Origin: Deinococcales bacterium
Lineage (GTDB): Bacteria; Deinococcota; Deinococci; Deinococcales; JAAFIG01
Direction of reading: 5' to 3'
DNA length: 64,000 nucleotides
Assembly: GCA_031414595.1 (NCBI GenBank)
Contig: JANNVX010000088.1
Coordinates: forward strand, 1-64,000
Shown in pieces: positions 1 to 64,000 of this stretch (position 1 is the stretch's first letter; each line of letters begins with the position of its first letter). A program made the position numbers and the translations under genes. The notes beneath the pieces were generated by a model that was not told the DNA's origin, ran no database searches, and saw only the letters and a list, made by a program, of their open reading frames with translations.

Positions 1-120
1 TTCTTGAAAGTATGGAAGTAAGGCTTGGAATTCTTTTTTGGTTAGTCCAGTCAGGGCTAAGAAGCGAGTTTTATTCTTGACGAGTTTGTCGTAATGCAGC
101 ACTCGAATAGTTTATCCTAA

Positions 121-600
121 TTTCCGATAACGTCTATTGAACTTGCACAACATCCCGAGCTTGAAGTTGTTCAATGGGCGTTAGCTGTTCTTTATAAAAT
201 TTCACACCCAGATGTACGTGACTTTGCTTTCAAATACCAAGCCAATTACCCAGACCTTCCCCAGCTTGCACTTGGATTCTTTATCAAAAACTATCGAGAA
301 GGCGACCACGAATTTATTGAGAATGCGCTGCTGACTGAGATTCCAGATAAATATGATTTTGAGGATGTATCAAAAAATGTTATTGATGTTTTTACGGCAA
401 ATACCACACCAAAAGCACAAAAATCTCTTATCCTTGTTTATGAAAAAGGTCGCTGTATACATTGTCGTCAAAATATTCTAAAACTTCTCGAGCAACTGCA
501 ACTTCTACCGCAATCCATTCTCGAGGAATGTATTTTTGATGCTTCCCTCAAGATTCGCACTTGGGCAAAAGAAATACTCAAAACTCGAGCTTCGGCATAA
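121..600 (+). pseudogene. 3' part of a helical-repeat-like hypothetical gene with no start in frame
   Basis: Frame 1 is open from 121 to TAA 598-600 (…IELAQHPELEVVQWALAVL…YEKGRCIHCRQ…ECIFDAS…) with an in-frame stop at 118-120; a hairpin follows. Confidence 0.45.
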
Positions 601-605
601 GCAAC

Positions 606-636
606 AAAAAACCTGCCCAAATTAAACGGGCAGGTT
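606..636. terminator. Intrinsic terminator between convergent genes
   Basis: AACCTGCCC-N9-GGGCAGGTT stem with an A-tract on the left, giving a U-tract on the minus strand. Confidence 0.7.
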
Positions 637-649
637 CTCGAGGTTGCTT

Positions 650-1300
650 TTAGTCCGTGCGCTTGTGAAAAAGTCCGTCGTACAAAAACGCCGCCGCCAC
701 CGCACCAGCAATCGGGGCAATCCAATACAACCAAAAATTATCTAAGTACCCACCGACCAAAGCAGGTCCGAAACTACGGGCTGGGTTGAGGGCTGCACCA
801 GTCATTGGTCCAATGCAAAGAATGCCAAGGGTGACGGTTAATCCAATAAATAATGCGCCCATTTTTGGCGCTCTCGAGTCCACGGCAGTGCCAAAAATAG
901 CGGTCACTAAAAAGAAAGTAGTCAAGAACTCGAGAATGATGCCAGCCCCAATGGATGTGGTTGCCGACAGCAAAGGCGTACCAAGTTTTGCGGCACTAAC
1001 AGTTTCGGCTGGAAAAACTTGGGTCAGAATAAGGGCGGCAAGCACCGACCCTAGCACTTGCGAGATGATGTACCCGCCAGCCTTGGTTGGGTCTATGCGT
1101 CCTGTGGCAAGCATGGCGATTGAAACGGCAGGGTTAAAATGTCCGCCCGAGACCGCGCCTAAAGCCGTGCCAAAGACCACAATCACCAATCCGTGGGCAA
1201 GGGCTACACCAACCAAGCCAGCGCTGCCGTTAAGGATTGCACCTGCGCCAATCAGGGTGAGGGCGAATGTTCCGATAAATTCTGCGACGAATGCTCCCAT
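650..1300 (-). CDS. MIP family channel (aquaporin)
   Basis: Two NPA motifs (GGHFNPAV, AALNPARS), AEFIGT start and six hydrophobic helices. Confidence 0.95.
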   Translation of the reverse strand: MGAFVAEFIGTFALTLIGAGAILNGSAGLVGVALAHGLVIVVFGTALGAVSGGHFNPAVSIAMLATGRIDPTKAGGYIISQVLGSVLAALILTQVFPAETVSAAKLGTPLLSATTSIGAGIILEFLTTFFLVTAIFGTAVDSRAPKMGALFIGLTVTLGILCIGPMTGAALNPARSFGPALVGGYLDNFWLYWIAPIAGAVAAAFLYDGLFHKRTD

Positions 1301-1496
1301 AGGTTCTCCTTATTTCTCGAGATTATTTTACACAATTGACTGGTTTGGCGGCACTCGTCTTTGTATTGGGTTCAAAAGCTGACATATTGACTCGAGTCCA
1401 ATAAAATTTGGGTTTGCAATGCCTTTGATTTGATAGACTCATGACAATTCGACGTTTACATATAAAAGCTGTGGTTCTACAGTCCTAGGAGGATGT

Positions 1497-2558
1497 ATGA
1501 AGAAAGCAACAATGTTACTCGGTGCGGCACTCGTCACTGGTCTTAGTTTGGTTCTAGCCGCCGATTCAATTTCGGAATTGGCAGCCAAAGCCAAGGTTGA
1601 AGGCAAAATCGTGAGTTATGGTATCCCGAACGATTGGCTGAACTACGAAAAAATGTGGAAGGTCTTTACCAATCGCTACGGCGTGACCCAAGCCGATACC
1701 GACATGAGCAGCGCTGAAGAAATCGCCAAGTTCTTAGCGGAGAAAAATGCACCTGTTGCCGATGTTGGCGATGTTGGTTTGGCATTTGGTCCAATTGGCA
1801 CAGAACAAGGCGCATTTATGCCCTACAAGAACAGCAAATGGGCAGAAATTCCAGATTGGGCAAAAGGCGCTGATGGTCATTATGCGGCTGCCTATTACGG
1901 CGCGATTTCCTTTGTGGTCAACACCAAACTGGTCAAGAACATCCCACGTTCATGGAAGGATTTACTGCGTCCAGAATACAAGGGTAAAATTGCGATTAAC
2001 GACCCACGCCGCGCCGCCAACGCCCAATATGCTGTGATTGCGGCAGCCATGGCAATGGGTGGCTCAGAAACAAACATCAAACCGGGGATTGATTTCTTTG
2101 CTAAACTGCAAAAGTCTGGCAATTTAATTCCAACTGTACCAAGCCTTGCCAATATCCAAAAAGGCGAAGTTGCGATTGGCATTAACTGGGATTACAACGG
2201 CTTAAACTTCCGTCGTCAACTTGCCGATGAAGGTATTAAACTGGCAATTCAAATTCCCTTGGATGGCACAACCGTTGGTCCTTACGCACCAGTCATCAAT
2301 GCTTTTACTGCTCGTCCGAACGTCGCCAAACTGTTCATGGAATTCTTGTTCTCTGACGAAGGTCAACGCCTATACGCCGAAGGTGGCGCTCAGCCGATTC
2401 GCGCTAAAATCCGCAATAGCTTATCTGCCGAAATTCGTGCCAAAATGATTCCAGCTTTCCAATACCAAAAAGTTATTCCAATCAAAGCCTGGAAAGACAT
2501 GCCAAAAATCGTGCTTGGCATTGGCGAACAATGGGCAACTGAAGTTTTAGGACAGTAG
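1497..2558 (+). CDS. ABC transporter substrate-binding protein (PotD/AfuA-like)
   Basis: Signal peptide, AGGAGG RBS, PRSWKDLL motif; first gene of the ABC operon. Confidence 0.9.
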   Translation: MKKATMLLGAALVTGLSLVLAADSISELAAKAKVEGKIVSYGIPNDWLNYEKMWKVFTNRYGVTQADTDMSSAEEIAKFLAEKNAPVADVGDVGLAFGPIGTEQGAFMPYKNSKWAEIPDWAKGADGHYAAAYYGAISFVVNTKLVKNIPRSWKDLLRPEYKGKIAINDPRRAANAQYAVIAAAMAMGGSETNIKPGIDFFAKLQKSGNLIPTVPSLANIQKGEVAIGINWDYNGLNFRRQLADEGIKLAIQIPLDGTTVGPYAPVINAFTARPNVAKLFMEFLFSDEGQRLYAEGGAQPIRAKIRNSLSAEIRAKMIPAFQYQKVIPIKAWKDMPKIVLGIGEQWATEVLGQ

Positions 2559-2640
2559 GGCAGGGCTAGGGTTAAAGGGTCAAAAGGTTAAAAGGTTAAG
2601 TTAAAGCCTTTTAACCTTTTTGGGTTCTCGAGAGGTGAGC

Positions 2641-3474
2641 ATGAATTTACGTTTTTTAAGTATTGGTATTGTAATTGCTTTCTTTTTGTTCTTAACTTTA
2701 TTTCTGGTTTTACCGGGTGCTTACTTGGTTTTAACGGCTTTTACCAACAAAACGGGATTGACTTTAGAGCATTGGACAGAAGCCACCAAACCGCTTTTTT
2801 TTAGGGCTTTAAGTAATAGCATTGGCTTAAGTCTGCAAAGCGCTCTCGAGGGCGGGATTCTTGGCGCATTGGCAGCTGGGGCATTGTGGCGTAGCAGCCC
2901 AAGGACACAGCGTTTTTTGGGTGGCTTAAGTGGCATTGCTGCCAATTTTGCGGGTGTGCCTTTAGCGTTTGCCTTTATTGTTTTATTTGGGGTTAGTGGT
3001 GTCTTTAATTATATTCTGCAAGGCATCGGACTCGAGACGATAGACATTTACCGACGGCAAAACCTACATATTGTGTACTTATATTTTCAAGTGCCTTTGA
3101 TGACGGTGTTAATGTTACCCGCCTTTGCCGCAATTCAAAAAGATTGGCTCGAGGCGGCAAGGGGTTTAGGGGCTTCGCCATTGGTCTTTTGGTGGCGCGT
3201 CGGCATTCCAGTTTTACTACCGACGCTACTTGGCTCGATTGTCTTACTTTTTGCCAACTCCTTTGGCGCGTATGCCACGGTGTACGCCCTTTCGCAAGGC
3301 AGTATTAACTTATTACCGACCCAAATTGGTTTTCAGGTTTCGGGGCAAGTGGGTTATAACCCCGGGGCGGCGGCGGCATTAGCCTGTATGATGGCGTTTG
3401 TTTTATTGTTGTCCCTCGTGATTTACCGTGCTTCAAAACGCTGGGCAGCCAAGCTCGAGGCAGGTGTGGCATGA
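2641..3474 (+). CDS. ABC transporter permease
   Basis: Hydrophobic protein with EAA loop (WLEAARGLGAS); ATG 2641 after GAGGTG. Confidence 0.9.
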   Translation: MNLRFLSIGIVIAFFLFLTLFLVLPGAYLVLTAFTNKTGLTLEHWTEATKPLFFRALSNSIGLSLQSALEGGILGALAAGALWRSSPRTQRFLGGLSGIAANFAGVPLAFAFIVLFGVSGVFNYILQGIGLETIDIYRRQNLHIVYLYFQVPLMTVLMLPAFAAIQKDWLEAARGLGASPLVFWWRVGIPVLLPTLLGSIVLLFANSFGAYATVYALSQGSINLLPTQIGFQVSGQVGYNPGAAAALACMMAFVLLLSLVIYRASKRWAAKLEAGVA

Positions 3475-4262
3475 TTTGGACTGTTTTACGCCGTAGCTTT
3501 TTGGTATTGCTATTTTTGTTTTTAACCATTCCGATTCTGATGACCCTGATTTATAGCCTCAGCACCGCTTGGACAACCCTTTTACCAGATGGCTACACCT
3601 TAGAGGCATGGCAGACGCTATTTGCTGACTCGAGATTCTGGAGTGCGGCTGGGCGCAGTTTTTTACTGTCCATAGCCGCCGTTGGCATCAGCATCGCTTT
3701 TCTTGTTCCGACCCTTTTTGCGGTCACGCTGTATGTGCCAAAACTAGCGGCTGCCCTCGAGTTTCTGAGTTTGTGGATTTTTGTTTTCCCCGGCGTGATT
3801 CTAGCAGTCGGCTTAATCCGAATTTTCTCTAATCCACCTCTGGCAATTTCTGGAACACCGTGGCTACTGATTCCAGCCGTGACAGTTGGGGTAATGCCAT
3901 TTGCCTACCGAGCCGTTGCCAATGCCTTTGAAGCTGCCAATGTCCGCGAACTATCCGAAGCTGCTCGTAGCCTCGGCGCAAACGACTTGCAAATTCTGCT
4001 TTGGGTAATCCTGCCCACGGTACTGCCCGGTGTCTTGTCTGGCGGGGTACTGGCGCTCTCGGCGGCTTTTGGAGAATTTAGTCTGGCGCAGTTAATTGTC
4101 GGCAGTGCATGGGAGACCCTACCGTACTACCAATACCTGACCAATTCCCAAGACGGACACCGCAGCGCCGCCATCAGTTTTATTGCCTTTGCCGTGGCAT
4201 GGGGCTTAGGCGCATTTGCCTTATCGCAGAAAAAAGACTCGAGTGCGCTGGTGACAGTATGA
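3471..4262 (+). CDS. ABC transporter permease
   Basis: EAA loop (LSEAARSLGA); ATGA overlap with the upstream permease. Confidence 0.9.
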   Translation: MIWTVLRRSFLVLLFLFLTIPILMTLIYSLSTAWTTLLPDGYTLEAWQTLFADSRFWSAAGRSFLLSIAAVGISIAFLVPTLFAVTLYVPKLAAALEFLSLWIFVFPGVILAVGLIRIFSNPPLAISGTPWLLIPAVTVGVMPFAYRAVANAFEAANVRELSEAARSLGANDLQILLWVILPTVLPGVLSGGVLALSAAFGEFSLAQLIVGSAWETLPYYQYLTNSQDGHRSAAISFIAFAVAWGLGAFALSQKKDSSALVTV

Positions 4263-4280
4263 GGCAAACCAGAGGTTTTT

Positions 4281-5306
4281 ATGACCAATAGTGTTCCAAT
4301 TCGGCTCGAGCAGGTTTCCCGTAGATTCCAAGGTAAGGCGGCGGTGGATGATATTAGTCTTGAAGTCAAGCCGGGCGAGTTACTGGCGCTCTTAGGACCT
4401 TCGGGTTGCGGTAAAACCACAACCCTGCGCTGTGTGGCTGGGTTTGAAATTCCAGATGCAGGAAAGGTTTTTATTGGCGAGACCGATGTGACAACCCTTC
4501 CAGCCGAGTCTCGAGAAGTCGGAATGGTTTTTCAAAATTATGCGTTATTTCCCAATTTAAGTGTGGCGGGCAACATTGGTTTTGGCTTGCGAGTCGCCAA
4601 ATGGTCTAAGGATAAACTCGAGGCTCGAGTACAAGAACTTCTTAAAACTGTGGGATTGGTTGGGTTTGATAAACGGGCGGTGCAGTCCTTATCCGGTGGG
4701 CAGCGTCAAAGGGTGGCATTGGCTCGAGCATTGGCTCGAGAACCGCGTTTGTTACTGCTGGACGAACCACTTTCGGCATTGGATGCCAAAATTCGGATTG
4801 AACTGCGAACCGAATTAAAGCGCTTGCAACTCGAGCTTGGGATTACAACTTTGCTGGTCACACACGACCAAGAAGAAGCCATGAGTATGGCAGACCGCGT
4901 TGTGGTCATGAACAACGGCAAAATTGAGCAACTCGGCTCACCAAGAGATTTGTACATGAAACCCGCCACGCCATTTGTGGCTGCCTTTGTTGGTGAAATG
5001 AATTTACTCGAGGTTCAAAGTCTGGGCAACGGGCAATTTAAGTTACTTGACCAAAGTATCAGTATTGCAAGTATCCCAAGTAGCACCACCAAACTGGGTG
5101 TTCGTCCCGAAAATGTGACCTTAAGCGAACACAAAACACAATTTAGCGGCACAGTCGAATTGGTAACGTATTTAGGCGCAACCCAACAAGTGCTGATCAA
5201 TGTTTCAAACCAATTCTGGATTGCTCGAGTTCCCAACACCCAGATTTTTACTCGAGGGCAAGTGGTTGGTCTCGAGGTCGCCTCAGATGCGTGGTTAGGG
5301 ATGTGA
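4281..5306 (+). CDS. ABC transporter ATP-binding protein (PotA-like, TOBE C-terminus)
   Basis: GPSGCGKT, LSGGQRQR, LLLDEP. Confidence 0.95.
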   Translation: MTNSVPIRLEQVSRRFQGKAAVDDISLEVKPGELLALLGPSGCGKTTTLRCVAGFEIPDAGKVFIGETDVTTLPAESREVGMVFQNYALFPNLSVAGNIGFGLRVAKWSKDKLEARVQELLKTVGLVGFDKRAVQSLSGGQRQRVALARALAREPRLLLLDEPLSALDAKIRIELRTELKRLQLELGITTLLVTHDQEEAMSMADRVVVMNNGKIEQLGSPRDLYMKPATPFVAAFVGEMNLLEVQSLGNGQFKLLDQSISIASIPSSTTKLGVRPENVTLSEHKTQFSGTVELVTYLGATQQVLINVSNQFWIARVPNTQIFTRGQVVGLEVASDAWLGM

Positions 5307-5370
5307 AAGTAGGTAGGAGGTAAAAGTTTTTAACCCTTTAACCTTTTAATCCTCTCTCCGAAGGAGTTTT

Positions 5371-6276
5371 ATGCCGTGGTTCAAAGGTAATACCCATACA
5401 CATTCGTTTGTTTCCGATGGTGATTCCGCGCCGCCAGTGGTCTGTGCTTGGTATAAAGCGCATGGGTACGATTTTTTGTGCATGACTGACCATAACCATC
5501 CGTTTGACTCGGCTTGGTTGATTGGGTCTGGTATTGCCGATTCGAGTTTTTTGGTCATTCCGGGCGTGGAAATCACCACCGTTGCCGAAGGATTGCCAGT
5601 GCATTTGAATGGACTTGGAATTTCGGTCATGCCGGAACTGCCTGTGTACTCGAGTATCGAAGCACTTTTGCAAGGCAGCATAGACAGCATCCGAGCGCTT
5701 GGTGGCGTGCCAATTGTTAATCATCCTAATTTTTATTGGGCGCTTAGCCCTAAGCATTTGCTAGGCTTAAAAAACTGCAATCTATTTGAAATTTGGAATT
5801 CCAGTACCAACTGCAATAACCTTGGCGCGGGTGGCAAACCCAGTACCGATGATTTCTGGAATGGGTTACTATCGGCTGGGCAGACTTGGCATGGGATTGC
5901 CTCAGATGACGCGCATGATTTCGCAGGCGAATTCTGGGGTTATAAAAGCCCACCCGGACAGGCTTTTGTTGTGGTGCAGTGCGATAAACTCGAGCAGAAA
6001 CAGATTTTAGCAGCACTCGAGGCTGGGAATTTTTACAGCAGCACTGGCATCATGCTTGAATCACTCGAGATAAATTCGCGGCTCATTCGCTTCGAGATTC
6101 GCGCTTTGCATCATTATCAGTACACCTCGGAATTGGTTGCACCGAACGGCGAAATTTTAGAAACTCAATATGGTACAAAAGTCGAATTTACTTTACCCGA
6201 TGGTATTCCTACGGCTCGAGTGCGGATTTTTGATTCTGACGGCTCGAGACTCTGGACAAATACAATCCACAAGTAA
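5371..6276 (+). CDS. PHP-domain metallohydrolase (CehA/McbA-like)
   Basis: GNTHTHS..SDG, TDHN, NHP and DDAH metal-binding motifs. Confidence 0.85.
   Translation: MPWFKGNTHTHSFVSDGDSAPPVVCAWYKAHGYDFLCMTDHNHPFDSAWLIGSGIADSSFLVIPGVEITTVAEGLPVHLNGLGISVMPELPVYSSIEALLQGSIDSIRALGGVPIVNHPNFYWALSPKHLLGLKNCNLFEIWNSSTNCNNLGAGGKPSTDDFWNGLLSAGQTWHGIASDDAHDFAGEFWGYKSPPGQAFVVVQCDKLEQKQILAALEAGNFYSSTGIMLESLEINSRLIRFEIRALHHYQYTSELVAPNGEILETQYGTKVEFTLPDGIPTARVRIFDSDGSRLWTNTIHK
6229..6263 (+). repeat. Left copy of a 35-bp direct repeat (3' end of PHP gene)
   Basis: TTTGATTCTGACGGCTCGAGACTCTGGAcAAATAC; 34/35 identical to 9605-9639. Confidence 0.9.
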
Positions 6277-6393
6277 ACTTTGGGGTTTTTGCGCTAAAAA
6301 TAATCAAGCCGTCTACTGATAGCGGCACAATTGGGTTTGCAGCAAGCCTTTAGATTGGATTAAGCCAAATGTTTTGCCAAAATGTTGACAGCA

Positions 6394-6960
6394 TTAGGTA
6401 TTCAAAAACTCTTGTAATAACTTGGCGAAGCGTTGCAAACCTTGCTCTTCAAGTGTACGCAAAACTTCAAGCATCGTTTTAGGTGGATTTTTCAAACTTG
6501 CTTGCAAAGCCCGAATAGCAACAAGCACAGGCATAGGCTCGAGTTGCAAAAGCTCATGCAAAAATTCGTCTGGATGTAATGCTTTAATGCCATACCGTGC
6601 TAAAATAGTAGCGGGAAAATCACGCAGATTTTTTGTGACAATAACATCCGCGTTTGCTTTTATTGCCACTGCTAATACATGACGGTCAGTCACATCAGGT
6701 AACTTAAGCATAGCTTCAAGCCCTTCAAAATCGGTAATCAGTGCGTCAGGTATAGCCTCGTTCATCCGTTTAGCCGTGCGATAAATACGGGATGGATCGA
6801 GGTCTGGGCGTTTGGCAATCACATTACGAGTCCATTCATCTTCAATTTTGGCTGACCAACAAAGACGCAAAGCATCGGTAATACCCAAGTGCATAAAGAA
6901 ATCTCGTAAGGGTGCGGGAAACAGAATATTTGCATCTAAAACAATGGTTAAGTGCGGCAT
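6394..6960 (-). CDS. PIN domain protein (putative toxin)
   Basis: VLDANIL, D.TDRHVLAVA, IVTKNLRDFP. Confidence 0.9.
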   Translation of the reverse strand: MPHLTIVLDANILFPAPLRDFFMHLGITDALRLCWSAKIEDEWTRNVIAKRPDLDPSRIYRTAKRMNEAIPDALITDFEGLEAMLKLPDVTDRHVLAVAIKANADVIVTKNLRDFPATILARYGIKALHPDEFLHELLQLEPMPVLVAIRALQASLKNPPKTMLEVLRTLEEQGLQRFAKLLQEFLNT

Positions 6961-7383
6961 TCAATACCCATAACCAAGCTCTTGGGCTTCTTTGGATAAT
7001 TCTGCCATAATCTCGAGACTCTTTTTGCGTTGGGCTTCCTTGTACTGCATCGCATCCTCAAGCAGCACCCGCCGATGTGTTCCAACCATCCGAAACGGCA
7101 ATTTTCCATCATTCAGGAGTTGCACCACATAGGGACGAGAGACATTGAGTAATTCTGCTGTTTGTGCCGTGGTTAAATCCGAATCTTTAGAAACCACACT
7201 GACCTGATGACCACTTGCTAATTGGGTCGTGACCTCGAGCATGATTTGCAACACGTTTTTTGGCAATGTGACTTGCTCAGAGCCAATTTGTAACTGGGTG
7301 CTACGTCCTTCATGCTGTGCGAATAAACGACTGAGTTCTCGAGCCGCTTTGATGTCCGTGGGTTTTAGGATCTGGGAGTTCAT
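6961..7383 (-). CDS. Excisionase-family HTH protein (putative antitoxin of the PIN gene)
   Basis: LTTAQTAELLNVSRPYVVQLL..G.LPF..VGTHRRV; abuts the PIN gene; probable ATG at 7383. Confidence 0.85.
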   Translation of the reverse strand: MNSQILKPTDIKAARELSRLFAQHEGRSTQLQIGSEQVTLPKNVLQIMLEVTTQLASGHQVSVVSKDSDLTTAQTAELLNVSRPYVVQLLNDGKLPFRMVGTHRRVLLEDAMQYKEAQRKKSLEIMAELSKEAQELGYGY

Positions 7384-7597
7384 GCTTAAAGCGTAGCAAT
7401 TAAGTGTAATAAACGCAACAAGTAAAATTATTTTGCGTAATTGTTGTGTCTGGATTGAGAATTTAATTCTAAAACTTGAGCTTTTCATAATAAACCACCT
7501 GTGTATCCTGTTAGATTTTTTAGGTTTGCGGACATATCATAGAAGTATGGTAATCACTAATATGTATTAACAGTAGATCGTATGTTATGTTAAATTT

Positions 7598-8776
7598 ATG
7601 GCAAAAAAGATTTCGCTTCCTGCTAATATTCGTCCATACGTTGCTGACTGTGTTCAAGATAAATCTAGTGTACTTACACCAAAAGAAGCCGCTTCAAAAG
7701 GTCTTGAATTATGGAAGGAAGGAGCATCAAAATCGGTTCAATTATTAAACGAAGCAGAGGAATATGCTAATTACCTTATTTCTCGCAGTGATTCAAATGG
7801 AAATGGTCGCATTCTTAATACTGGGGTACAAATAGGTAGCGAGACACGACTTGCATTCATATGCTGGTTTTCAATGCGAATTAGTGCCGCTCGACAAAAT
7901 CTATTTGATACCGAAAATGTGCCTTTTGAAATTTGCGACCCATTAAACGAAAAAGACATAGCTGAACAGCTTAAAAAGTTTGAATTATGGCTTTTAGACT
8001 CTCCACAGTTAGACTTGGGTAGCAAAGAACGAAATTTTGAATGGATGAATAGACTCTGGACTTTCCCAAAAAACTCTTTAGATTCTAAAAGCGCTACCTT
8101 TGCCCCAGCCACAAAACGCGGTTTTGAGGTTGCACGTACTGTTTGGAGTCTACAAAACGAAGTTCATTATCATGAATGGTCACCGTTTTTACCGTATGGA
8201 GAAAGTGGTCTGAGTTGGTGTAGTGCATTTGAATTTACTTTATGGCTGATTTTTGGCATATACCCATGTCCTCCACTTGCTTGGGTAACAGTAGCCGAAA
8301 AAAGTATTTCTGAGCATGGGGTAATAAAACCAAAACGAGAAGTTAGACAGTTGGGGTTTCCTGGTAGGGGTTTTGGCGCTCGAGGTATAACGATACATAT
8401 CTTTGATCCAGATGGTACATCACCTGATGCTATACGCGAACTCTATTCAGATGCCCTGCAATACGGATTGTTTAGTAAAGGTAAGCCATATACGCGAACC
8501 CGTGAAGTTCTTTCTATTCTCGAGCTTGAATACATTCTTGAGAAACTTAGGCGAGAAATTATTTTAGGAAATGTTATTGATATAAATATTTGGGTGTGGA
8601 GACCTAAACCTAAGCAATTATTTGATACTTGGAAGATTCGAGCCAATGGATTTGGCTTAGACCAAAAAGAACTTGACTCATCTAGTGCAATTCATGCGTT
8701 TCAAAAACGTCGAGGCTATGAGGTTTATCGTGTCGCAATACAAGCAGAAGCGTCACGTTATGTAAAAGTATCTTGA
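7598..8776 (+). CDS. Hypothetical protein, AT-rich, 392 aa
   Basis: Long ORF with atypical composition and no motif I recognise. Confidence 0.7.
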   Translation: MAKKISLPANIRPYVADCVQDKSSVLTPKEAASKGLELWKEGASKSVQLLNEAEEYANYLISRSDSNGNGRILNTGVQIGSETRLAFICWFSMRISAARQNLFDTENVPFEICDPLNEKDIAEQLKKFELWLLDSPQLDLGSKERNFEWMNRLWTFPKNSLDSKSATFAPATKRGFEVARTVWSLQNEVHYHEWSPFLPYGESGLSWCSAFEFTLWLIFGIYPCPPLAWVTVAEKSISEHGVIKPKREVRQLGFPGRGFGARGITIHIFDPDGTSPDAIRELYSDALQYGLFSKGKPYTRTREVLSILELEYILEKLRREIILGNVIDINIWVWRPKPKQLFDTWKIRANGFGLDQKELDSSSAIHAFQKRRGYEVYRVAIQAEASRYVKVS

Positions 8777-8831
8777 TTTTATTTGCACCTATCCCAAACA
8801 GCACTTAACTTCTTATCTTCCTACGTTCTCC

Positions 8832-8936
8832 ATGCTTCTGCTCGAGGCTGCCAAACGCGCTGTGGAAATCGCCATTGAAACAAACGAAGAACAGGCTTTG
8901 GCTTGGCTTCTTCTCGAGGTCACATCAGAATTGTAA
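8832..8936 (+). pseudogene. C-terminal remnant resembling a type I/IIG R-M specificity or methylase protein
   Basis: Translates LLEAAKRAVEIAIETNEEQALAWL, similar to the conserved final helix of such proteins (recognised from memory). Confidence 0.5.
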
Positions 8937-9327
8937 AACCCGCTTGCTTAAAATGCTTATCGCTAGTCAGCACTTCCTCTATACCGTAATTTTCCATGAC
9001 AATCATGCTCATACAATCAGTCAGGCTGTAACCTTTGTCTCGCCTATCTTCAAAACGCTCTAGCCCCATGTGAAACAGGTATTTACTGTGATGAATCAAG
9101 TTAAAATCTTCCCGACCCATCAGGTGTTTAATAATTTTTAGGGCTTCTTGTCTCGAGTATTCACCGCGTTCAGCATAATAATTGAGAATTTCGGTTAGCA
9201 CAGCATCGGTACTAATAAGCTCCGCGCCTTCTGCCAATTCTAAAGCGTCAACTGCGATTTGATGCAATTGGTCTCGAGGATTGATAATCGAAACCAAGCA
9301 AGCAGCATCTATAAAAATGGATTTCAT
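8920..9327 (-). CDS. VapC-family PIN toxin
   Basis: IFIDAA, DQLHQ, YSLTDCMS, LTSDKHFKQAGF. Confidence 0.9.
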   Translation of the reverse strand: MKSIFIDAACLVSIINPRDQLHQIAVDALELAEGAELISTDAVLTEILNYYAERGEYSRQEALKIIKHLMGREDFNLIHHSKYLFHMGLERFEDRRDKGYSLTDCMSMIVMENYGIEEVLTSDKHFKQAGFTILM

Positions 9328-9491
9328 CGTTTCTTAGGCGCTCCATACAAGTAATGGTCAAGGTTTTTAGCACCATCTGTTGGTAGTTTCTCGAGTTCGC
9401 TGGCTGGGGCTTCTTTGGCAATGCGTTTTGCACTGGCAAGTAAGTAAGCAATCGCGCTTTGTTTTGGCTTTGTTTTGGTTGGCGTGGTCAT
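9324..9491 (-). CDS. Small antitoxin upstream of VapC
   Basis: LPTDGAKNLDHYLYG C-terminus typical of VapC partners; ATGA overlap. Confidence 0.8.
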   Translation of the reverse strand: MTTPTKTKPKQSAIAYLLASAKRIAKEAPASELEKLPTDGAKNLDHYLYGAPKKR

Positions 9492-9604
9492 GACAAAAGT
9501 ATAGGGCAAATCCTAAATTTTGCCAAACGTGCTGTGGAAATAGCTAACGCACCATATACAGTTTTGCTATGTTGGCAGAAATTACGTTGACCTTGGATGG
9601 TATG

Positions 9605-9639
9605 TTTGATTCTGACGGCTCGAGACTCTGGATAAATAC
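9605..9639 (+). repeat. Right copy of the 35-bp direct repeat
   Basis: Matches 6229-6263 and translates FDSDGSRLWINT, like the PHP C-terminus. Confidence 0.9.
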
Positions 9640-9653
9640 GGTACGATAAGTAC

Positions 9654-10418
9654 GTGAACCAAGAAAAAGCCCCTTTCTCGAGTTTAGCCCGTGTCTACGA
9701 TGCGATTTTTGCCGATGTCGAATACGAGGATTGGGCAGATTTCGCCCTAGATACACTAGCAGAACTTGGTTGGCTCGAGGCAAATTCGGGTCTGACGCTG
9801 CTTGATTTGGCATGTGGTACAGGCAACAGTGCCAAGCCATACTTTGAACGTGGTTTTGTGGTTTCTGGGGCGGATTTTAGTTCTGAAATGTTAGCTCTGG
9901 CTCGAGATAAATTGCCAAGCATGAAACTGTACCAACAAGGTTTTCTTGAGTTGGACATCTTTGAGCATTTTCAAATGATTACTTGTGTTTTTGATAGCCT
10001 CAATAATCTGCTTACCTTAGCAGACCTTGAACTTACCCTTACTCGAGTCAAAGCGCATCTAGCACCCAACGGTGTTTTTGTCTTTGACTGCAACACCCCG
10101 CTAGGCGTGACCAACCTCTGGGAAGATGATGAATTTATCGGTGAAGTCCAACTCGAGACTGGTTCAGCCCATTACCACTGGACGCACCAAGCCAAGGGCG
10201 AGAACCTAGGCGAAGTCACCGCTCATATTTGGATGATGGACAATCAAGGCGCGTTGTTAGAAGAATTCCATGAAGTCCATCTTGAACAAGGGTACACCAA
10301 ACAAGAACTCGAGACAGCCCTAAAAAAAGCTGGTTTTCAGGAGACTCATTTTGTCGAATACCCTGATGGCGAACTTGTGACTGACCAAACTCCGCGTTTC
10401 TGGGGCTTTGCAAGATAA
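9654..10418 (+). CDS. Class I SAM-dependent methyltransferase
   Basis: LLDLACGTG, DFSSEML, DSLNNL. Confidence 0.9.
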   Translation: MNQEKAPFSSLARVYDAIFADVEYEDWADFALDTLAELGWLEANSGLTLLDLACGTGNSAKPYFERGFVVSGADFSSEMLALARDKLPSMKLYQQGFLELDIFEHFQMITCVFDSLNNLLTLADLELTLTRVKAHLAPNGVFVFDCNTPLGVTNLWEDDEFIGEVQLETGSAHYHWTHQAKGENLGEVTAHIWMMDNQGALLEEFHEVHLEQGYTKQELETALKKAGFQETHFVEYPDGELVTDQTPRFWGFAR

Positions 10419-10474
10419 GGGCAAGGTGAAAAGGTAAAAACAAAATTCTTTAACCTTTTGACCCTTTAACCTTT

Positions 10475-11299
10475 TTACCCTGCTTCTAAAACCTCGGCAA
10501 CCAGTGCCAGTTGCTCGAGTGGAATATCCTCGCCGCGTGTGCGTGGCTCGAGTTTGGCGTGTAGCAGGGCTGCATCTATTTTTTCGTCGCTGTATTTGGC
10601 AAGCCGTAAATTATTGCGAATTGTTTTGCGGCGGTGATGCAGGGCAGCTTCAATTATTTTAATCATCCCTTTGGGTGGTTCTGCGCCTTCACGAATTGTA
10701 ATCTGAGCAATGCTCGAGGTCACATCTGGGACTGGATAAAAACTGTTTTTAGAAACATCTCGGAGGCGTTTGGCAGAGCCGTACAAACTGACCACAGCAC
10801 TTAAGAAACCGTATCCATCTTCGCCGGGGGCAGACTCGAGGCGTTCGGCAACTTCGCGTTGGACTAAAAAAGTCAGCTTAGAGAATTTTTTGGACTCGAG
10901 AAATTTGGTGATTAAAGCCGTCGAAATATAGTACGGTAAGTTAGCACAGAGTACCGAGTTATCGGGCAATTGACTGTAATCCCACTCGAGCGCATCGGTA
11001 AAAATCACTTTGGCATTGGGAACATCGGCTAGGGTCTCGAGTAAGGCTGCTTCGAGGCGCGTGTCTTTTTCCAGCGCTGTAACATTCGCGCCAGTCTCGG
11101 CGAGTGCGTGGGTTAGAACACCAAGTCCAGGTCCAACTTCAAGCACATGGCTGCTGGCATTTGTACCGCTAACTTCGACCATATAACGCAGCGCATTGCC
11201 ATCTATTAAGAAATTCTGCCCTAGGCTTTTGGTGGCGCGAAGTCCGTACTTCTCGAGTAGTGCGGCAACCCGGGCGGGTGAATATAGCGGCAAACTCAT
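10475..11299 (-). CDS. rsmA: 16S rRNA adenine dimethyltransferase
   Basis: KSLGQNFL, VLEVGPGLG, ANLPYYIST, QREVAERL. Confidence 0.95.
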   Translation of the reverse strand: MSLPLYSPARVAALLEKYGLRATKSLGQNFLIDGNALRYMVEVSGTNASSHVLEVGPGLGVLTHALAETGANVTALEKDTRLEAALLETLADVPNAKVIFTDALEWDYSQLPDNSVLCANLPYYISTALITKFLESKKFSKLTFLVQREVAERLESAPGEDGYGFLSAVVSLYGSAKRLRDVSKNSFYPVPDVTSSIAQITIREGAEPPKGMIKIIEAALHHRRKTIRNNLRLAKYSDEKIDAALLHAKLEPRTRGEDIPLEQLALVAEVLEAG

Positions 11300-12222
11300 A
11301 ATTGGGTCACTTCAACTTTTGGCTCGAGTGTTTGGATGAGTTCAAGATTGCCAAGCTGAGAGCCGGGAACACTGGCGGTGGCACTGCCGCACGCAATCGC
11401 AAAGCGCAAGGCAGCTTGTGGCTCGAGACCCTCGGCGAGTTTTGCCAGTAAGCCTGCCAGAAAACTGTCGCCAGCGCCAACGGCACTACCGCTTTGAATT
11501 TGTGGTGGTTTGGCATGGTAGGCATATTCATGAGTGACCAGCAACGCACCGTCGCCGCCCATCGAAGCTGCCACCACATTCACGCCCATACTCAGCACTT
11601 CTCGAGCGCCTTTTAAGACATCTTCAACCGTGGGCAATTGGCGTTTCAGTAAGCGCTCAAGTTCATGACGATTGGGTTTAATCACCTTTGCCCCAGCGTT
11701 AATCCCAGACTCGAGTTCTGTTCCGTCGGCATCCACTACGGTTTTTACGCCCATGTTGTTGGCTTGGGCAATGATGGAAGTATAAAAATCTTCTGGCACA
11801 CCTTTAATTCTCGAGCCACTGACGAGTAACCAATCTGGGTCGCGCAAATCAAAAACACTTTGGCGTAAACTCTGCACTGCCCGAACGTCGGCTTTTGGTC
11901 CTAAACCCGAAACGCGGATGTGCTGCCCATCACCTGCTTGAATAATTGGGTTAGTGCGGGTTTCCCCGTCTTCGAGTGGGGTGAACCAAGTGTTGACCCC
12001 TTCGGACTCGAGCAACCGCGCCACCTCGAGTCCAGTGCCTCCAGCAATAAAACCAAGCGCAACGGTACTATGCCCAATTCGGGTTGCCATACGTGAAACG
12101 TTAATGCCCTTACCACCCGGCGCACGGTAAACGGTGTGCGCCCGCATCGTATCTTCTTCGTGGAACTTATCCACCATATAGGTTAAATCTAAGGTCGGGT
12201 TTAAGGTGATGGTGTGAATCAT
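11296..12222 (-). CDS. 1-phosphofructokinase-family (PfkB) kinase
   Basis: TITLNPTLD, PGGKGINVS, KPNRHEL, VGAGDSF. Confidence 0.9.
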   Translation of the reverse strand: MIHTITLNPTLDLTYMVDKFHEEDTMRAHTVYRAPGGKGINVSRMATRIGHSTVALGFIAGGTGLEVARLLESEGVNTWFTPLEDGETRTNPIIQAGDGQHIRVSGLGPKADVRAVQSLRQSVFDLRDPDWLLVSGSRIKGVPEDFYTSIIAQANNMGVKTVVDADGTELESGINAGAKVIKPNRHELERLLKRQLPTVEDVLKGAREVLSMGVNVVAASMGGDGALLVTHEYAYHAKPPQIQSGSAVGAGDSFLAGLLAKLAEGLEPQAALRFAIACGSATASVPGSQLGNLELIQTLEPKVEVTQL

Positions 12223-12237
12223 GCCTTTAGTATAAGG

Positions 12238-13695
12238 CTAGGGTGTGCTTGGCGGGTCGAGGCGAATTCCTTGGTCTTGGTAGAAGTCTTTACCCATGTA
12301 AAATTGAACTTTCTTGTTGTCCATTCGGTAGCCAACCATGGTGTTGTAATACTCAAAATTTGGACTGTTGGTGTATTGCAGACTAACAAAATGAATTCGC
12401 TCAAACATGGCAGGATTTGGGTAAGGCGTAGTTGTCTTATTGAGTTTTTCGCAATTGCCACTAAAAACCGAACAATAGTCTGACAACCTGACTGTTCCAG
12501 TAAAATCGCGTTCGGCTTCTGAACCAAGTTTTAATGTTCCGATAACGCTGTAACTACTTGCACTTTGATAAGTTGGTGTGAATTTCATAATCACAATTTT
12601 GGAATCTTCGATGCCAATGGACGTGTCAGAAGTTAAAGTTTGTTGGGCAGTTTCAAAAATCCGTAAGTAACACCCTAATTTAGAACCTCTGACGATCCAT
12701 TTTGTTCCGTCAAAGTTACTGCTATAGACACCAATTTGAACTGAAATATTTTGTGAATTTGAACCTAGAACAGTGGTTGCCACAATCGTATCGGTGTCCA
12801 AATTTTTAATCACTAAACTTGTACCCAATAAATAAGCTGCTCGAGTTCCGTCTTTAGAAATAACCAAATTGCTTAAAGCGCCAGACAGCAAAGAATCTCT
12901 GGTGGTTAAATCGATTAAATTGATGCGTCGTACCACACGATTGGTGTTGGCGTTGGTGGTCAAATCAAAACTCAAGCTGAGTTGATTATTGCCATTGAAT
13001 TCAAAGGGGCTTGTCGCAGTACCAAGTCGTTCAAAAACTTTTTTGCTGGTATCGGTGGCAAAATCGTGTTGCCAGATTTCAAATTGTGTTGCAGTGACTA
13101 GGCTGTAAATAATTTTTGTACCATCTGGACTGAGTTGAACCGAATCCGAATTGATTTTGGTGACGTTTTTTGATTTTAATAAAGCACTGGTTTCTAAGTT
13201 GTACAAATCAATTCTCGAGACTCCACTAATTCCCGAAGTAGCAAAGACGGTCATTCGGGTTAAATCTGCATTAAAAGCATAACTTACACCAATAAAGTCG
13301 CCTGTTAAAGCAACCACACTGACATCTGCACCCGTTAAAGGGTTTGCCACGACTCGTTCTAAGCCAGCGTTGGTAATTCTTAAGTAAATCAGATTCAAAC
13401 CATCATTTGACCAAACCACAGGTGATTTGGTTGGTGGAACATTAAAACCACCAAGTTTCGCACCGCTAATTGCATTAAAAATCTCGAGTTTTCCATCTCG
13501 AATGACCATGACTTGCGTTCCACTTGGGTTAAAAGCCCGTGCCGTAATTTTGGCTTCATCACAAGCCTTCTCGAGCGTACCAGTCCAAGTGCCACGCAGA
13601 ATTCGCGGGTCGGTGGCAAAACTGACATCCACTGGAATACTCCAGCAACTCGAGAGTGTAAAAACCAATGCCAATAAGCTCAGGATTGCTCGCAT
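12238..13695 (-). CDS. Putative lipoprotein with TolB/WD40-like beta-propeller repeats
   Basis: Lipobox-like LSSC; repeated FNPSG, WSNDG, LSPDG and ISKDG turns. Confidence 0.7.
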   Translation of the reverse strand: MRAILSLLALVFTLSSCWSIPVDVSFATDPRILRGTWTGTLEKACDEAKITARAFNPSGTQVMVIRDGKLEIFNAISGAKLGGFNVPPTKSPVVWSNDGLNLIYLRITNAGLERVVANPLTGADVSVVALTGDFIGVSYAFNADLTRMTVFATSGISGVSRIDLYNLETSALLKSKNVTKINSDSVQLSPDGTKIIYSLVTATQFEIWQHDFATDTSKKVFERLGTATSPFEFNGNNQLSLSFDLTTNANTNRVVRRINLIDLTTRDSLLSGALSNLVISKDGTRAAYLLGTSLVIKNLDTDTIVATTVLGSNSQNISVQIGVYSSNFDGTKWIVRGSKLGCYLRIFETAQQTLTSDTSIGIEDSKIVIMKFTPTYQSASSYSVIGTLKLGSEAERDFTGTVRLSDYCSVFSGNCEKLNKTTTPYPNPAMFERIHFVSLQYTNSPNFEYYNTMVGYRMDNKKVQFYMGKDFYQDQGIRLDPPSTP

Positions 13696-13725
13696 GGGTT
13701 TAGTATATAGCAGGATTTAGCATTT

Positions 13726-14193
13726 TCACTTTTTACCACGTAGATGTTGTCGGCGAAGATAAATTCCACGCATGACTGCCAGTTCAGCCGTGCTTAAACC
13801 GCGTCCAATGATAGATTCAATCATCCAGTCAAGGGCAGTGTTGGCTGCCATACCAGCCCTCGAGACTTGGTTTTTGCGCCAAGCATTCTCGAGGGCGTTC
13901 AAAATTTTGTCCATCTGCACAAGAATTTCGCGCAGGTCACAATCTTCCATGCGGCTAAAGATTTGGGTGGTGCAATACTCGCCGAACTCGAGCAGCACAA
14001 ATAAAACCTCGTCTGGATTTTGAAGACTGATTTTATCGGTGCTGGGCAAATAAATTCGCTGGGCAAAATTGAGGATAACCTCTGGTGTCTCGAGTTTACT
14101 GGCAATCCGTACCAAGTTCTGCATCACCTCGAGCCGAGGGTGATTTTCTAAGAATGCCAGTCCGAGCATGGTTTGGATTTCGTTTTCGGTCAT
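13726..14193 (-). CDS. Hypothetical protein
   Basis: 155-aa ORF with host-like codon use. Confidence 0.6.
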   Translation of the reverse strand: MTENEIQTMLGLAFLENHPRLEVMQNLVRIASKLETPEVILNFAQRIYLPSTDKISLQNPDEVLFVLLEFGEYCTTQIFSRMEDCDLREILVQMDKILNALENAWRKNQVSRAGMAANTALDWMIESIIGRGLSTAELAVMRGIYLRRQHLRGKK

Positions 14194-14217
14194 CTCGGGG
14201 TTTAGAATACGCTTTCT

Positions 14218-15531
14218 ATGAGTCGTAAATTCTTTGGAACAGATGGTGTTCGGGCAGTGGCAGGAGAAGAACCTTTAACCGCCGCATGGACTTTGGCATT
14301 GGGACGCGCCGCCGCCGAGGTTTTTAAGGGACAGTCGCGTAAACCGACTGTGGTGATTGGTAAAGACACGCGGCAGTCTGGCGACATGCTCGAGGCGGCG
14401 CTGGCGGCGGGACTGACCGCCCAAGGGGTGAATGTGATTCATCTTGGGGTGATGCCCACCCCCGGGGTCTCCTATTTGGCGCGGCAACTTGGGGCAACGG
14501 CTGGGGTGGTGATTAGTGCTTCACACAATCCGTACCAAGACAACGGCATTAAGTTCTTTGGCGCAAGTGGTGAAAAACTGACCGATGCCTTAGAACTGGA
14601 AATCGAAGCCAACTTGGAGCGCGATTTACCTGCGGCAACAGGTGCAAACTTGGGGGCAGTCACCGATTACCGCGAAGCAGAGCGTTTGTACTCGAGTTTT
14701 TTAATGGAACATGCCCCGAATTTAGCGGGCTTAAAAATTGCTTTGGACTGTGCCAACGGTGCAACCCACCGACTTGCACCCAAAATTTTCCAACTGGCTG
14801 GAGCAGATGTTTTTGCGCTGTACACCAACCCAGATGGACGGAACATCAACACTGGATGCGGCTCTACCCATCCACAAACCCTGCAAAAAGTTGTGATCGA
14901 CATGAACTTCGACCTTGGCATTGCCTTTGATGGTGACGGCGACAGGTGCTTAATGGTGGACAACACAGGCACACTGATAGACGGCGACCATGTTTTGTAT
15001 ATAAACGGTGTAACAAGGGGCGAACGCACTGTGGTTGCAACCCTTATGAGCAACATGGGTTTAGAAGTCAAATTGCGTGAACAAGGCATTCATCTCGAGC
15101 GGACTGGGGTCGGGGATAGGTATGTCCATGAACGCTTGCTCGAGAAAGGCTTAACCTTGGGCGGCGAACAGAGCGGGCATACGCTTTTTTTAGATGCTGC
15201 CCCAACTGGTGATGGGATGCTCTCGGCACTGCTGACCTTAAAAGCGGTGCGCTCGAGTGGTAAAACCTTGGCGCAGTGGCGTGAAGAAATGCCGCTCTAT
15301 CCACAAACACTGGTCAATGTCCGAGTCAAAGACAAGGAACTAGCCAATCATCAAGAAGTCCAAGCCGCGCTACAAGTTGCGATAACCAAACTCGAGGGGC
15401 GAGGCAGAATTAACCTACGTGCCAGTGGCACAGAAAGTTTGTTGCGGGTCATGGTCGAAGGGCAATCAAACTCTGAAATTACCGAACTTGCCGAATCAGT
15501 GGCTAGTGTCATCAGGCGTTTAGATGAGTAA
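14218..15531 (+). CDS. glmM: Phosphoglucosamine mutase
   Basis: FGTDGVR, SASHNP, FDGDGDR, GGEQSGH, RASGTE. Confidence 0.95.
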   Translation: MSRKFFGTDGVRAVAGEEPLTAAWTLALGRAAAEVFKGQSRKPTVVIGKDTRQSGDMLEAALAAGLTAQGVNVIHLGVMPTPGVSYLARQLGATAGVVISASHNPYQDNGIKFFGASGEKLTDALELEIEANLERDLPAATGANLGAVTDYREAERLYSSFLMEHAPNLAGLKIALDCANGATHRLAPKIFQLAGADVFALYTNPDGRNINTGCGSTHPQTLQKVVIDMNFDLGIAFDGDGDRCLMVDNTGTLIDGDHVLYINGVTRGERTVVATLMSNMGLEVKLREQGIHLERTGVGDRYVHERLLEKGLTLGGEQSGHTLFLDAAPTGDGMLSALLTLKAVRSSGKTLAQWREEMPLYPQTLVNVRVKDKELANHQEVQAALQVAITKLEGRGRINLRASGTESLLRVMVEGQSNSEITELAESVASVIRRLDE

Positions 15532-15823
15532 TCGTGTCGCTCAAGTTGAATCGGCGGTGGCTCGAGTTTTATCAAACGCTATTTTGGAGCTTTCAGACCC
15601 ACGCTTACCAATGTTTGTGTCCATCGAACGGGTGCGAATATCATCAGATTTAATCCAAGCCAAAGTCTTTATTTCCTGCATCGGTGATGCCCAACCCGCC
15701 GTGGCTGCCCTAAACCACGCCAAGGGATTTTTGCAACGCCAAATTGCCCAAGAAATCAACTTGAAACGCACACCTCTGCTCGAGTTTTTTGATGCTAAGG
15801 ATAATTTGTTTGGTACGTCCTAA
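15524..15823 (+). CDS. rbfA: Ribosome-binding factor A
   Basis: LSDPRL, V.ISSDL..AKVF, A.GFLQ….L.RTP.L.F. Confidence 0.9.
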   Translation: MSNRVAQVESAVARVLSNAILELSDPRLPMFVSIERVRISSDLIQAKVFISCIGDAQPAVAALNHAKGFLQRQIAQEINLKRTPLLEFFDAKDNLFGTS

Positions 15824-15841
15824 ATTTGCTAAACTGTGATC

Positions 15842-15991
15842 ATGCAAGTATCTGCTCGAATCGTCTATTGGTTTGATAAAACCCACTGGCTTGGATATTT
15901 TGAGTCTTATCCTGATTATTGGACACAAGGCGATTCACTCGAGGAATTACGTGAAATGCTGCGTTCTTTATGGGTTGATTTAACTAAATGA
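15842..15991 (+). CDS. Orphan short HicB-family antitoxin (49 aa, not in ORF track)
   Basis: MQVSARIVYWFDKTHWLGYFESYPDYWTQGDSLEELREMLRSLW; YPD..TQG.SLEE is the HicB-like signature; stop overlaps the next ATG. Confidence 0.7.
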   Translation: MQVSARIVYWFDKTHWLGYFESYPDYWTQGDSLEELREMLRSLWVDLTK

Positions 15992-16818
15992 TTCTCACTC
16001 TTGATATTGGTGGCACAAAGCTCTCGAGCGCTCTTTGGGACGGCTCGAGCCTACTTGAACGTGCAGAAATTCCAACCCCAACAGACCGCACCCCAGAAAA
16101 CCTTTTATCCGCCTGTCTCGAGTTGATTGCCCCAAAACTGCCTTTGTCTCGAGCCATTCGTGTGGCAGCTTGTGGCAGTGTCGCCAATGGCGTGGTAACT
16201 GCCCTCAACAACGAAACCCTGCACAATTGGCAGAACGGGGTGAATGTCGCTGCATGGTTAGAAAAACGCACCAACCTCGAGACCAAAGTCTTAAACGATG
16301 CCGATGCTGCCGCGTGGGGAGAATTCAAGAGGGGCGCTGGGCGTGGCGCACGAGATTTTGCCTTTGTGACGGTTTCGACGGGAATTGGTGGAGGGTTAAT
16401 TATCAACCGAGAACTCCACCTGACACCACACGGGCTTCATGCTGAACTTGGTTTCACCCTAACCGATGCTGATATTCCGCTCGAGTATTTAGCCAGTGGT
16501 TCGGCACTGAATAAAATTGCTCGAGAACACGGCTGGGCAGATACCAAAGAATTATTAGCTCGAGCCAATGCTGGCGATAAAACTGCTGATATTTTACTCG
16601 AAGGCAGCGCAACTCGAGTAGCGCGTTTACTAGCCAATCTTCGGGCGATTTTAGGGATTGAACGGGCTGCGGTTGGTGGTGGGCTTGGGCTTGCACCAAG
16701 CTATTTGGAACGGGTTCAAAAACACTTACAACGTTTTGGTTCACCGTGGGCGAGTTTAGAGGTGGTTCGAGCCGAATTAGGTGCGGATGCTGGCTTGGCT
16801 GGCGCGGCGGTGTACTGA
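15988..16818 (+). CDS. ROK family sugar kinase (ManNAc kinase-like)
   Basis: LDIGGTK, LNDADAAAWGE, TVSTGIGGG. Confidence 0.85.
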   Translation: MILTLDIGGTKLSSALWDGSSLLERAEIPTPTDRTPENLLSACLELIAPKLPLSRAIRVAACGSVANGVVTALNNETLHNWQNGVNVAAWLEKRTNLETKVLNDADAAAWGEFKRGAGRGARDFAFVTVSTGIGGGLIINRELHLTPHGLHAELGFTLTDADIPLEYLASGSALNKIAREHGWADTKELLARANAGDKTADILLEGSATRVARLLANLRAILGIERAAVGGGLGLAPSYLERVQKHLQRFGSPWASLEVVRAELGADAGLAGAAVY

Positions 16819-16955
16819 GCTTTGGGCATCTCGAGAACCAAGATTTTTAATCTCCTCGAGATGTTTCTGGCGTTTTTCTAAACGGATTTCTTAGTATCAG
16901 TTTGGACTGGCGCAGAAGATGCTGCAACACGGACTATTTGTCAGGGCTTAAACAG

Positions 16956-18071
16956 CTACTGCCAATCCACAGGGCGTTCCGCTAAACCCAAACGCCACGC
17001 CACAGCTTGAGCGCACCGAATCCCCGCGTGACCATCGCCATATGGATTCGGGCGATTCTGCATTTTGCCCAGTTCTGCGTCGCTTGAGAGCAAGGTGTGA
17101 ATGGTATTAAAGACATTTTCAGGGTCTGTCCCCGCCAGTTTTAACGCCCCCACTGCCAGACCTTCGGGGCGCTCGGTGACGTTCCTTAGCACCACGACTG
17201 GCACACCAAGGGTTGCGCCGCCTTCTTGCAGCCCGCCACTATCGGTGACAATTAGACTCGAGGCTTTCATCAAGGCTGCCATGCTGCCAAAATCGAGCGG
17301 CTCGAGGAGGCTAAAATTTTCCAAAGGTTGCAAACTTGGGTAGACTGCATCGCGCACGGCTGGGTTCAGATGTACAGGGTAGACAAAATGACATTCGGGA
17401 TGATTTAGCGCAACTCGAGCCATAGCCGCCGCCAAATCAGCCATAAATGGCAAGTTTTCGCGGCGGTGCATGGTCATGGCAACAATTCGTTTATTGCTTG
17501 GGATATTGGGCAACACCCCTCTTGAACTGGCGTACAGCACCGCATCCACTTCGGTTTGACCAGTCACAACCACATTTGGGTTTATCTTGCCTTCACGCAG
17601 AATGTTATCGGCTGCGCCTCTGGTTGGTGGTAAATCTAAATCGGTCAGGACATCAGTTAAACGGCGGTTGGCTTCTTCGGGAAATGGTTCTGCCATATTA
17701 AAACTGCGTAATCCTGCTTCGACATGCCCGACTGGGATTCGTTCAAAAAATGCCGCTAAACAAACCGCAAAACTGGTCAGGGTATCGCCATGCACCAGCA
17801 CATAATCGGCTTTTAATTCACGCAGTTTCTCGGCTGCCAAAGGCACAATTTTACCCATGAGGGTTGCCAGTGTTTGGCGCTCGGTCATCACAGCCAAATC
17901 AATATCTGGGGTGATGCCAAAAATCCGTAAGCCATCGAGCAATTGTTCTTTATGCTGACCAGTGGATAGGATAATGGTTTTAATTCCTTCTTGTTGGCGT
18001 AAACCAAAGATAACAGGTGCCATTTTGGTGGCTTCAGGACGAGTGCCAAAGGCAACAATGACTCTTTTCAT
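16956..18071 (-). CDS. wecB: UDP-N-acetylglucosamine 2-epimerase (non-hydrolysing)
   Basis: [38 protein letters not shown]. Confidence 0.95.
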
Positions 18072-18166
18072 AATACAATAGCTCCTACCAATGCTAAAAT
18101 CTCACTGATACTTTTAGGCGATGCTTGTTCAATAGATTGGGCGTTTCTTGCCCGAAAATCAGACAT
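18068..18166 (-). pseudogene. Internally deleted MazF/PemK toxin remnant (32 aa)
   Basis: [32 protein letters not shown] resembles only the C-terminal D.RAR.A..IE helix of MazF; coupled to the antitoxin stop and the wecB start. Confidence 0.55.
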
Positions 18167-18378
18167 CACCAGACTTCTTTACCAATAGGAAACCCGAAGT
18201 TTACTTCTTCGATTTGATAATCCATTGGCATTTTAGCGATGAATTCTTGAAGTGTTAGCACTTTTTTGGTCTGACTCGAGACAACCACAGAAACAAGGGT
18301 CTGCTCTGGTAACTGCAATCCAGTATCACTATGAATTTGCCCATTGATGATTGTTCCTTGAAAAGAAATAACTGGCAT
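18166..18378 (-). CDS. MazE-like antitoxin
   Basis: C-terminus TLQEFIAKMP…EEVNFGFPIGKEVW is MazE-like. Confidence 0.7.
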   Translation of the reverse strand: MPVISFQGTIINGQIHSDTGLQLPEQTLVSVVVSSQTKKVLTLQEFIAKMPMDYQIEEVNFGFPIGKEVW

Positions 18379-18448
18379 AGATGAAGTTTAGCACTTTGTA
18401 TGTGAAATGGCAGATGATAAATGAGCTTTAGCCCAGTACACTGCTGCC

Positions 18449-19183
18449 ATGAATCTCGAGACTGCCCAAGAAAAAATCCATTCGGCTCGAGCCATAGCAG
18501 TTTTAACTGGCGCGGGTATCAGTGCCGAAAGCGGTATCCCAACCTTTAGGGATGCCCAGATGGGTTACTGGGCAAAGTTTTCAGCCCATGAACTGGCAAG
18601 TCCAAGGGCGTATGCACAAGACCCAAAACTGGTCTGGGATTGGTACGCCCAGCGTTTTGCAACCAGTATTGCCGCCCAACCTAATAAGGCGCACCACATG
18701 TTAGCCACTCTCGAGAAAACCCAGAATTTAACGCTGGTGACACAAAATGTGGACAGGCTACATCAAAGGGCTGGTTCACAGCATGTTCTCGAGTTACACG
18801 GCAATATCGTCTCGGCACGGTGCGAGTCCTGTATGACGATAGAAAACCTCGAGCTTAATTTTTCTCCTCCGCCACAGTGCAGCAAATGTGGCTCGAGAAT
18901 GCGCCCCAATGTGGTTTGGTTTGGCGAAATGCTGCCTCGGCTGATTCTCGAGTCGGCTTGGAGTGCTTTTGGAACCTGCAATGTTGCCCTCGTGATTGGC
19001 ACAAGCAGCTTGGTTGAACCTGCCGCCAGCCTTGGGCGAATGGCAAAAGAAAACGGGGCGTTTTTAATCGAAGTCAACCCAGATGTGACTCCGCTTTCTC
19101 GGTTTGCCGATTTACGAATCTCGAGCAGTGCCGTCAAGGGCTTAGGGGCATTACTAGAAAAGACCAAAGAACCAGCCAAATAA
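18449..19183 (+). CDS. cobB: NAD-dependent deacylase (sirtuin)
   Basis: GAGISAESGIPTFR, TQNVD.LH, ELHG, Zn-finger CxxC pairs, RPNVVWFGE. Confidence 0.93.
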   Translation: MNLETAQEKIHSARAIAVLTGAGISAESGIPTFRDAQMGYWAKFSAHELASPRAYAQDPKLVWDWYAQRFATSIAAQPNKAHHMLATLEKTQNLTLVTQNVDRLHQRAGSQHVLELHGNIVSARCESCMTIENLELNFSPPPQCSKCGSRMRPNVVWFGEMLPRLILESAWSAFGTCNVALVIGTSSLVEPAASLGRMAKENGAFLIEVNPDVTPLSRFADLRISSSAVKGLGALLEKTKEPAK

Positions 19184-19663
19184 TTGAGTGGCAAGATTTG
19201 GGAAAATGCAAAAAATCACGTATGAGAAGGCTGTTACCAAAAGCCCTAGCATTTGATAAAGCGTGCCATTGTAAATCGTTGTGACCACCCCAAACCCAAT
19301 CCAACTCGAGACCAAACCTAGAAAATAAATCATGCCAAGCGCCAACCAGCCTAAGCCCGTGCTTTGCCCAATCACTTGAAGCACATTAAAGGCTGTCCAA
19401 ACCAGACAAAAAACCATCACCACCAATAAATTAGAACCGACAAACAATCGAGCCTTGTCGTGGATATTTGAACGAATCAGCCTTAAGAAAAAATTATGAA
19501 CTTCGCTAACCACCAAAAGCATTAACCAAAGAAGCAGAAAGCCTTTGGTTAATGCCCAAGTTAGCTCGAGTTTGCCAAGAATCAGGCTAAGAATGCCTGA
19601 GAAAAACAAGAAAACAACCGTCACACCTGCAAGAATCGCCACATTCTCGAGGTCTTGGCGCAT
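19154..19663 (-). CDS. Hypothetical membrane protein
   Basis: About five hydrophobic segments; probable ATG at 19663. Confidence 0.65.
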   Translation of the reverse strand: MRQDLENVAILAGVTVVFLFFSGILSLILGKLELTWALTKGFLLLWLMLLVVSEVHNFFLRLIRSNIHDKARLFVGSNLLVVMVFCLVWTAFNVLQVIGQSTGLGWLALGMIYFLGLVSSWIGFGVVTTIYNGTLYQMLGLLVTAFSYVIFCIFPNLATQLFGWFFGLF

Positions 19664-19665
19664 GA

Positions 19666-20706
19666 TTATCTGGCTTTTAATTGCGTCCACACCGCATCGT
19701 ATAAGCGCTGATTCACGCCCATGTCTTGGGTGTACTCGAGGGTCGCTAAGGTTTTAGAAGTTGGGTAAATGGCTGGGTTATTTAAGCGCGATTTATCTAT
19801 GAATGGTCTGGCAGCATCCACGGGTGTACTGGATTGTGCGCCATTGGAATTTTGGGCGGCAACCTTGGCATCGAGTAAATAATTGATAAATTTATGGGCA
19901 AGTTGCCAGTTCGGTGCGTCTTTTGGAATGGCTAGGCTGTCGAGCCAAATCTCAGCCCCTTCTTTGGGGATAAAGTAACCCACATTTGGGTCTTCTTCGG
20001 CGGCGCGTACTGCTTCGGAATTGTACATAATTGCCATTACCACTTGACCACTTAAGAGTTTTTGCTTGGCATCGGGGCTACCCCCAAACCCGACCGATTT
20101 GGTTTTGGCAATCCGTAAGACATCCAAAGCTGCCCGTAAATCTGTGGCAATGGTAGTGTTGTACGACTTACCCAAGTATTTGAGGGCTGCGCCGATGGTC
20201 GGGCGTGGGTCGTCGAGCAATTGAAAAGGACCCGGAATCTTTTTGGGGTCAAAGAACAATGCCCAACTTGGATCAAAGTTTTTAGGCAGTTTATCTTTGC
20301 GGTAGCCCACCCCTGTAGTACCCCAAAAATAAGCGGCTGTAAATTGCCCTTTGGGGTCAAAGTCTGGAGCTAAAAACTTTACACCTAAGTTTTTGCGATT
20401 AGGAATCAGGTTAAGGTCTAACGGACGCAATAAATTTTGTTTAACCATTACCCCAATCACATAGCCACTTGGGACAATCACATCGTATTGCTTTGTGCCG
20501 CCTTGTTTTAGTTTTGCCAGTAAATCCTCGTTGGATTCGTAATAACTTTGATTGACCCGCACACCTTCCTTTTTTTCAAAAGCCTTAATCACTTTTTGGT
20601 CTACATACTCAGACCAATTAAAAAATTGGAGGGTTTTGTTTTGCGCTTGACCAAATCCTGCCAGCAACGCCACCATCCCTAAGCCACCAATCCATAATTT
20701 TTTCAT
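19666..20706 (-). CDS. Spermidine/putrescine-binding protein (PotD/PotF family)
   Basis: FNWSEY, YDVIVPSGY, WGTTG, PKEGA..W.D; ATG 20706 after GGAGG. Confidence 0.9.
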   Translation of the reverse strand: MKKLWIGGLGMVALLAGFGQAQNKTLQFFNWSEYVDQKVIKAFEKKEGVRVNQSYYESNEDLLAKLKQGGTKQYDVIVPSGYVIGVMVKQNLLRPLDLNLIPNRKNLGVKFLAPDFDPKGQFTAAYFWGTTGVGYRKDKLPKNFDPSWALFFDPKKIPGPFQLLDDPRPTIGAALKYLGKSYNTTIATDLRAALDVLRIAKTKSVGFGGSPDAKQKLLSGQVVMAIMYNSEAVRAAEEDPNVGYFIPKEGAEIWLDSLAIPKDAPNWQLAHKFINYLLDAKVAAQNSNGAQSSTPVDAARPFIDKSRLNNPAIYPTSKTLATLEYTQDMGVNQRLYDAVWTQLKAR

Positions 20707-20752
20707 TTCATGACCTCCGCACTGCATTGTAAAGCATTCTAGGAAAAAGATT

Positions 20753-22693
20753 CTATTTGACCTCGAGCAGCACAAACCCATACGGTGCAAGATTGACTCG
20801 GTAATCGTTTTTAAGGGCTGCCAAAGTTTTATTTAAGGTCAGTTCCCGCACCGTTCCGCCAGTCTCGAGCAGTGTGCCTTTGGTGTTAAGCGTGGCAGCT
20901 TGAGGGTCGGAATCTAAGTTAATCAGCACCACAATTTTTTGTTTTTCAAAGACCCTTGTAAAGCCAAATACACGGTCATTGCTTGTATTTAGAGGTTCAT
21001 AGCCACCGATTCTTAAGGCTGGGTTGGCTTGACGAATACGAATTAAATTCTTGTATAAACTCCATAAACTCCCCGCTTTTTGTTGCGAAGCGACATTGAT
21101 GTTTTCGTCAACGCTGCTAAAGAGTTGCCACGGTTGGACACTCGAGAAACCACCGTAAGCCGCGTTGCTCCAGCGCATGGGGGTACGTTTGCCTTCGTCG
21201 CGGGTGGAAGCGGCATTGGGCAAAGCAATTTCTTCGCCGTAATAAATAAAGGGTGTGCCGGGCAGGGTTAAAAGTAAGGTCGCAGCACTGCGGTAACGTC
21301 CAGCGTTAAAAAACTTCATCCGCTCTAAGTCATGGTTGCTGGTAAAAATGGCATCTACGGCACTGGCGGGGTACGACTTGGCAACTCGAGACAGCACTTG
21401 CTGCACTGCTTCGGGGTTGGCTCGGTTGGCAGTTTCACGAATGGCTTTGCCTAAGTCAAAATTAAAACCCATCTCTTGACCCGTTCCATTTTGAAAGTAT
21501 TTTGCGACTGTCTCGGTGCTTGTCCAAATTTCAGAAACCACAGTGGCATCGGGCTTCACACTTTTGACAAATTGGGTAAAATCACTTTGCCAATCTTGGT
21601 CACTTTCGGTGTCCGGACTGTTCCCATCAAACTCCTCAAATAAATAGCGTGGTGCATCTACCCGAAAGCCATCCACCCCAAGCTCGAGCCAGTAACGAGC
21701 GGCATCAAACATCGCCTCACGGACATCGGCATTGCGCCAATTGAGGTCTGGCATTCCATCCCAAAAAACCCCATAGTAATACTCGGTTTTTGTGGGCGCA
21801 GTATCTTCAAATTGGGTTGCGGCTGGCAATTCGCTAGGCGCAGTCACTCGAGACGGATGGTTAATGCTGTCTAAAATTTCTTTGGAATTACGATTAAAAA
21901 TAAATTTAACAAAGCTGTCTGTCACAACCTCGAGCCGAATGTTTGCTCCGTCTGCCACACCGCCCGCCCCATAATTTTCTGTCCATGTGCCACCCAAGGC
22001 AACCTTGTATTCGTACACACCCTTGGGAAGTCGCACCACCAATTCAAAGACTCCAGCTTGGGTTTCGACGGCTCGAGACTCTGCCCCGTTAGGATTCCAC
22101 GCAGAAGCACCCAAGGCGGCTTGGAAACTCCCCGCAAAAATCACCTTGCTGCCACTCGAACCGCCCGTTGTTACAGGATGCCAGGCTGCCCCGCCATTTG
22201 CCCACGGTTGCTTCCAACCCGGATTTTGTTCACGCCAATTGTACCAAGTTTTCTTGTCGCCGCCTTTAAGGGCATTCAAAAACCAAGGATGCGAACGCGC
22301 TGTGTGGTTCGGCACATAATCAAGAATTATCCGAATACCACGCGCTTTAGCGGCGGCTAACAAGGTTTTGAAATCTTCTAATGTCCCAAAATCTGGGTTG
22401 ATGCCTTTGTAATCGGTGATGTCATAGCCATGATAACTTGGGCTGGGATGAATCGGATTGAGCCACAGCGCATTGATGCCCAAACCCTGCAAATAACCCA
22501 GTTTTGAAGTCAGCCCCGCTAAGTCGCCTTTGCCGTCACCATTGGAATCCTTAAAGGAACGCACAAAAACTTGGTAAAAGACACTATTGGCATACCAAGT
22601 ATCCGAACGTAAACTTGGCGCTCGAGAACCAGCCATTTGTGCCACGGCAACACCAAGCGCCAAGACCAGTAAAACCAGTAATTTTTTAGACAT
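20753..22693 (-). CDS. Secreted GH13 alpha-amylase with inserted X25-like domain
   Basis: Signal peptide; FVRSF.DSNGDG.GDL, MPDLN, GFRVDA, SEIW, NHD. Confidence 0.9.
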   Translation of the reverse strand: MSKKLLVLLVLALGVAVAQMAGSRAPSLRSDTWYANSVFYQVFVRSFKDSNGDGKGDLAGLTSKLGYLQGLGINALWLNPIHPSPSYHGYDITDYKGINPDFGTLEDFKTLLAAAKARGIRIILDYVPNHTARSHPWFLNALKGGDKKTWYNWREQNPGWKQPWANGGAAWHPVTTGGSSGSKVIFAGSFQAALGASAWNPNGAESRAVETQAGVFELVVRLPKGVYEYKVALGGTWTENYGAGGVADGANIRLEVVTDSFVKFIFNRNSKEILDSINHPSRVTAPSELPAATQFEDTAPTKTEYYYGVFWDGMPDLNWRNADVREAMFDAARYWLELGVDGFRVDAPRYLFEEFDGNSPDTESDQDWQSDFTQFVKSVKPDATVVSEIWTSTETVAKYFQNGTGQEMGFNFDLGKAIRETANRANPEAVQQVLSRVAKSYPASAVDAIFTSNHDLERMKFFNAGRYRSAATLLLTLPGTPFIYYGEEIALPNAASTRDEGKRTPMRWSNAAYGGFSSVQPWQLFSSVDENINVASQQKAGSLWSLYKNLIRIRQANPALRIGGYEPLNTSNDRVFGFTRVFEKQKIVVLINLDSDPQAATLNTKGTLLETGGTVRELTLNKTLAALKNDYRVNLAPYGFVLLEVK

Positions 22694-22707
22694 GGATAAT
22701 TCTAACG

Positions 22708-23457
22708 TTAATTCAGATTTTCCACCAAATCACGTTTTTTTAAGGAGGCGTAAGCCTCCCAAACTTGTTCTCGTGCTAAACCCAAGTTCAAATGGACATC
22801 CCATAAGGTCACAGCCCCGTTAAGGACATCATAAACCTGAAATTCGAGGTCGGTCAGTTCGACGGGTTTTTTGGCAAACATTCCCATTAAACCCTTAGAT
22901 TTGGGTTCTTTCTTGCGAAGCCGCAAGCCCTTTAAGCGCTCTGGGGTGGCAGGGGATTTTTCGACCGTCAGTAATTTTTTAGCCATCAATTGCTTAATTA
23001 AGCCTTCCAAGGTGGATAAATTAAATTCTGCTAGTGCCATCAAATCTTCAAACGAAGTGCCATTGGCGTGTGCCAAGACTCGAGCTTCAAAATCAGAAAG
23101 CTCGGCGGTGGTGTGCTTCTCGGCATAAAAGTATCCGTCTAGTTTGACGGGTACACTGTACTTGGTTTCTTCGACCACCGAACCCTGCTCGAGTTTAGCT
23201 CGGTCTTCATCGCCAATGCTTCTGATTGGGGCAGCAATGCCAGCCGTAAAAACAACCGTATAATTTTGCCAAGTTAAGACTTCTTGAACAGCCGCTAAAC
23301 CAAAAGTCCAACCAACCTGTGCATGAACCAATTTACCTGCCTCAAAAAACAAATTTAGCTCCGCCCCATCCCGTTTTTGAATCCGCAAACGACCAGTACG
23401 GCGTTTAGCTAGTTCCTGCATCATTTCTGACATCACACTAGAATTTGAATTTTCCAT
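22708..23457 (-). CDS. DUF4388-like domain protein
   Basis: N-terminal RRTG.L.I….LFFEAGKLVHA; wHTH-like C-terminal parts. Confidence 0.7.
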   Translation of the reverse strand: MENSNSSVMSEMMQELAKRRTGRLRIQKRDGAELNLFFEAGKLVHAQVGWTFGLAAVQEVLTWQNYTVVFTAGIAAPIRSIGDEDRAKLEQGSVVEETKYSVPVKLDGYFYAEKHTTAELSDFEARVLAHANGTSFEDLMALAEFNLSTLEGLIKQLMAKKLLTVEKSPATPERLKGLRLRKKEPKSKGLMGMFAKKPVELTDLEFQVYDVLNGAVTLWDVHLNLGLAREQVWEAYASLKKRDLVENLN

Positions 23458-23528
23458 AGGTTAAATTCCAGTCTACCTCAAAACATGCAGTCTATGTAAT
23501 ATAGCACGAAGACAAAGAGACTTGCAAA

Positions 23529-23552
23529 TTGGCACACCAAATGGTATACCAA
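23529..23552. promoter_or_regulatory. Tandem FadR/GntR-type operator palindromes
   Basis: TTGGCACACCAA and TGGTATACCA directly upstream of the GntR gene. Confidence 0.65.
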
Positions 23553-23578
23553 TAGGTACGCTAAGGAGAACCAAACTG

Positions 23579-24235
23579 ATGTCCGCAAGCCTCGCCTACG
23601 AAAAACTCCGCAATGCCATTTTGCGCCTAGATTTAGCGCCCGGAAACGCATTGACCGAACGCGGACTCGAGACTTTTTTGGACACCAGCCGTACCACCGT
23701 CCGCAGCGCCCTCGCCAAACTCGAGAACGAAGGCTTGGTGCAACGCGACGGACGCGGCTACATTGTCGCCCCGATAGACTTTGCCGAAATTAGCCAAGCC
23801 CTCGAGTTCCGCGCCACCCTCGAGATTGCGGCTGCCAAGCTAAGCTGTGAACGGGCGACAGATGCTCAAATTAAAACCTTACTGAAAACCCTCGAGAAGC
23901 CAGCTAAAAACCTTGAGACCTTTATGCGAAACGCCACCGACTTTCACCTCGAGTTAGCGCGGTTAAGCGGCAATGGGTTTTATGTTCGCGCCCTCGAGGA
24001 TGTCCTGACCCGACTATCCCGCACACGCTGGTACGAAGCCAATGCCCAAGGCGGGCAGCAAAAAGCTGTGACCGACCACAAGCGGATTCTCGAGACGATA
24101 GCAGGGCGTGACAGCTTGGCGGCAGAAGAAGCGATTCGGGCGCACTTAGAACGGTCTCGAGAACGGTTGCTGAGTACCTTAATGAACACAAGCGGATTGC
24201 AGATACGCGGCACAAAAAACGGGAACTCGAGATGA
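23579..24235 (+). CDS. GntR (FadR/FCD) transcriptional regulator
   Basis: AYEKLRNAI…L.PG..L.E, SRTTVRSAL..LE.EGLV, DFH..LA. Confidence 0.92.
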   Translation: MSASLAYEKLRNAILRLDLAPGNALTERGLETFLDTSRTTVRSALAKLENEGLVQRDGRGYIVAPIDFAEISQALEFRATLEIAAAKLSCERATDAQIKTLLKTLEKPAKNLETFMRNATDFHLELARLSGNGFYVRALEDVLTRLSRTRWYEANAQGGQQKAVTDHKRILETIAGRDSLAAEEAIRAHLERSRERLLSTLMNTSGLQIRGTKNGNSR

Positions 24236-24273
24236 CAAAGATTTCGAGCAAATACAATTTGATTCACTCTCAG

Positions 24274-24355
24274 CAGGGCGAACACAAGGTTCGCCCCTAC
24301 GGGTTTAGGGCAATGGGTCGGGTTTTCGTAGGGGCGATGCTTGTCATCGCCCTGC
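24274..24355. repeat. GTAG-type REP doublet (REPIN-like)
   Basis: CAGGGCGAACACAAGGTTCGCCCCTAC followed by inverted GTAGGGGCGATGCTTGTCATCGCCCTG. Confidence 0.85.
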
Positions 24356-24386
24356 AATTCCCACACGATTTTCCAAAGGACACCCC

Positions 24387-24716
24387 ATGAACATGACCCA
24401 AATCCCATTCGGCACAACCGACTGGACGCAAATACAACCCACCGAACACACTGGAATAACCGGCAAGGCATTCTGGCGAACCCAGCATTTTGGTGAAATT
24501 CGTGTGCGAATGGTGGAATACACCGCCAATTACGAATCTGACCATTGGTGTAGTAAAGGACATATTTTACTGTGCTTAGAAGGTGAACTCGAGACGACAC
24601 TCGAGGACGGGCGGGTTTTTGTGCTTACACCCGGTATGAGTTATCAAGTGGCGGACAACGCCGAAGCGCACCGCTCGAGAACAAGCCTTGGCGCAAAATT
24701 GTTCATTGTGGATTGA
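24387..24716 (+). CDS. DHCW-motif cupin fold protein
   Basis: G.TG.A.WRT, RVRMVEY, DHWCSKGH. Confidence 0.88.
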   Translation: MNMTQIPFGTTDWTQIQPTEHTGITGKAFWRTQHFGEIRVRMVEYTANYESDHWCSKGHILLCLEGELETTLEDGRVFVLTPGMSYQVADNAEAHRSRTSLGAKLFIVD

Positions 24717-25879
24717 ATGTGAAGAATGCTAAAGGTGCAGCAGTTGTTATAATCGTAATTTTCGGTATATTTTTTTCTATATTGAGAATTTTAGTTGAAT
24801 ATTGGACGTATACTTTATCTTTTATGGTCTTAATTAGTCCAATTATTATATACATTAAGCGCAATAGAGATTTAAAAAATAATTTAGTTGCCAAAAAAAT
24901 ACTCGAGGAAAAGCAAAAAATCGAAGTAGAAAAATTAGAAAGAGAACAAATTGAAAAACACAGGCAGGAACAGAACTTAGCCCAACAAAGAATTCTGGCT
25001 GAACAACAAGCTGAAAAGCAAAGGCAGGAAAGAATTCTGGCTGAACAACAAGCTGAAAAGCAAAGGCAGGAAAGAATTTTGGCTGAACAACAGAGACAGG
25101 AAAAAGTCTCGGCTGAAAACCAGAGACAGAGGCAGGAAAGAATTTTGGCTGAACAACAGAGGCAGGAAAGACAAAATTTGGCGAATGAGCGGGCATTTGC
25201 AAAAGCAATGACAGAATTTACATCAATTTCTAAACCCCACTTAAAAACTCTCGCACTTAAACGAAATCAGCTTGTCACCTATGATGATTATGGAAATCCA
25301 AATTTCCGAAAATACATCAAAGAATTAGATTATTTTATAAGTCAAACTGTTTTTAGAATAGCAAGTGAAGAAAATAAGTTATATCTTTTTAATTTACATA
25401 AATCTTCAAACCAAGAAAGTAATCTTTCTACGTTAGTTAGTACCTTAGATAAGCTAGTAGTAAATCATATAAACGAAAATTTAACAGAAAACAATCCTTT
25501 AACTAAAGAAAAATCCATTAAGGATTTTACTCCTGAAGATTTTGAAATGTATTGTAGAGATTTGTTAATTAGAAAAGGCTGGAAAGCAAGTTTAACTAAA
25601 TCTTCAGGAGACCAAGGCATTGATATAATCGCTACATATAAAAATATCAAAGTAGTCTTTCAATGCAAGTTGTATGCTTCGAGCGTTGGCAATTCCGCAG
25701 TTCAAGAAATTTTTGCAGGAAAAGTTTTTGAGCAAGCGCATTTTGCAGCAGTAGTATCAAATAACACTTACACCCAATCTGCACAACAACTAGCACAGTC
25801 TACGAAAGTTTTACTTCTCCATTACTCTAACCTTTCAGAGTTGGCATTTCGTTTGGGCTTAGAGGTTAAAAATGAATAA
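24713..25879 (+). CDS. Membrane-anchored Mrr-family restriction endonuclease with coiled-coil repeats
   Basis: Two N-terminal TM helices, ERILAEQQ repeats, Mrr_cat motifs FE…GW…GDQGIDII…FQCKLY…VQE; AT-rich. Confidence 0.85.
   Translation: MNVKNAKGAAVVIIVIFGIFFSILRILVEYWTYTLSFMVLISPIIIYIKRNRDLKNNLVAKKILEEKQKIEVEKLEREQIEKHRQEQNLAQQRILAEQQAEKQRQERILAEQQAEKQRQERILAEQQRQEKVSAENQRQRQERILAEQQRQERQNLANERAFAKAMTEFTSISKPHLKTLALKRNQLVTYDDYGNPNFRKYIKELDYFISQTVFRIASEENKLYLFNLHKSSNQESNLSTLVSTLDKLVVNHINENLTENNPLTKEKSIKDFTPEDFEMYCRDLLIRKGWKASLTKSSGDQGIDIIATYKNIKVVFQCKLYASSVGNSAVQEIFAGKVFEQAHFAAVVSNNTYTQSAQQLAQSTKVLLLHYSNLSELAFRLGLEVKNE
24989..25170 (+). repeat. Intragenic tandem repeat, about 42-nt unit
   Basis: AGAATTCTGGCTGAACAACAAGCTGAAAAGCAAAGGCAGGAA twice plus degenerate copies. 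Confidence 0.85.
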
Positions 25880-25967
25880 ATTTATTGTTTCTTGGCGATT
25901 CATTGTCGAAAAAGTTTTTAAAACCACTGCTCGAGAAATCGGCGCAAAACAAGTTAAAGGAGAGATT

Positions 25968-26474
25968 ATGGCTCGAGAAATAGATAGTATGGAAAAATTG
26001 GCATTTGAGTTTTTTAAACTTTTTTCACAATTTGAGTTTGCTCTTAAAATTAAAAATAAAAATTTGGTGCTTAATGGGACAACAATAAGCTACATTGGAT
26101 CTGAAACATTCGTTGGTGAAAATAATCGTATTTTAGAAGAAAATTTAGGTTCAGAAGAAATTGAACCTTCATGCGAATACTTAAAAAATCATCCTCCTAG
26201 ATTTGAAAAATTCATAAACCAAAAACTTGTTTTTGTAGAACCATCAGAAGAAATAAAACGTGAATGGGCGAAGAAACCACGTTTTGAAGTTCTTATGATT
26301 CATATTAAACGAACAAGGAATAATCTTTTTCATGGTGGGAAATATTTAACTGATGAAATAGAAGCCGAAGAAACCTTAGAAAGAGCTAAACAGGTAGTTT
26401 ATCACTCCTTAAAAATACTAAATTATATAACTAAACATACACAAATATTCGATGAAGTTTATTTCAATTACTGA
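25968..26474 (+). CDS. HEPN-like domain protein
   Basis: FSQFEFALK helix and R-x4-H motif (RNNLFHGGK); ATG 25968 has an AAGGAG RBS (ORF open from 25872). Confidence 0.65.
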
Positions 26475-26496
26475 GCATCATCTCAAGGAGTCCATC

Positions 26497-27915
<1,419 letters not shown>

Positions 27916-27918
27916 CCC

Positions 27919-28040
27919 GTAGGGGCGAACCTTGCGACCCAAGCCCGAAGGTGCTGTAGTTGTGGTCAAGAAGTGTTCGCCCTGACTAGCCAAGGCTTTT
28001 GGCATATGCAAGAGCAGGGCGAGGCAAGCCCCGCCCCTAT
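27919..28040. repeat. REP doublet, first REP interrupted by a 39-bp insert
   Basis: GTAGGGGCGAACCTT[39 bp]GTGTTCGCCCTG … CAGGGCGAGGCAAGCCCCGCCCCTAT. Confidence 0.8.
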
Positions 28041-28055
28041 AAGGTGGATTAAACG

Positions 28056-28472
28056 ATGTTACAGATTCCGAATATCAAAAAAGCCCGGTGTTTTCTGGTT
28101 TATGCAACTGCGCCTAAGCACTTGACTGCACCAGAAGCCAATTCTCGAATCAATGAGTATACGGCTGATGCGTCTCGAGGTTTGGCTTTATTTCACGATC
28201 ATTTTATTGGTCAGTTTGGTGGTGTAATTGTTCTTTTTGTGAACACCGATTCTCAGCGTCAAGCATTGCATCATGCGGGTCCGCTCGAGGGTTGGGATAT
28301 TAAGGTGCAGCCTCTTATTTTTGCGAATAGCCCTGCTGCTTTTGATGAGCAAATTGCGTATACATTACGGGCTTATCATGGTCAGAATTGGGATGAGCTA
28401 CAAAATACTGAACGTCCACATTTTGGTAATACACAACTTGAAGTGAGTACAGGCATGGAATCCGAGGATTAA
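28056..28472 (+). CDS. Hypothetical protein
   Basis: 138-aa ORF in operon context with an RBS. Confidence 0.65.
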   Translation: MLQIPNIKKARCFLVYATAPKHLTAPEANSRINEYTADASRGLALFHDHFIGQFGGVIVLFVNTDSQRQALHHAGPLEGWDIKVQPLIFANSPAAFDEQIAYTLRAYHGQNWDELQNTERPHFGNTQLEVSTGMESED

Positions 28473-28475
28473 GTT

Positions 28476-29027
28476 ATGGGCAAGCAACTCGAGTCAATAA
28501 CACCGTATTTACAGGATTTTATCGAAAAACAGCAAATGTTTTTTGTTGGCACAGCCGCAACAGATGGGCGCGTCAATATCTCACCAAAGGGTTTGGATTC
28601 CTTTCGGGTCATAAACCCTAACCGTGTGATTTGGCTAAACAGCACGGGCAGTGGTAACGAATCCGCCGCCCATATTCTCGAGAATCCGCGTATGACGATC
28701 ATGTTTTGTGCTTTTGAAGGTGCGCCGCTTATTTTGCGCTTGTTTGGCAAGGCTCGAGCCGTTCACCCAAGGGATTCAGAATGGTTAGAACTGTACGCAA
28801 ACTTCAATCCAATTACGGGCGCTCGGCAAATTTTTATGCTCGAGATTGATTTAGTGCAAACCTCGTGCGGCATGGCTGTACCGCTTTTTGATTTTAATGC
28901 CCAGCGCCGCGAACTCACCGACTACTGGGAAGCTCGTACACCAGAACAACTCGAGAAGTATCACAAAGAAAAGAACCAAAAAAGTATTGATGGTTTCCCT
29001 ACCAATATCGCTGGAGGTGATGTATGA
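28476..29027 (+). CDS. Pyridoxamine 5'-phosphate oxidase family protein
   Basis: FFVGTA…NISPKG, TGSGNE.AAH, VQTSCG.AVP. Confidence 0.9.
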   Translation: MGKQLESITPYLQDFIEKQQMFFVGTAATDGRVNISPKGLDSFRVINPNRVIWLNSTGSGNESAAHILENPRMTIMFCAFEGAPLILRLFGKARAVHPRDSEWLELYANFNPITGARQIFMLEIDLVQTSCGMAVPLFDFNAQRRELTDYWEARTPEQLEKYHKEKNQKSIDGFPTNIAGGDV

Positions 29028-29557
29028 ATCCGTACACCAAAACAGAAATTCTCGAGAGCATGAATGCTCATGCCATATCGTTCACGGCGTTTCTCGAGCA
29101 GTTAAGCCCTGAGCAGTTTTTTGCTGGTACACCTGAGAAATGGGGCGCTGCCTTGCAAACACAGCACCTAACCCAGACTTTGGGGATGATTGCCAAAGCC
29201 CTGACCGTACCCGACCGTTTGCCACCAGCCCCAAGTACAGATGCACGGCGCATTGATGAAATCAAAACAACCTACAAAGAAGCCTTGGGCGGTGGCGTAA
29301 CGCTTTCTGGCAATATGCTGCCAGCCCTCGAGCCTAAAACAGATGCAATGTATCAACTTGAAGTGATTGGGGCGTTTAAGGCAACGGTTGCAGCATTCTC
29401 GAGCAATCTCGAGACTTGGAGCGAAGAACAACTCGATTCACTTGGTATGAAGCACCCGCTTATGGGTTTGTTACCTGCTCGAGAAATGATGATTTTTGCT
29501 GTTTATCACAACACCCACCACGAAGCTGGTATTAAGAAATTTTTAGGAGGAAATTAA
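29024..29557 (+). CDS. DinB family protein
   Basis: KW…Q..QHL, HPLMG.L..RE…F..YH..HH. Confidence 0.85.
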   Translation: MNPYTKTEILESMNAHAISFTAFLEQLSPEQFFAGTPEKWGAALQTQHLTQTLGMIAKALTVPDRLPPAPSTDARRIDEIKTTYKEALGGGVTLSGNMLPALEPKTDAMYQLEVIGAFKATVAAFSSNLETWSEEQLDSLGMKHPLMGLLPAREMMIFAVYHNTHHEAGIKKFLGGN

Positions 29558-30151
29558 ATGCAGCAATTCATCACCCTGACCGCTAAAGCCGCCCCGTTAC
29601 GTGAAGAAAACGTGGACACTGACCAAATTATTCCCGCCAAGTACCTGACCGCCGTGACCAAAGACGGTATGGGCTTGGGCTGTTTTAGCAATTGGCGCTA
29701 CTTGCCCGATGGCTCAGACAATCCAGAATTTAGCCTCAATAAACCACAGCACAAAGGCGCAAGTATTCTCGTGGCTGGACGCAATTTTGGCTCTGGCTCG
29801 AGCCGTGAACATGCAGTTTGGGCATTGACCGATTTTGGTTTCAAAACGATTCTTGCCCCTGCATATGCCGATATTTTTTACAACAACAGCCTAAAAAACG
29901 GCTTGCTGCCCGTGGTATTGCCCGAAGATGTTATCTCGAGTATTTGGAATCTGCTCGAACAAGCCCCTGACTCGCAAATTACTGTGGATTTACCAAGTCA
30001 AACGGTAACACTGCCAGACGGCTCGAGTCATGGTTTTCAGATTGACCCATTTAGAAAAATATGTTTATTAGATGGCGTGGATGACCTTGGGTATTTGCTG
30101 AATAAATCGGATGTGATTGGTGCATTTGAAGCTCAAGCAAAAGTGTACTAG
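29558..30151 (+). CDS. leuD: 3-isopropylmalate dehydratase small subunit
   Basis: NVDTDQIIP, NFGSGSSREHAVWAL, ADIFYNN..KNGLLP. Confidence 0.97.
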   Translation: MQQFITLTAKAAPLREENVDTDQIIPAKYLTAVTKDGMGLGCFSNWRYLPDGSDNPEFSLNKPQHKGASILVAGRNFGSGSSREHAVWALTDFGFKTILAPAYADIFYNNSLKNGLLPVVLPEDVISSIWNLLEQAPDSQITVDLPSQTVTLPDGSSHGFQIDPFRKICLLDGVDDLGYLLNKSDVIGAFEAQAKVY

Positions 30152-30160
30152 AATGACCAT

Positions 30161-30367
30161 ATGAGCGAATTTGCGTTTCAAAAAACCAATCTGCAAGTGG
30201 TCTCGAGTTTTGCCGAAGCCGACGAAGCTGACCGTTTGTATTGGTGGAGTCGAAGTCCAGAGGAGCGCCTTCGTGCTTTACAACATCTTCGGGAGTTGAA
30301 TTATGGTGATCTCGCTCGATCAAAACTTCAAAGAGTTTTTGAGTTTATTAGAATTTCAGAACGTTGA
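30161..30367 (+). CDS. Small protein paired with a nucleotidyltransferase
   Basis: YWWSRSPEERL.AL..LR; overlaps the downstream NTase gene. Confidence 0.65.
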   Translation: MSEFAFQKTNLQVVSSFAEADEADRLYWWSRSPEERLRALQHLRELNYGDLARSKLQRVFEFIRISER

Positions 30368-30749
30368 ATACTTGTTGATTGGTGGTTATGCCGTCAATTG
30401 GCATGGGTATCATCGTGCAACCAATGACATGGATATTTTTGTTTCTGCATCTACGGAAAATGCGGCTCGAGTTACCGCAGTCCTGCATGAATTTGGTTTT
30501 CTCGAGGTCAATTCGCAGATGATGTCAACTCCAAAAAGCATGGTTCGTATGGGTGTGCCTCCAACAAAATTAGAGGTGACGAATTTTATTGATGGTGTGA
30601 CTTTCGAGGAATGCTTTGAAAAACGGCTGCGGGTCACATTTGATGGCATCACTTTCAATCTGATTTCCCTGCCAGATTTGCGCCGCAATAAAAAAGCCAG
30701 TGGCAGACTCAAAGACTTAGCCGACCTCGAGAATTTACCGGAAGGATAA
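30303..30749 (+). CDS. Nucleotidyltransferase-fold protein (DUF6036/AbiEii-like)
   Basis: YLLIGGYAV..HG..RAT.DMD, NK.ASGR.KD.ADL. Confidence 0.8.
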   Translation: MVISLDQNFKEFLSLLEFQNVEYLLIGGYAVNWHGYHRATNDMDIFVSASTENAARVTAVLHEFGFLEVNSQMMSTPKSMVRMGVPPTKLEVTNFIDGVTFEECFEKRLRVTFDGITFNLISLPDLRRNKKASGRLKDLADLENLPEG

Positions 30750-30751
30750 TA

Positions 30752-31516
30752 ATGCCAACTTGGGACGCACAGCAATACCTGAAATTCTCCAACGAACGCA
30801 CCCAACCTGCGATAGATTTGGTCTCGAGGATTGAACTCGAGCCGAAAACCATTCTTGACCTTGGTTGTGGACCCGGCAACAGCACCGAAGTTCTGTTTAA
30901 CCGTTGGCAGCACGCCAGTTTAACGGGTTTGGATTCTTCTTCTGAAATGCTGCAACAAGCTAGAAAAGCCCATCCTGATTGGGATTGGCTCGAGGCAGAC
31001 ATGGTTTCTTTTGAATCCGACATAAAATTTGACTTGGTGTTTTCCAATGCTGCCATTCAGTGGGTTAAAAATCACGCAGTGTTGCTGCCAAAACTCAAGA
31101 ATTTGGTATCAAGTGGCGGCGCTTTAGCCATTCAGATTCCAGCCCATCAGCGCTCGCATTTGCATCGTGCCATGATCACAATAGCCCAAGATTCTCAGTG
31201 GCTCAAGTACATGCAGCACGCCCAAACTGCATTATCACTCGAGACTCCGCAGTTTTATTATGATGTCCTGCTTCCAGCCAACAAAATTGTCTTGTGGCAA
31301 ACCGCTTATCAGCACGTCATGCCCAACCCAGAAGCGATTCTTGAGTGGATTCGGGGGACAGGTTTGCGTCCTTTTCTTGAGGCACTGCCCAATGCCAAGG
31401 CTCGAGCCGATTTTGAGGCGCAACTGCTCAAGCGGGTGAGGATAGATTATCCTGCTCAGTGCGATGGGAATGTGCTTTTTGAGTTTAACCGCTTGTTTAT
31501 GATTGCCTATCTTTAA
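30752..31516 (+). CDS. tam: Trans-aconitate 2-methyltransferase
   Basis: WD..QYL.F..ERT.PA.DL, DLGCGPGNST, W..GTGLRPFL, F.RLF. Confidence 0.9.
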   Translation: MPTWDAQQYLKFSNERTQPAIDLVSRIELEPKTILDLGCGPGNSTEVLFNRWQHASLTGLDSSSEMLQQARKAHPDWDWLEADMVSFESDIKFDLVFSNAAIQWVKNHAVLLPKLKNLVSSGGALAIQIPAHQRSHLHRAMITIAQDSQWLKYMQHAQTALSLETPQFYYDVLLPANKIVLWQTAYQHVMPNPEAILEWIRGTGLRPFLEALPNAKARADFEAQLLKRVRIDYPAQCDGNVLFEFNRLFMIAYL

Positions 31517-31561
31517 GATTTTTGTTGGAAAATTTGCCCTTAAAAACGATATGATAGCCCC

Positions 31562-32974
31562 ATGAGTATCACACCAGATTGGGTTAAGGACGCAGTTTTT
31601 TATCAGATTTTCCCAGACCGTTTTGCCAAGTCCGAGGCGGTTGCAAAATCAAGTAATCTCGAGCCTTGGGATTCTAAACCGACACCACACGGCTATAAAG
31701 GCGGGGATTTACTCGGTGTAGTCGAGCATTTGGATCATCTGGAATTGCTTGGGATAACCGCCATTTATTTTTGCCCAGTCTTTCAAAGTGGGGCAAATCA
31801 CCGCTATCACACCCATGATTATATGGTGGTTGACCCGATGTTGGGCGGTAACGAAGCCTTAAAAACACTGCTCGAGGCAGCGCATTCGCGTGGCATAAAA
31901 GTCGTTTTGGATGGGGTTTTTAATCATGCCTCGCGTGGTTTTTTTCAGTTCCATGATGTTCTCGAGAATGGAAGCCAGAGTGCCTATGTGGATTGGTTTT
32001 TTATTAAGGGTTTTCCGCTTCGGGCGTATGAAAGCCGTGAGCCACCCAATTACGAGGCTTGGTGGGGCTATCCAGCCTTGCCAAAATTTAATACCGATAC
32101 CTTGGCGGTGCGTCAGTACCTTTGGGGTGTGGCGGAATACTGGATGAAACAAGGGATAGACGGCTGGCGTTTGGATGTGCCGAACGAAATTGATGATGAT
32201 GCTTTTTGGCAAGAATTCCGGCGGAGGGTTAAAAATGTCAACCCCGAAGGCTATATTGTTGGGGAAATTTGGGAAACCGCCCAGCGTTGGTTGCAGGGCG
32301 ATCAATTCGATGCGGTGATGAATTATGTCTTCTCGAGCCTCGCCTATGATTTTCTTGCCGCCAAGCAAATCATGCCGAGCGTGACCAAGGACACGAGCTT
32401 AAAGCACTTGGGGACGCGCTCGTTAAATGCCACTGGTTTTGCTAAGGGTGTGCAGGAATTACTCTCTTTGTATCCGTGGGATATAAACCTTGTGCAACTA
32501 AATTTGTTGTGCAGTCACGACACACCACGGCTTCATAGTGTGATTGGTCATGACTTGGCGACTTATAAACTTTTAACGCTGTTCCAAATGGCTTTTGTTG
32601 GAGCGCCGTGCATTTATTACGGTGATGAGATTGGACTGGACGGTCTAAGCGACCCCGATTGCCGACGTGGAATGCCTTGGGATGTGAGTCGGTGGAACAT
32701 AGAAATTCTCGAGTTTACCAAAGCCTGTATTGCTGCCCGTAAACGAATTCCAGCTTTGCGGCGCGGTGAAATTAAGTTCTTGTACACCGCAGGGATGACC
32801 GTGATGTTTGAACGTACCTTTGAAGGTAGCCGTGCCTTGGTTGCCTTAAACGCCTCTGAAACAGCCGTCAGTCTCGAGGTCGGCGGGGTGTATGCAGATG
32901 CACTTAATAATTCTCGGGTTGAAGGGACTTTACTTCTCGAGCCGCGCAGTGGGGTCATTCTCGAAGAAATTTGA
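31562..32974 (+). CDS. GH13 neopullulanase/cyclomaltodextrinase
   Basis: FYQIFPDRF, LDGVFNH, LPKFN, GWRLDV, GEIW, SHDTPR. Confidence 0.92.
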   Translation: MSITPDWVKDAVFYQIFPDRFAKSEAVAKSSNLEPWDSKPTPHGYKGGDLLGVVEHLDHLELLGITAIYFCPVFQSGANHRYHTHDYMVVDPMLGGNEALKTLLEAAHSRGIKVVLDGVFNHASRGFFQFHDVLENGSQSAYVDWFFIKGFPLRAYESREPPNYEAWWGYPALPKFNTDTLAVRQYLWGVAEYWMKQGIDGWRLDVPNEIDDDAFWQEFRRRVKNVNPEGYIVGEIWETAQRWLQGDQFDAVMNYVFSSLAYDFLAAKQIMPSVTKDTSLKHLGTRSLNATGFAKGVQELLSLYPWDINLVQLNLLCSHDTPRLHSVIGHDLATYKLLTLFQMAFVGAPCIYYGDEIGLDGLSDPDCRRGMPWDVSRWNIEILEFTKACIAARKRIPALRRGEIKFLYTAGMTVMFERTFEGSRALVALNASETAVSLEVGGVYADALNNSRVEGTLLLEPRSGVILEEI

Positions 32975-33005
32975 CGCTTTTAACTTAAAGCCTCACAATA
33001 AAGGA

Positions 33006-33266
33006 ATGACATATTCTGAAATTCGGACTCATCATCCAGATACTTGGTTACTGCTTGAAGTCTTGCAAGGTCATTCGCAAGGAGAGTTTCGCATTCTCGA
33101 GGATTTAGCAGTTGTGGATGTGTTTAGTGAATCCTTTTCGGCACTCCTAGCTTATAAAAAGCTGCATGGTATTGCACCACACCGTGAATTGTATGTGGTT
33201 CATAGCAGTAAGCCCGAATTGATTGTTAAAGAGCGAGTTTGGCTTGGTATTCGGAGCGCTGCGTGA
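33006..33266 (+). CDS. Small hypothetical protein paired with an aspartyl protease
   Basis: ATG 33006 after AAGGA; GTGA overlap with the next gene. Confidence 0.65.
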   Translation: MTYSEIRTHHPDTWLLLEVLQGHSQGEFRILEDLAVVDVFSESFSALLAYKKLHGIAPHRELYVVHSSKPELIVKERVWLGIRSAA

Positions 33267-33640
33267 AATTGCGTTTTGAACGTGGCTTATTACTTTGTGA
33301 AGTCCAAATTGCTCACGCTGCACAAACGCTTTTGTTATCTCGAGTGTTGGTGGATACTGGTTCGGCAGGTACAATTTTTCAGACTGATGAATTGCGTAAA
33401 ATTGGTATTGAGTACGATTTGAATGACGAAATGCACCGAATTAGAGGGGTCGGTGGCTCTGAATTTGTATTTTCTAAAAATTTATCCTTGATTCAAGTTG
33501 GTGATTTGCGAACTGAGCATTTTATGGTTGAAGTTGGCTGGATGGATTATGGTTTTGAATTACAAGGTATTTTGGGATTGGATTTTTTGCGAATAACCAA
33601 AGCAATCATTGACCTTGATAAATTTGAATTGCGAATTTAG
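33263..33640 (+). CDS. Retropepsin-like aspartyl protease
   Basis: LVDTGS, GVGG, GILGLDFL. Confidence 0.85.
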   Translation: MKLRFERGLLLCEVQIAHAAQTLLLSRVLVDTGSAGTIFQTDELRKIGIEYDLNDEMHRIRGVGGSEFVFSKNLSLIQVGDLRTEHFMVEVGWMDYGFELQGILGLDFLRITKAIIDLDKFELRI

Positions 33641-33688
33641 TCTTTTATGTCTATCACCTTGGCTCGAGACACGGTAGACTGGTAAGTT

Positions 33689-34789
33689 ATGAACGAGTCC
33701 TTAGAAATTATTCTCGCCGAGTTTGCCCAACTCGAAGCGAGCCTAGCTGACCCGGTGCTTTTAGCCGACGGCGCGGCATACGCTCGAGCGCAACGCAAAT
33801 ACGGCGAGATGCAGGAGTTAGCCCGATTAAGTCGGTTGTTACTCGAGACCAAGCAGCGCCTTTCCGAAGCACTGGGGTTGTTGTCTGACCCCGACCTTGG
33901 AGAATTGGCAGCCCTAGACGTGCTTGAGTGCGAAGAAAAAATCCCATTGCTCGAGTTGGAGTTTGAAGAACTGACCCTACCTAAAGACAGCGCTGATGCT
34001 CGAGATGTGATTCTTGAAATTCGGGCGGGTACGGGCGGCGCAGAAGCGGGGTTATTTGCCGCCGATGTTTTTAGGATGTATCAGCGTTATTGTGAAACCC
34101 TGCATTTTAAGCTGGAAGTAATTGACACCAACGAATCCGACATTGGTGGGTTTGCCAAAGTCACCGCCGAGATTCGTGGGGCTGGGGCATTTGGGATTTT
34201 TAAGTTTGAATCTGGGGTGCATCGGGTGCAACGGATTCCAAGTACCGAGTCGGCTGGGCGGATTCACACCAGTACCGCCACAATTGCGGTGCTGCCCGAA
34301 GCCGAGGATGTGGATGTGCAACTCAGTCCTGCCGATTACCGCATTGATGTTTACCGCGCTGGTGGACATGGTGGGCAGGGAGTCAACACCACCGATAGTG
34401 CGGTGCGAATTGTCTACCGCGAAGGCACACCCGACGAGATTACCGTGACTTGCCAAGATGGTCGTAGCCAGTTAAAAAATCGCGATAAAGCCTTGACCGT
34501 GCTGCGCTCGAGACTGTTTGAGCGTGAACGCGAACGCACTGCCCGCGAACGCTCCGAAGCCCGTTCGAGCCTGATTGGTTCAGGCGAGCGTTCCGAAAAA
34601 ATCCGCACTTATAATTATCCGCAAAATCGTGTCACCGACCACCGTCTTGAAGGTGAAGCCAAGAATTATCCGCTTGTCACCATCATCGAAGGTGGCATGA
34701 CCGAATTAACAACTGCCTTACGAGCTTTAGAAAAAGAAACCCTGATTGCGGAGCGAATCGAAAAGCAAATGCAGAAGGTTGCTGCGTAA
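33689..34789 (+). CDS. prfA: Peptide chain release factor 1
   Basis: EIRAGTGG.EA, ESGVHRVQRIPST (PxT), GGQGVNTTDSAV, RTYNYPQNR. Confidence 0.96.
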   Translation: MNESLEIILAEFAQLEASLADPVLLADGAAYARAQRKYGEMQELARLSRLLLETKQRLSEALGLLSDPDLGELAALDVLECEEKIPLLELEFEELTLPKDSADARDVILEIRAGTGGAEAGLFAADVFRMYQRYCETLHFKLEVIDTNESDIGGFAKVTAEIRGAGAFGIFKFESGVHRVQRIPSTESAGRIHTSTATIAVLPEAEDVDVQLSPADYRIDVYRAGGHGGQGVNTTDSAVRIVYREGTPDEITVTCQDGRSQLKNRDKALTVLRSRLFERERERTARERSEARSSLIGSGERSEKIRTYNYPQNRVTDHRLEGEAKNYPLVTIIEGGMTELTTALRALEKETLIAERIEKQMQKVAA

Positions 34790-35271
34790 TGGCGCGACGT
34801 GAATTACTGGTCGCAGCCGCCGTGCTGCGCGATAAAATGGGTCGTGTGTTGTTGGTTGCCAACGACTGGCAAGGGCTGGGTCGGGTGCGTTATACCGTCC
34901 CGGGCGGCATGGTTGAACACGGCGAAACTGCGCTGCAAGCTGTCAAACGCGAAGTTCTCGAGGAGACAGGGCTAAAGGTCAAGCACGTCCATCATTTGGC
35001 GTACAGTGTCCATATCGAAGATGAAATGAAGAACGAACGGATTATTGTCTTTGCTTTTGCTGCCGAATGGGATGGGTTATTAAACCCTCGAGACCCAGAT
35101 GGTTTTATTGTCGAAGCCCGTTTTTTTGACCCCAAAGAAGCCGTCGAAAAACTGGGACAAGTGCCGATGCGTGAACCGCTCCTCGATTACTTAACCACGG
35201 GGGTTCATGGGCGTTTTTATGGTTTTAATGGCTGGGATGGACGCGGTGGGGTGCGTGTTCCGGGTTTATGA
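34789..35271 (+). CDS. NUDIX hydrolase
   Basis: Nudix box PGG.VE.GE….A..RE..EETGL. Confidence 0.9.
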   Translation: MARRELLVAAAVLRDKMGRVLLVANDWQGLGRVRYTVPGGMVEHGETALQAVKREVLEETGLKVKHVHHLAYSVHIEDEMKNERIIVFAFAAEWDGLLNPRDPDGFIVEARFFDPKEAVEKLGQVPMREPLLDYLTTGVHGRFYGFNGWDGRGGVRVPGL

Positions 35272-35696
35272 ACTTAATTCCAGAACTGAGTGTCAAGGAT
35301 TATTTAGCCAGTCTCGAGTTTTACACCCAAGTGCTGGGTTTTGATGTGCTGTACGAACGTTCCGAAGAAGGTTTTGCTTTTTTAACCCTTGGACAAGTCC
35401 AATTGATGATTGACCAAATTGGCTTAGGGCGGACTTGGCAAACGGCTGCTTTTGAATATCCGCTTGGACGCGGAATCAACTTTCAAATTACAGTTGATAA
35501 TCTTGAGCCTATCTTAGACAATATCAATAAGCGTCAAATTCCGCTTTTGATGGAAGTCGAAGAACGCTGGTATCGTAAGAATAATCTTGAACTTGGTAAT
35601 CGGCAATTTTTGGTACAAGACCCAGATGGTTATTTGCTGAGGTTTGCACAGGATTTAGGAACAAGGGAAGTGAAAAATGACCAACGAAACAATTAA
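35268..35696 (+). CDS. VOC/bleomycin-resistance family protein
   Basis: LIPELSV, YPLGRGINFQ, QFLVQDPDGYLLRF. Confidence 0.9.
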   Translation: MNLIPELSVKDYLASLEFYTQVLGFDVLYERSEEGFAFLTLGQVQLMIDQIGLGRTWQTAAFEYPLGRGINFQITVDNLEPILDNINKRQIPLLMEVEERWYRKNNLELGNRQFLVQDPDGYLLRFAQDLGTREVKNDQRNN

Positions 35697-36228
35697 AGAA
35701 TTTGTGATTGCTGGGCATGGCAACTCTGAAAAAGTCAAAACCATGCTGCTCGAGAATCCAGAAATTTTAGAAGCGGCTTTTGAATGGCGCAAAGGGGATT
35801 TTGAAACTGCCTTGCAAGCTGCTTCGCACGTCGGAAACGAGGCTATTGCTCGGTTTTTACTCGAGCAGGGCGCTAAACTCGAGATAACCACGGCGGCAAT
35901 GCTTGGGGATATGGAAGGGGTCGAAAATTTCTTATTGCAAAATCCAGAAGCAATTCAGGCAAAAGGCGCTCATGGGATTACTTTATTAACCCATGCAGTG
36001 ATGTCCGAGAAGGCTGATTTGGTGCGTAGCCTAATTCTAAAAGGCGCAATAGATGGTGCAGGTATGGCGCTCAACATTGCCACCGATATTGGCAATCTCG
36101 AGGTCATAAAAGTGCTGCTTGAACATACCAAACCAGATGTAGCTTGGAAAAACTTTAAGGGTAAATCGGCTATGGAATTAGCGAACCCAGAAATTCTTGC
36201 GCTGCTCGAGGCGGCTGGTCATGCGTAA
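35677..36228 (+). CDS. Ankyrin-repeat protein
   Basis: ETALQAASHVG….A.FLL..GA, GAHGI.LL.HA. Confidence 0.8.
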   Translation: MTNETIKEFVIAGHGNSEKVKTMLLENPEILEAAFEWRKGDFETALQAASHVGNEAIARFLLEQGAKLEITTAAMLGDMEGVENFLLQNPEAIQAKGAHGITLLTHAVMSEKADLVRSLILKGAIDGAGMALNIATDIGNLEVIKVLLEHTKPDVAWKNFKGKSAMELANPEILALLEAAGHA

Positions 36229-36541
36229 TATTTATTTTCAAATCACCAAGAACCTTAAACTTGGGCGCGATAAAGCTCTGATGGGCGATAAAAACGGTGC
36301 AGTTCAAGCCTTTGACAAATGTGTTGCCGAATTGCGTGAACTGCCGCCAGAACAGACTCGAGATGTGCTACTGGCGCATTCGTACTTGAATAAATACCAA
36401 ACACTGGCTTTAGAAAATAAAGATAATAAACGCGCCCTAGAAAGCCTGCAACGTGGCGTGTCGTATGCCAGAAGCAGCAAAGACCCGACGGCTCGAGCCG
36501 TAGCAGAAGAGTGCTTGAGCGGCTTAGATTTAACGGCTTAA
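36221..36541 (+). CDS. Hypothetical helical (TPR-like) protein
   Basis: ORF coupled to the upstream operon; ATG 36221. Confidence 0.6.
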   Translation: MRNIYFQITKNLKLGRDKALMGDKNGAVQAFDKCVAELRELPPEQTRDVLLAHSYLNKYQTLALENKDNKRALESLQRGVSYARSSKDPTARAVAEECLSGLDLTA

Positions 36542-37494
36542 GCTAATTTTCTGGGGGCTGTTTTTTGTAAATACTGGTCTATCATGACGGCGGCGATGTT
36601 GCCACTACCAGCCGCGATGCTGACCTGCTGGGTTTGCGGTTGCACATCTCCGGCTGCCCAAACGCCTTCAAACCATTCGCCATCGGGTTTACCAAGCAGT
36701 TTGGTTTGTCCGCGCCAACCTGTTTTAATATGCCCGCGTTCAGTGGTCTCGAGTCCGAGTTGAATTGCCAAGTCGTTGCGTGGGAATTTTGGACTGGAGA
36801 CATAATAGCCATCGGCGGTGACTCGAGTGCCATCCTCTAAAACCAAAGCGCTGATTGACCCCCTCGAACCTTCGATGCTGGCAATACTTCCGCTTATAAT
36901 TTCTAAGTTGTGCTGAGCGCGTTTGGTTTCGTACTCGGCTTTAATTTCTGTACCACCGGTTAAAAGTAAGCGAATACTGGCAGCAAACTCGAGCAGAGGC
37001 AGGCTTTCGGCAACGGCGCTGTTTGCGCCGCCAACACCAATCACAACGATGTGTTTACCGAGCAATTCTGGGCTTTCGCAGTCGGCACAGTAATAGGTGT
37101 TGCCTTTGGCAGCGTACTTCAAAAATGGTTCGTATTGACCGCCAACCAAGGGGTGATAACGGGCTACGCCAGTCGCAAGTAGCACGGTTTTGGCTTGGTG
37201 TTGTGTGCCAGTTTCTAAAGTGATTGTAAATTCTGGGGCAGTCCCCGAAATGCTTTTGACATTGCCTCGCTCGAGTTTAGCGCCAGCACCTAGGGCTTGT
37301 TTTTCCATGCGTTTAATAATGTCAACGCCGCGTTCATGGTCAAAACCGGGGACATTGTAAAGTGGGGTTAGGGTAAACGGTAATGGTCCTGTACGGCGGT
37401 CTACAACCAACACCGAACGCCGATGAAATGCCAAGTGCAAAGCAGCACTCAGTCCAGCCGGTCCTGCACCAATAATCACAACGTCATAAGTCAC
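36538..37494 (-). CDS. Thioredoxin-reductase-like FAD oxidoreductase
   Basis: IIGAGPAGLSAA, LATG, YCADC, AAGD. Confidence 0.88.
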   Translation of the reverse strand: MTYDVVIIGAGPAGLSAALHLAFHRRSVLVVDRRTGPLPFTLTPLYNVPGFDHERGVDIIKRMEKQALGAGAKLERGNVKSISGTAPEFTITLETGTQHQAKTVLLATGVARYHPLVGGQYEPFLKYAAKGNTYYCADCESPELLGKHIVVIGVGGANSAVAESLPLLEFAASIRLLLTGGTEIKAEYETKRAQHNLEIISGSIASIEGSRGSISALVLEDGTRVTADGYYVSSPKFPRNDLAIQLGLETTERGHIKTGWRGQTKLLGKPDGEWFEGVWAAGDVQPQTQQVSIAAGSGNIAAVMIDQYLQKTAPRKLA

Positions 37495-37739
37495 ATGGCT
37501 ATTTTAACAAGGTTTAGAGCTTAAAACCTGTTTTTGAGACCCGAGCCGATTCTCGAGAATCGGATTGAAATTTTTTTCTAAACCGCCAATAAGACTCAAA
37601 AAAACCCATACCAAAGGATGGTCACTTTTTAGGGACATCAACATAAACTCGAGCCTGTCCAGTGCAATGTGTTCAATCTCACCAGAGAACAAATTTGGGG
37701 TCTAAGACAGATGATAAATGGATTCAAAGGATAGCGTTT

Positions 37740-38102
37740 ATGAAAAAGCAGCCCATTTGGTTAATCGAAAATCACCATATTTCAATTGGTTACTTTGCTG
37801 CCCAAACCGGACTATCCATACGGGCATTGCGTCTTTATGACGAAGTTGGACTACTCAAACCAGCCGTTGTGGTCAAGCACAATAAATACCGTTATTACAA
37901 GTTTGAACAAATTGCCATTGCCCAACAGATTAAAACCTACCGCGAAAACGAATTACCCCTCGAGGAAATTAAACTGATTCTCAATCATCCGCTCAGTGCT
38001 AAAGAACGCTTAGAACAGCATCTTGAGCGTCTGCGTCAGCGTTTAACTCAGCACCAGACAATGATTGGGCAACTTGAGCAAATGCTGCATCAAACCCGTT
38101 AA
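37740..38102 (+). CDS. MerR family regulator
   Basis: IG.FA..TGLSIRALRLYDEVGLL.P, YRYY. Confidence 0.88.
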   Translation: MKKQPIWLIENHHISIGYFAAQTGLSIRALRLYDEVGLLKPAVVVKHNKYRYYKFEQIAIAQQIKTYRENELPLEEIKLILNHPLSAKERLEQHLERLRQRLTQHQTMIGQLEQMLHQTR

Positions 38103-38112
38103 AATACTGTCT

Positions 38113-38709
38113 ATGTTCAAAATCTGCACTTACCAAACTCAGCATTGGCGTGACCTCTATAAAATTTGTTTAGAAACGGGCGACAGTGGCGCGGATGCCA
38201 CGGCTTTGTACCAATATCCAGATTTACTTGGGCATTTTTATGCTGTGCCTTATGCACTGTTTGAACCAGAACTAACTTTTGTACTCGAGGATGAAGACGG
38301 CGCGTGTGGTTATATTCTTGCCACCGCCAATTCTCAAACTTTTGCCCAGCGCATGGAAAACCAGTGGTTGCCACCGTTGCGTGTAGAGTATCCCTTGCCA
38401 GATCCACAAGACCTCAGCCGTGATGCAAGTATGATTCGTACAATCCACAAAGGCTACCAAGCCGACCCCGAAATTAGTCCCCTGTATCCAGCCCATTTAC
38501 ACATTGATTTACTGTTTAGAGCGCAAAAAAAAGGACAAGGCAAATTGTTAATGCAAACCCTGTTTGCTGCATTGCGTGAAAAAAGTGTGTCTGGGGTGCA
38601 TCTCGGCGTGGGCAGTCGCAACGAAAACGGGATTGCTTTTTATCAGCATATTGGTTTTACGCAGATTCAAACGCATCCTTGGGGGATGGTTTTTGGGCTT
38701 TTGTTATGA
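38113..38709 (+). CDS. GNAT acetyltransferase
   Basis: ICL.TGDSG.DA, YPAHLHIDLL..AQ..G.G. Confidence 0.88.
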   Translation: MFKICTYQTQHWRDLYKICLETGDSGADATALYQYPDLLGHFYAVPYALFEPELTFVLEDEDGACGYILATANSQTFAQRMENQWLPPLRVEYPLPDPQDLSRDASMIRTIHKGYQADPEISPLYPAHLHIDLLFRAQKKGQGKLLMQTLFAALREKSVSGVHLGVGSRNENGIAFYQHIGFTQIQTHPWGMVFGLLL

Positions 38710-39125
38710 CCCAAGTTTTTGTGTACGGCACACTCAAACGCCATCAAATCAATCACCGATTACTCGAGGGCGTAGGCATCAAAAGAATTCGTTATGCCAT
38801 GCTGCATGGTGTGGAACTCTTTGACATTACCGACCCTGTACGCCCATACCCATACCCTGCCTTGCTTCATGGAAAAGGGCAACTGCTGGGCGAACTGGTC
38901 GAACTCGAGACAGGACAACACCCAGATGATGCGTTGTTAGTCCTTGACCACCTTGAGATGGCTGGTTTTGAATATCGGCGTGTCAAATGCTGGGTGCGGG
39001 TGAGAAACCGTTTAGAACGGGCATGGGTTTATGTATATGCCTCGAAAACCCATCTATACCGTTCTCAAGGTGTTCGGCGCTATGCTTTAACGTGGTCGCC
39101 ACGTCGTTATCAACACCGTCAATAG
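38706..39125 (+). CDS. Gamma-glutamylcyclotransferase family
   Basis: VFVYGTLK, YPAL, LD.LE, AWVYVY. Confidence 0.85.
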   Translation: MTQVFVYGTLKRHQINHRLLEGVGIKRIRYAMLHGVELFDITDPVRPYPYPALLHGKGQLLGELVELETGQHPDDALLVLDHLEMAGFEYRRVKCWVRVRNRLERAWVYVYASKTHLYRSQGVRRYALTWSPRRYQHRQ

Positions 39126-39162
39126 ATGGTTTTTTTTGGTGCGAACGTGTAACATAGACAAC

Positions 39163-39576
39163 ATGAAGAAATTCTTTGGACTATCCGCAATTGCCATTGC
39201 ACTGGCGGCTTGCGCCCCAAGCAGCAACGTCTCGAGTTTAGAAATGGACTTTGCGCCAGCCACACCACTGGGCGCACGAATTACAGGTTCTGGTACACTG
39301 GTTAGTTCGACCAGTGGTTTAACACGAATCCGTCTCGAGTTGCGTGGTTTACCAGCCAATAGCAGCCTTGGGGCTGGGGTTTTTGTCGGTTCTTGCACCA
39401 ACCAAGGACACATTCGTATTGAGTTGCCAGACCTTCGCAGTGATGCAGGAGGGAACGCCACGCTGGACACCAGTTTTAAGAATGGCAGTACACCTTCTCA
39501 AGCCTACGTCAATGTTTTCCAAAAGACCCAAGCCGATGGGTACGGCACGGCTCTGGCTTGCGCTAACCTCAAATAA
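39163..39576 (+). CDS. Lipoprotein, possibly Cu/Zn-SOD-like fold
   Basis: Lipobox LAAC, GSC…G, LPDL.SD..G.A, ACA; the His metal ligands appear absent. Confidence 0.6.
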   Translation: MKKFFGLSAIAIALAACAPSSNVSSLEMDFAPATPLGARITGSGTLVSSTSGLTRIRLELRGLPANSSLGAGVFVGSCTNQGHIRIELPDLRSDAGGNATLDTSFKNGSTPSQAYVNVFQKTQADGYGTALACANLK

Positions 39577-39588
39577 GTTTTTAAGTGG

Positions 39589-39620
39589 CAGCCCTCGAGA
39601 TTAGAGGGCTGTTTTATTTT
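39589..39620 (+). terminator. Intrinsic terminator
   Basis: CAGCCCTC-N7-GAGGGCTG followed by a T-rich tract. Confidence 0.7.
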
Positions 39621-41167
39621 TTCAAAAATCGCTTGGTCAGGCGTTCAACTTCAGGCACTCGAAAAATCACACATAAAAGAATGTAAACTGCCCCCCCTAT
39701 CCCCCCAGCCACCACGCAATGCAGTAAACCATTGACCGCGCCCCTCGAGTACGGCAAGAGGTTTGATACAGTAACCGCCACAAAATAAGTCGCTACGGCT
39801 GCCGTACCAACCTTTAGGGTATGCCCAACCAATTTTTTCCACGGCAACGTGATTTGTTTGTGCAGCACTGCCACATAAACCCCAACCATCAGCCAGCCAG
39901 CAATGGCGGTTGCATAATTCATGGTCACAAAACCAAAACGTGCCAGTAACACATACAAACCTGTGTTGAGTAAAAATGCCACAGTCGAAATAATCACGGC
40001 TTCTCGAGTACGTTCCCTTGCATAAAATGCTCTGGTCAAAAGCTGCACCAAGCCCCACGGCGCAATTGCCAAGGCAAAGGTCGGCAACAGTGCCACAGTC
40101 GGGTTAAACACCAAGTCTGGGATTTTCTTGGTTATCTCGAGCAGCAGACTGGTAATGCTTGGCGAGAGCGCCCATAAAAGCGCCGAAACACCAGCCGAAA
40201 AGAATAGCACCAGTTTTGAGTATTGCATGACTGTATCGCGGAAAAGTTGCCAATTTTGATTGCTGGCATACTCGGATAAACGCGGATAAGCGGCGGTAGC
40301 AGGGGAGACCGCAAATAAACCTTGCATGGTTAAAAAAATAATTTCGGCATTGCGAAACCCCGTTAAAGTCCCCTCACCAAAACTGGTCAGCAAACCAATC
40401 AAAATAACACTTAGGAATTGGCGGGTACTGGTGGTAAAGGCAAAGGGTGCCATTAACCCGAGGGCTTTGGATAAACCCGAATGCCACTTAAAACTTGGCA
40501 AACTGAGCAGTCCAGATTTTCGTAAACTCGGTAACTGCACCAATAACTGGGCAAAGCCACCAAAACTGGTAAATAAACCAAGCCAGAGCGCTTGATTGGG
40601 GAACAACACAAACCCTAAAATCGTGACCAAATTAAAAGCTAACGGCGCAAAAGCGGTTGCGCCAAATTTTTCTTCGGCATTTAGTAAACCCATCACCAGT
40701 GCCGATAAGGAAATACCCATTAAAAAAGGCATACACAACCTCGCCAAATAGACAGTTAAATCCTTATCTAGTTGATTATTTTGCGCTCCAGAAAAAATAC
40801 TCGAGACCTGTAGTAAATCTACAATTTGCGGTGCAAAAATAATCCCCAAGCCAACAATCAGGGCATTGACCCCCAGCAGTACCCCCAGTAAACTCGAGGC
40901 AAAGGCTTTGCGCTCCGACGGCAAAAGCCGCTTATAGACTGGAATAATGCTGTTAGACAACGCGCCTTCGGCAAGCAGTTCTCTGAACAAATTCGGGATG
41001 GTACTGGCGACATTATAGGCATCAAGTAACTTGGCATCGAAATTACTATTCAGTAATGCTTGACGCAACAATCCCAATACCCGACTCGAGAGTGTACCGC
41101 TCATTACGGTCAAAATATTGCGGCTCGAGCTTTTGCGAACTGGGGCGATTTCGGTTTCGGTTTCCAC
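39614..41167 (-). CDS. murJ: Lipid II flippase
   Basis: SRVLGLLR, PNLFRELLAEGALS, RAFYA; many TM helices. Confidence 0.93.
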   Translation of the reverse strand: METETEIAPVRKSSSRNILTVMSGTLSSRVLGLLRQALLNSNFDAKLLDAYNVASTIPNLFRELLAEGALSNSIIPVYKRLLPSERKAFASSLLGVLLGVNALIVGLGIIFAPQIVDLLQVSSIFSGAQNNQLDKDLTVYLARLCMPFLMGISLSALVMGLLNAEEKFGATAFAPLAFNLVTILGFVLFPNQALWLGLFTSFGGFAQLLVQLPSLRKSGLLSLPSFKWHSGLSKALGLMAPFAFTTSTRQFLSVILIGLLTSFGEGTLTGFRNAEIIFLTMQGLFAVSPATAAYPRLSEYASNQNWQLFRDTVMQYSKLVLFFSAGVSALLWALSPSITSLLLEITKKIPDLVFNPTVALLPTFALAIAPWGLVQLLTRAFYARERTREAVIISTVAFLLNTGLYVLLARFGFVTMNYATAIAGWLMVGVYVAVLHKQITLPWKKLVGHTLKVGTAAVATYFVAVTVSNLLPYSRGAVNGLLHCVVAGGIGGAVYILLCVIFRVPEVERLTKRFLKK

Positions 41168-41206
41168 TAAACGCTAGGTTATCACGCAGCATGAATCAAA
41201 TATGAT

Positions 41207-41566
41207 TTAAGAAGCTAAAACTTTTTCGTAATAATCAATTTTATACTCAACGTGTTCAAGATTATGTGTTAAAGCCGCTAAATTTGCCAGAACCTCGAGC
41301 CGATGGGTTTTAAGAATCGCTATCCGCTCTGGGATATTGCTCGAATCTTGCTGTACCAACGTTGCGAACCTTCGCATGGTGCGAATCGGCATCCCAGTTT
41401 GGCGCAGACAGGTCAGAATACCAATCCATTCAAGGTCAGAACTTGAGTACCGCCGATGACCATTTGAACTGCGACCAACCTGCAAAAGCCCTTCGCGTTC
41501 ATAGTAATGCAGGGTGTGAATACTGATTCCAGCTTGGTTGGCAGCGTCGCTAATGGCAAAAGTCAT
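41207..41566 (-). CDS. MerR family regulator
   Basis: ISIHTLHYYEREGLL, NGHRRY, CLRQTGMPI. Confidence 0.9.
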   Translation of the reverse strand: MTFAISDAANQAGISIHTLHYYEREGLLQVGRSSNGHRRYSSSDLEWIGILTCLRQTGMPIRTMRRFATLVQQDSSNIPERIAILKTHRLEVLANLAALTHNLEHVEYKIDYYEKVLAS

Positions 41567-41608
41567 GCGCTTAGTTTAATTCCTCGAGTGGGCTATGGGT
41601 ATAGGGGC

Positions 41609-41639
41609 TTGACCTTGTGTGCGCTTGGGGTTTTAGACT
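41609..41639 (+). promoter_or_regulatory. MerR-type promoter with 19-bp spacer
   Basis: TTGACC-N19-TAGACT, 6 nt before the GTG start of the aldo/keto reductase, divergent from merR. Confidence 0.75.
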
Positions 41640-41645
41640 GCTTTT

Positions 41646-42620
41646 GTGAAAAGAAATCTTGGATGGAGCAGTATCGGTGTTAGTGCAATTGGTATGGGTT
41701 GTTGGGCAATTGGCGGAGAATGGAAATTTGACACTAACCAAGCAGGTTGGGGAAAAGTGGACAATCTCGAGTCTATTAAAGCCATCGAAGCGGCAGTTGA
41801 CCTCGGCATCACTTTTTTTGATACTGCCGCAAATTATGGCGCTGGACACAGCGAAGTAATTCTTGGTAAAGCCTTGGGGACAAACCGAGCCAAAGTGGTC
41901 ATTGCCACCAAATTTGGTTACGGCATCAATGAAGCCCAAAAAGTCGTCAGTGGGGTGCATTGCAGCCCCGTCGAAATACGAGCCTCATGTATGGATAGTC
42001 TCAGGCGTTTACAATCCGATTACATAGACCTCTTTCAGTTGCACGTTGGTGACTACCCAGTGATACAAGCTGGTGAGGTACGCGACACCTTGGAGCAACT
42101 GGTTTCCGAAGGACTGATTCGCACATATGGTTGGAGTACCGACGACCCAACTCGAGCCAAGGAGTTTGCAGATGGTGCAAATTGTGTGGCGATTCAGCAT
42201 CAACAAAATATCTTTGAGGATAACTACCCAATGCTAACTTTTCTCGAGCAGCAAGGTTTATCCAGCATTAACCGAGGTCCGCTTGGGATGGGAATTCTAA
42301 CGGGTAAATTTTCTAACGGCGCGACTTTAGAAAGCACTGATATTCGTCATGTTTCACCCGAATGGATGGCGTATTTTAAGAACGGGCAGCCAAACCCAAT
42401 TTGGTTAGCCAAGCTCGAGGCAATCCGAGAAATACTCTGTGCCGATGGTCGCAGCCTAACCCAAGGAGCGCTGGGTTGGTTATTGGCGCGAAGTGATAAA
42501 ACCATTCCAATACCGGGATTTAGAACTGTTAAACAAGTCGAGGAGAACGCCAAAACTTTAGAACTTGGAGCATTGCGTGTAGAACAAATGCAAGAAATTG
42601 CGGGGCTACTCGCAATGTGA
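41646..42620 (+). CDS. Aldo/keto reductase
   Basis: GMGCWAIGG, FDTAANYG.GHSE, IATKFG, DYIDLFQLH, PIPG. Confidence 0.93.
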   Translation: MKRNLGWSSIGVSAIGMGCWAIGGEWKFDTNQAGWGKVDNLESIKAIEAAVDLGITFFDTAANYGAGHSEVILGKALGTNRAKVVIATKFGYGINEAQKVVSGVHCSPVEIRASCMDSLRRLQSDYIDLFQLHVGDYPVIQAGEVRDTLEQLVSEGLIRTYGWSTDDPTRAKEFADGANCVAIQHQQNIFEDNYPMLTFLEQQGLSSINRGPLGMGILTGKFSNGATLESTDIRHVSPEWMAYFKNGQPNPIWLAKLEAIREILCADGRSLTQGALGWLLARSDKTIPIPGFRTVKQVEENAKTLELGALRVEQMQEIAGLLAM

Positions 42621-42642
42621 CGTGAATAACGACCTACCGAGA

Positions 42643-43182
42643 CTAACTTTTCTTACGGCTCTTCTCGAGCATTCGCAGTAATTCTTTCCAATCTAATCCC
42701 TGCGCCATCTGTTTACCTTGTTCAATCATGGTTTGGCTTAGGGTCTGCTGGCTGTCAAGTGCGGGTAATTCTGGTCGTCGCGCCCGAAAGTAGCGTTCGG
42801 CAACCACGCCCAAGGTGTAGGTGCTGGCGTAAACCAACGGGGCGTTGAGGACTGCGCCAAAAAATGGGATGGCTTTCATGGCACTTCTCGTGACAAGACG
42901 GGTGGCATAATTGAGGGCGACTGTACCAGCCAACTCGAGGGCGATTTCTTTGGCACGTTCACGACCCAGCTTAAAACCATACGCCTCCCCGATGTCCAAA
43001 ACCATTTTGATATGAAGCGGCAAAATAATTGCCAAGTCCAAAAAAGGCACTGGCTCGAGCGAAACGCCAGCACACCACAGAGCGCGTTCTTTAATGATGC
43101 GTGTGGTTTCTTCGTGTTCAAGATTGCCATTGGCGACAATAACCGAAGTGACGGCGGGTTGATAAAGCTCGAGTTCATTCAT
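42643..43182 (-). CDS. DUF697/YcjF-like protein
   Basis: PVPFLD…….MV..I…YG, K.IP..G. Confidence 0.7.
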   Translation of the reverse strand: MNELELYQPAVTSVIVANGNLEHEETTRIIKERALWCAGVSLEPVPFLDLAIILPLHIKMVLDIGEAYGFKLGRERAKEIALELAGTVALNYATRLVTRSAMKAIPFFGAVLNAPLVYASTYTLGVVAERYFRARRPELPALDSQQTLSQTMIEQGKQMAQGLDWKELLRMLEKSRKKS

Positions 43183-43230
43183 AAGTCCTATTACGCGCCT
43201 AAAGCCCGATGAGTTTCAAGGGGGTAGTTT

Positions 43231-43575
43231 CTAATCATCTTTATCAATTGTTTCGGCTTGGACTGCCCCAGCTTGAATTAACATGGCAATCGCAATCATG
43301 CTTAGACCCGCCACTGCCAAGGCTGGAAAAGGGCTGCCTTGAATCATCTGAATCATAAAAAACATCGCCAGAATACCACTGACCGCAAAACCAAGCGGAC
43401 GCGCCCATTTTTTTTGGTGCTGCATTCCCCACCCAGAGAGTGCCGCCAAGCTACCAAAAATTCCACCAACCACCAACGAAATCAGGCTGTTTGCCGTGAC
43501 CGCACCAATAAAGCCAGCAATTAAAACCACTGTGCCGTAAAGCATCATGTATCTCGAGGGGGTCATTTTTTTCAT
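43231..43575 (-). CDS. TMEM14-like small membrane protein
   Basis: YG…..GG..G…..S..SL..G pattern; four TM helices. Confidence 0.7.
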   Translation of the reverse strand: MKKMTPSRYMMLYGTVVLIAGFIGAVTANSLISLVVGGIFGSLAALSGWGMQHQKKWARPLGFAVSGILAMFFMIQMIQGSPFPALAVAGLSMIAIAMLIQAGAVQAETIDKDD

Positions 43576-44777
43576 GGCAACTCGAGTTGTTTTTGTGAGG
43601 CTTCTAAAATCGGGTCTGAGCCTTTGTTCAGGGCTTGCAGGTCATCTTTAACAAGAACATCTGGAGTTAGCTTCTCGAGTAGAGGTTCTTCACTGATGTA
43701 CAAATGCCGAATTACTGCTAATCGCAACTCGCTGCCTTCGCTTAAACGAAGCGGCAAGGTTGCATACTTGGAGCGCCCAGCACTGTTTTCGCCAATAAAT
43801 TTGGTGTACGATACCCGTTGCCAAGCCAAGCCCATCACTTCCGCCGCGCTCGAGGTTTGGGCATTGATCAGAACCGCTATTTTGCCAGTAAAAACACTTG
43901 GAAACTCGAGTGAAACTTTAGTGGTACTGCCAATCGCTTCCAGGACACCATTTTTTAGAGTATAGGTCAGAATTCCCAGTCTCGAGCGCATTTTTAGGAC
44001 TTCACCTTGAAAAAAGGCACTTAGGGTCAGCAGGGTTTCATCCAAGTAGCCACCTGTATTAAAACGCAAATCCAGCACCAACTTGTTTGCACCCCTTGTC
44101 ACCAAATTACTGAGCAGGTTATGGACTTTTTGGGCTGTGCCAATTGCCTTAAAACTTGGAATCCGAATATACGCCACGCCATTCTCGAGTAAACGCCCTT
44201 CTGGACTGAGTAAACCCATCAATAAGCCCGAAGCTGGAATAACCGTTAAATCAAAGGTTTGACCAGCCCGTGTGATTTTAAGAACCACTGGCATAGCATC
44301 TGGAAAAGAATTTTGTGTTATTGCCCAAGGCGCACCTGCTCGGGTCATGCCGATTATTTTATCGCCTCGTTTTACACCCATATCTGCTGCACTCGAGCCA
44401 GCCAGAACGCGGTAAACAATGTTTTCACGCAATTCGATTCCCAAAGCAAAACGCAGGTCAAGGTTGGCATCGCCCATTTGCTCGAGTCTTATTCGTTCAA
44501 GGTCTGGTGAGGCGATAAAACTCGAGGAAGAATCTAAACTCTGGGTGATACGTTTTAAGTCATCATAAATTTTACCGGCTGCACAACCAGAGTCCGAGCC
44601 GCAACGCAACACCAGCGCGGTTTGAGTACGGGTTTTGACAGCATTCAAATCCAGCGTATCGGCATCCACATGGTATTCGCTAATAAACTCAACGTATTGC
44701 TTGACCAAATCACTGGCGGGTGAAGCAAGGGCTTGGGAAAACAAGCAAAAAAGTAACATAGTCAAAACTCGAATCAT
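43572..44777 (-). CDS. S41 family peptidase-like protein with PDZ domain
   Basis: YIRIPSF, LDLR.N.GG, LIN..TSSAAE, PDV.V; signal peptide. Confidence 0.8.
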   Translation of the reverse strand: MIRVLTMLLFCLFSQALASPASDLVKQYVEFISEYHVDADTLDLNAVKTRTQTALVLRCGSDSGCAAGKIYDDLKRITQSLDSSSSFIASPDLERIRLEQMGDANLDLRFALGIELRENIVYRVLAGSSAADMGVKRGDKIIGMTRAGAPWAITQNSFPDAMPVVLKITRAGQTFDLTVIPASGLLMGLLSPEGRLLENGVAYIRIPSFKAIGTAQKVHNLLSNLVTRGANKLVLDLRFNTGGYLDETLLTLSAFFQGEVLKMRSRLGILTYTLKNGVLEAIGSTTKVSLEFPSVFTGKIAVLINAQTSSAAEVMGLAWQRVSYTKFIGENSAGRSKYATLPLRLSEGSELRLAVIRHLYISEEPLLEKLTPDVLVKDDLQALNKGSDPILEASQKQLELP

Positions 44778-44833
44778 GATGCTCTGTATTGTGACGCAAA
44801 ATTGCTTGGGACTCAAGGGGGTAGATTGACATT

Positions 44834-45532
44834 ATGATTCTCGAGAACACAAAAACACTGCTGCGTTTAGGATTAAGTGTATTGGTTCAACCCAAAATCC
44901 AAGTCTTAAACGCACCAAATCGTGAAATCAGTTCGCAAATGGCTTTGGGGTTGGCTCGAGAAGAAGATTTTGGGCAGCTTGAAACTGCGCTTTTTACCGT
45001 TCCAGAAAACGAATTTGAGGCTCGAGCCTTTTGGATAAACTTGTACAACACCCTGACTTTACACGCCATACAGGTTGCACAAATCAAAACCGAAATTCTC
45101 GAGGTGCTGGGGTTTTATAATCGTTTTGCGTACCAAGTTGGGGAATATATTTTTACACTAAACGAGATTGAACATGGGGTACTGCGCGGAAACAAAGCTG
45201 TTTTGGTCAGTAAGCCATTCTTGCCCCAAGACCCTCGAGCCAAATTTGTTTTACCAATTGAGCCGCGAATTCATTTTGCCTTAAATTGTGGAGCGCTTTC
45301 TTGTCCTCCGATTCAAGCCTATACCGCCAATGCGCTTGAGCAGCAACTCGAGCTTGCCACGCACAGTTATCTTGGGGATTGTAAACAAGTTGGGGACGTG
45401 GTTTGGTTGCCGCGATTATTTTCGTATTATCCAAATGATTTTGGGCAAGTTTTGGAATTTGTGCGCCGTTACTGCCCAGAATTACCAGCCAAAGCTCGAG
45501 TCAAATTCTTGCCGTACAATTGGAAGCGATAA
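44834..45532 (+). CDS. DUF547 domain protein
   Basis: AFWINLYN, LNEIEHGVLR, RIHFALNCGALSCP. Confidence 0.88.
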   Translation: MILENTKTLLRLGLSVLVQPKIQVLNAPNREISSQMALGLAREEDFGQLETALFTVPENEFEARAFWINLYNTLTLHAIQVAQIKTEILEVLGFYNRFAYQVGEYIFTLNEIEHGVLRGNKAVLVSKPFLPQDPRAKFVLPIEPRIHFALNCGALSCPPIQAYTANALEQQLELATHSYLGDCKQVGDVVWLPRLFSYYPNDFGQVLEFVRRYCPELPAKARVKFLPYNWKR

Positions 45533-45576
45533 TTTGTCACAAAAATGCCATCTGAACTTTCACAAAAGAGAGTAGA

Positions 45577-46317
45577 TTGATGGTTGCCGTGAAAGCCATC
45601 CTAGAAACCGTTTCGCATGACAAATGCTTTGTCGTTGACGACCTCAGAGCCGCTAATTTCTTGACCGACCCGCGAACCAGCATTTTGATTGAACCGTTTG
45701 TCGAACAAGAAAGCACGATTACTGGCGCAGCCGAACGGGTGGGAGTCTCGAGTTTACGGATGTTTAGAGCCGTGCAACGTATGGAAGAACTGGGGTTAAT
45801 CCGCGTTGCCAAAGCCACACCGCGCCGTGGCAGACCGCAAAAGCATTACCGCGCTGTGGCAGACCGCTTCTTTGTGCCTTATAACACCATCGGGTCTGAC
45901 ACCTTAGAAGATTTTTTACTCGAGCAAGACGACCGAGTACGCCGCGTTTTATTCAGGTGCTTATCTCTGCATATGCAGGAAATTCTAGGCGATGAATCTC
46001 AACCCGGACGGGTGATTCGCCGCAGTGCTGGGACACTCGAGCAAATCGGGCGGATGGAAGCCTATTCGGTCGCCAATCTGCACGAAGCCAATTGTGAAAA
46101 ACCCACACCGTTATTATCGAGCGAACACAGCCTAGGTTGGAGCGACTACGCTGCCCTGACCTTAGACCGAGAATCTGCCCTCGAGTTACGCCGCGAACTG
46201 ACAGCGCTTTTTTCTAAGTACAGTAAGCCCCGTGGAAAACAGCAATTTTTGTTTCGCAGTGCGCTTGCACCGGTGCGCGAATCGCTGGCGGATTTACTCG
46301 ATAAACCTAAACGGTAA
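45577..46317 (+). CDS. ArsR-like winged-helix protein
   Basis: V.RM..LGLIRV….R.GRP.K.YRAVA..FFVP, a pattern common in Deinococcota. Confidence 0.7.
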   Translation: MMVAVKAILETVSHDKCFVVDDLRAANFLTDPRTSILIEPFVEQESTITGAAERVGVSSLRMFRAVQRMEELGLIRVAKATPRRGRPQKHYRAVADRFFVPYNTIGSDTLEDFLLEQDDRVRRVLFRCLSLHMQEILGDESQPGRVIRRSAGTLEQIGRMEAYSVANLHEANCEKPTPLLSSEHSLGWSDYAALTLDRESALELRRELTALFSKYSKPRGKQQFLFRSALAPVRESLADLLDKPKR

Positions 46318-46326
46318 ATTTGTCAC

Positions 46327-46689
46327 TAGAGCCTCCGAAAGGTCTGAAATTCTTAGAAATTTTCGTCAAACACCTAAATAGAAAAACAGGGCGAACACGG
46401 GGGTTCGCCCCTACCTCACGCGTTTTTCATGCCATGGTTGTAGGGACAGGCGACCATGCCCGTCAGGTGCGCGTTTATGGTCAAGACACCCCTGTGTCTG
46501 TCCTGTAACCAACTAAAAGTGGCGAACCGTTTGACCCGAATTGGGCAGTAAAACACAAAGGGGTAGCTGTCGGGACTTGACAAATCAATACAGTTGCTAC
46601 CTCACGCATTGTTATGCCATGGTTGTAGGGACAGACCCCTGTGTCTGTCCTGTAACCAACGATGAAATGGCATTCTTTCGGAGGCTCTA
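46327..46689. mobile_element. MITE-like non-autonomous element (363 bp) carrying REP repeats
   Basis: Perfect 15-bp TIRs TAGAGCCTCCGAAAG / CTTTCGGAGGCTCTA; flanking 9-bp direct repeat ATTTGTCAC (46318-46326, 46690-46698); three GTAG REPs inside. Confidence 0.85.
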
Positions 46690-46781
46690 ATTTGTCACCT
46701 CGAGTACGTCTTCCTAATAATTATAGGAGTAAACTGTTGGGGTTGACGCTTCAAGCGTCTTGAATTTCGGAGGACACTGAA

Positions 46782-47147
46782 ATGGGAAAATATATTAACT
46801 TAACCGATGCAGACTTTGACAATCAAATCTCTAAGGGTTTAACGCTGGTGGATTTCTGGGCAGAATGGTGTCCGCCGTGTCGTGCGGTTGCCCCAACCAT
46901 CGAAAAACTTGGTGATGAGTACGACGGGCAAGTAACTGTGGCAAAAGTAGATGTGGATGCCAACCAACAAACCGCCATGAAATTTCGGGTTATGAGCATT
47001 CCAACTGTGATTCTGTTTAAGGACGGCGAACCTGTTGAACTGATGGTTGGAGCAGATATGAGCGGCAATAAGTACCGTGCGATGATTGCCAAGCACAACA
47101 CCAGCACTGTCTCGGTCGGCGAAAAAGTCTTGCAACCAACGGCATAA
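46782..47147 (+). CDS. trxA: Thioredoxin
   Basis: VDFWAEWCPPC, VMSIPT; GGAGG RBS. Confidence 0.92.
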   Translation: MGKYINLTDADFDNQISKGLTLVDFWAEWCPPCRAVAPTIEKLGDEYDGQVTVAKVDVDANQQTAMKFRVMSIPTVILFKDGEPVELMVGADMSGNKYRAMIAKHNTSTVSVGEKVLQPTA

Positions 47148-47160
47148 ATTTTTTAGGTAG

Positions 47161-47190
47161 AAACTGCCCTTAAAGCGAGGGCAGTTTTTT
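47161..47190. terminator. Intrinsic (probably bidirectional) terminator
   Basis: AAACTGCCCT-N7-AGGGCAGTTT plus a T-tract. Confidence 0.8.
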
Positions 47191-48083
47191 TATAGCGCAT
47201 CTCGAGCCAACTGCCGAATGTAGAACGCCTCGAGTGAACGCCTCGCATTTGCATTAGCTCGAGCATTCACCAGCAGCACAGCCATTCCAAACGGACGGGT
47301 TGAAATAAATGCCTGCTCGAGTTTTTCAAGTGGCACAGATTCTGCCCAAGGCTCGAGGTACGCCCTGATAAACAATGGCTCAAGTTCTCGGGTGTTAGAA
47401 AATGGACTCCAGTGGTGTGGTTTGGAATTGCCCATAATCCAGTGCAGGAAACGCTCGAGGTCAACGAAAGGATGGGTGATGAGGGCATCCGACCAATCAA
47501 TGATGGTACTGGGTGCAATCACATTCATCGGGTGAAAATCGCCATGCGCCAGCGCAAGAGGCAGTAAGTCAAGTCCCTCGAGTCGAATCTTATTTAAGTT
47601 CTGCAAGGCTTGAAACGCGTTTTCGTCGGTGCTGGATTCAAGAATAGCCTTGGCTTTTATAACCGCTTTACTTGGCTCGAGAATTTCACAACCAGCCTCG
47701 AGAATAACTTGGTGCTGGGTTAAAGTACAAATCTGCAATTCGGACATGGCACGTAAAGCCATAAGCCAATCTTTGAGGTTTGAATCACGTATCAAATGAG
47801 TTTCGCCAGCGCTTTTGGTCAGCAACCAACCCAAATTTGGTTCAGTCGCCAGCACCATTGGTGTATGGCTCGAGAATTGTTGCAGCCGAAGTGTGATTTT
47901 TATTTCTCGAGTCAGCACGGGTGGCACTGCCTTAAAATGCAGTTTTTGACCCTCGAGAAAGGTAATGCCCCAAAAGGCACTTGCTCCAGAATGCACCGTC
48001 TCGAGTTTACCGATTTTTGGGAACTGAGTCTCGAGCCAAGTTTGTGCAGACTCAAGCCAATCGGGTTCTAACCATGGATTCAT
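47190..48083 (-). CDS. Aminoglycoside-phosphotransferase-like kinase
   Basis: LAHGDFHPMNV, IIDWSDA..HPF.DL. Confidence 0.8.
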   Translation of the reverse strand: MNPWLEPDWLESAQTWLETQFPKIGKLETVHSGASAFWGITFLEGQKLHFKAVPPVLTREIKITLRLQQFSSHTPMVLATEPNLGWLLTKSAGETHLIRDSNLKDWLMALRAMSELQICTLTQHQVILEAGCEILEPSKAVIKAKAILESSTDENAFQALQNLNKIRLEGLDLLPLALAHGDFHPMNVIAPSTIIDWSDALITHPFVDLERFLHWIMGNSKPHHWSPFSNTRELEPLFIRAYLEPWAESVPLEKLEQAFISTRPFGMAVLLVNARANANARRSLEAFYIRQLARDAL

Positions 48084-48748
48084 GCTGGACGGTTCACAAT
48101 AACTTCTTTAAGTACACTATCGCGTGGCATTTCGAGCATATGGCGGATGGTTTTTGCCAAGGTTTGGGGGTGAATGTATTTTTCGGGTTCATACAAAGCC
48201 TGTTCTTGCGCTCGAACGTGTTGCTGCATTTGCGTCGCAGTCCGTCCGGGATACACCGTTTGTACTCGCAAAGTGGGTTCTTCGGCTGTTAAAGCATCGG
48301 CAAAAGCACGCAGGGCAAACTTACTGGCAGCATAAGCACTCCAATTGGCATTGGCGGAAAGTCCTGCCCCAGAATTTACAAACAACACTTGTCCACTCGA
48401 AACTCGAAGGCGAGGTAAACAAACTTTGGTCAGTTCAACGGCTGATAATAAATTGACCTCGAGCATTTCGCGCCACTGCACAAGCGGCATATGTTCAACA
48501 CTGCCCAGATTGGCAACGCCAGCATTATGCACAAGATTATCAATTTCTGGGATGCTTTTAAGTTGCTCGGCAAAAACCTCTGGTTGTTGTAAATCTAGAG
48601 TTAAACTCAAAGCATCTGGTAAAGACTGACGCAAGGCTTTAAGTTTTTGAGCGTCGCGCCCAAGCAAAATTAGGTGGTGATGCCCAAGTTCTTGAGCCAA
48701 TGCTTCCCCGATTCCTCCTGTTGCCCCAGTAATTAAAGTTGTTGGCAT
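48080..48748 (-). CDS. SDR oxidoreductase
   Basis: ITGATGGIG, HNAG, YAASK. Confidence 0.92.
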   Translation of the reverse strand: MPTTLITGATGGIGEALAQELGHHHLILLGRDAQKLKALRQSLPDALSLTLDLQQPEVFAEQLKSIPEIDNLVHNAGVANLGSVEHMPLVQWREMLEVNLLSAVELTKVCLPRLRVSSGQVLFVNSGAGLSANANWSAYAASKFALRAFADALTAEEPTLRVQTVYPGRTATQMQQHVRAQEQALYEPEKYIHPQTLAKTIRHMLEMPRDSVLKEVIVNRPA

Positions 48749-48761
48749 GGCTCGGAGTGTA

Positions 48762-49496
48762 CTACAGTTTTCGTGCCACACCAATCAAATGCGGACTCGA
48801 GTCGGCTAATCGCGCCCCATCAAAGTCTCCGCTCCACTCGAGCCGAAAATCCCTTAGCCAGCGCTCGAGTTCAAAACGGGTATAGTAGCGTTGGGTCAGC
48901 GTCAGGATTTCACGTTGCAAGTTTTTATCTGGTTTTGTGGTGTCTGCGTAATACGTGGTGGTACAGATTTGCATCGTTCTATCAATTTGTTGCTGCAAAA
49001 ACACATCAAGTCTCGAGCCGTCTGGTAAGGCAAAAGTTTCACCTTCGTGCCGCATCACACCTTCTAAACCAAAACGCGGTTGGTAAAGGTCAAAAGCAAA
49101 CACTCCACCATCCTCGAGATGATTCTTGATGCACCCCAGCGCTGCATCTTGGTCTGGCAAAGTATAGAGGTGCATCAGCATATTAAACGGCGCTATAATC
49201 AGCCCAAACGTCTGCTCGAGCCGAAAATTCTTTGCGTCGCCGTGAATAAAATGGATGTTGACATTTTCCCTTGCCGCATAACTTCGGGCTTTACTGAGCA
49301 TTTTGGCGCTTGGCTCGAGGGCTGTCATTTCAAAACCACGCCGAGCCAAAGGAACACTAACCCGCCCATTGCCAGCCCCTAACTCGAGAATTTGGGTTGT
49401 GCCTAGGCGTTCGGCAAGTCGGGCATAAAAGGCAATGTCATCACGGTAATTGGCGTATTGCAATTCGTATAAACCGGCGAGGTCATCGTAATTCAA
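48762..49496 (-). CDS. Class I SAM-dependent methyltransferase
   Basis: ILELGAGNGRV, PFN.LMHL. Confidence 0.88.
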   Translation of the reverse strand: MNYDDLAGLYELQYANYRDDIAFYARLAERLGTTQILELGAGNGRVSVPLARRGFEMTALEPSAKMLSKARSYAARENVNIHFIHGDAKNFRLEQTFGLIIAPFNMLMHLYTLPDQDAALGCIKNHLEDGGVFAFDLYQPRFGLEGVMRHEGETFALPDGSRLDVFLQQQIDRTMQICTTTYYADTTKPDKNLQREILTLTQRYYTRFELERWLRDFRLEWSGDFDGARLADSSPHLIGVARKL

Positions 49497-49789
49497 GAAT
49501 ACGCCCTATCGTGGTCTGGATGAAGTTCGTGAAACCGCAACCAAGCATCTTGCCGAGATACCACGGCACGCAATTTCTGTGTTATTCGTATTGAATAGAG
49601 ACGTGGGTTAGCATTTTTGGCTTGACCAAGAATCAATTCCCAATTTAGCCCAGAATCTTGGTAAACCTGATTCCACTCGAGTTGTAGAAGTTTTCGGATG
49701 GTATTGCGAAAGGCTAAAGTATTTTCATTGTCCAGCTTTACAAAATCGCGTTGAAAATGCGTATCATTAAGATCAATCAAAACCCTCAT
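49493..49789 (-). CDS. Putative RelE-like toxin
   Basis: 98 aa, LYSIRITQK.RAV…HPDHD.AY; ATGA-coupled to an AbrB-like gene. Confidence 0.55.
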   Translation of the reverse strand: MRVLIDLNDTHFQRDFVKLDNENTLAFRNTIRKLLQLEWNQVYQDSGLNWELILGQAKNANPRLYSIRITQKLRAVVSRQDAWLRFHELHPDHDRAYS

Positions 49790-50085
49790 GAATGAACCGT
49801 CAACCCTAGAAGTTGATCGATTTCTTCTAAGGTTGTACTACGAGGCGGGTTTTCTCGCGCCCATTTCATTGAAAGTTTGAGGCGTTCTCGAGATTCCTTG
49901 GGTTGCAACCACATTGGTAAGTTTGGAACATTATCGTCCTCGAGCCAAGTATCGTCATAAAGTTTGGCTTGTGTTTCAGGCAGCAAAATTTCGACAGCTT
50001 CACCTTCGCTAAGACCCAATTCCTGCATGGCGGCAGCACTGAGAATAATTTCGGTCGTTTCGCCTTTTTTGGGTATGACAATCAT
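49786..50085 (-). CDS. AbrB/MazE-like antitoxin
   Basis: I.L….MQELGLSEGE.VEI; acidic C-terminus. Confidence 0.6.
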   Translation of the reverse strand: MIVIPKKGETTEIILSAAAMQELGLSEGEAVEILLPETQAKLYDDTWLEDDNVPNLPMWLQPKESRERLKLSMKWARENPPRSTTLEEIDQLLGLTVHS

Positions 50086-50092
50086 AAGCCAA

Positions 50093-51700
50093 TTATACAA
50101 CGCGCCCCTGCTCGAGTCGAATCATCTGGTCGGCTTTTTCGATGGTGCTAAGTCGGTGGGCAATCACAATCAGGGTTTTTTTGCCATGCAGTGCTTCTAA
50201 GGTGCTTTTGATATGGCTCTCGGAAACCGAATCAAGGCTCGAGGTTGGCTCGTCAAAAATAATCACTTCGGTTCTGCACAGTAAGGCTCGAGCAATGGCT
50301 AAGCGTTGCTGCTGCCCACCAGACAAACCAGCCCCGTTTTCGCCAAGGCTCATCTCGAGGTCTACTATTTCTGTTTTGAGGTGAGCCTGCTCCAAAGCCG
50401 CCCAGATTTCAGAATCGGTAGAATCATTTCCTAGACACAAGTTCTCGCGGATTGTTCCGATAAATAAACTTGGGCTTTGCGGCACAAAACTGTAAGCGCT
50501 GCGCCAAGCATCTCGGGTGAAATTCTGAGCATTTTGATTCATACTTAGTTCGCCATTCCGAGGCTCGAGTAAGCGCAACAAAACCCGTGTCAGGGTGGTT
50601 TTACCACTGCCTGAAGCGCCCACAATCGCGGTGAATGAACCTTTGGGAATGGTTAGATTGATATTCTCGAGGGCATTATTTTGGTCATAGCCAGCACTGA
50701 GGTTACTTAGGATAATATCGCCAGTCGGTACAGTCTCGAGGTTGCCAGTCTCTGGTTCAATCGGTGTACTTAAAACCACTTGTAAATTCGTAGCTGGGGC
50801 GCGAATAGCGGAGAGTTTCGAGAAACTTCTGGCAAAAATTTGGATTGGCGCAAGCCCAAGCCCGAGTTGGGTTAAATAACTGGTCAGCGCTCCTAGGCTC
50901 ATTCGACCCGCTTGCACCTCGAGTACCCCCAATGCCAAAAGCGCCACAATCCCCGCGCCTGCGGTCAGTTGGGCAAGCGGGGCATTGAGCGCTCCTAGGC
51001 TTGAGCGGCGGCTCATGGCGGCGGCAGTACGGGTGTTGACCCCAGAAAAACGCTGCTCGAGTTTATCTTCGGCTCGAAAGGCTTTGACCACCTCGAGTTT
51101 AGACAGGGCTTCGGAGAGCATTCCACTGGCTAGGGCAGCTTCGCGTTGGGCTTCGGAAAGCGCTGTCTCGAGGCGTTTGGCTAACCAGTCCGAGAAAAAC
51201 ACCAACGGCACAATCACCACAACAAGCCCAATTGTCAGCACTGGACTGGAAATTAGTAAAGCAATCGCCACGGCGATCACCACCAAGCCTTGCCCAATAA
51301 TTGCGGTCAGTTCGGTGGCATAAAATAGCTCGAGTTCACGCACGTCCAATGCCGCTTGGCTCGAGCGTTCGGCACTGCCAGCCCCAAGGCGCACTTCGGC
51401 ACGAATCAGCGCCTTAAAAACCCCTGCTCGCATTCGCGCTCCAAATTGGGCTGCACCAATTCCATAATAGGCATCCTGAAGGTATAGCGCCGCACTCGAG
51501 ACCGCCAAAATCAGGGCAGTAGAAAGCAGTAATTGCGGTAAAATTTCAAATTGTTTTTGCCCGAGGACTGTTTCAAAGAGGGGTCGCACCACAAACGGCG
51601 GCAGTAGTGTTGTGGCAAGTGCCAGCAGCACCGAACCAATTGTTCCAATCGCAAAAAAACGCCTTTCGGGACGGATAAACCCCAGCACCGAAATTTTCAT
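50093..51700 (-). CDS. MsbA-like ABC exporter (permease + ATPase)
   Basis: Six-TM domain plus GASGSGKT, LSGGQQQR, IFDEPTS; coupled to the lpxB-like gene. Confidence 0.85.
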   Translation of the reverse strand: MKISVLGFIRPERRFFAIGTIGSVLLALATTLLPPFVVRPLFETVLGQKQFEILPQLLLSTALILAVSSAALYLQDAYYGIGAAQFGARMRAGVFKALIRAEVRLGAGSAERSSQAALDVRELELFYATELTAIIGQGLVVIAVAIALLISSPVLTIGLVVVIVPLVFFSDWLAKRLETALSEAQREAALASGMLSEALSKLEVVKAFRAEDKLEQRFSGVNTRTAAAMSRRSSLGALNAPLAQLTAGAGIVALLALGVLEVQAGRMSLGALTSYLTQLGLGLAPIQIFARSFSKLSAIRAPATNLQVVLSTPIEPETGNLETVPTGDIILSNLSAGYDQNNALENINLTIPKGSFTAIVGASGSGKTTLTRVLLRLLEPRNGELSMNQNAQNFTRDAWRSAYSFVPQSPSLFIGTIRENLCLGNDSTDSEIWAALEQAHLKTEIVDLEMSLGENGAGLSGGQQQRLAIARALLCRTEVIIFDEPTSSLDSVSESHIKSTLEALHGKKTLIVIAHRLSTIEKADQMIRLEQGRVV

Positions 51701-52875
51701 TTTTTTACTCGCTCGAGTATTTGCTTGGCTAAAATTCTGGCTGCCCCAGCTTTAGGCATGGTCTGCTCGAGTCGTGTGCTGATGCGTTGGCGCTCGATGG
51801 GACTTCGGATCAACTGATTTACTGCATCTGCTACATTCTGCACCGTGATGTTGCCTCGGAGTTCTGGCTGAATTAACTCATCGGTTAAGATATTTGGTAA
51901 CGCCACAAACTTAAAGCGACTTAAAAAAGCCATCACCAAGGCGCGTTTAATTGGCTTACCGAAAAGTGGTAGCAACTCGAGATAGCGCAAAGGATTTTCG
52001 ATAGGGACTAATTCCATTTTTTGCAAAGGCATACAAACCACACTTGGGATGCCCGCAATGCCAAGTTCAAGTGTATTTGTGCCGGGGCTGGTGATGGCAA
52101 CTGCACAGCGTTTCATCAATTCGTAGCGCTGGTTTTCATGGTGAATCTCGAGCCGAGTACCATTGGGAGTGACGGCAAAATTCCCTTCGAGTTTTAATAC
52201 CACACCGCCAAAATCTTGGGTTTTCGCGCCAGACAACGCCACCGCCCAAGTCGCATCATCTATTAAGCCTGAACGAGCCACATGGAACCCTGCATTGGGA
52301 ATTTTATCAGCCACAGCCGCAAAATAAGACAGCAAATGCGTGACCTGAAAACCCCGAGAACCCGGCACAAGCAAGACCGAATTATCCTCCCGATTTTGGT
52401 TTGGCTCGAGTGCCAAAGTATCGGCGACCAAATTGCCAATGTTTTCGGCTTTGGCTTGTGGGTTTTTTAGGGCTTTGGCTAAGGTTTTTTGGTCATGCAC
52501 CAACAATTTCTCGAGTCCATTGTGCCAGTATGGTTCAAAACTATAGCGCCAAGCGACATAGCCAAGCCTTTGGGCAACTCGAGCAGGAAACGACACATCA
52601 CCGCCCAAGCCAATCACCAAGCCCGTCTGACCAATAAAACCTTTGGGTTTACGTCCACCAGCGATAAATTCTAAGGATTCCGCCACGCTCACCAGCGCAT
52701 CTATTGGCAGGGTTTCGGCAACACCGCGCTCGTAGCCAGTCGCAAACGGACAAGGCAATAACCCCAGTACAATCCGTACATTTGGCTCGAGCAAGCGCAA
52801 TTCTTTAATCAAAGGACGCGCCCAAGTGTAGAGTTCGCCGGGTCCATTGACCAGTAAAATCAGTTCAGGATTCAT
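51697..52875 (-). CDS. Lipid-A-disaccharide synthase-like glycosyltransferase (LpxB-like)
   Basis: NGPGE, L.PGSR, PGTNTLEL…G.P.VV, ALPNI….I.PEL; downstream of lpxA. Confidence 0.75.
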   Translation of the reverse strand: MNPELILLVNGPGELYTWARPLIKELRLLEPNVRIVLGLLPCPFATGYERGVAETLPIDALVSVAESLEFIAGGRKPKGFIGQTGLVIGLGGDVSFPARVAQRLGYVAWRYSFEPYWHNGLEKLLVHDQKTLAKALKNPQAKAENIGNLVADTLALEPNQNREDNSVLLVPGSRGFQVTHLLSYFAAVADKIPNAGFHVARSGLIDDATWAVALSGAKTQDFGGVVLKLEGNFAVTPNGTRLEIHHENQRYELMKRCAVAITSPGTNTLELGIAGIPSVVCMPLQKMELVPIENPLRYLELLPLFGKPIKRALVMAFLSRFKFVALPNILTDELIQPELRGNITVQNVADAVNQLIRSPIERQRISTRLEQTMPKAGAARILAKQILERVKK

Positions 52876-52894
52876 GGAAATCTCAGTTCGGTCT

Positions 52895-53314
52895 TCATGG
52901 AAGCAACTTCAAATTTGGGAAAGCACTGCGAAAACCTTTTGGGTCAAAAGTACAGAGCGTATAGTCACGAACCAAAGCATGAGCGCCAATCACAAAATCA
53001 GCAATCATCCGTTTGGGGCTAGTTGAGACTGCACGATGCTGAAAAAATATTGCTCGAGCCAAGCCTGCTTCTTTCCAAACTTGTTCGGGCATAAGCCAAT
53101 CTACTTCAATCCCAAAGTCTTCTAAGCCAACATCAAGTTCAGTTAATGTCATTTGGGGAATACAAAGCGCCTCACTAAAAACCATTGGGCAAACAAAGAT
53201 TTGTGTATCTGCATACATCACCAAAATATCAATTGCTTGTGCGTGGTGCATATGATCAGAATCAAATAGGGCTTGCAGGAAATTTGTATCAAGTGCCAAC
53301 GTGAACTCACTCAT
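52895..53314 (-). CDS. VapC-family PIN toxin
   Basis: ALDTNFL, IADFVIGAHA, L.TFD..FR.AFP.L. Confidence 0.9.
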   Translation of the reverse strand: MSEFTLALDTNFLQALFDSDHMHHAQAIDILVMYADTQIFVCPMVFSEALCIPQMTLTELDVGLEDFGIEVDWLMPEQVWKEAGLARAIFFQHRAVSTSPKRMIADFVIGAHALVRDYTLCTFDPKGFRSAFPNLKLLP

Positions 53315-53595
53315 TGACGACTTTTCTCCCAACGTTCAAAAGCCAAGACATCTTCTTCATCCCAGCCTCGGTCTGCTCGGCTTTGTTCAAGAAACTCCGC
53401 CTCTGTTTTAGCAGTCGAACCTCGGCTACGAGCATGTTTAGCCACCAAAGCATGAATATCTCGAGTTTTTCGCTTGACCACAATTTGATCGCCTTCCTGC
53501 TTAAATTCAAGTGAATCACCAGAGACAACACCAAGATTAGTCATCACCCAATCTGGAAGCTGCATTGTGCCGTCTTGATTTAATTGCTTATTCAT
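53311..53595 (-). CDS. AbrB-family antitoxin
   Basis: G…LP..V…LGV..GD.LEF..EGD.IVV; ATGA overlap with vapC. Confidence 0.85.
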   Translation of the reverse strand: MNKQLNQDGTMQLPDWVMTNLGVVSGDSLEFKQEGDQIVVKRKTRDIHALVAKHARSRGSTAKTEAEFLEQSRADRGWDEEDVLAFERWEKSRQ

Positions 53596-53634
53596 ATTCA
53601 GTAGTTTAGAGAAATTTTTAAGAATTGCAAGGTT

Positions 53635-54399
53635 TTACGCAAAACTCGAGATGCCGCGTTTGGATTCAGCCCTTGCAAATTCAAATAAACGCTGTGCTAA
53701 TGGTTCTGCTTCGAGTGCTGACATGGCGGCTGTGTCTTTTTTTCGCAAAGCCCGAAAAGCCCTCGAGATTATCTGTTGGTCTTCGGGGCTGTAGCCATCC
53801 CTTGCCAAGCCGACTTTATTGATGGTGTAGTGCTTAGCTGGGTGTCCATCTGCCATGCTAAACGGCAAAATATCTCGGGTGATTTTACTCATCATGCCAA
53901 TAATACTGTGCGCCCCAACACGGCAATACTGGTGAATCGCCACTGTTACACCAACCCGCACATAATCTTCAATCACCACATGCCCCGCGATTTGCACCGT
54001 ATTGGCAATAATGTTGTGACTGCCAACCACACAATCATGGGTGATATGCACATACGCCGTCACCAAATTATGATTACCAACTTTGGTTAGACCACCGCCA
54101 ACCGCCGTCCCACGGTGAATGGTGCTGAATTCGCGAATGTCATTGTCCGAACCAATCTCGAGATACGTGACTTCGCCTTGAAATTTTAAGTCCATTGGCG
54201 TTCCACCCAACAGCGTGTACTTGCCAATGCGGTTGCGTTCGCCTAGGCTAGTAAAACGCAGCACTTGCGCCCCAGACTCGAGAACACAACCTGCTCCGAT
54301 GCGCGTGTCGGCTTCAACAATACAAAACGCACCAATCTGGACATCATCAGCAATTTCGGCACTCGAGTCTACAAGTGCGCTTGGATGAATCTGAGGCAT
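53635..54399 (-). CDS. lpxA: UDP-N-acetylglucosamine O-acyltransferase
   Basis: IHPSA.V, hexapeptide repeats, P.DLKF.GE, IREF.TIHRGT, H..HDC, AGHV, HQYCR.G. Confidence 0.92.
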   Translation of the reverse strand: MPQIHPSALVDSSAEIADDVQIGAFCIVEADTRIGAGCVLESGAQVLRFTSLGERNRIGKYTLLGGTPMDLKFQGEVTYLEIGSDNDIREFSTIHRGTAVGGGLTKVGNHNLVTAYVHITHDCVVGSHNIIANTVQIAGHVVIEDYVRVGVTVAIHQYCRVGAHSIIGMMSKITRDILPFSMADGHPAKHYTINKVGLARDGYSPEDQQIISRAFRALRKKDTAAMSALEAEPLAQRLFEFARAESKRGISSFA

Positions 54400-54830
54400 C
54401 AACCCACCGCGAACAGAATATCGGCTTGAGAAACCAGCACACCATCCACTGTAATTTTGCAATTGGTACGCCCAAGACTGCGCCTAAAATACTCGAGACG
54501 GGCTTCGATGATTAACTGATCGCCCGGTGTGACGGGTTTTTTGAAGCGCGAATTTTCGACCCCCGTTAAAAACGCTAATTTACCCGGTTCTAAAGCATCC
54601 TCAAGCAGAAAAACCCCAGCTTGCGCCATTGCCTCGAGTTGCAACACGCCCGGCATGATTGGTCGCCCCGGAAAATGCCCAGCGCACCACGGTTCATTCA
54701 CGGTCACATTTTTGAGGCAACGCACAAAGGTCACGCCATTCTCCTCACCGCGTTCAAGTACACGGTCAATCATTAAAAACGGGTAACGGTGCGGTAACTT
54801 CTCGAGAATTGTTTGAATATCATGAATCAT
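54399..54830 (-). CDS. fabZ: 3-hydroxyacyl-ACP dehydratase
   Basis: LPHRYPFL.IDRV, GHFP..PIMPGVL..EAMAQ, F.KPV.PGD. Confidence 0.95.
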   Translation of the reverse strand: MIHDIQTILEKLPHRYPFLMIDRVLERGEENGVTFVRCLKNVTVNEPWCAGHFPGRPIMPGVLQLEAMAQAGVFLLEDALEPGKLAFLTGVENSRFKKPVTPGDQLIIEARLEYFRRSLGRTNCKITVDGVLVSQADILFAVG

Positions 54831-54845
54831 GGGGCTTAGTTTAAC

Positions 54846-55607
54846 CTAGATGGCAGTCCAGCCGCCATCCACAGCCAGCGTATGCCCAGTCACAAAACCA
54901 GAAGCACTCGAGGCAAGAAAAACACACGCGCCAAGCATATCGTCCACTGTGGCAATTCGACCCAAGGGAATTCGGCTTTCTAAATCGGCTTTAATCTCGG
55001 GTTGGGCAAAAGTCTGTTCGGTCAATGGCGTGACCACAAAAGTAGGCGCAATCGCATTGACGGTAATCCCGTGCTTAGCCCACTCGAGCGCTAAAACCCG
55101 AGTTTGGTTAATCAAACCCGCTTTGGCACTGCAATACGCCGCCCGTTGGTAATAGCCAATTAAACCATTTTGCGAAGCAATGTTGATGATTCGCCCACCC
55201 AGTCCTCGGGCAATCATGCCTTTGCCAATGGCTTGGGTTACAAAAAATGCGCCTTTGAGGTTGGTGTTTAAGACCAAATCCCAATTTTCTTCGGTCACGT
55301 CTTCCGCCCACTGCACCCGATTGACCCCAGCGTTGTTGACCAAAATATCCACATGCCCAGCGTTGACCGCCATTTCACGGCACTGGGCAACATCTTGCAC
55401 ATCGAGTGCTAAAGCTGTGGCTCTACGCCCGTGGGAACGGATTAACTCGAGTGTTGTGGCAGTTGTCTCGAGCCTGTTAGGTAGTTCGGTAATAATCACA
55501 TCCGCGCCGTGAGCCGCTAAAGCCACCGCGAAGCCCTGACCAAGACCGCCAGAAGCACCCGTCACCAATGCGGTTTTACCAACAAGCGAAAAACTAGGAA
55601 TGTTCAT
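54846..55607 (-). CDS. SDR oxidoreductase
   Basis: VTGASGGLG, NNAG, YCSAK, VDGG. Confidence 0.92.
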   Translation of the reverse strand: MNIPSFSLVGKTALVTGASGGLGQGFAVALAAHGADVIITELPNRLETTATTLELIRSHGRRATALALDVQDVAQCREMAVNAGHVDILVNNAGVNRVQWAEDVTEENWDLVLNTNLKGAFFVTQAIGKGMIARGLGGRIINIASQNGLIGYYQRAAYCSAKAGLINQTRVLALEWAKHGITVNAIAPTFVVTPLTEQTFAQPEIKADLESRIPLGRIATVDDMLGACVFLASSASGFVTGHTLAVDGGWTAI

Positions 55608-55734
55608 TTTTAATCCTCTCGAGATAAGTCGTACTAAAAGAATAGCAAATTCTTTAGAGGTGCATACTTGACAGTCGTGCGCTTTGCTCGTAACATTCTC
55701 GAGCATCCATGCCGATGCAGCAGGCTCGAGCCAT

Positions 55735-55809
<75 letters not shown>

Positions 55810-55879
55810 AAAGAAAGCCCCGTGATGAACGGGGTTATTTTATTTACCACTTTAGTTTTGTGTTGTGGGGTTTCTCGAG

Positions 55880-55902
55880 CGTGTGCAACGTCGTGTGCAA
55901 CG
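55880..55902. repeat. Tandem 11-bp direct repeat, putative integrase arm-type sites
   Basis: CGTGTGCAACG twice, between the tRNA and the integrase stop. Confidence 0.6.
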
Positions 55903-55906
55903 CGCC

Positions 55907-57256
55907 TCAATTAAGGGGCGAAACTCCAACGGCTAGAGGCTTAACAGGATTCGGAAAGAAGTCAATCACAAATTCTCGCTTCTCGGACTCAAGGACATGG
56001 CGATACACTTTGTAAGTGATTGCAATGTCTGCATGTCCAAGTATTTTACTGACCACCTCAACCGGTACGCCTTTACGAAGCATCAGAGTACCCGCCGTGT
56101 GGCGTAAATCATGGGGTGTGATATGCGGTAGAGACTGTCCTTCTTTTATTAGGGCTTCAATCCCTAAGCGTTGTATTGCTTTGAATATCCTATGACCTCG
56201 AGAAACACCACGCTTGTCAACTTCGGTGTAATACTCCCAACTACTCCAATGTGTTAATTCTTTTAGAGTGCGTTGTAGATTATCAGGATGAGTCCATTGA
56301 CCTGTTTGAGTGGCAAAGACTGCACCTGTATTTGTCCAAGCATCTTCGGCTGTTCTGCGTTCCTCGAGTTGCTGCTTTTGGTGCTGCTCGAGTGCTGCCC
56401 TAAGACTGGCTGGTATCAGAATGTCACGGCTCGAGTGGCTGGTCTTGGTCAGTTCGTCACGGGTTGGTTTACCTTTGGTCACAGTTGCTGTGTGCCGTAT
56501 TCGGATTAGGCTTTTCTCGAGGTCAATATCCTGCCAGCGTAAACCCATGACTTCGGAGCGCCTAAGCCCAATTGAAAACGCTGTGAAGACCGCAACCCAT
56601 AAACGACAAATGCCAGCTTGGTACAAGGCAGTACCCAACTCGTGAAACCTTGCCACTTGGTCAAAGTCCAGAGCAATGTGAGGCTGTTCTGTGCGTACTT
56701 TTTTAATCGTCTTGACCGCTTCGGCTGGTGACACATAAAGAATCTGGTCAGTCACAGCTTCACGCAGTACGGTCTTTAATCGAGTTCGGACATGGGCAAC
56801 GGTACGACTTGCACGGAGCTTACCTGTGTTCTCGAGCTTGCCATTCTTGCGCCGCTTGGTGCTGGTATTTGCCAGCTTGGTCAAAGCCTCTTTGATGTCG
56901 AGCGGCTTTAAGTCTTTAAGACGCTTCTTACCAATAAAAGGCAGTATTAAGCCTAGCTCGTGCTGGTAGGTATCTCGAGTGATTTCACGAACATCTATTT
57001 GCTCGAGCCACCGTTTAACGTACTCGGATAAGGTCACTTGGTCAGAGCTTGCCAGTACGCCGCGTATGTGGTCACTCTTGGCTTGCGTGAGGGCTTCTTC
57101 GGCTTGGGTTTTTGTCTCGGTGATACCACTGGCTAAGGTCTTGCTGTCCGCGTCCCTGAGTTGCCATCTGTACCGGTTGTCTTTGTATTTGCTGATTGAC
57201 CCGCGTCCGTTACCGCGCTTGCCAGTAGTCACAATTTGTTTCTTAGGTCGTGCCAT
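55907..57256 (-). CDS. Tyrosine recombinase / phage integrase
   Basis: RGNGRGSI arm-binding start, GLRRSE, K, HDLRHT, LGH, Y (KVYRH); probable ATG at 57256. Confidence 0.95.
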   Translation of the reverse strand: MARPKKQIVTTGKRGNGRGSISKYKDNRYRWQLRDADSKTLASGITETKTQAEEALTQAKSDHIRGVLASSDQVTLSEYVKRWLEQIDVREITRDTYQHELGLILPFIGKKRLKDLKPLDIKEALTKLANTSTKRRKNGKLENTGKLRASRTVAHVRTRLKTVLREAVTDQILYVSPAEAVKTIKKVRTEQPHIALDFDQVARFHELGTALYQAGICRLWVAVFTAFSIGLRRSEVMGLRWQDIDLEKSLIRIRHTATVTKGKPTRDELTKTSHSSRDILIPASLRAALEQHQKQQLEERRTAEDAWTNTGAVFATQTGQWTHPDNLQRTLKELTHWSSWEYYTEVDKRGVSRGHRIFKAIQRLGIEALIKEGQSLPHITPHDLRHTAGTLMLRKGVPVEVVSKILGHADIAITYKVYRHVLESEKREFVIDFFPNPVKPLAVGVSPLN

Positions 57257-57260
57257 AAGT

Positions 57261-57617
57261 TCAGACTCCCGTCTCGAGGGCTTTATCAAAGATGTTTTTT
57301 AGGGCTGCTCGAGACCGTTCTAAAACATCACCCTCGAGCTTCCCGTACTGCCCGTGTATTCGGCTTGCATCTACTACGCGAAGCTGGTCAAGTAAGAGCG
57401 TACCGTTTAGTTTTAGACCACCGTCTCCCGCCGCTAGTGGGATGTGAAGCGCTGCCTTTTTCATGACTCGCTTGGTAATGGGGGCGATTAGTACCTTTGG
57501 AAAAGTAAGGCGTTGCAAACTGCCAAGGTCAAGAATCAGTAGGCATGGTCTACGTCCTTCTTGCTCATGCCCTTGTGGGTCATGCCTTGGGATGTCTATA
57601 TCAAGAATCAAGCTCAT
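57261..57617 (-). CDS. PemK/MazF family toxin
   Basis: P.GHEQEG.RPCLI, APIT, GGL…G.LLLDQLR.VD..RI. Confidence 0.9.
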   Translation of the reverse strand: MSLILDIDIPRHDPQGHEQEGRRPCLLILDLGSLQRLTFPKVLIAPITKRVMKKAALHIPLAAGDGGLKLNGTLLLDQLRVVDASRIHGQYGKLEGDVLERSRAALKNIFDKALETGV

Positions 57618-58024
57618 GCGGTAGCCTCGAGTAATACAATGCCCTGACCTACAATGTACTTGGCTGGTTTAGCGGCTTTGCGGTTTGCCTCGAGCCATGC
57701 GTTTAGTTCTGCCTTGGGGATGTCTTTCTCGAGTTCATCTAAAGCTCTGCCCATATCGGTCATGCTTGCATTGAGAAGGTCACGTTCTTCGTTATCTTCA
57801 AGTGGTTCTTCTATCACCTCGAGAAGGTCATTAGGTGTGACTGGCTGCCCAGTGATGGTCTCGAGCGTAGACATGACTTTATGGAAAACATCAAACTTCA
57901 CTCCTTTCGCTCTATTACTCGCCATGTCGTAAACAGTGGGACGCGCTAGTCCTGATTCTTTCCAAAGTTTGTAGGGCGTAATGCCGTGACTGTCTAAATA
58001 GTGCTGTAGTTTCCATTGCAACAT
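57614..58024 (-). CDS. Xre/Cro-family HTH protein (repressor/antitoxin)
   Basis: W.L..YL..HGITPYKL..ESGLARPTVY; acidic C-terminal half; ATGA-coupled to the toxin; GGAGG RBS. Confidence 0.85.
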   Translation of the reverse strand: MLQWKLQHYLDSHGITPYKLWKESGLARPTVYDMASNRAKGVKFDVFHKVMSTLETITGQPVTPNDLLEVIEEPLEDNEERDLLNASMTDMGRALDELEKDIPKAELNAWLEANRKAAKPAKYIVGQGIVLLEATA

Positions 58025-58092
58025 ATTAAAAACCTCCGTTAGAACTATAGTCCATTTTAGGCAACATGGCAACCAAGAGTTACTTACGTTAT

Positions 58093-58148
58093 TTCTAGGT
58101 AACATTAGTATGCCTAGAATTGACATATGTAACCTTTAGCGGTATACT
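58093..58148 (+). promoter_or_regulatory. Consensus sigma70 promoter with adjacent operator-like inverted repeat
   Basis: TTGACA(58120)-N17-TATACT(58143); TTCTAGG-N13-CCTAGAA (58093-58119) abuts the -35. Confidence 0.75.
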
Positions 58149-58223
58149 AATATCACTCAAGACCGCACACCCTGAACAAGTCACGGTCTCGAGAATCCCA
58201 AAAAGTTGTAAGGAGTCCAAACC

Positions 58224-58487
58224 ATGATACACCAAGCCACCCCAAGCACTCGAGTAGAACGCATCACTCACAGAATGCTCGAGAAGAACGCCCAAGCCTT
58301 AGAAGTCGTTTACTCAGACAGCCCATACAATGATGCTCGAGTAGAACGCCGTTTAACCCTCACCCTCAACAATGGAATGCTCACAGCTACACGCGGCACT
58401 GGTCGCACAATAGATAACCTTGAGGAAGTTTTAGAAACCGCGTACCAGAACATCATCTCAGTAACACCAAGGACGGTGAGGGCATGA
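58224..58487 (+). CDS. Phage hypothetical protein
   Basis: AAGGAG RBS; first gene after the promoter. Confidence 0.7.
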   Translation: MIHQATPSTRVERITHRMLEKNAQALEVVYSDSPYNDARVERRLTLTLNNGMLTATRGTGRTIDNLEEVLETAYQNIISVTPRTVRA

Positions 58488-58819
58488 CCGCCCTCACTTC
58501 CCCAAGGACAGTACAAACCCGTCCTCTGGGTCGCACTGTTCTAACTGGTTGCCTCTCGCTATTCATTCCAACTACTGGCACAAAACCAGAAGCTCAAGCC
58601 AAACTCAAGACCGTACTCAAAACCATCCGCCCAATTCTCAAGCAGTACAGCAACATCAAAGCCCCACGCTTAACCACGCTCGAGGGACACCGCATCATCA
58701 AAGTAGAATTCTTTGCCATGCCGTGGCGTTTGGTTTGTCGGCTCGAGGATGCACTGATTGCCGTCAGTGGTTGTCAACTTGGCAAGGTGTACCAACTGCA
58801 AAGGATGGTTACAGCATGA
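58484..58819 (+). CDS. Phage hypothetical protein
   Basis: ATGA coupling on both sides. Confidence 0.7.
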   Translation: MTALTSPRTVQTRPLGRTVLTGCLSLFIPTTGTKPEAQAKLKTVLKTIRPILKQYSNIKAPRLTTLEGHRIIKVEFFAMPWRLVCRLEDALIAVSGCQLGKVYQLQRMVTA

Positions 58820-59118
58820 ATACCCTTACTTTTAATTGTGATTGCTGTGGTGCAGTCACCCCTGCTATGCCAGTTTTAGGTTTGTCTTCATTAAATAAGC
58901 GCTCAGATTGTCCAAAATGCCTTGCCCATGAATTACTTTACGATGCCGCCTTAAACCATCTCGAAGAAGCCCAAGACCGTTTAATTCGGGAATGGGTAGC
59001 TTACTGGGTTGCTGCTGGTGTCAAAAGAGAATCCCTTCTTGACTCTGACCCACATCTACACAGTTGTGAAGCCGCAGAACGCACCATTGAAGCCATTAGA
59101 AAAGAGGTAGGGGCATGA
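58816..59118 (+). CDS. Phage protein with putative Zn ribbon
   Basis: CDCC…CPKC; ATGA coupling. Confidence 0.65.
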   Translation: MNTLTFNCDCCGAVTPAMPVLGLSSLNKRSDCPKCLAHELLYDAALNHLEEAQDRLIREWVAYWVAAGVKRESLLDSDPHLHSCEAAERTIEAIRKEVGA

Positions 59119-59381
59119 CCATAAACACCGCCGATCTACCTTTTATTCGTCTTTACATCCTGACCAAAGCCTTTGAAGATATTCCCGCCTCGAGTGAACT
59201 ACTGGTAGACACTCGCCTGACTGGATTAGAAGTCGGTTCGGTGTACATCCTCGAGCTTGTCACTGGTTGCACCTTGTACCGCGTCCCTCCGGAGGGTCTG
59301 GACTTACCAATTCTCGAGCATCCTGTACGGGTCGTCGGTAAAGTCGTCAGGGTCGCAAATAAAAGAGAGATTCGACTATAG
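59115..59381 (+). CDS. Phage hypothetical protein (possibly degenerate S24-like beta domain)
   Basis: LLVDT…..G.VYI … VVGKVV; ATGA coupling. Confidence 0.55.
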   Translation: MTINTADLPFIRLYILTKAFEDIPASSELLVDTRLTGLEVGSVYILELVTGCTLYRVPPEGLDLPILEHPVRVVGKVVRVANKREIRL

Positions 59382-59403
59382 AACTACTAAAGAGGATGCA
59401 AAC

Positions 59404-59565
59404 ATGAAACACAAACCCGTTCGTATTATCCGCTTATACCGTACTAACCTACTTGTATCCAAAGACGATAACCGCATTATTTTGTTCATCGGTAATCGTG
59501 ATTACGCCCTGACCATCCAGAACGCTAAAGCCCTCGCTAATCAACTCCTCGAGGTCACGAAATGA
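59404..59565 (+). CDS. Phage hypothetical protein (53 aa)
   Basis: GAGGA RBS; MKHKPVRIIRL…; followed by a terminator. Confidence 0.55.
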   Translation: MKHKPVRIIRLYRTNLLVSKDDNRIILFIGNRDYALTIQNAKALANQLLEVTK

Positions 59566-59603
59566 ATTGAATCCTAACCACTGATGCCAGCCAGTAAAAC
59601 GAA

Positions 59604-59637
59604 AAAAGCTCCTCGGGCGCGAACTCGAGGAGCTTTT
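59604..59637. terminator. Bidirectional intrinsic terminator
   Basis: AAAAGCTCCTCG-N10-CGAGGAGCTTTT between convergent units. Confidence 0.8.
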
Positions 59638-59652
59638 GGTATTTATAAGAGA

Positions 59653-59820
59653 CTAAACTGGTTGCTCTTGTTCTTCTAAATCAGATTCATTCCAAGCAGG
59701 GTCATCCAAGTAGTTTGCACCAAGTTGCAACACTGGTATCGTGGTGTAGCTGTCATTACGTGGTGATTCTAAGTCTGGCACACCGCGTTCGAGTTGTGGA
59801 ATGTAACCTTTGAGTATCAT
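59653..59820 (-). CDS. Small acidic hypothetical protein
   Basis: MILKGYIPQLE…DLEEQEQPV; start uncertain. Confidence 0.4.
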   Translation of the reverse strand: MILKGYIPQLERGVPDLESPRNDSYTTIPVLQLGANYLDDPAWNESDLEEQEQPV

Positions 59821-59849
59821 TTTGCCACCATCCAAGAATTCTGACTTAC

Positions 59850-60053
59850 CTAAGACTCCAATGGCAAACGCACATTTTGGGCTATCCATTCGGGCGGCGC
59901 AAACTTGATAAAGCCCTCGACAAAACGCCCTGCGTTGGCTTCGTTTATGGCGCGGGTCAGCATGGTGTCAAAGGCAGCAACGTCAAGTAAACCATCGGCT
60001 TTTAACTGCCGTGTTTCCTGCTGTAGCTCCTTCATTTTTTCCCAATTAACCAT
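59850..60053 (-). CDS. Small hypothetical protein
   Basis: MVNWEKMKELQQE…; GAGGGTG upstream. Confidence 0.5.
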   Translation of the reverse strand: MVNWEKMKELQQETRQLKADGLLDVAAFDTMLTRAINEANAGRFVEGFIKFAPPEWIAQNVRLPLES

Positions 60054-60082
60054 AAGCACCCTCGAGTAATTTTAGCACTTCG

Positions 60083-60119
60083 ACGATTAAAGTATATCTC
60101 ACTGCTATACTTTAATCGT
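60083..60119. repeat. Perfect 14-bp inverted repeat with 9-bp spacer
   Basis: ACGATTAAAGTATA-TCTCACTGC-TATACTTTAATCGT. Confidence 0.9.
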
Positions 60120-60204
60120 TTGCCCTAAACACAAGTTAATCGCTACGCTCCATGCTTCGCATAAAAAAACGTGTGTTCCGCTTCGCGGTGAAAAGACTCG
60201 AAAA

Positions 60205-60225
60205 GCTACCAGCACGGGCTGGAGC
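60205..60225. repeat. 21-bp hairpin element, inverted copy at 61572-61592
   Basis: GCTACCAGCACGGGCTGGAGC vs reverse complement GCTATCAGCACGGGCTGGAGC (20/21). Confidence 0.85.
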
Positions 60226-60500
60226 ATCCCTTCAAGGCTGAAGCCAAAGCAGCTCTGGTACTACCCACAAGAGGCTTCTTAGGGGCGAACTCGCACGGAA
60301 TCACACAGCAAAAAGCGGCTGTGTGTTCCTAAGCTCGAGGCAACCCAGTAACCAGCTTAAAAACCAAGTCTCGAGTACAACCAACCCCTAAAGCTGTAAA
60401 AATCTGCTCTCGAGCTAACTGCCCCAACCCTATGCTTTAGCTTATTCTTTAAGCCTTTAGCCCCACCCAAAACACTTCAATAAATGCGTTTTATTGCGTC

Positions 60501-60547
60501 CAGTACGATATAAACTGCTTGACAATTCCACTATAAAATAGTAAACT
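60501..60547 (+). promoter_or_regulatory. Promoter copy 1 (leaderless, DprA-like gene)
   Basis: TTGACA(60519)-N17-TAAACT(60542), ATG 5 nt later; upstream 25 bp are 22/25 identical to 61004-61028. Confidence 0.75.
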
Positions 60548-60552
60548 ATTAT

Positions 60553-60999
60553 ATGTTTAACAGTCTTATTGTTGCTGTTGTCGGAAGCCGTCACGGTTCA
60601 AACTTACCTGTAGCCCAAGTCTGTTATCACCTTCTTGGGCAGCATTGCCAAATCGTTACGGGTTGCGCGGCTGGTGTAGATCATCAAGTGCGCCAAGCCA
60701 TCCCAAACGCCAAGGTTATCAGTGCCATGTCTTTTGTTCGTCGTGGCTTGCCTGTTTCGGCTGCGCTTGCTGCTCGTACCAAAGCAGTTATCTCGAATAG
60801 TCAAGCGGTTTGTATTTTCCCGCCGGCTAATGGCAATCTTGGTCCAGGTTCGTTACTGGCTTTGCAATCAGCACTTAAACAAAACATTCCTGTTTGGGTG
60901 GCTGGTTCTAAACCACCTACTCAACTGGGTTGGCAACCGTTCGTACTTTCGGGTGTTTCAGGTTGGTTCTTTAATTGTGGTTTAAATTCGCTTTTTTAG
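60553..60999 (+). CDS. Minimal DprA/Smf (SLOG superfamily) domain protein
   Basis: VAVVGSR, IVTGCAAGVD, LAART.AVI, GS…..A…..PVW; single domain of 148 aa. Confidence 0.7.
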   Translation: MFNSLIVAVVGSRHGSNLPVAQVCYHLLGQHCQIVTGCAAGVDHQVRQAIPNAKVISAMSFVRRGLPVSAALAARTKAVISNSQAVCIFPPANGNLGPGSLLALQSALKQNIPVWVAGSKPPTQLGWQPFVLSGVSGWFFNCGLNSLF

Positions 61000-61003
61000 T
61001 GTT

Positions 61004-61051
61004 CAGTACAATATAAATTACTTGACAAACACACCTATACTGTGTTACTAT
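61004..61051 (+). promoter_or_regulatory. Promoter copy 2
   Basis: CAGTACAATATAAATTAC-TTGACA … TGTTACTAT (extended -10). Confidence 0.7.
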
Positions 61052-61146
61052 TTAAGTCAGAAAGGAGTTTATAGACCGCCAAAAAAAGAACCCAGTGCGC
61101 TAACACTGGGTAAGCAATCCCCCTAAGCAATAGAAAGGAATACACC

Positions 61147-61356
61147 ATGAACAATAGCATTAACCGCTCACTTTTCGCTCGAGCCAAAACCCTTACTAAC
61201 GGCGAATGGTCAGACCTGTACCGCGCTTACCTTGGTGGCACACCAAACCCAGTCTATACAGACTCCCGCAGTGGCAAAACCAAAGGCTTTAGCCGCGCCG
61301 AGGTTTCCCTGCTCGAACAACGCCTAGGCACACCACGTCAGCAGGTGGGGGCATGA
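61147..61356 (+). CDS. Small hypothetical protein (69 aa)
   Basis: AAAGGA RBS; ends QVGA* with ATGA coupling. Confidence 0.65.
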   Translation: MNNSINRSLFARAKTLTNGEWSDLYRAYLGGTPNPVYTDSRSGKTKGFSRAEVSLLEQRLGTPRQQVGA

Positions 61357-61526
61357 CCGCCCCCTTTTCCCTTCCTGCTTACACGCCCCCAGAAATCTAT
61401 GGGGACGACTGGGAAGAACTCAAAGCATGGAAACTCGAGGACGAATTAGAAATGGAAACCCAAGCACTCGAATTAGCTGCCAGTCCGTTCGGAAATGTTC
61501 CAGATTCAAGTCCTTTACCGTTCTAA
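61353..61526 (+). CDS. Small acidic protein ending in PLPF (57 aa, not in ORF track)
   Basis: MTAPFSLPAYTPPEIYGDDWEELKAWKLEDELEMETQALELAASPFGNVPDSSPLPF; coupled start; hairpin at 61536-61563 follows. Confidence 0.6.
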   Translation: MTAPFSLPAYTPPEIYGDDWEELKAWKLEDELEMETQALELAASPFGNVPDSSPLPF

Positions 61527-61571
61527 AATCGTTCAAGCCCTCGAGTTCTTAAGCTCGAGGGCTAAACACTC

Positions 61572-61592
61572 GCTCCAGCCCGTGCTGATAGC
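61572..61592. repeat. Inverted partner of 60205-60225
   Basis: GCTCCAGCCCGTGCTGATAGC. Confidence 0.85.
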
Positions 61593-61615
61593 AAATATCA
61601 AAGGAGTTTGACCGC

Positions 61616-61909
61616 ATGACAAAAATCACTAAATACCTAACTGTCACACCATTACGCGAAATGAAAGAACACGCCAAAATCATTTGGTTATGGTTAATGG
61701 ACAATCAAAACGTTGCTATCACCATCCGCGACCTTGGCGAACTGCTAAACATGACTCCTTTAACGGTCAGTCGAAGCATCATTGCACTTGAACAAAACAA
61801 ATTACTGACTCGAATCTCCATCAAAGGGATACGCGGTCAATCGTTTTCGTACCAAGCAACAATTCCAAGTACCGTACCGCTCGAGCCAAAAAAAAGGCAT
61901 AAATCCTGA
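61616..61909 (+). CDS. Winged-helix DNA-binding protein
   Basis: AK..WL.L……TIRDLGELLNMTPLTVSRSIIALE..KLL.R; AAGGAG RBS. Confidence 0.75.
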   Translation: MTKITKYLTVTPLREMKEHAKIIWLWLMDNQNVAITIRDLGELLNMTPLTVSRSIIALEQNKLLTRISIKGIRGQSFSYQATIPSTVPLEPKKRHKS

Positions 61910-61923
61910 TCAGGATTTATGCC
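61896..61923 (-). terminator. Perfect 28-bp palindrome, probable terminator of the minus-strand late genes
   Basis: GGCATAAATCCTGATCAGGATTTATGCC preceded by an A-run (U-tract on the minus strand). Confidence 0.6.
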
Positions 61924-61940
61924 AAAAACCAATGGGTTAA

Positions 61941-62285
61941 TTACAGTTTTTGCTCAGGTTCTAAATCATCTGCTTTACGCGGTGCAGTACCACCGGGTAA
62001 CAACTCATCACCATTGGGAAGGCTTGGCAAACCAATCCGCGCTCGAGCTTCGTTTAAGGTCAACAAACCATACTGCACATGATATGCCCGCAGTCCAATA
62101 CTATCTTCAATACCAAGAGATTTAAGTTTGAACTGAACTAACAAAGGGGCAATGTCAATGTTTAAGTCAGTTAATTTTGTCATTGCGTCAGCTAGGACAG
62201 CGTAGGTTTCGGCTTTCTTCTGCACAAGTTCAGCCTGACCCATATCTAACTCGAGTTGCATTTTTAATTCGGACAAAGTGGACAT
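61941..62285 (-). CDS. Small protein carrying a portal-protein C-terminal motif
   Basis: GLLTLNEARARIGLPSLPNGDELL resembles the G..T.NE.R…GLPP..GGD end of HK97-type portals; only 114 aa. Confidence 0.55.
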   Translation of the reverse strand: MSTLSELKMQLELDMGQAELVQKKAETYAVLADAMTKLTDLNIDIAPLLVQFKLKSLGIEDSIGLRAYHVQYGLLTLNEARARIGLPSLPNGDELLPGGTAPRKADDLEPEQKL

Positions 62286-62296
62286 TTCATTTCTCC

Positions 62297-62917
62297 TTAG
62301 CGTTTTGGTCCCTGGCTTGGTTTAGGTGGCGTGTTAGTTGCTTTAGAATCACCAGTGCTTGGTACTGTCGCAGAGGTTAAAGGCTTAATAGAACCATCGG
62401 GATTAAGCCGACTAACAGGAACTCCTAAGCGCTTGGCGGTATCAGCAAGCGTTTCACTACCCGGTGCGGCTACGGTTTTGCCTTTCTCGAGTTTTGGACG
62501 GTTGTTGGTTAGTTTAATGGTGTACCTGATAAAGTTCTTAACCTGATTTGTCCAGTCAAGCTCCACACCTTCGACCACCATGCTCGAGATTTGCCACAAC
62601 CTTAACAATGGATGCTCGACCAGTACAGGTACAACCTTATCACCAGTCCCCGGATTCTTATAGGCTTGACGCAAACGCTGTACAGCTTGTAAATCCTCAG
62701 CACTCGAAATAAGCATTTCAAATTCCATCGTTTCTTCTGACCAGCGTGGATCTGGGTAAATCGCACCATTCTTGCCAGGTATCCCCTCGCGGGTCATCAG
62801 TAATTTTGCCCCGAGGCGAACCCGTTGGATTACACCTGGCATTTTGACCCCAGCTATGATTAAGGTTTCCCAAGTTTTCGGGTCTTCCAATGGTGTAGGT
62901 ACTTCAATTGCCATCAT
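62297..62917 (-). CDS. Putative contractile-tail tube-initiator protein with degenerate LysM
   Basis: L.IAG..MPG, IPG..G, V.HPLL….I pattern; ETLADTAKRLGVPVSRLNP is LysM-like. Confidence 0.55.
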   Translation of the reverse strand: MMAIEVPTPLEDPKTWETLIIAGVKMPGVIQRVRLGAKLLMTREGIPGKNGAIYPDPRWSEETMEFEMLISSAEDLQAVQRLRQAYKNPGTGDKVVPVLVEHPLLRLWQISSMVVEGVELDWTNQVKNFIRYTIKLTNNRPKLEKGKTVAAPGSETLADTAKRLGVPVSRLNPDGSIKPLTSATVPSTGDSKATNTPPKPSQGPKR

Positions 62918-63459
62918 GCACCCCCAGCAGTTTGGAACGGTTCAACACCATTCCAAACAATGCCATTTTGAACCAGAAAATCTAGTTTCATGGTTACTAA
63001 CTTGCTGCTTGTGGACGAACTAAGCGGACGTTTGATAAGACGGCACTCTCGGAGCGTATCCTTAATCACTGGACTAGATACATCAACGGATTTACCATTA
63101 GGTGAACGAATGCTTTGCGGTGCAGAATAAATCACGGTAAACGTAAAGGGCGGATGAAGGATTCCCGCTTGAAAAAACGGTGCAAAAACACGTTCGTAAT
63201 CTTCACGCAGTACCTCGAGACTGGCTTGGGCTTTGTAATTCCCAATGCCAATATCTTTAGGGGCAATTCCAGCCCCATAGGATTCTTCTAAAGCCAGTTC
63301 GTCAGAGTAATCAATACTGGTAAAGGCAATAGCTCGAGCATTCTTTTGTTCTTCGGGTTTCCTTGGGTTAGACCGATGCACGTACAATTCAAGTCGAGTG
63401 AAACTATAGAAAACACGATTAACAAATTCACCACTAAAACTATTTTGAGCTTGTTGCAT
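62914..63459 (-). CDS. Putative contractile tail tube protein
   Basis: SIDYSDEL..E..YG.G..P…G.GNYKA..SLE.LREDY motif seen in myovirus tube proteins; AGGAGG RBS before ATG 63459. Confidence 0.65.
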   Translation of the reverse strand: MQQAQNSFSGEFVNRVFYSFTRLELYVHRSNPRKPEEQKNARAIAFTSIDYSDELALEESYGAGIAPKDIGIGNYKAQASLEVLREDYERVFAPFFQAGILHPPFTFTVIYSAPQSIRSPNGKSVDVSSPVIKDTLRECRLIKRPLSSSTSSKLVTMKLDFLVQNGIVWNGVEPFQTAGGA

Positions 63460-63504
63460 GGTCAATCCTCCTTTTTGTCACCCTTTTGTAGAGGGTCTTT
63501 GGGT

Positions 63505-63795
63505 TTAGTCGTCTTCAAACCTAAGGTCGTCGTCTAGGTCGTCGTCAAGGTCGTCGCCAGCGTCCCCTATCAGTGCTTTGTATTCATCCATAGACAGGTA
63601 CTCAACATCTGGCTTTTGTGCTTTCGCTCTTGGTGGCTTGGGTACTGCCTCGAGTCTCGCGTACATTGCACAGGCTTGGACTACAGCATGGGCTGCTGCG
63701 ATTCGGTCAGATGCGGATTGCTTGGCATCTTCGGCAATAACTCGAGCGCATTCTGTGGCACTAGACAGCGCTTTTAATGCCTGTTCGCGGTTCAT
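63505..63795 (-). CDS. Hypothetical helical protein with acidic DDLD-repeat tail
   Basis: IAED…SASDRIAAA…; tail DDLDDDLDDDL from a 12-nt repeat; start uncertain. Confidence 0.55.
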   Translation of the reverse strand: MNREQALKALSSATECARVIAEDAKQSASDRIAAAHAVVQACAMYARLEAVPKPPRAKAQKPDVEYLSMDEYKALIGDAGDDLDDDLDDDLRFEDD

Positions 63796-64000
63796 TGGTT
63801 TTCGTCTCGAGTGTCTTGCTGTGCGAGTGCTTGCCATAATTGTTAGTGTCTCACCCCCTGTGGTGTCGCATATGGTGTTTTGTTGCCCCTGTTTTGCCGC
63901 TCTTTTGTTGCTCGGTTTTAGTGGGTCATGCTTTCGCCTTGCCTTTGATGTACTCGAGGTATGAATGCTCGAGTACATCATTTGAATAATTGCTTAGGTA

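What the first reader, a model, noticed from the sequence alone, without database searches (positions are those of the whole stretch)
60205..61592. Inverted-hairpin-bounded cassette: minimal DprA/SLOG gene, duplicated promoters and an SSB-tail-like peptide (best candidate novel system)
Seen: 21-bp hairpin elements in inverted orientation (20/21; loops ACGG and CCGT) enclose about 1.35 kb. Inside are a structured non-coding tract, a promoter, a 148-aa single-domain DprA/SLOG-like gene with a T-rich, A-poor coding strand unlike its A/C-rich neighbours, a second copy of the promoter (22/25), a 69-aa ORF and a 57-aa acidic ORF. Known: DprA binds ssDNA and loads RecA; other SLOG proteins bind or process nucleotides in conflict systems. 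Inference: a discrete module acting on or as ssDNA, such as an invertible or excisable unit, an ssDNA-protection or anti-defence leading region, or an inhibitor of host transformation.
Basis: partly seen in the sequence, partly recalled or inferred. Interest (0 to 1): 0.72.

Follow-up and report, generated by a model that had tools for sequence, protein, structure and literature searches.

The report
Prophage DprA-like gene module, repeat-flanked
A prophage carries a tiny DprA-like DNA-binding gene, a small acidic protein with an SSB-like tail and a small regulator, a gene set shared with plasmids of heat- and radiation-tolerant bacteria, while the flanking inverted repeat is real but looks like a local feature, not the border of a mobile unit.

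Summary
The 20/21 inverted repeat is the only one of its quality in the 64-kb window, with 0 in 40 shuffles. The 22/25 promoter repeat, the three ORFs and the T-rich gene are also confirmed.

The 148-aa ORF folds with high confidence (pLDDT 93.5), and its best solved-structure matches are DprA and ShosA. It scores below Pfam's DprA cut-off and belongs to a rare family. That family lies on mobile elements of Deinococcota and Rubrobacter, including 10 Thermus plasmids.

The conserved unit is not the repeat-bounded segment:
- A small winged-helix gene just outside the right arm follows the DprA-like gene in 12 of 15 loci with enough sequence.
- No other locus shows a comparable repeat.
- There is no invertase, no transposase and no target duplication.

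Two new leads came up:
- The family ends in a Q-x-x-L-F-type tail resembling a beta-clamp-binding motif (26 of 32 end in LF).
- Genes just downstream repeatedly end in an acidic ...PF tail resembling that of SSB (5 of 92 versus 4 of 2466 ORFs).

I read this as an accessory DNA replication or recombination module of mobile elements. Its function is inferred, not shown. It is a new variant of a known kind, of moderate interest.

The parts
60083..60119 (.). Perfect 14-bp inverted repeat with a 9-bp spacer (operator-like palindrome). It lies in the divergent intergenic region, left of the finding.
   Evidence: I4, 100% complementary; -16.7 kcal/mol, z -6.2. A regulatory role is inferred.
60205..60225 (.). 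Left arm of the 21-nt inverted repeat. It contains a 5-bp stem and an ACGG loop. On the - strand it is followed by a T-rich tail (terminator-like).
   Evidence: (I1).
60298..60330 (+). Stable hairpin in the non-coding tract. It is followed by copy 1 of a 16-nt direct repeat (60325-60340).
   Evidence: -21.1 kcal/mol, z -4.0; D9, 15/16. The direct repeat contains the genome-wide abundant CTCGAG and is only weakly significant (my estimate).
60489..60547 (+). Promoter region P1: a 37-nt repeat copy (60489-60525) that includes the -35 TTGACA, and a -10 TAAACT ending 5 nt before the ATG. No Shine-Dalgarno sequence is present, so the mRNA is probably leaderless.
   Evidence: (D2); sequence. Leaderless expression is inferred.
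60553..60999 (+). 148-aa single-domain DprA-like (SLOG-fold) protein with a flexible C-terminal tail ending LNSLF.
60992..61051 (+). Promoter region P2: the second copy of the 37-nt repeat (60992-61028), and TTGACA-18-TACTAT with TG.
   Evidence: (D2).
61090..61111 (-). Terminator-like hairpin on the minus strand (9-bp stem, then TCTTTTTTTG). It sits inside the 5' leader of the 69-aa ORF.
   Evidence: (-16.1 kcal/mol, z -2.5). Which transcript it would end is unknown.
61147..61356 (+). 69-aa basic orphan ORF.
   Evidence: One homologue only, 99% identical, on the same 77-kb contig as the 96% relative of the DprA-like gene. No family hit.
61353..61526 (+). 57-aa acidic ORF. Its start overlaps the stop of the 69-aa ORF (ATGA) inside a G+C hairpin. 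It has one predicted helix and ends ...NVPDSSPLPF.
   Evidence: It is the only 1 of 703 window ORFs of >=30 aa that ends in PF.
61536..61563 (+). Strong 12-bp-stem hairpin after the 57-aa ORF, with no T-run. It contains copy 2 of the 16-nt direct repeat (61545-61560).
   Evidence: -22.1 kcal/mol, z -6.05; D9.
61572..61592 (.). Right arm of the inverted repeat, 24 nt upstream of the winged-helix gene.
61616..61909 (+). 97-aa MarR/ArsR-like winged-helix protein, the conserved partner of the DprA-like gene. It lies outside the repeat-bounded segment.
   Evidence: (profile of the neighbours from 8 loci hits it at E 1.2e-8).
61896..61923 (.). Perfect 14-bp palindrome. It is terminator-like with a T-run on the - strand and has an A-run before it on the + strand. 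It separates the + strand early genes from the - strand late genes.
   Evidence: (I8).

Best explanation
The segment is the far end of the early region of a prophage. The prophage sits next to tRNA-Thr in an ordinary bacterial chromosome, and relatives of its genes point to Deinococcota.

It holds two transcription units with near-identical promoter regions:
- Unit 1 is a probably leaderless gene for a 148-aa single-domain DprA-like protein.
- Unit 2 encodes a 69-aa orphan protein and a 57-aa acidic protein ending in LPF. After a strong hairpin and the right repeat arm, it also encodes a 97-aa winged-helix regulator.

The unit conserved in evolution is the DprA-like gene, often a small acidic protein with a ...PF end, and the winged-helix gene. 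This set is a backbone element of Thermus plasmids and of other mobile elements of Deinococcota.

Proposed mechanism (inferred, not shown):
- The DprA-like domain binds single-stranded DNA.
- Its flexible Q-x-x-L-F-type C-terminus tethers it to the host beta sliding clamp.
- The PF-tailed protein occupies pockets that normally receive the C-terminal tail of SSB.
- The winged-helix protein regulates the unit.
- Together they plug the element's DNA into the host replication and recombination hub, helping its replication or establishment.

The 21-nt inverted repeat is real but specific to this lineage. It is most likely a pair of protein-binding sites or transcript-end hairpins, not recombination sites.
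For: Shown:
- Prophage context: tRNA-Thr; integrase, a MazF-like gene with an HTH gene, and a tail gene; ordinary host genes elsewhere in the window.
- DprA-like fold: the family profile matches H. pylori, S. pneumoniae and R. palustris DprA over positions 15-123 of 155 (E 5e-4 to 0.025). The model has pLDDT 93.5 and pTM 0.88. All 11 Foldseek PDB hits at E<=1e-3 are DprA or ShosA, with TM 0.56-0.63 on the query.
- ssDNA-contact residues: three H. pylori DprA arginines (R52, R143, R170; passages of PMC12961424) map through the alignment to R13 and R75, which are invariant or nearly so, and to Q105.
- Distribution: 17 of 17 genome loci come from Deinococcota, Rubrobacter or unnamed MAGs. There are also 10 Thermus plasmids of 19-25 kb.
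- Winged-helix partner: it lies on the same strand 1.2-3.0 kb downstream in 12 of 15 loci with >=2.4 kb of downstream DNA. The window's own copy is hit at E 1.2e-8. Plasmid annotation shows the same order.
- C-terminal tail: 26 of 32 family proteins have LF within the last 3 residues, and 12 of 32 read QxxLF. The tail is the only low-confidence part of the model (last block mean pLDDT 63). The published clamp-binding consensus is Q-L-x-L-F, often at C-termini (passages of PMC4549789).
- PF tails: 5 of 92 same-strand ORFs starting within 1 kb after the gene end in PF, against 4 of 2466 other ORFs (Fisher p 6e-6). All five have at least one acidic residue within the seven residues before the PF. 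SSB tails are DDDIPF or DDDLPF (passages of PMC5531588).
- Neighbours on related elements include a Rad52-like protein (E 0.006, below the Pfam cut-off), a 790-aa ORF with no Pfam hit that I read by eye as a primase-helicase, ParA, DUF7222 and DUF6876.

Inferred: ssDNA binding, clamp docking, SSB-pocket binding, the regulatory role of the winged-helix protein, and the role in replication or establishment.
Against: - No binding or activity was tested.
- The window's own tails are degenerate. LNSLF lacks the glutamine of the clamp motif. SSPLPF has a single aspartate where SSB has an acidic run.
- The PF-tail pattern was noticed after looking at the data, the ORFs were not curated, and two of the five cases are homologues of each other. 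Among 8 Thermus-type homologues of one such protein, 3 lack the PF end.
- BLASTP finds no similarity between the window's 57-aa protein and the 57-aa PF-tailed protein of locus L003.
- The third DprA ssDNA arginine is Q in the window protein.
- The match to Pfam DprA is below the curated cut-off (23.9 versus 29.6 bits).
- The three Rubrobacter loci lack the winged-helix partner.
- In the Thermus plasmids studied in PMC12724237 (section 5 read) the replication proteins are unrelated proteins of 430-454 aa, so the module is not the replicon itself.
- The inverted repeat remains without a demonstrated function.
Confidence: 0.4

Rival explanations
1. Anti-defence or antitoxin mimic. The phage and plasmid DprA-like protein stands in for, or titrates the trigger of, abortive-infection systems whose antitoxins are DprA-like (ShosTA, PsyrTA). 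More generally it could mask the element's ssDNA or RecA signals from host sensors.
For: - Weak PADLOC hits to ShosA (E 2.8e-4) and PsyrA (E 2.7e-3).
- Foldseek hit to the ShosA structure 8zva (E 3.2e-4, TM 0.56).
- ShosA needs ssDNA binding and RecA binding to neutralise its toxin (passages of PMC12961424).
- Related loci carry DUF7222 and DUF6876 genes next to the module. I recall these from plasmid anti-defence or leading regions; I did not check that here.
Against: - The PADLOC hits cover only residues 3-49, the motif shared by all DprA-like proteins.
- The protein lacks the SAM domain of ShosA.
- No ShosT- or PsyrT-like gene is in the window.
- This reading explains neither the LF tail nor the PF-tailed neighbour.
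Confidence: 0.15
2. Dominant-negative DprA. A Rossmann-only copy binds incoming ssDNA or RecA and blocks the host's natural transformation or recombination, for example to exclude competitors.
For: - The protein is a DprA-like Rossmann domain without the other DprA domains.
- In DprA this domain carries dimerisation, ssDNA binding and RecA contact (recalled; the papers are listed in the references of PMC12961424).
- Thermus and Deinococcus are naturally competent (recalled).
Against: - The same family sits on small non-mobilizable Thermus plasmids, which probably depend on transformation to spread.
- No DprA dimer or RecA-contact residues could be checked.
- It does not explain the conserved partners.
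Confidence: 0.1
3. Nucleotide-binding or nucleotide-processing SLOG protein (like LOG or the ThsA sensor) acting on a small molecule, not on DNA.
For: - Foldseek also finds the ThsA SLOG domain (7uxs, TM 0.52), molybdenum-cofactor carrier proteins (2iz5, TM 0.56) and a LOG-like protein (1rcu, TM 0.53).
- The nearest viral models are DUF2493 / YspA-type SLOG proteins of unknown function.
Against: - All 11 hits at E<=1e-3 are DprA or ShosA.
- The sequence profile hits only DprA among solved structures at E<0.05.
- Two DprA ssDNA-contact arginines are conserved.
Confidence: 0.1
4. One reading: the two 21-nt arms are recombination sites, and the 1.35-kb segment is an invertible, excisable or transposable cassette.
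For: The repeat is far beyond chance: it is the only such pair in 64 kb, with 0 of 40 shuffles showing any. The segment carries its own promoters.
Against: - No serine invertase or transposase was found among the 16 neighbouring ORFs. The only recombinase is the prophage integrase about 3 kb away.
- There is no target duplication and no extension of the repeat.
- The conserved winged-helix partner lies outside the segment.
- 0 of 14 related loci has a flanking repeat at >=90% complementarity, and 0 of 8 shows any above-shuffle repeat.
- The 14-nt core is absent from all 23 fetched loci.
- Inversion of a segment that carries whole genes with their own promoters would change little.
Confidence: 0.05

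Closest known systems
DprA / Smf recombination mediator (Pfam PF02481; structures 4LJK, 3UQZ, 3MAJ)
   Same: Same Rossmann-like fold. The G-S/T-R and G-x-A-x-G-[VI]-D motifs are shared, and two of three ssDNA-contact arginines are conserved.
   Different: - 148 aa, with no SAM or C-terminal domain, and about 28 residues shorter within the fold.
- Below the Pfam and TIGRFAM cut-offs.
- Carries an LF-type C-terminal tail.
- Encoded on phages and plasmids, not as the chromosomal competence gene.
ShosA and PsyrA, DprA-like antitoxins of anti-phage systems
   Same: DprA-like fold (8zva, TM 0.56) and weak profile hits.
   Different: No SAM domain, no partner toxin gene nearby, half the size.
Small single-domain SLOG proteins of phages and plasmids (DUF2493 / YAcAr PF10686, 'YspA cpYpsA-related', mycobacteriophage D29 gp61, Mx8 p23)
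   Same: Same size class and fold. There are 40 BFVD models at E<=1e-3, and the ESM Atlas neighbours are mostly viral clusters of 149-159 aa. These proteins also have no known function.
   Different: None of the 27 family members scanned hits PF10686 at E<=0.01, while 13 of 27 hit DprA instead. Whether those phage proteins carry an LF tail or PF-tailed neighbours was not examined.
Proteins with a C-terminal beta-clamp-binding motif (Q-L-x-L-F), e.g. IS transposases and polymerases
   Same: Position at the very C-terminus, L-F at motif positions 4-5, Q at position 1 in 12 of 32 family members, and a flexible tail in the model.
   Different: The window clade reads [L/I/S]-N-S-L-F, without the glutamine. 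Binding was not tested.
C-terminal tail of bacterial SSB (DDDIPF / DDDLPF)
   Same: Terminal [L/V/A]-P-F. Relatives have acidic residues before it (EDLPF, EEVPF, DELAPF).
   Different: The carriers are small helical proteins without an OB fold. The window's tail SSPLPF has no acidic run.
Invertible segments of phages (Gin/gix of Mu, Cin/cix of P1), from memory
   Same: Short inverted repeats flanking about 1-3 kb inside a prophage.
   Different: No adjacent invertase. The content is not a tail-fibre switch. The genes inside are complete and have their own promoters.

Membership tests
DprA (PF02481 / TIGR00732) | Score above the curated family cut-off | tested here: not met
   Pfam 23.9 bits against a cut-off of 29.6, covering residues 5-49 only. 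TIGR00732 20.3 bits against 191.
DprA (PF02481 / TIGR00732) | DprA-type Rossmann fold | tested here: met
   Model pLDDT 93.5. All 11 PDB hits at E<=1e-3 are DprA or ShosA. The profile aligns over the whole domain.
DprA (PF02481 / TIGR00732) | ssDNA-contact arginines (H. pylori R52, R143, R170) | tested here: inconclusive
   They map to R13 and R75 (conserved) and Q105 (not arginine) through the alignment. The residue list comes from passages of PMC12961424. A numbering offset of +4 is assumed; it fits all three.
DprA (PF02481 / TIGR00732) | Accessory SAM and/or C-terminal winged-helix domain (recalled as usual in DprA) | tested here: not met
   148 aa, with a single domain in the model.
DprA (PF02481 / TIGR00732) | Loads RecA on ssDNA during transformation | not testable with these tools
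   Needs biochemistry or genetics.
SLOG superfamily | SLOG-type Rossmannoid fold | tested here: met
   DprA, ThsA-SLOG, MCP and LOG-like structures are all retrieved, and DUF2493/YspA viral models as well.
DUF2493 / YAcAr (PF10686) | Match to the family profile | tested here: not met
   0 of 27 family members hit it at E<=0.01. There is only structural likeness and likeness to Atlas clusters in which 18-59% of members carry it.
Beta-clamp-binding proteins | Q-L-x-L-F-type motif, usually at a flexible terminus | tested here: inconclusive
   Family: 26 of 32 have LF within the last 3 residues, and 12 of 32 read QxxLF. The window protein reads LNSLF, without Q. The tail has low pLDDT.
Beta-clamp-binding proteins | Physical binding to DnaN | not tested
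   No dnaN was found among the 17 large host ORFs scanned.
SSB C-terminal tail mimics | Acidic run followed by [I/L]-P-F at the very C-terminus | tested here: inconclusive
   The window protein ends PDSSPLPF: LPF is present but there is one acidic residue only. Relatives end EDLPF, EEVPF or DELAPF.
Invertible segment (serine-invertase type) | Inverted sites plus an adjacent invertase gene | tested here: not met
   The sites are present. No resolvase or invertase family was found among the 16 ORFs of 55.9-64 kb.
Transposable element with terminal inverted repeats (IS / MITE-like) | Terminal inverted repeats with flanking target-site duplication, and a transposase in cis or trans | tested here: not met
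   The bases abutting the arms differ (CGAAAA | ... | AAATAT). No transposase family was found. There are no further copies of the arm in the window.
ShosTA / PsyrTA defence systems | DprA-like antitoxin next to its toxin (PRTase or RecQ-like helicase) | tested here: not met
   No such neighbour in Pfam or PADLOC scans of the region.

The most novel reading that the evidence does not exclude
Mobile elements of Deinococcota and Rubrobacter carry a two-part device for hijacking the host replisome. One part is a minimal DprA-like ssDNA binder that rides on the host beta clamp through its C-terminal tail. The other is a small acidic protein whose end imitates the SSB tail. Together they would redirect the host's clamp and SSB-client network to the element's own single-stranded DNA. 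If so, the large class of small SLOG / DUF2493 proteins of phages would have its first testable mechanism.
Probability: 0.2. Interest if true: 0.7.

Novelty: new variant of a known kind. Interest (0 to 1): 0.45.

Why it matters
Small single-domain DprA/SLOG proteins are common in phages and plasmids, and their function is unknown. This family adds three concrete handles:
- a C-terminal tail that looks like a sliding-clamp hook;
- a recurring neighbour that ends like SSB;
- a fixed regulator partner.

Each of these can be tested with peptides, pull-downs and deletions in Thermus laboratory strains. If the clamp and SSB-pocket links hold, they would show how mobile DNA in naturally competent, polyploid extremophiles plugs into the host replication and recombination hub. 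If they fail, the region is an ordinary accessory operon of a prophage with an unexplained but local inverted repeat.

Tried and rejected
- Complex prediction of the DprA-like protein with the 57-aa protein (alignments A3 and A5, collected): no verdict, score 0.00 against a mark of 0.32. This is evidence neither for nor against binding.
- Fold of the 57-aa protein alone: low confidence (pLDDT 65.5), one helix at residues 14-42.
- Rfam: nothing at gathering score in 57000-64000. The three sub-threshold matches sit on hairpins and are chance-level.
- Phage collection: no protein match for the 148-aa ORF and no DNA match for 57500-64000.
- A roughly 105-aa gene that precedes the DprA-like gene in 8 loci is absent from the window (tblastn, profile). 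It is not a detectable paralogue of the DprA-like family (hhalign probability 1.9%).
- The module as the plasmid replicon: rejected. Thermus plasmids of this collection have separate putative replication proteins of 430-454 aa (PMC12724237, section 5).
- The winged-helix protein gives only generic MarR/ArsR/DtxR-type matches and a weak DnaD-like PHROG hit (E 1.2e-3).
- The 69-aa ORF: no family hit and no Atlas neighbour.
- Absence of CTCGAG from the 148-aa gene: not significant, since 7.8% of 447-nt windows have none.
- A minus-strand small RNA running from a weak promoter (60559-60530) to the left arm, and an antisense RNA ending at the 61111-61090 terminator, were considered. They rest on consensus scans only.
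- Long-range pairing of the two arms in one + strand transcript would give 20 of 21 pairs with a C-A mismatch. No promoter or processing evidence supports it.
Full report
1. What is in the sequence

The two arms, GCTACCAGCACGGGCTGGAGC at 60205-60225 and its 20/21 reverse complement at 61572-61592, are there, with 1346 nt between them. The 21-mer has no third copy in the window even at 3 mismatches, and none is expected by chance. A scan of my own found this to be the only non-overlapping inverted pair of >=21 nt with <=1 mismatch and arms <=2 kb apart in the whole 64 kb. In 40 dinucleotide shuffles, 0 had such a pair. So the repeat is real and not chance.

As hairpins the arms are weak. The left arm has a 5-bp stem with loop ACGG (-12.3 kcal/mol, z -2.2). 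In the right arm the one mismatch falls in the stem and leaves 4 bp on the + strand (-6.8 kcal/mol, z -2.1). The repeat stops at 21 nt, and the bases outside the arms are not a direct repeat.

Much stronger hairpins lie close by:
- 61536-61563 (z -6.05);
- 60298-60330 (z -4.0);
- a perfect 14-bp palindrome at 60083-60119 (z -6.2).

The two promoter-like sites and their shared 25-mer (22/25, only these two copies) are confirmed. The likeness extends over 37 nt at 81% and lies at and upstream of the -35 hexamer, as a shared operator or UP element would.

The non-coding tract is only modestly structured (z -2.8 and -3.2), and Rfam has nothing above a gathering score.

The 148-aa gene does have a T-rich, A-poor coding strand: AT skew -0.27 and 46% T at third codon positions. 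Its + strand neighbours have skews of +0.12 to +0.24, and host ORFs range from -0.26 to +0.17. The protein has no glutamate and one aspartate, so both codon choice and amino-acid make-up contribute.

The -10 hexamer of the first promoter ends 5 nt before the ATG and there is no Shine-Dalgarno sequence. I read this as a leaderless mRNA. That such mRNAs are common in Deinococcus is recalled, not tested.

2. Context

- A tRNA-Thr gene lies at 55735-55809.
- It is followed by a tyrosine integrase, a MazF-like gene overlapping an HTH_26 gene, and a divergent promoter pair.
- A short + strand early operon follows, ended by a strong terminator.
- Two - strand ORFs come next, then the finding, then - strand genes with a tail-protein hit (PHROG 4579, E 2.5e-14).
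- This is a prophage that runs off the end of the window.
- The rest of the window holds ordinary chromosomal genes such as glmM, wecB, leuC, prfA and murJ.
- Nothing in the phage collection resembles the region.

3. The 148-aa protein

Single-sequence searches give only sub-threshold DprA hits over residues 5-49: Pfam E 2.7e-5 at 23.9 bits, below the 29.6 cut-off, and TIGR00732 E 2.5e-4.

The family is rare:
- 16 clusters at E<=1e-3 in the 5.8-billion-cluster collection. The nearest is 96% identical, then 67-69% (and a 103-aa fragment at 78%), and the rest are 52% or less.
- 45 representatives at E<=1e-3 among 1.84 billion proteins, 16 of them at <=1e-10.

Evidence that it is DprA-like:
- A profile of 27 members matches DprA of H. 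pylori (E about 5e-4), S. pneumoniae (3.8e-3) and R. palustris (0.025) across the whole Rossmann domain, with a gap of about 28 residues.
- 13 of 27 members hit Pfam DprA at E<=0.01, and none hits any other family.
- AlphaFold2 with 41 sequences gives pLDDT 93.5 and pTM 0.88. Only the last eight residues are uncertain.
- In the PDB search, all 11 matches at E<=1e-3 are DprA or the DprA-like antitoxin ShosA (TM 0.56-0.63 on the query). Other SLOG folds follow: ThsA, the molybdenum-cofactor carrier and a LOG-like protein.
- Among viral models there are 40 matches at E<=1e-3. They are small DUF2493, 'YspA cpYpsA-related SLOG' and 'DprA-like' proteins, including D29 gp61 and Mx8 p23. The ESM Atlas points the same way.

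Small proteins of this kind are a known, uncharacterised class in phages.

Three arginines that contact ssDNA in H. pylori DprA are named in passages of PMC12961424. Two of them align with invariant or nearly invariant arginines of the family, R13 and R75. The third aligns with Q105 in the window protein.

4. Where the family lives and what travels with it

- five from Trueperaceae MAGs, four of them from one genome;
- two from Thermus;
- five from Deinococcus or Deinococcales;
- three from Rubrobacter or Rubrobacteraceae;
- one MAG labelled Aquificota;
- one unnamed bacterium.

Ten Thermus plasmids of 19-25 kb carry it as well, always annotated 'hypothetical protein' or not annotated at all.

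All-against-all BLASTP found no window ORF other than this gene and the integrase with a relative in those loci. A profile of the roughly 85-aa winged-helix protein that follows the gene in eight loci nevertheless hits the window's 97-aa ORF at 61616-61909 with E 1.2e-8 (alignment).

Counting all 22 loci:
- The winged-helix gene lies on the same strand 1.2-3.0 kb downstream in 13.
- Among the 15 loci with at least 2.4 kb of downstream DNA it is present in 12. The three without it are the Rubrobacter loci.
- Eight of the 13 were used to build the profile. Five of them, plus the window, are independent detections.

Plasmid annotations show the same order: the gene, three small hypothetical genes, then a helix-turn-helix gene.

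Other neighbours on these elements are ParA, a zeta-toxin-like gene, DUF7222, DUF6876, a Rad52-like protein (E 0.006, below the Pfam cut-off), a large ORF I read by eye as a primase-helicase (no Pfam hit), and a conserved cluster of an AAA ATPase, a TolC-like protein and a YdjM-like hydrolase.

The conserved partner of the DprA-like gene therefore sits outside the repeat-bounded 'cassette'.

5. Two short tails

First, the family's C-terminus. In the alignment the last two residues, L-F, are invariant among the 17 closest members. Of 32 members with E<=1e-10, 26 have LF within the last three residues and 12 read Q-x-x-L-F. One reads the exact consensus QLSLF. In the loci, 10 of 15 ORFs end in LF, and 8 of those read QxxLF. 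The Thermus plasmid copies end QSSLF or QGGLF. The published consensus of the beta-clamp-binding motif is Q-L-x-L-F, often at the C-terminus (passages of PMC4549789). The tail is the flexible part of the model. The window's clade reads [L/I/S]NSLF, without the glutamine.

Second, the 57-aa protein.
- It is the only 1 of 703 window ORFs of >=30 aa that ends in PF.
- Across the window and 16 loci, 5 of 92 same-strand ORFs that start within 1 kb after the DprA-like gene end in PF, against 4 of 2466 other ORFs (Fisher p 6e-6).
- The five ends are SSPLPF (window), EDLPF (L003, also 57 aa), EEVPF (L006), EEEVPF (L018) and DELAPF (L014).
- Three more Thermus plasmids have EEVPF. Of 8 homologues of that Thermus protein, 5 keep the end and 3 do not.
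- SSB tails read DDDIPF or DDDLPF (passages of PMC5531588).
- The window protein's only relative is 81% identical, with all 11 changes in residues 1-47 and the last ten residues unchanged.

Caveats:
- I saw the pattern after looking at the data.
- The ORFs are uncurated.
- L006 and L018 are homologues of each other.
- BLASTP finds no similarity between the two 57-aa proteins.
- The window's tail lacks the acidic run.

6. The inverted repeat in relatives

- In 14 related loci, no inverted repeat of >=17 nt at >=90% complementarity flanks the gene. The best flanking pairs are 19 nt at 84% (L011), 27 nt at 74% (L006) and 31 nt at 71% (L014); I did not test these against shuffles.
- I compared the 400 nt upstream of the gene unit with the 150 nt upstream of the winged-helix gene. 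Only the window shows matches above shuffle level (21 nt inverted, 16 nt direct). 0 of 8 other loci do.
- The 14-nt core of the arm is absent from all 23 fetched loci.

These relatives are only 39-46% identical. The 96% and 67-78% relatives could not be fetched, so conservation at short range is unchecked.

7. How it most likely works

Shown:
- the prophage setting;
- the two units with similar promoter regions;
- the DprA-like fold;
- the conserved winged-helix partner;
- the two tail patterns.

Inferred: the protein binds ssDNA as DprA does. Its tail docks on the host sliding clamp. The PF-tailed protein uses the pockets made for the SSB tail. The winged-helix protein controls expression, and it is a candidate binder of the shared promoter element or of the two arms, each of which contains a near-palindrome of the size such dimers bind. 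The set serves replication, recombination or establishment of the element.

I give this reading 0.4. The rivals are an anti-defence or antitoxin mimic (0.15), a dominant-negative DprA (0.1), a nucleotide-binding SLOG protein (0.1) and an invertible or mobile cassette (0.05). They are set out in their own section.

8. Comparison with what is known, and novelty

By fold it is a DprA-like SLOG protein. By the curated profiles it is not a DprA family member, and it lacks DprA's other domains. It resembles the small DUF2493 / YspA-type proteins of phages in size and fold but matches no profile of theirs.

Literature searches:
- 'DprA' with 'clamp-binding motif': one review only.
- 'SSB-Ct', 'mimic' and 'phage': 10 papers, 9 of them listed. 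Judged from titles and abstract starts of those 9, none describes small non-SSB proteins with such a tail.
- 'DprA-like', 'SLOG', 'plasmid', 'phage': 89 papers, of which 15 were listed, and no paper on this family among those listed.

These searches cover only open-access papers and preprints. Supplementary files were not consulted.

I rate it a new variant of a known kind. The fold class is known. The clamp-type tail, the PF-tailed neighbour, the fixed regulator partner and the restriction to Deinococcota and Rubrobacter elements appear to be new.

9. Papers and how far I read them

- PMC12724237: outline and section 5.
- PMC5531588, PMC4549789 and PMC12961424: passages found by term.
- All other papers: search listings only.

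Noticed in passing
whole window (1-64000); also loci L011, L016, L001-L005: The palindrome CTCGAG occurs 361 times in 64 kb, against 7.6 expected. Its density is 5.6 per kb in the host part and 5.9 per kb in the prophage. Many other 6-bp palindromes (AAGCTT, ACTAGT, AGATCT, AGGCCT, AGTACT, ATGCAT, ATTAAT, CACGTG) do not occur at all. A Deinococcales MAG locus (L011) has 102 CTCGAG sites in 12 kb. This looks like a HIP1-like hyper-abundant palindrome combined with strong palindrome avoidance.
   Followed up: partly
window 55735-58126: tRNA-Thr(CGT) is followed by a tyrosine integrase (55907-57289, -) and a MazF-like toxin gene (57261-57617, -) overlapping an upstream HTH_26 gene (57614-58126, -). 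This marks the prophage left end, with a toxin-antitoxin-like pair in the repressor position.
   Followed up: partly
window 60083-60119: A perfect 14-bp inverted repeat with a 9-bp spacer. Each half contains TATACT. It lies between the divergent 67/69-aa ORF (59850-60059, -) and the finding. It is operator-like or a pair of face-to-face -10 boxes.
   Followed up: no
window 58473-58490, 59106-59120 and 61347-61364: Three gene junctions of the early region share G(A/G)GGGCATGACC, with stop and start overlapping as ATGA. Two of them fold into G+C hairpins that enclose the start codon (-16.8 kcal/mol with z -3.7, and -13.9 kcal/mol with z -1.1). This suggests translational coupling, and it marks the 69/57-aa pair as native to this phage.
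   Followed up: partly
window 61090-61111 (- strand): A well-formed terminator-like hairpin with a T7 tail on the minus strand, inside the 5' leader of the 69-aa ORF. There is no minus-strand ORF upstream of it. A weak minus-strand promoter-like site lies at 61622-61594. This could mean an antisense RNA.
   Followed up: no
loci L001-L005, L008, L011, L015 (e.g. L001:7658-7975): A conserved protein of about 105 aa, rich in G/A/V/S/W (FSAS.VLGSR.GSV...VSGC.G.AWVW...FLRVRG...WW), directly precedes the DprA-like gene in 8 loci. It appears fused to it in two database proteins (P0027, P0028). It is absent from the window and has no Pfam family.
   Followed up: partly
loci L001, L003, L006, L010, L012, L015, L018: A gene cluster of an AAA ATPase, a TolC-like protein and a YdjM-like membrane hydrolase with a long coiled-coil tail recurs next to the module, on Thermus plasmids and in Trueperaceae and Deinococcus loci. 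Its function is unknown.
   Followed up: no
loci L001, L003, L004, L005: One Trueperaceae MAG (locus G+C 38-40%) holds four copies of the module on three contigs, suggesting several related plasmids or integrated elements in one genome.
   Followed up: no
locus L009: A contig of a MAG labelled Aquificota has 74.5% G+C and carries Thermus-type versions of the module genes. It may be mis-binned.
   Followed up: no
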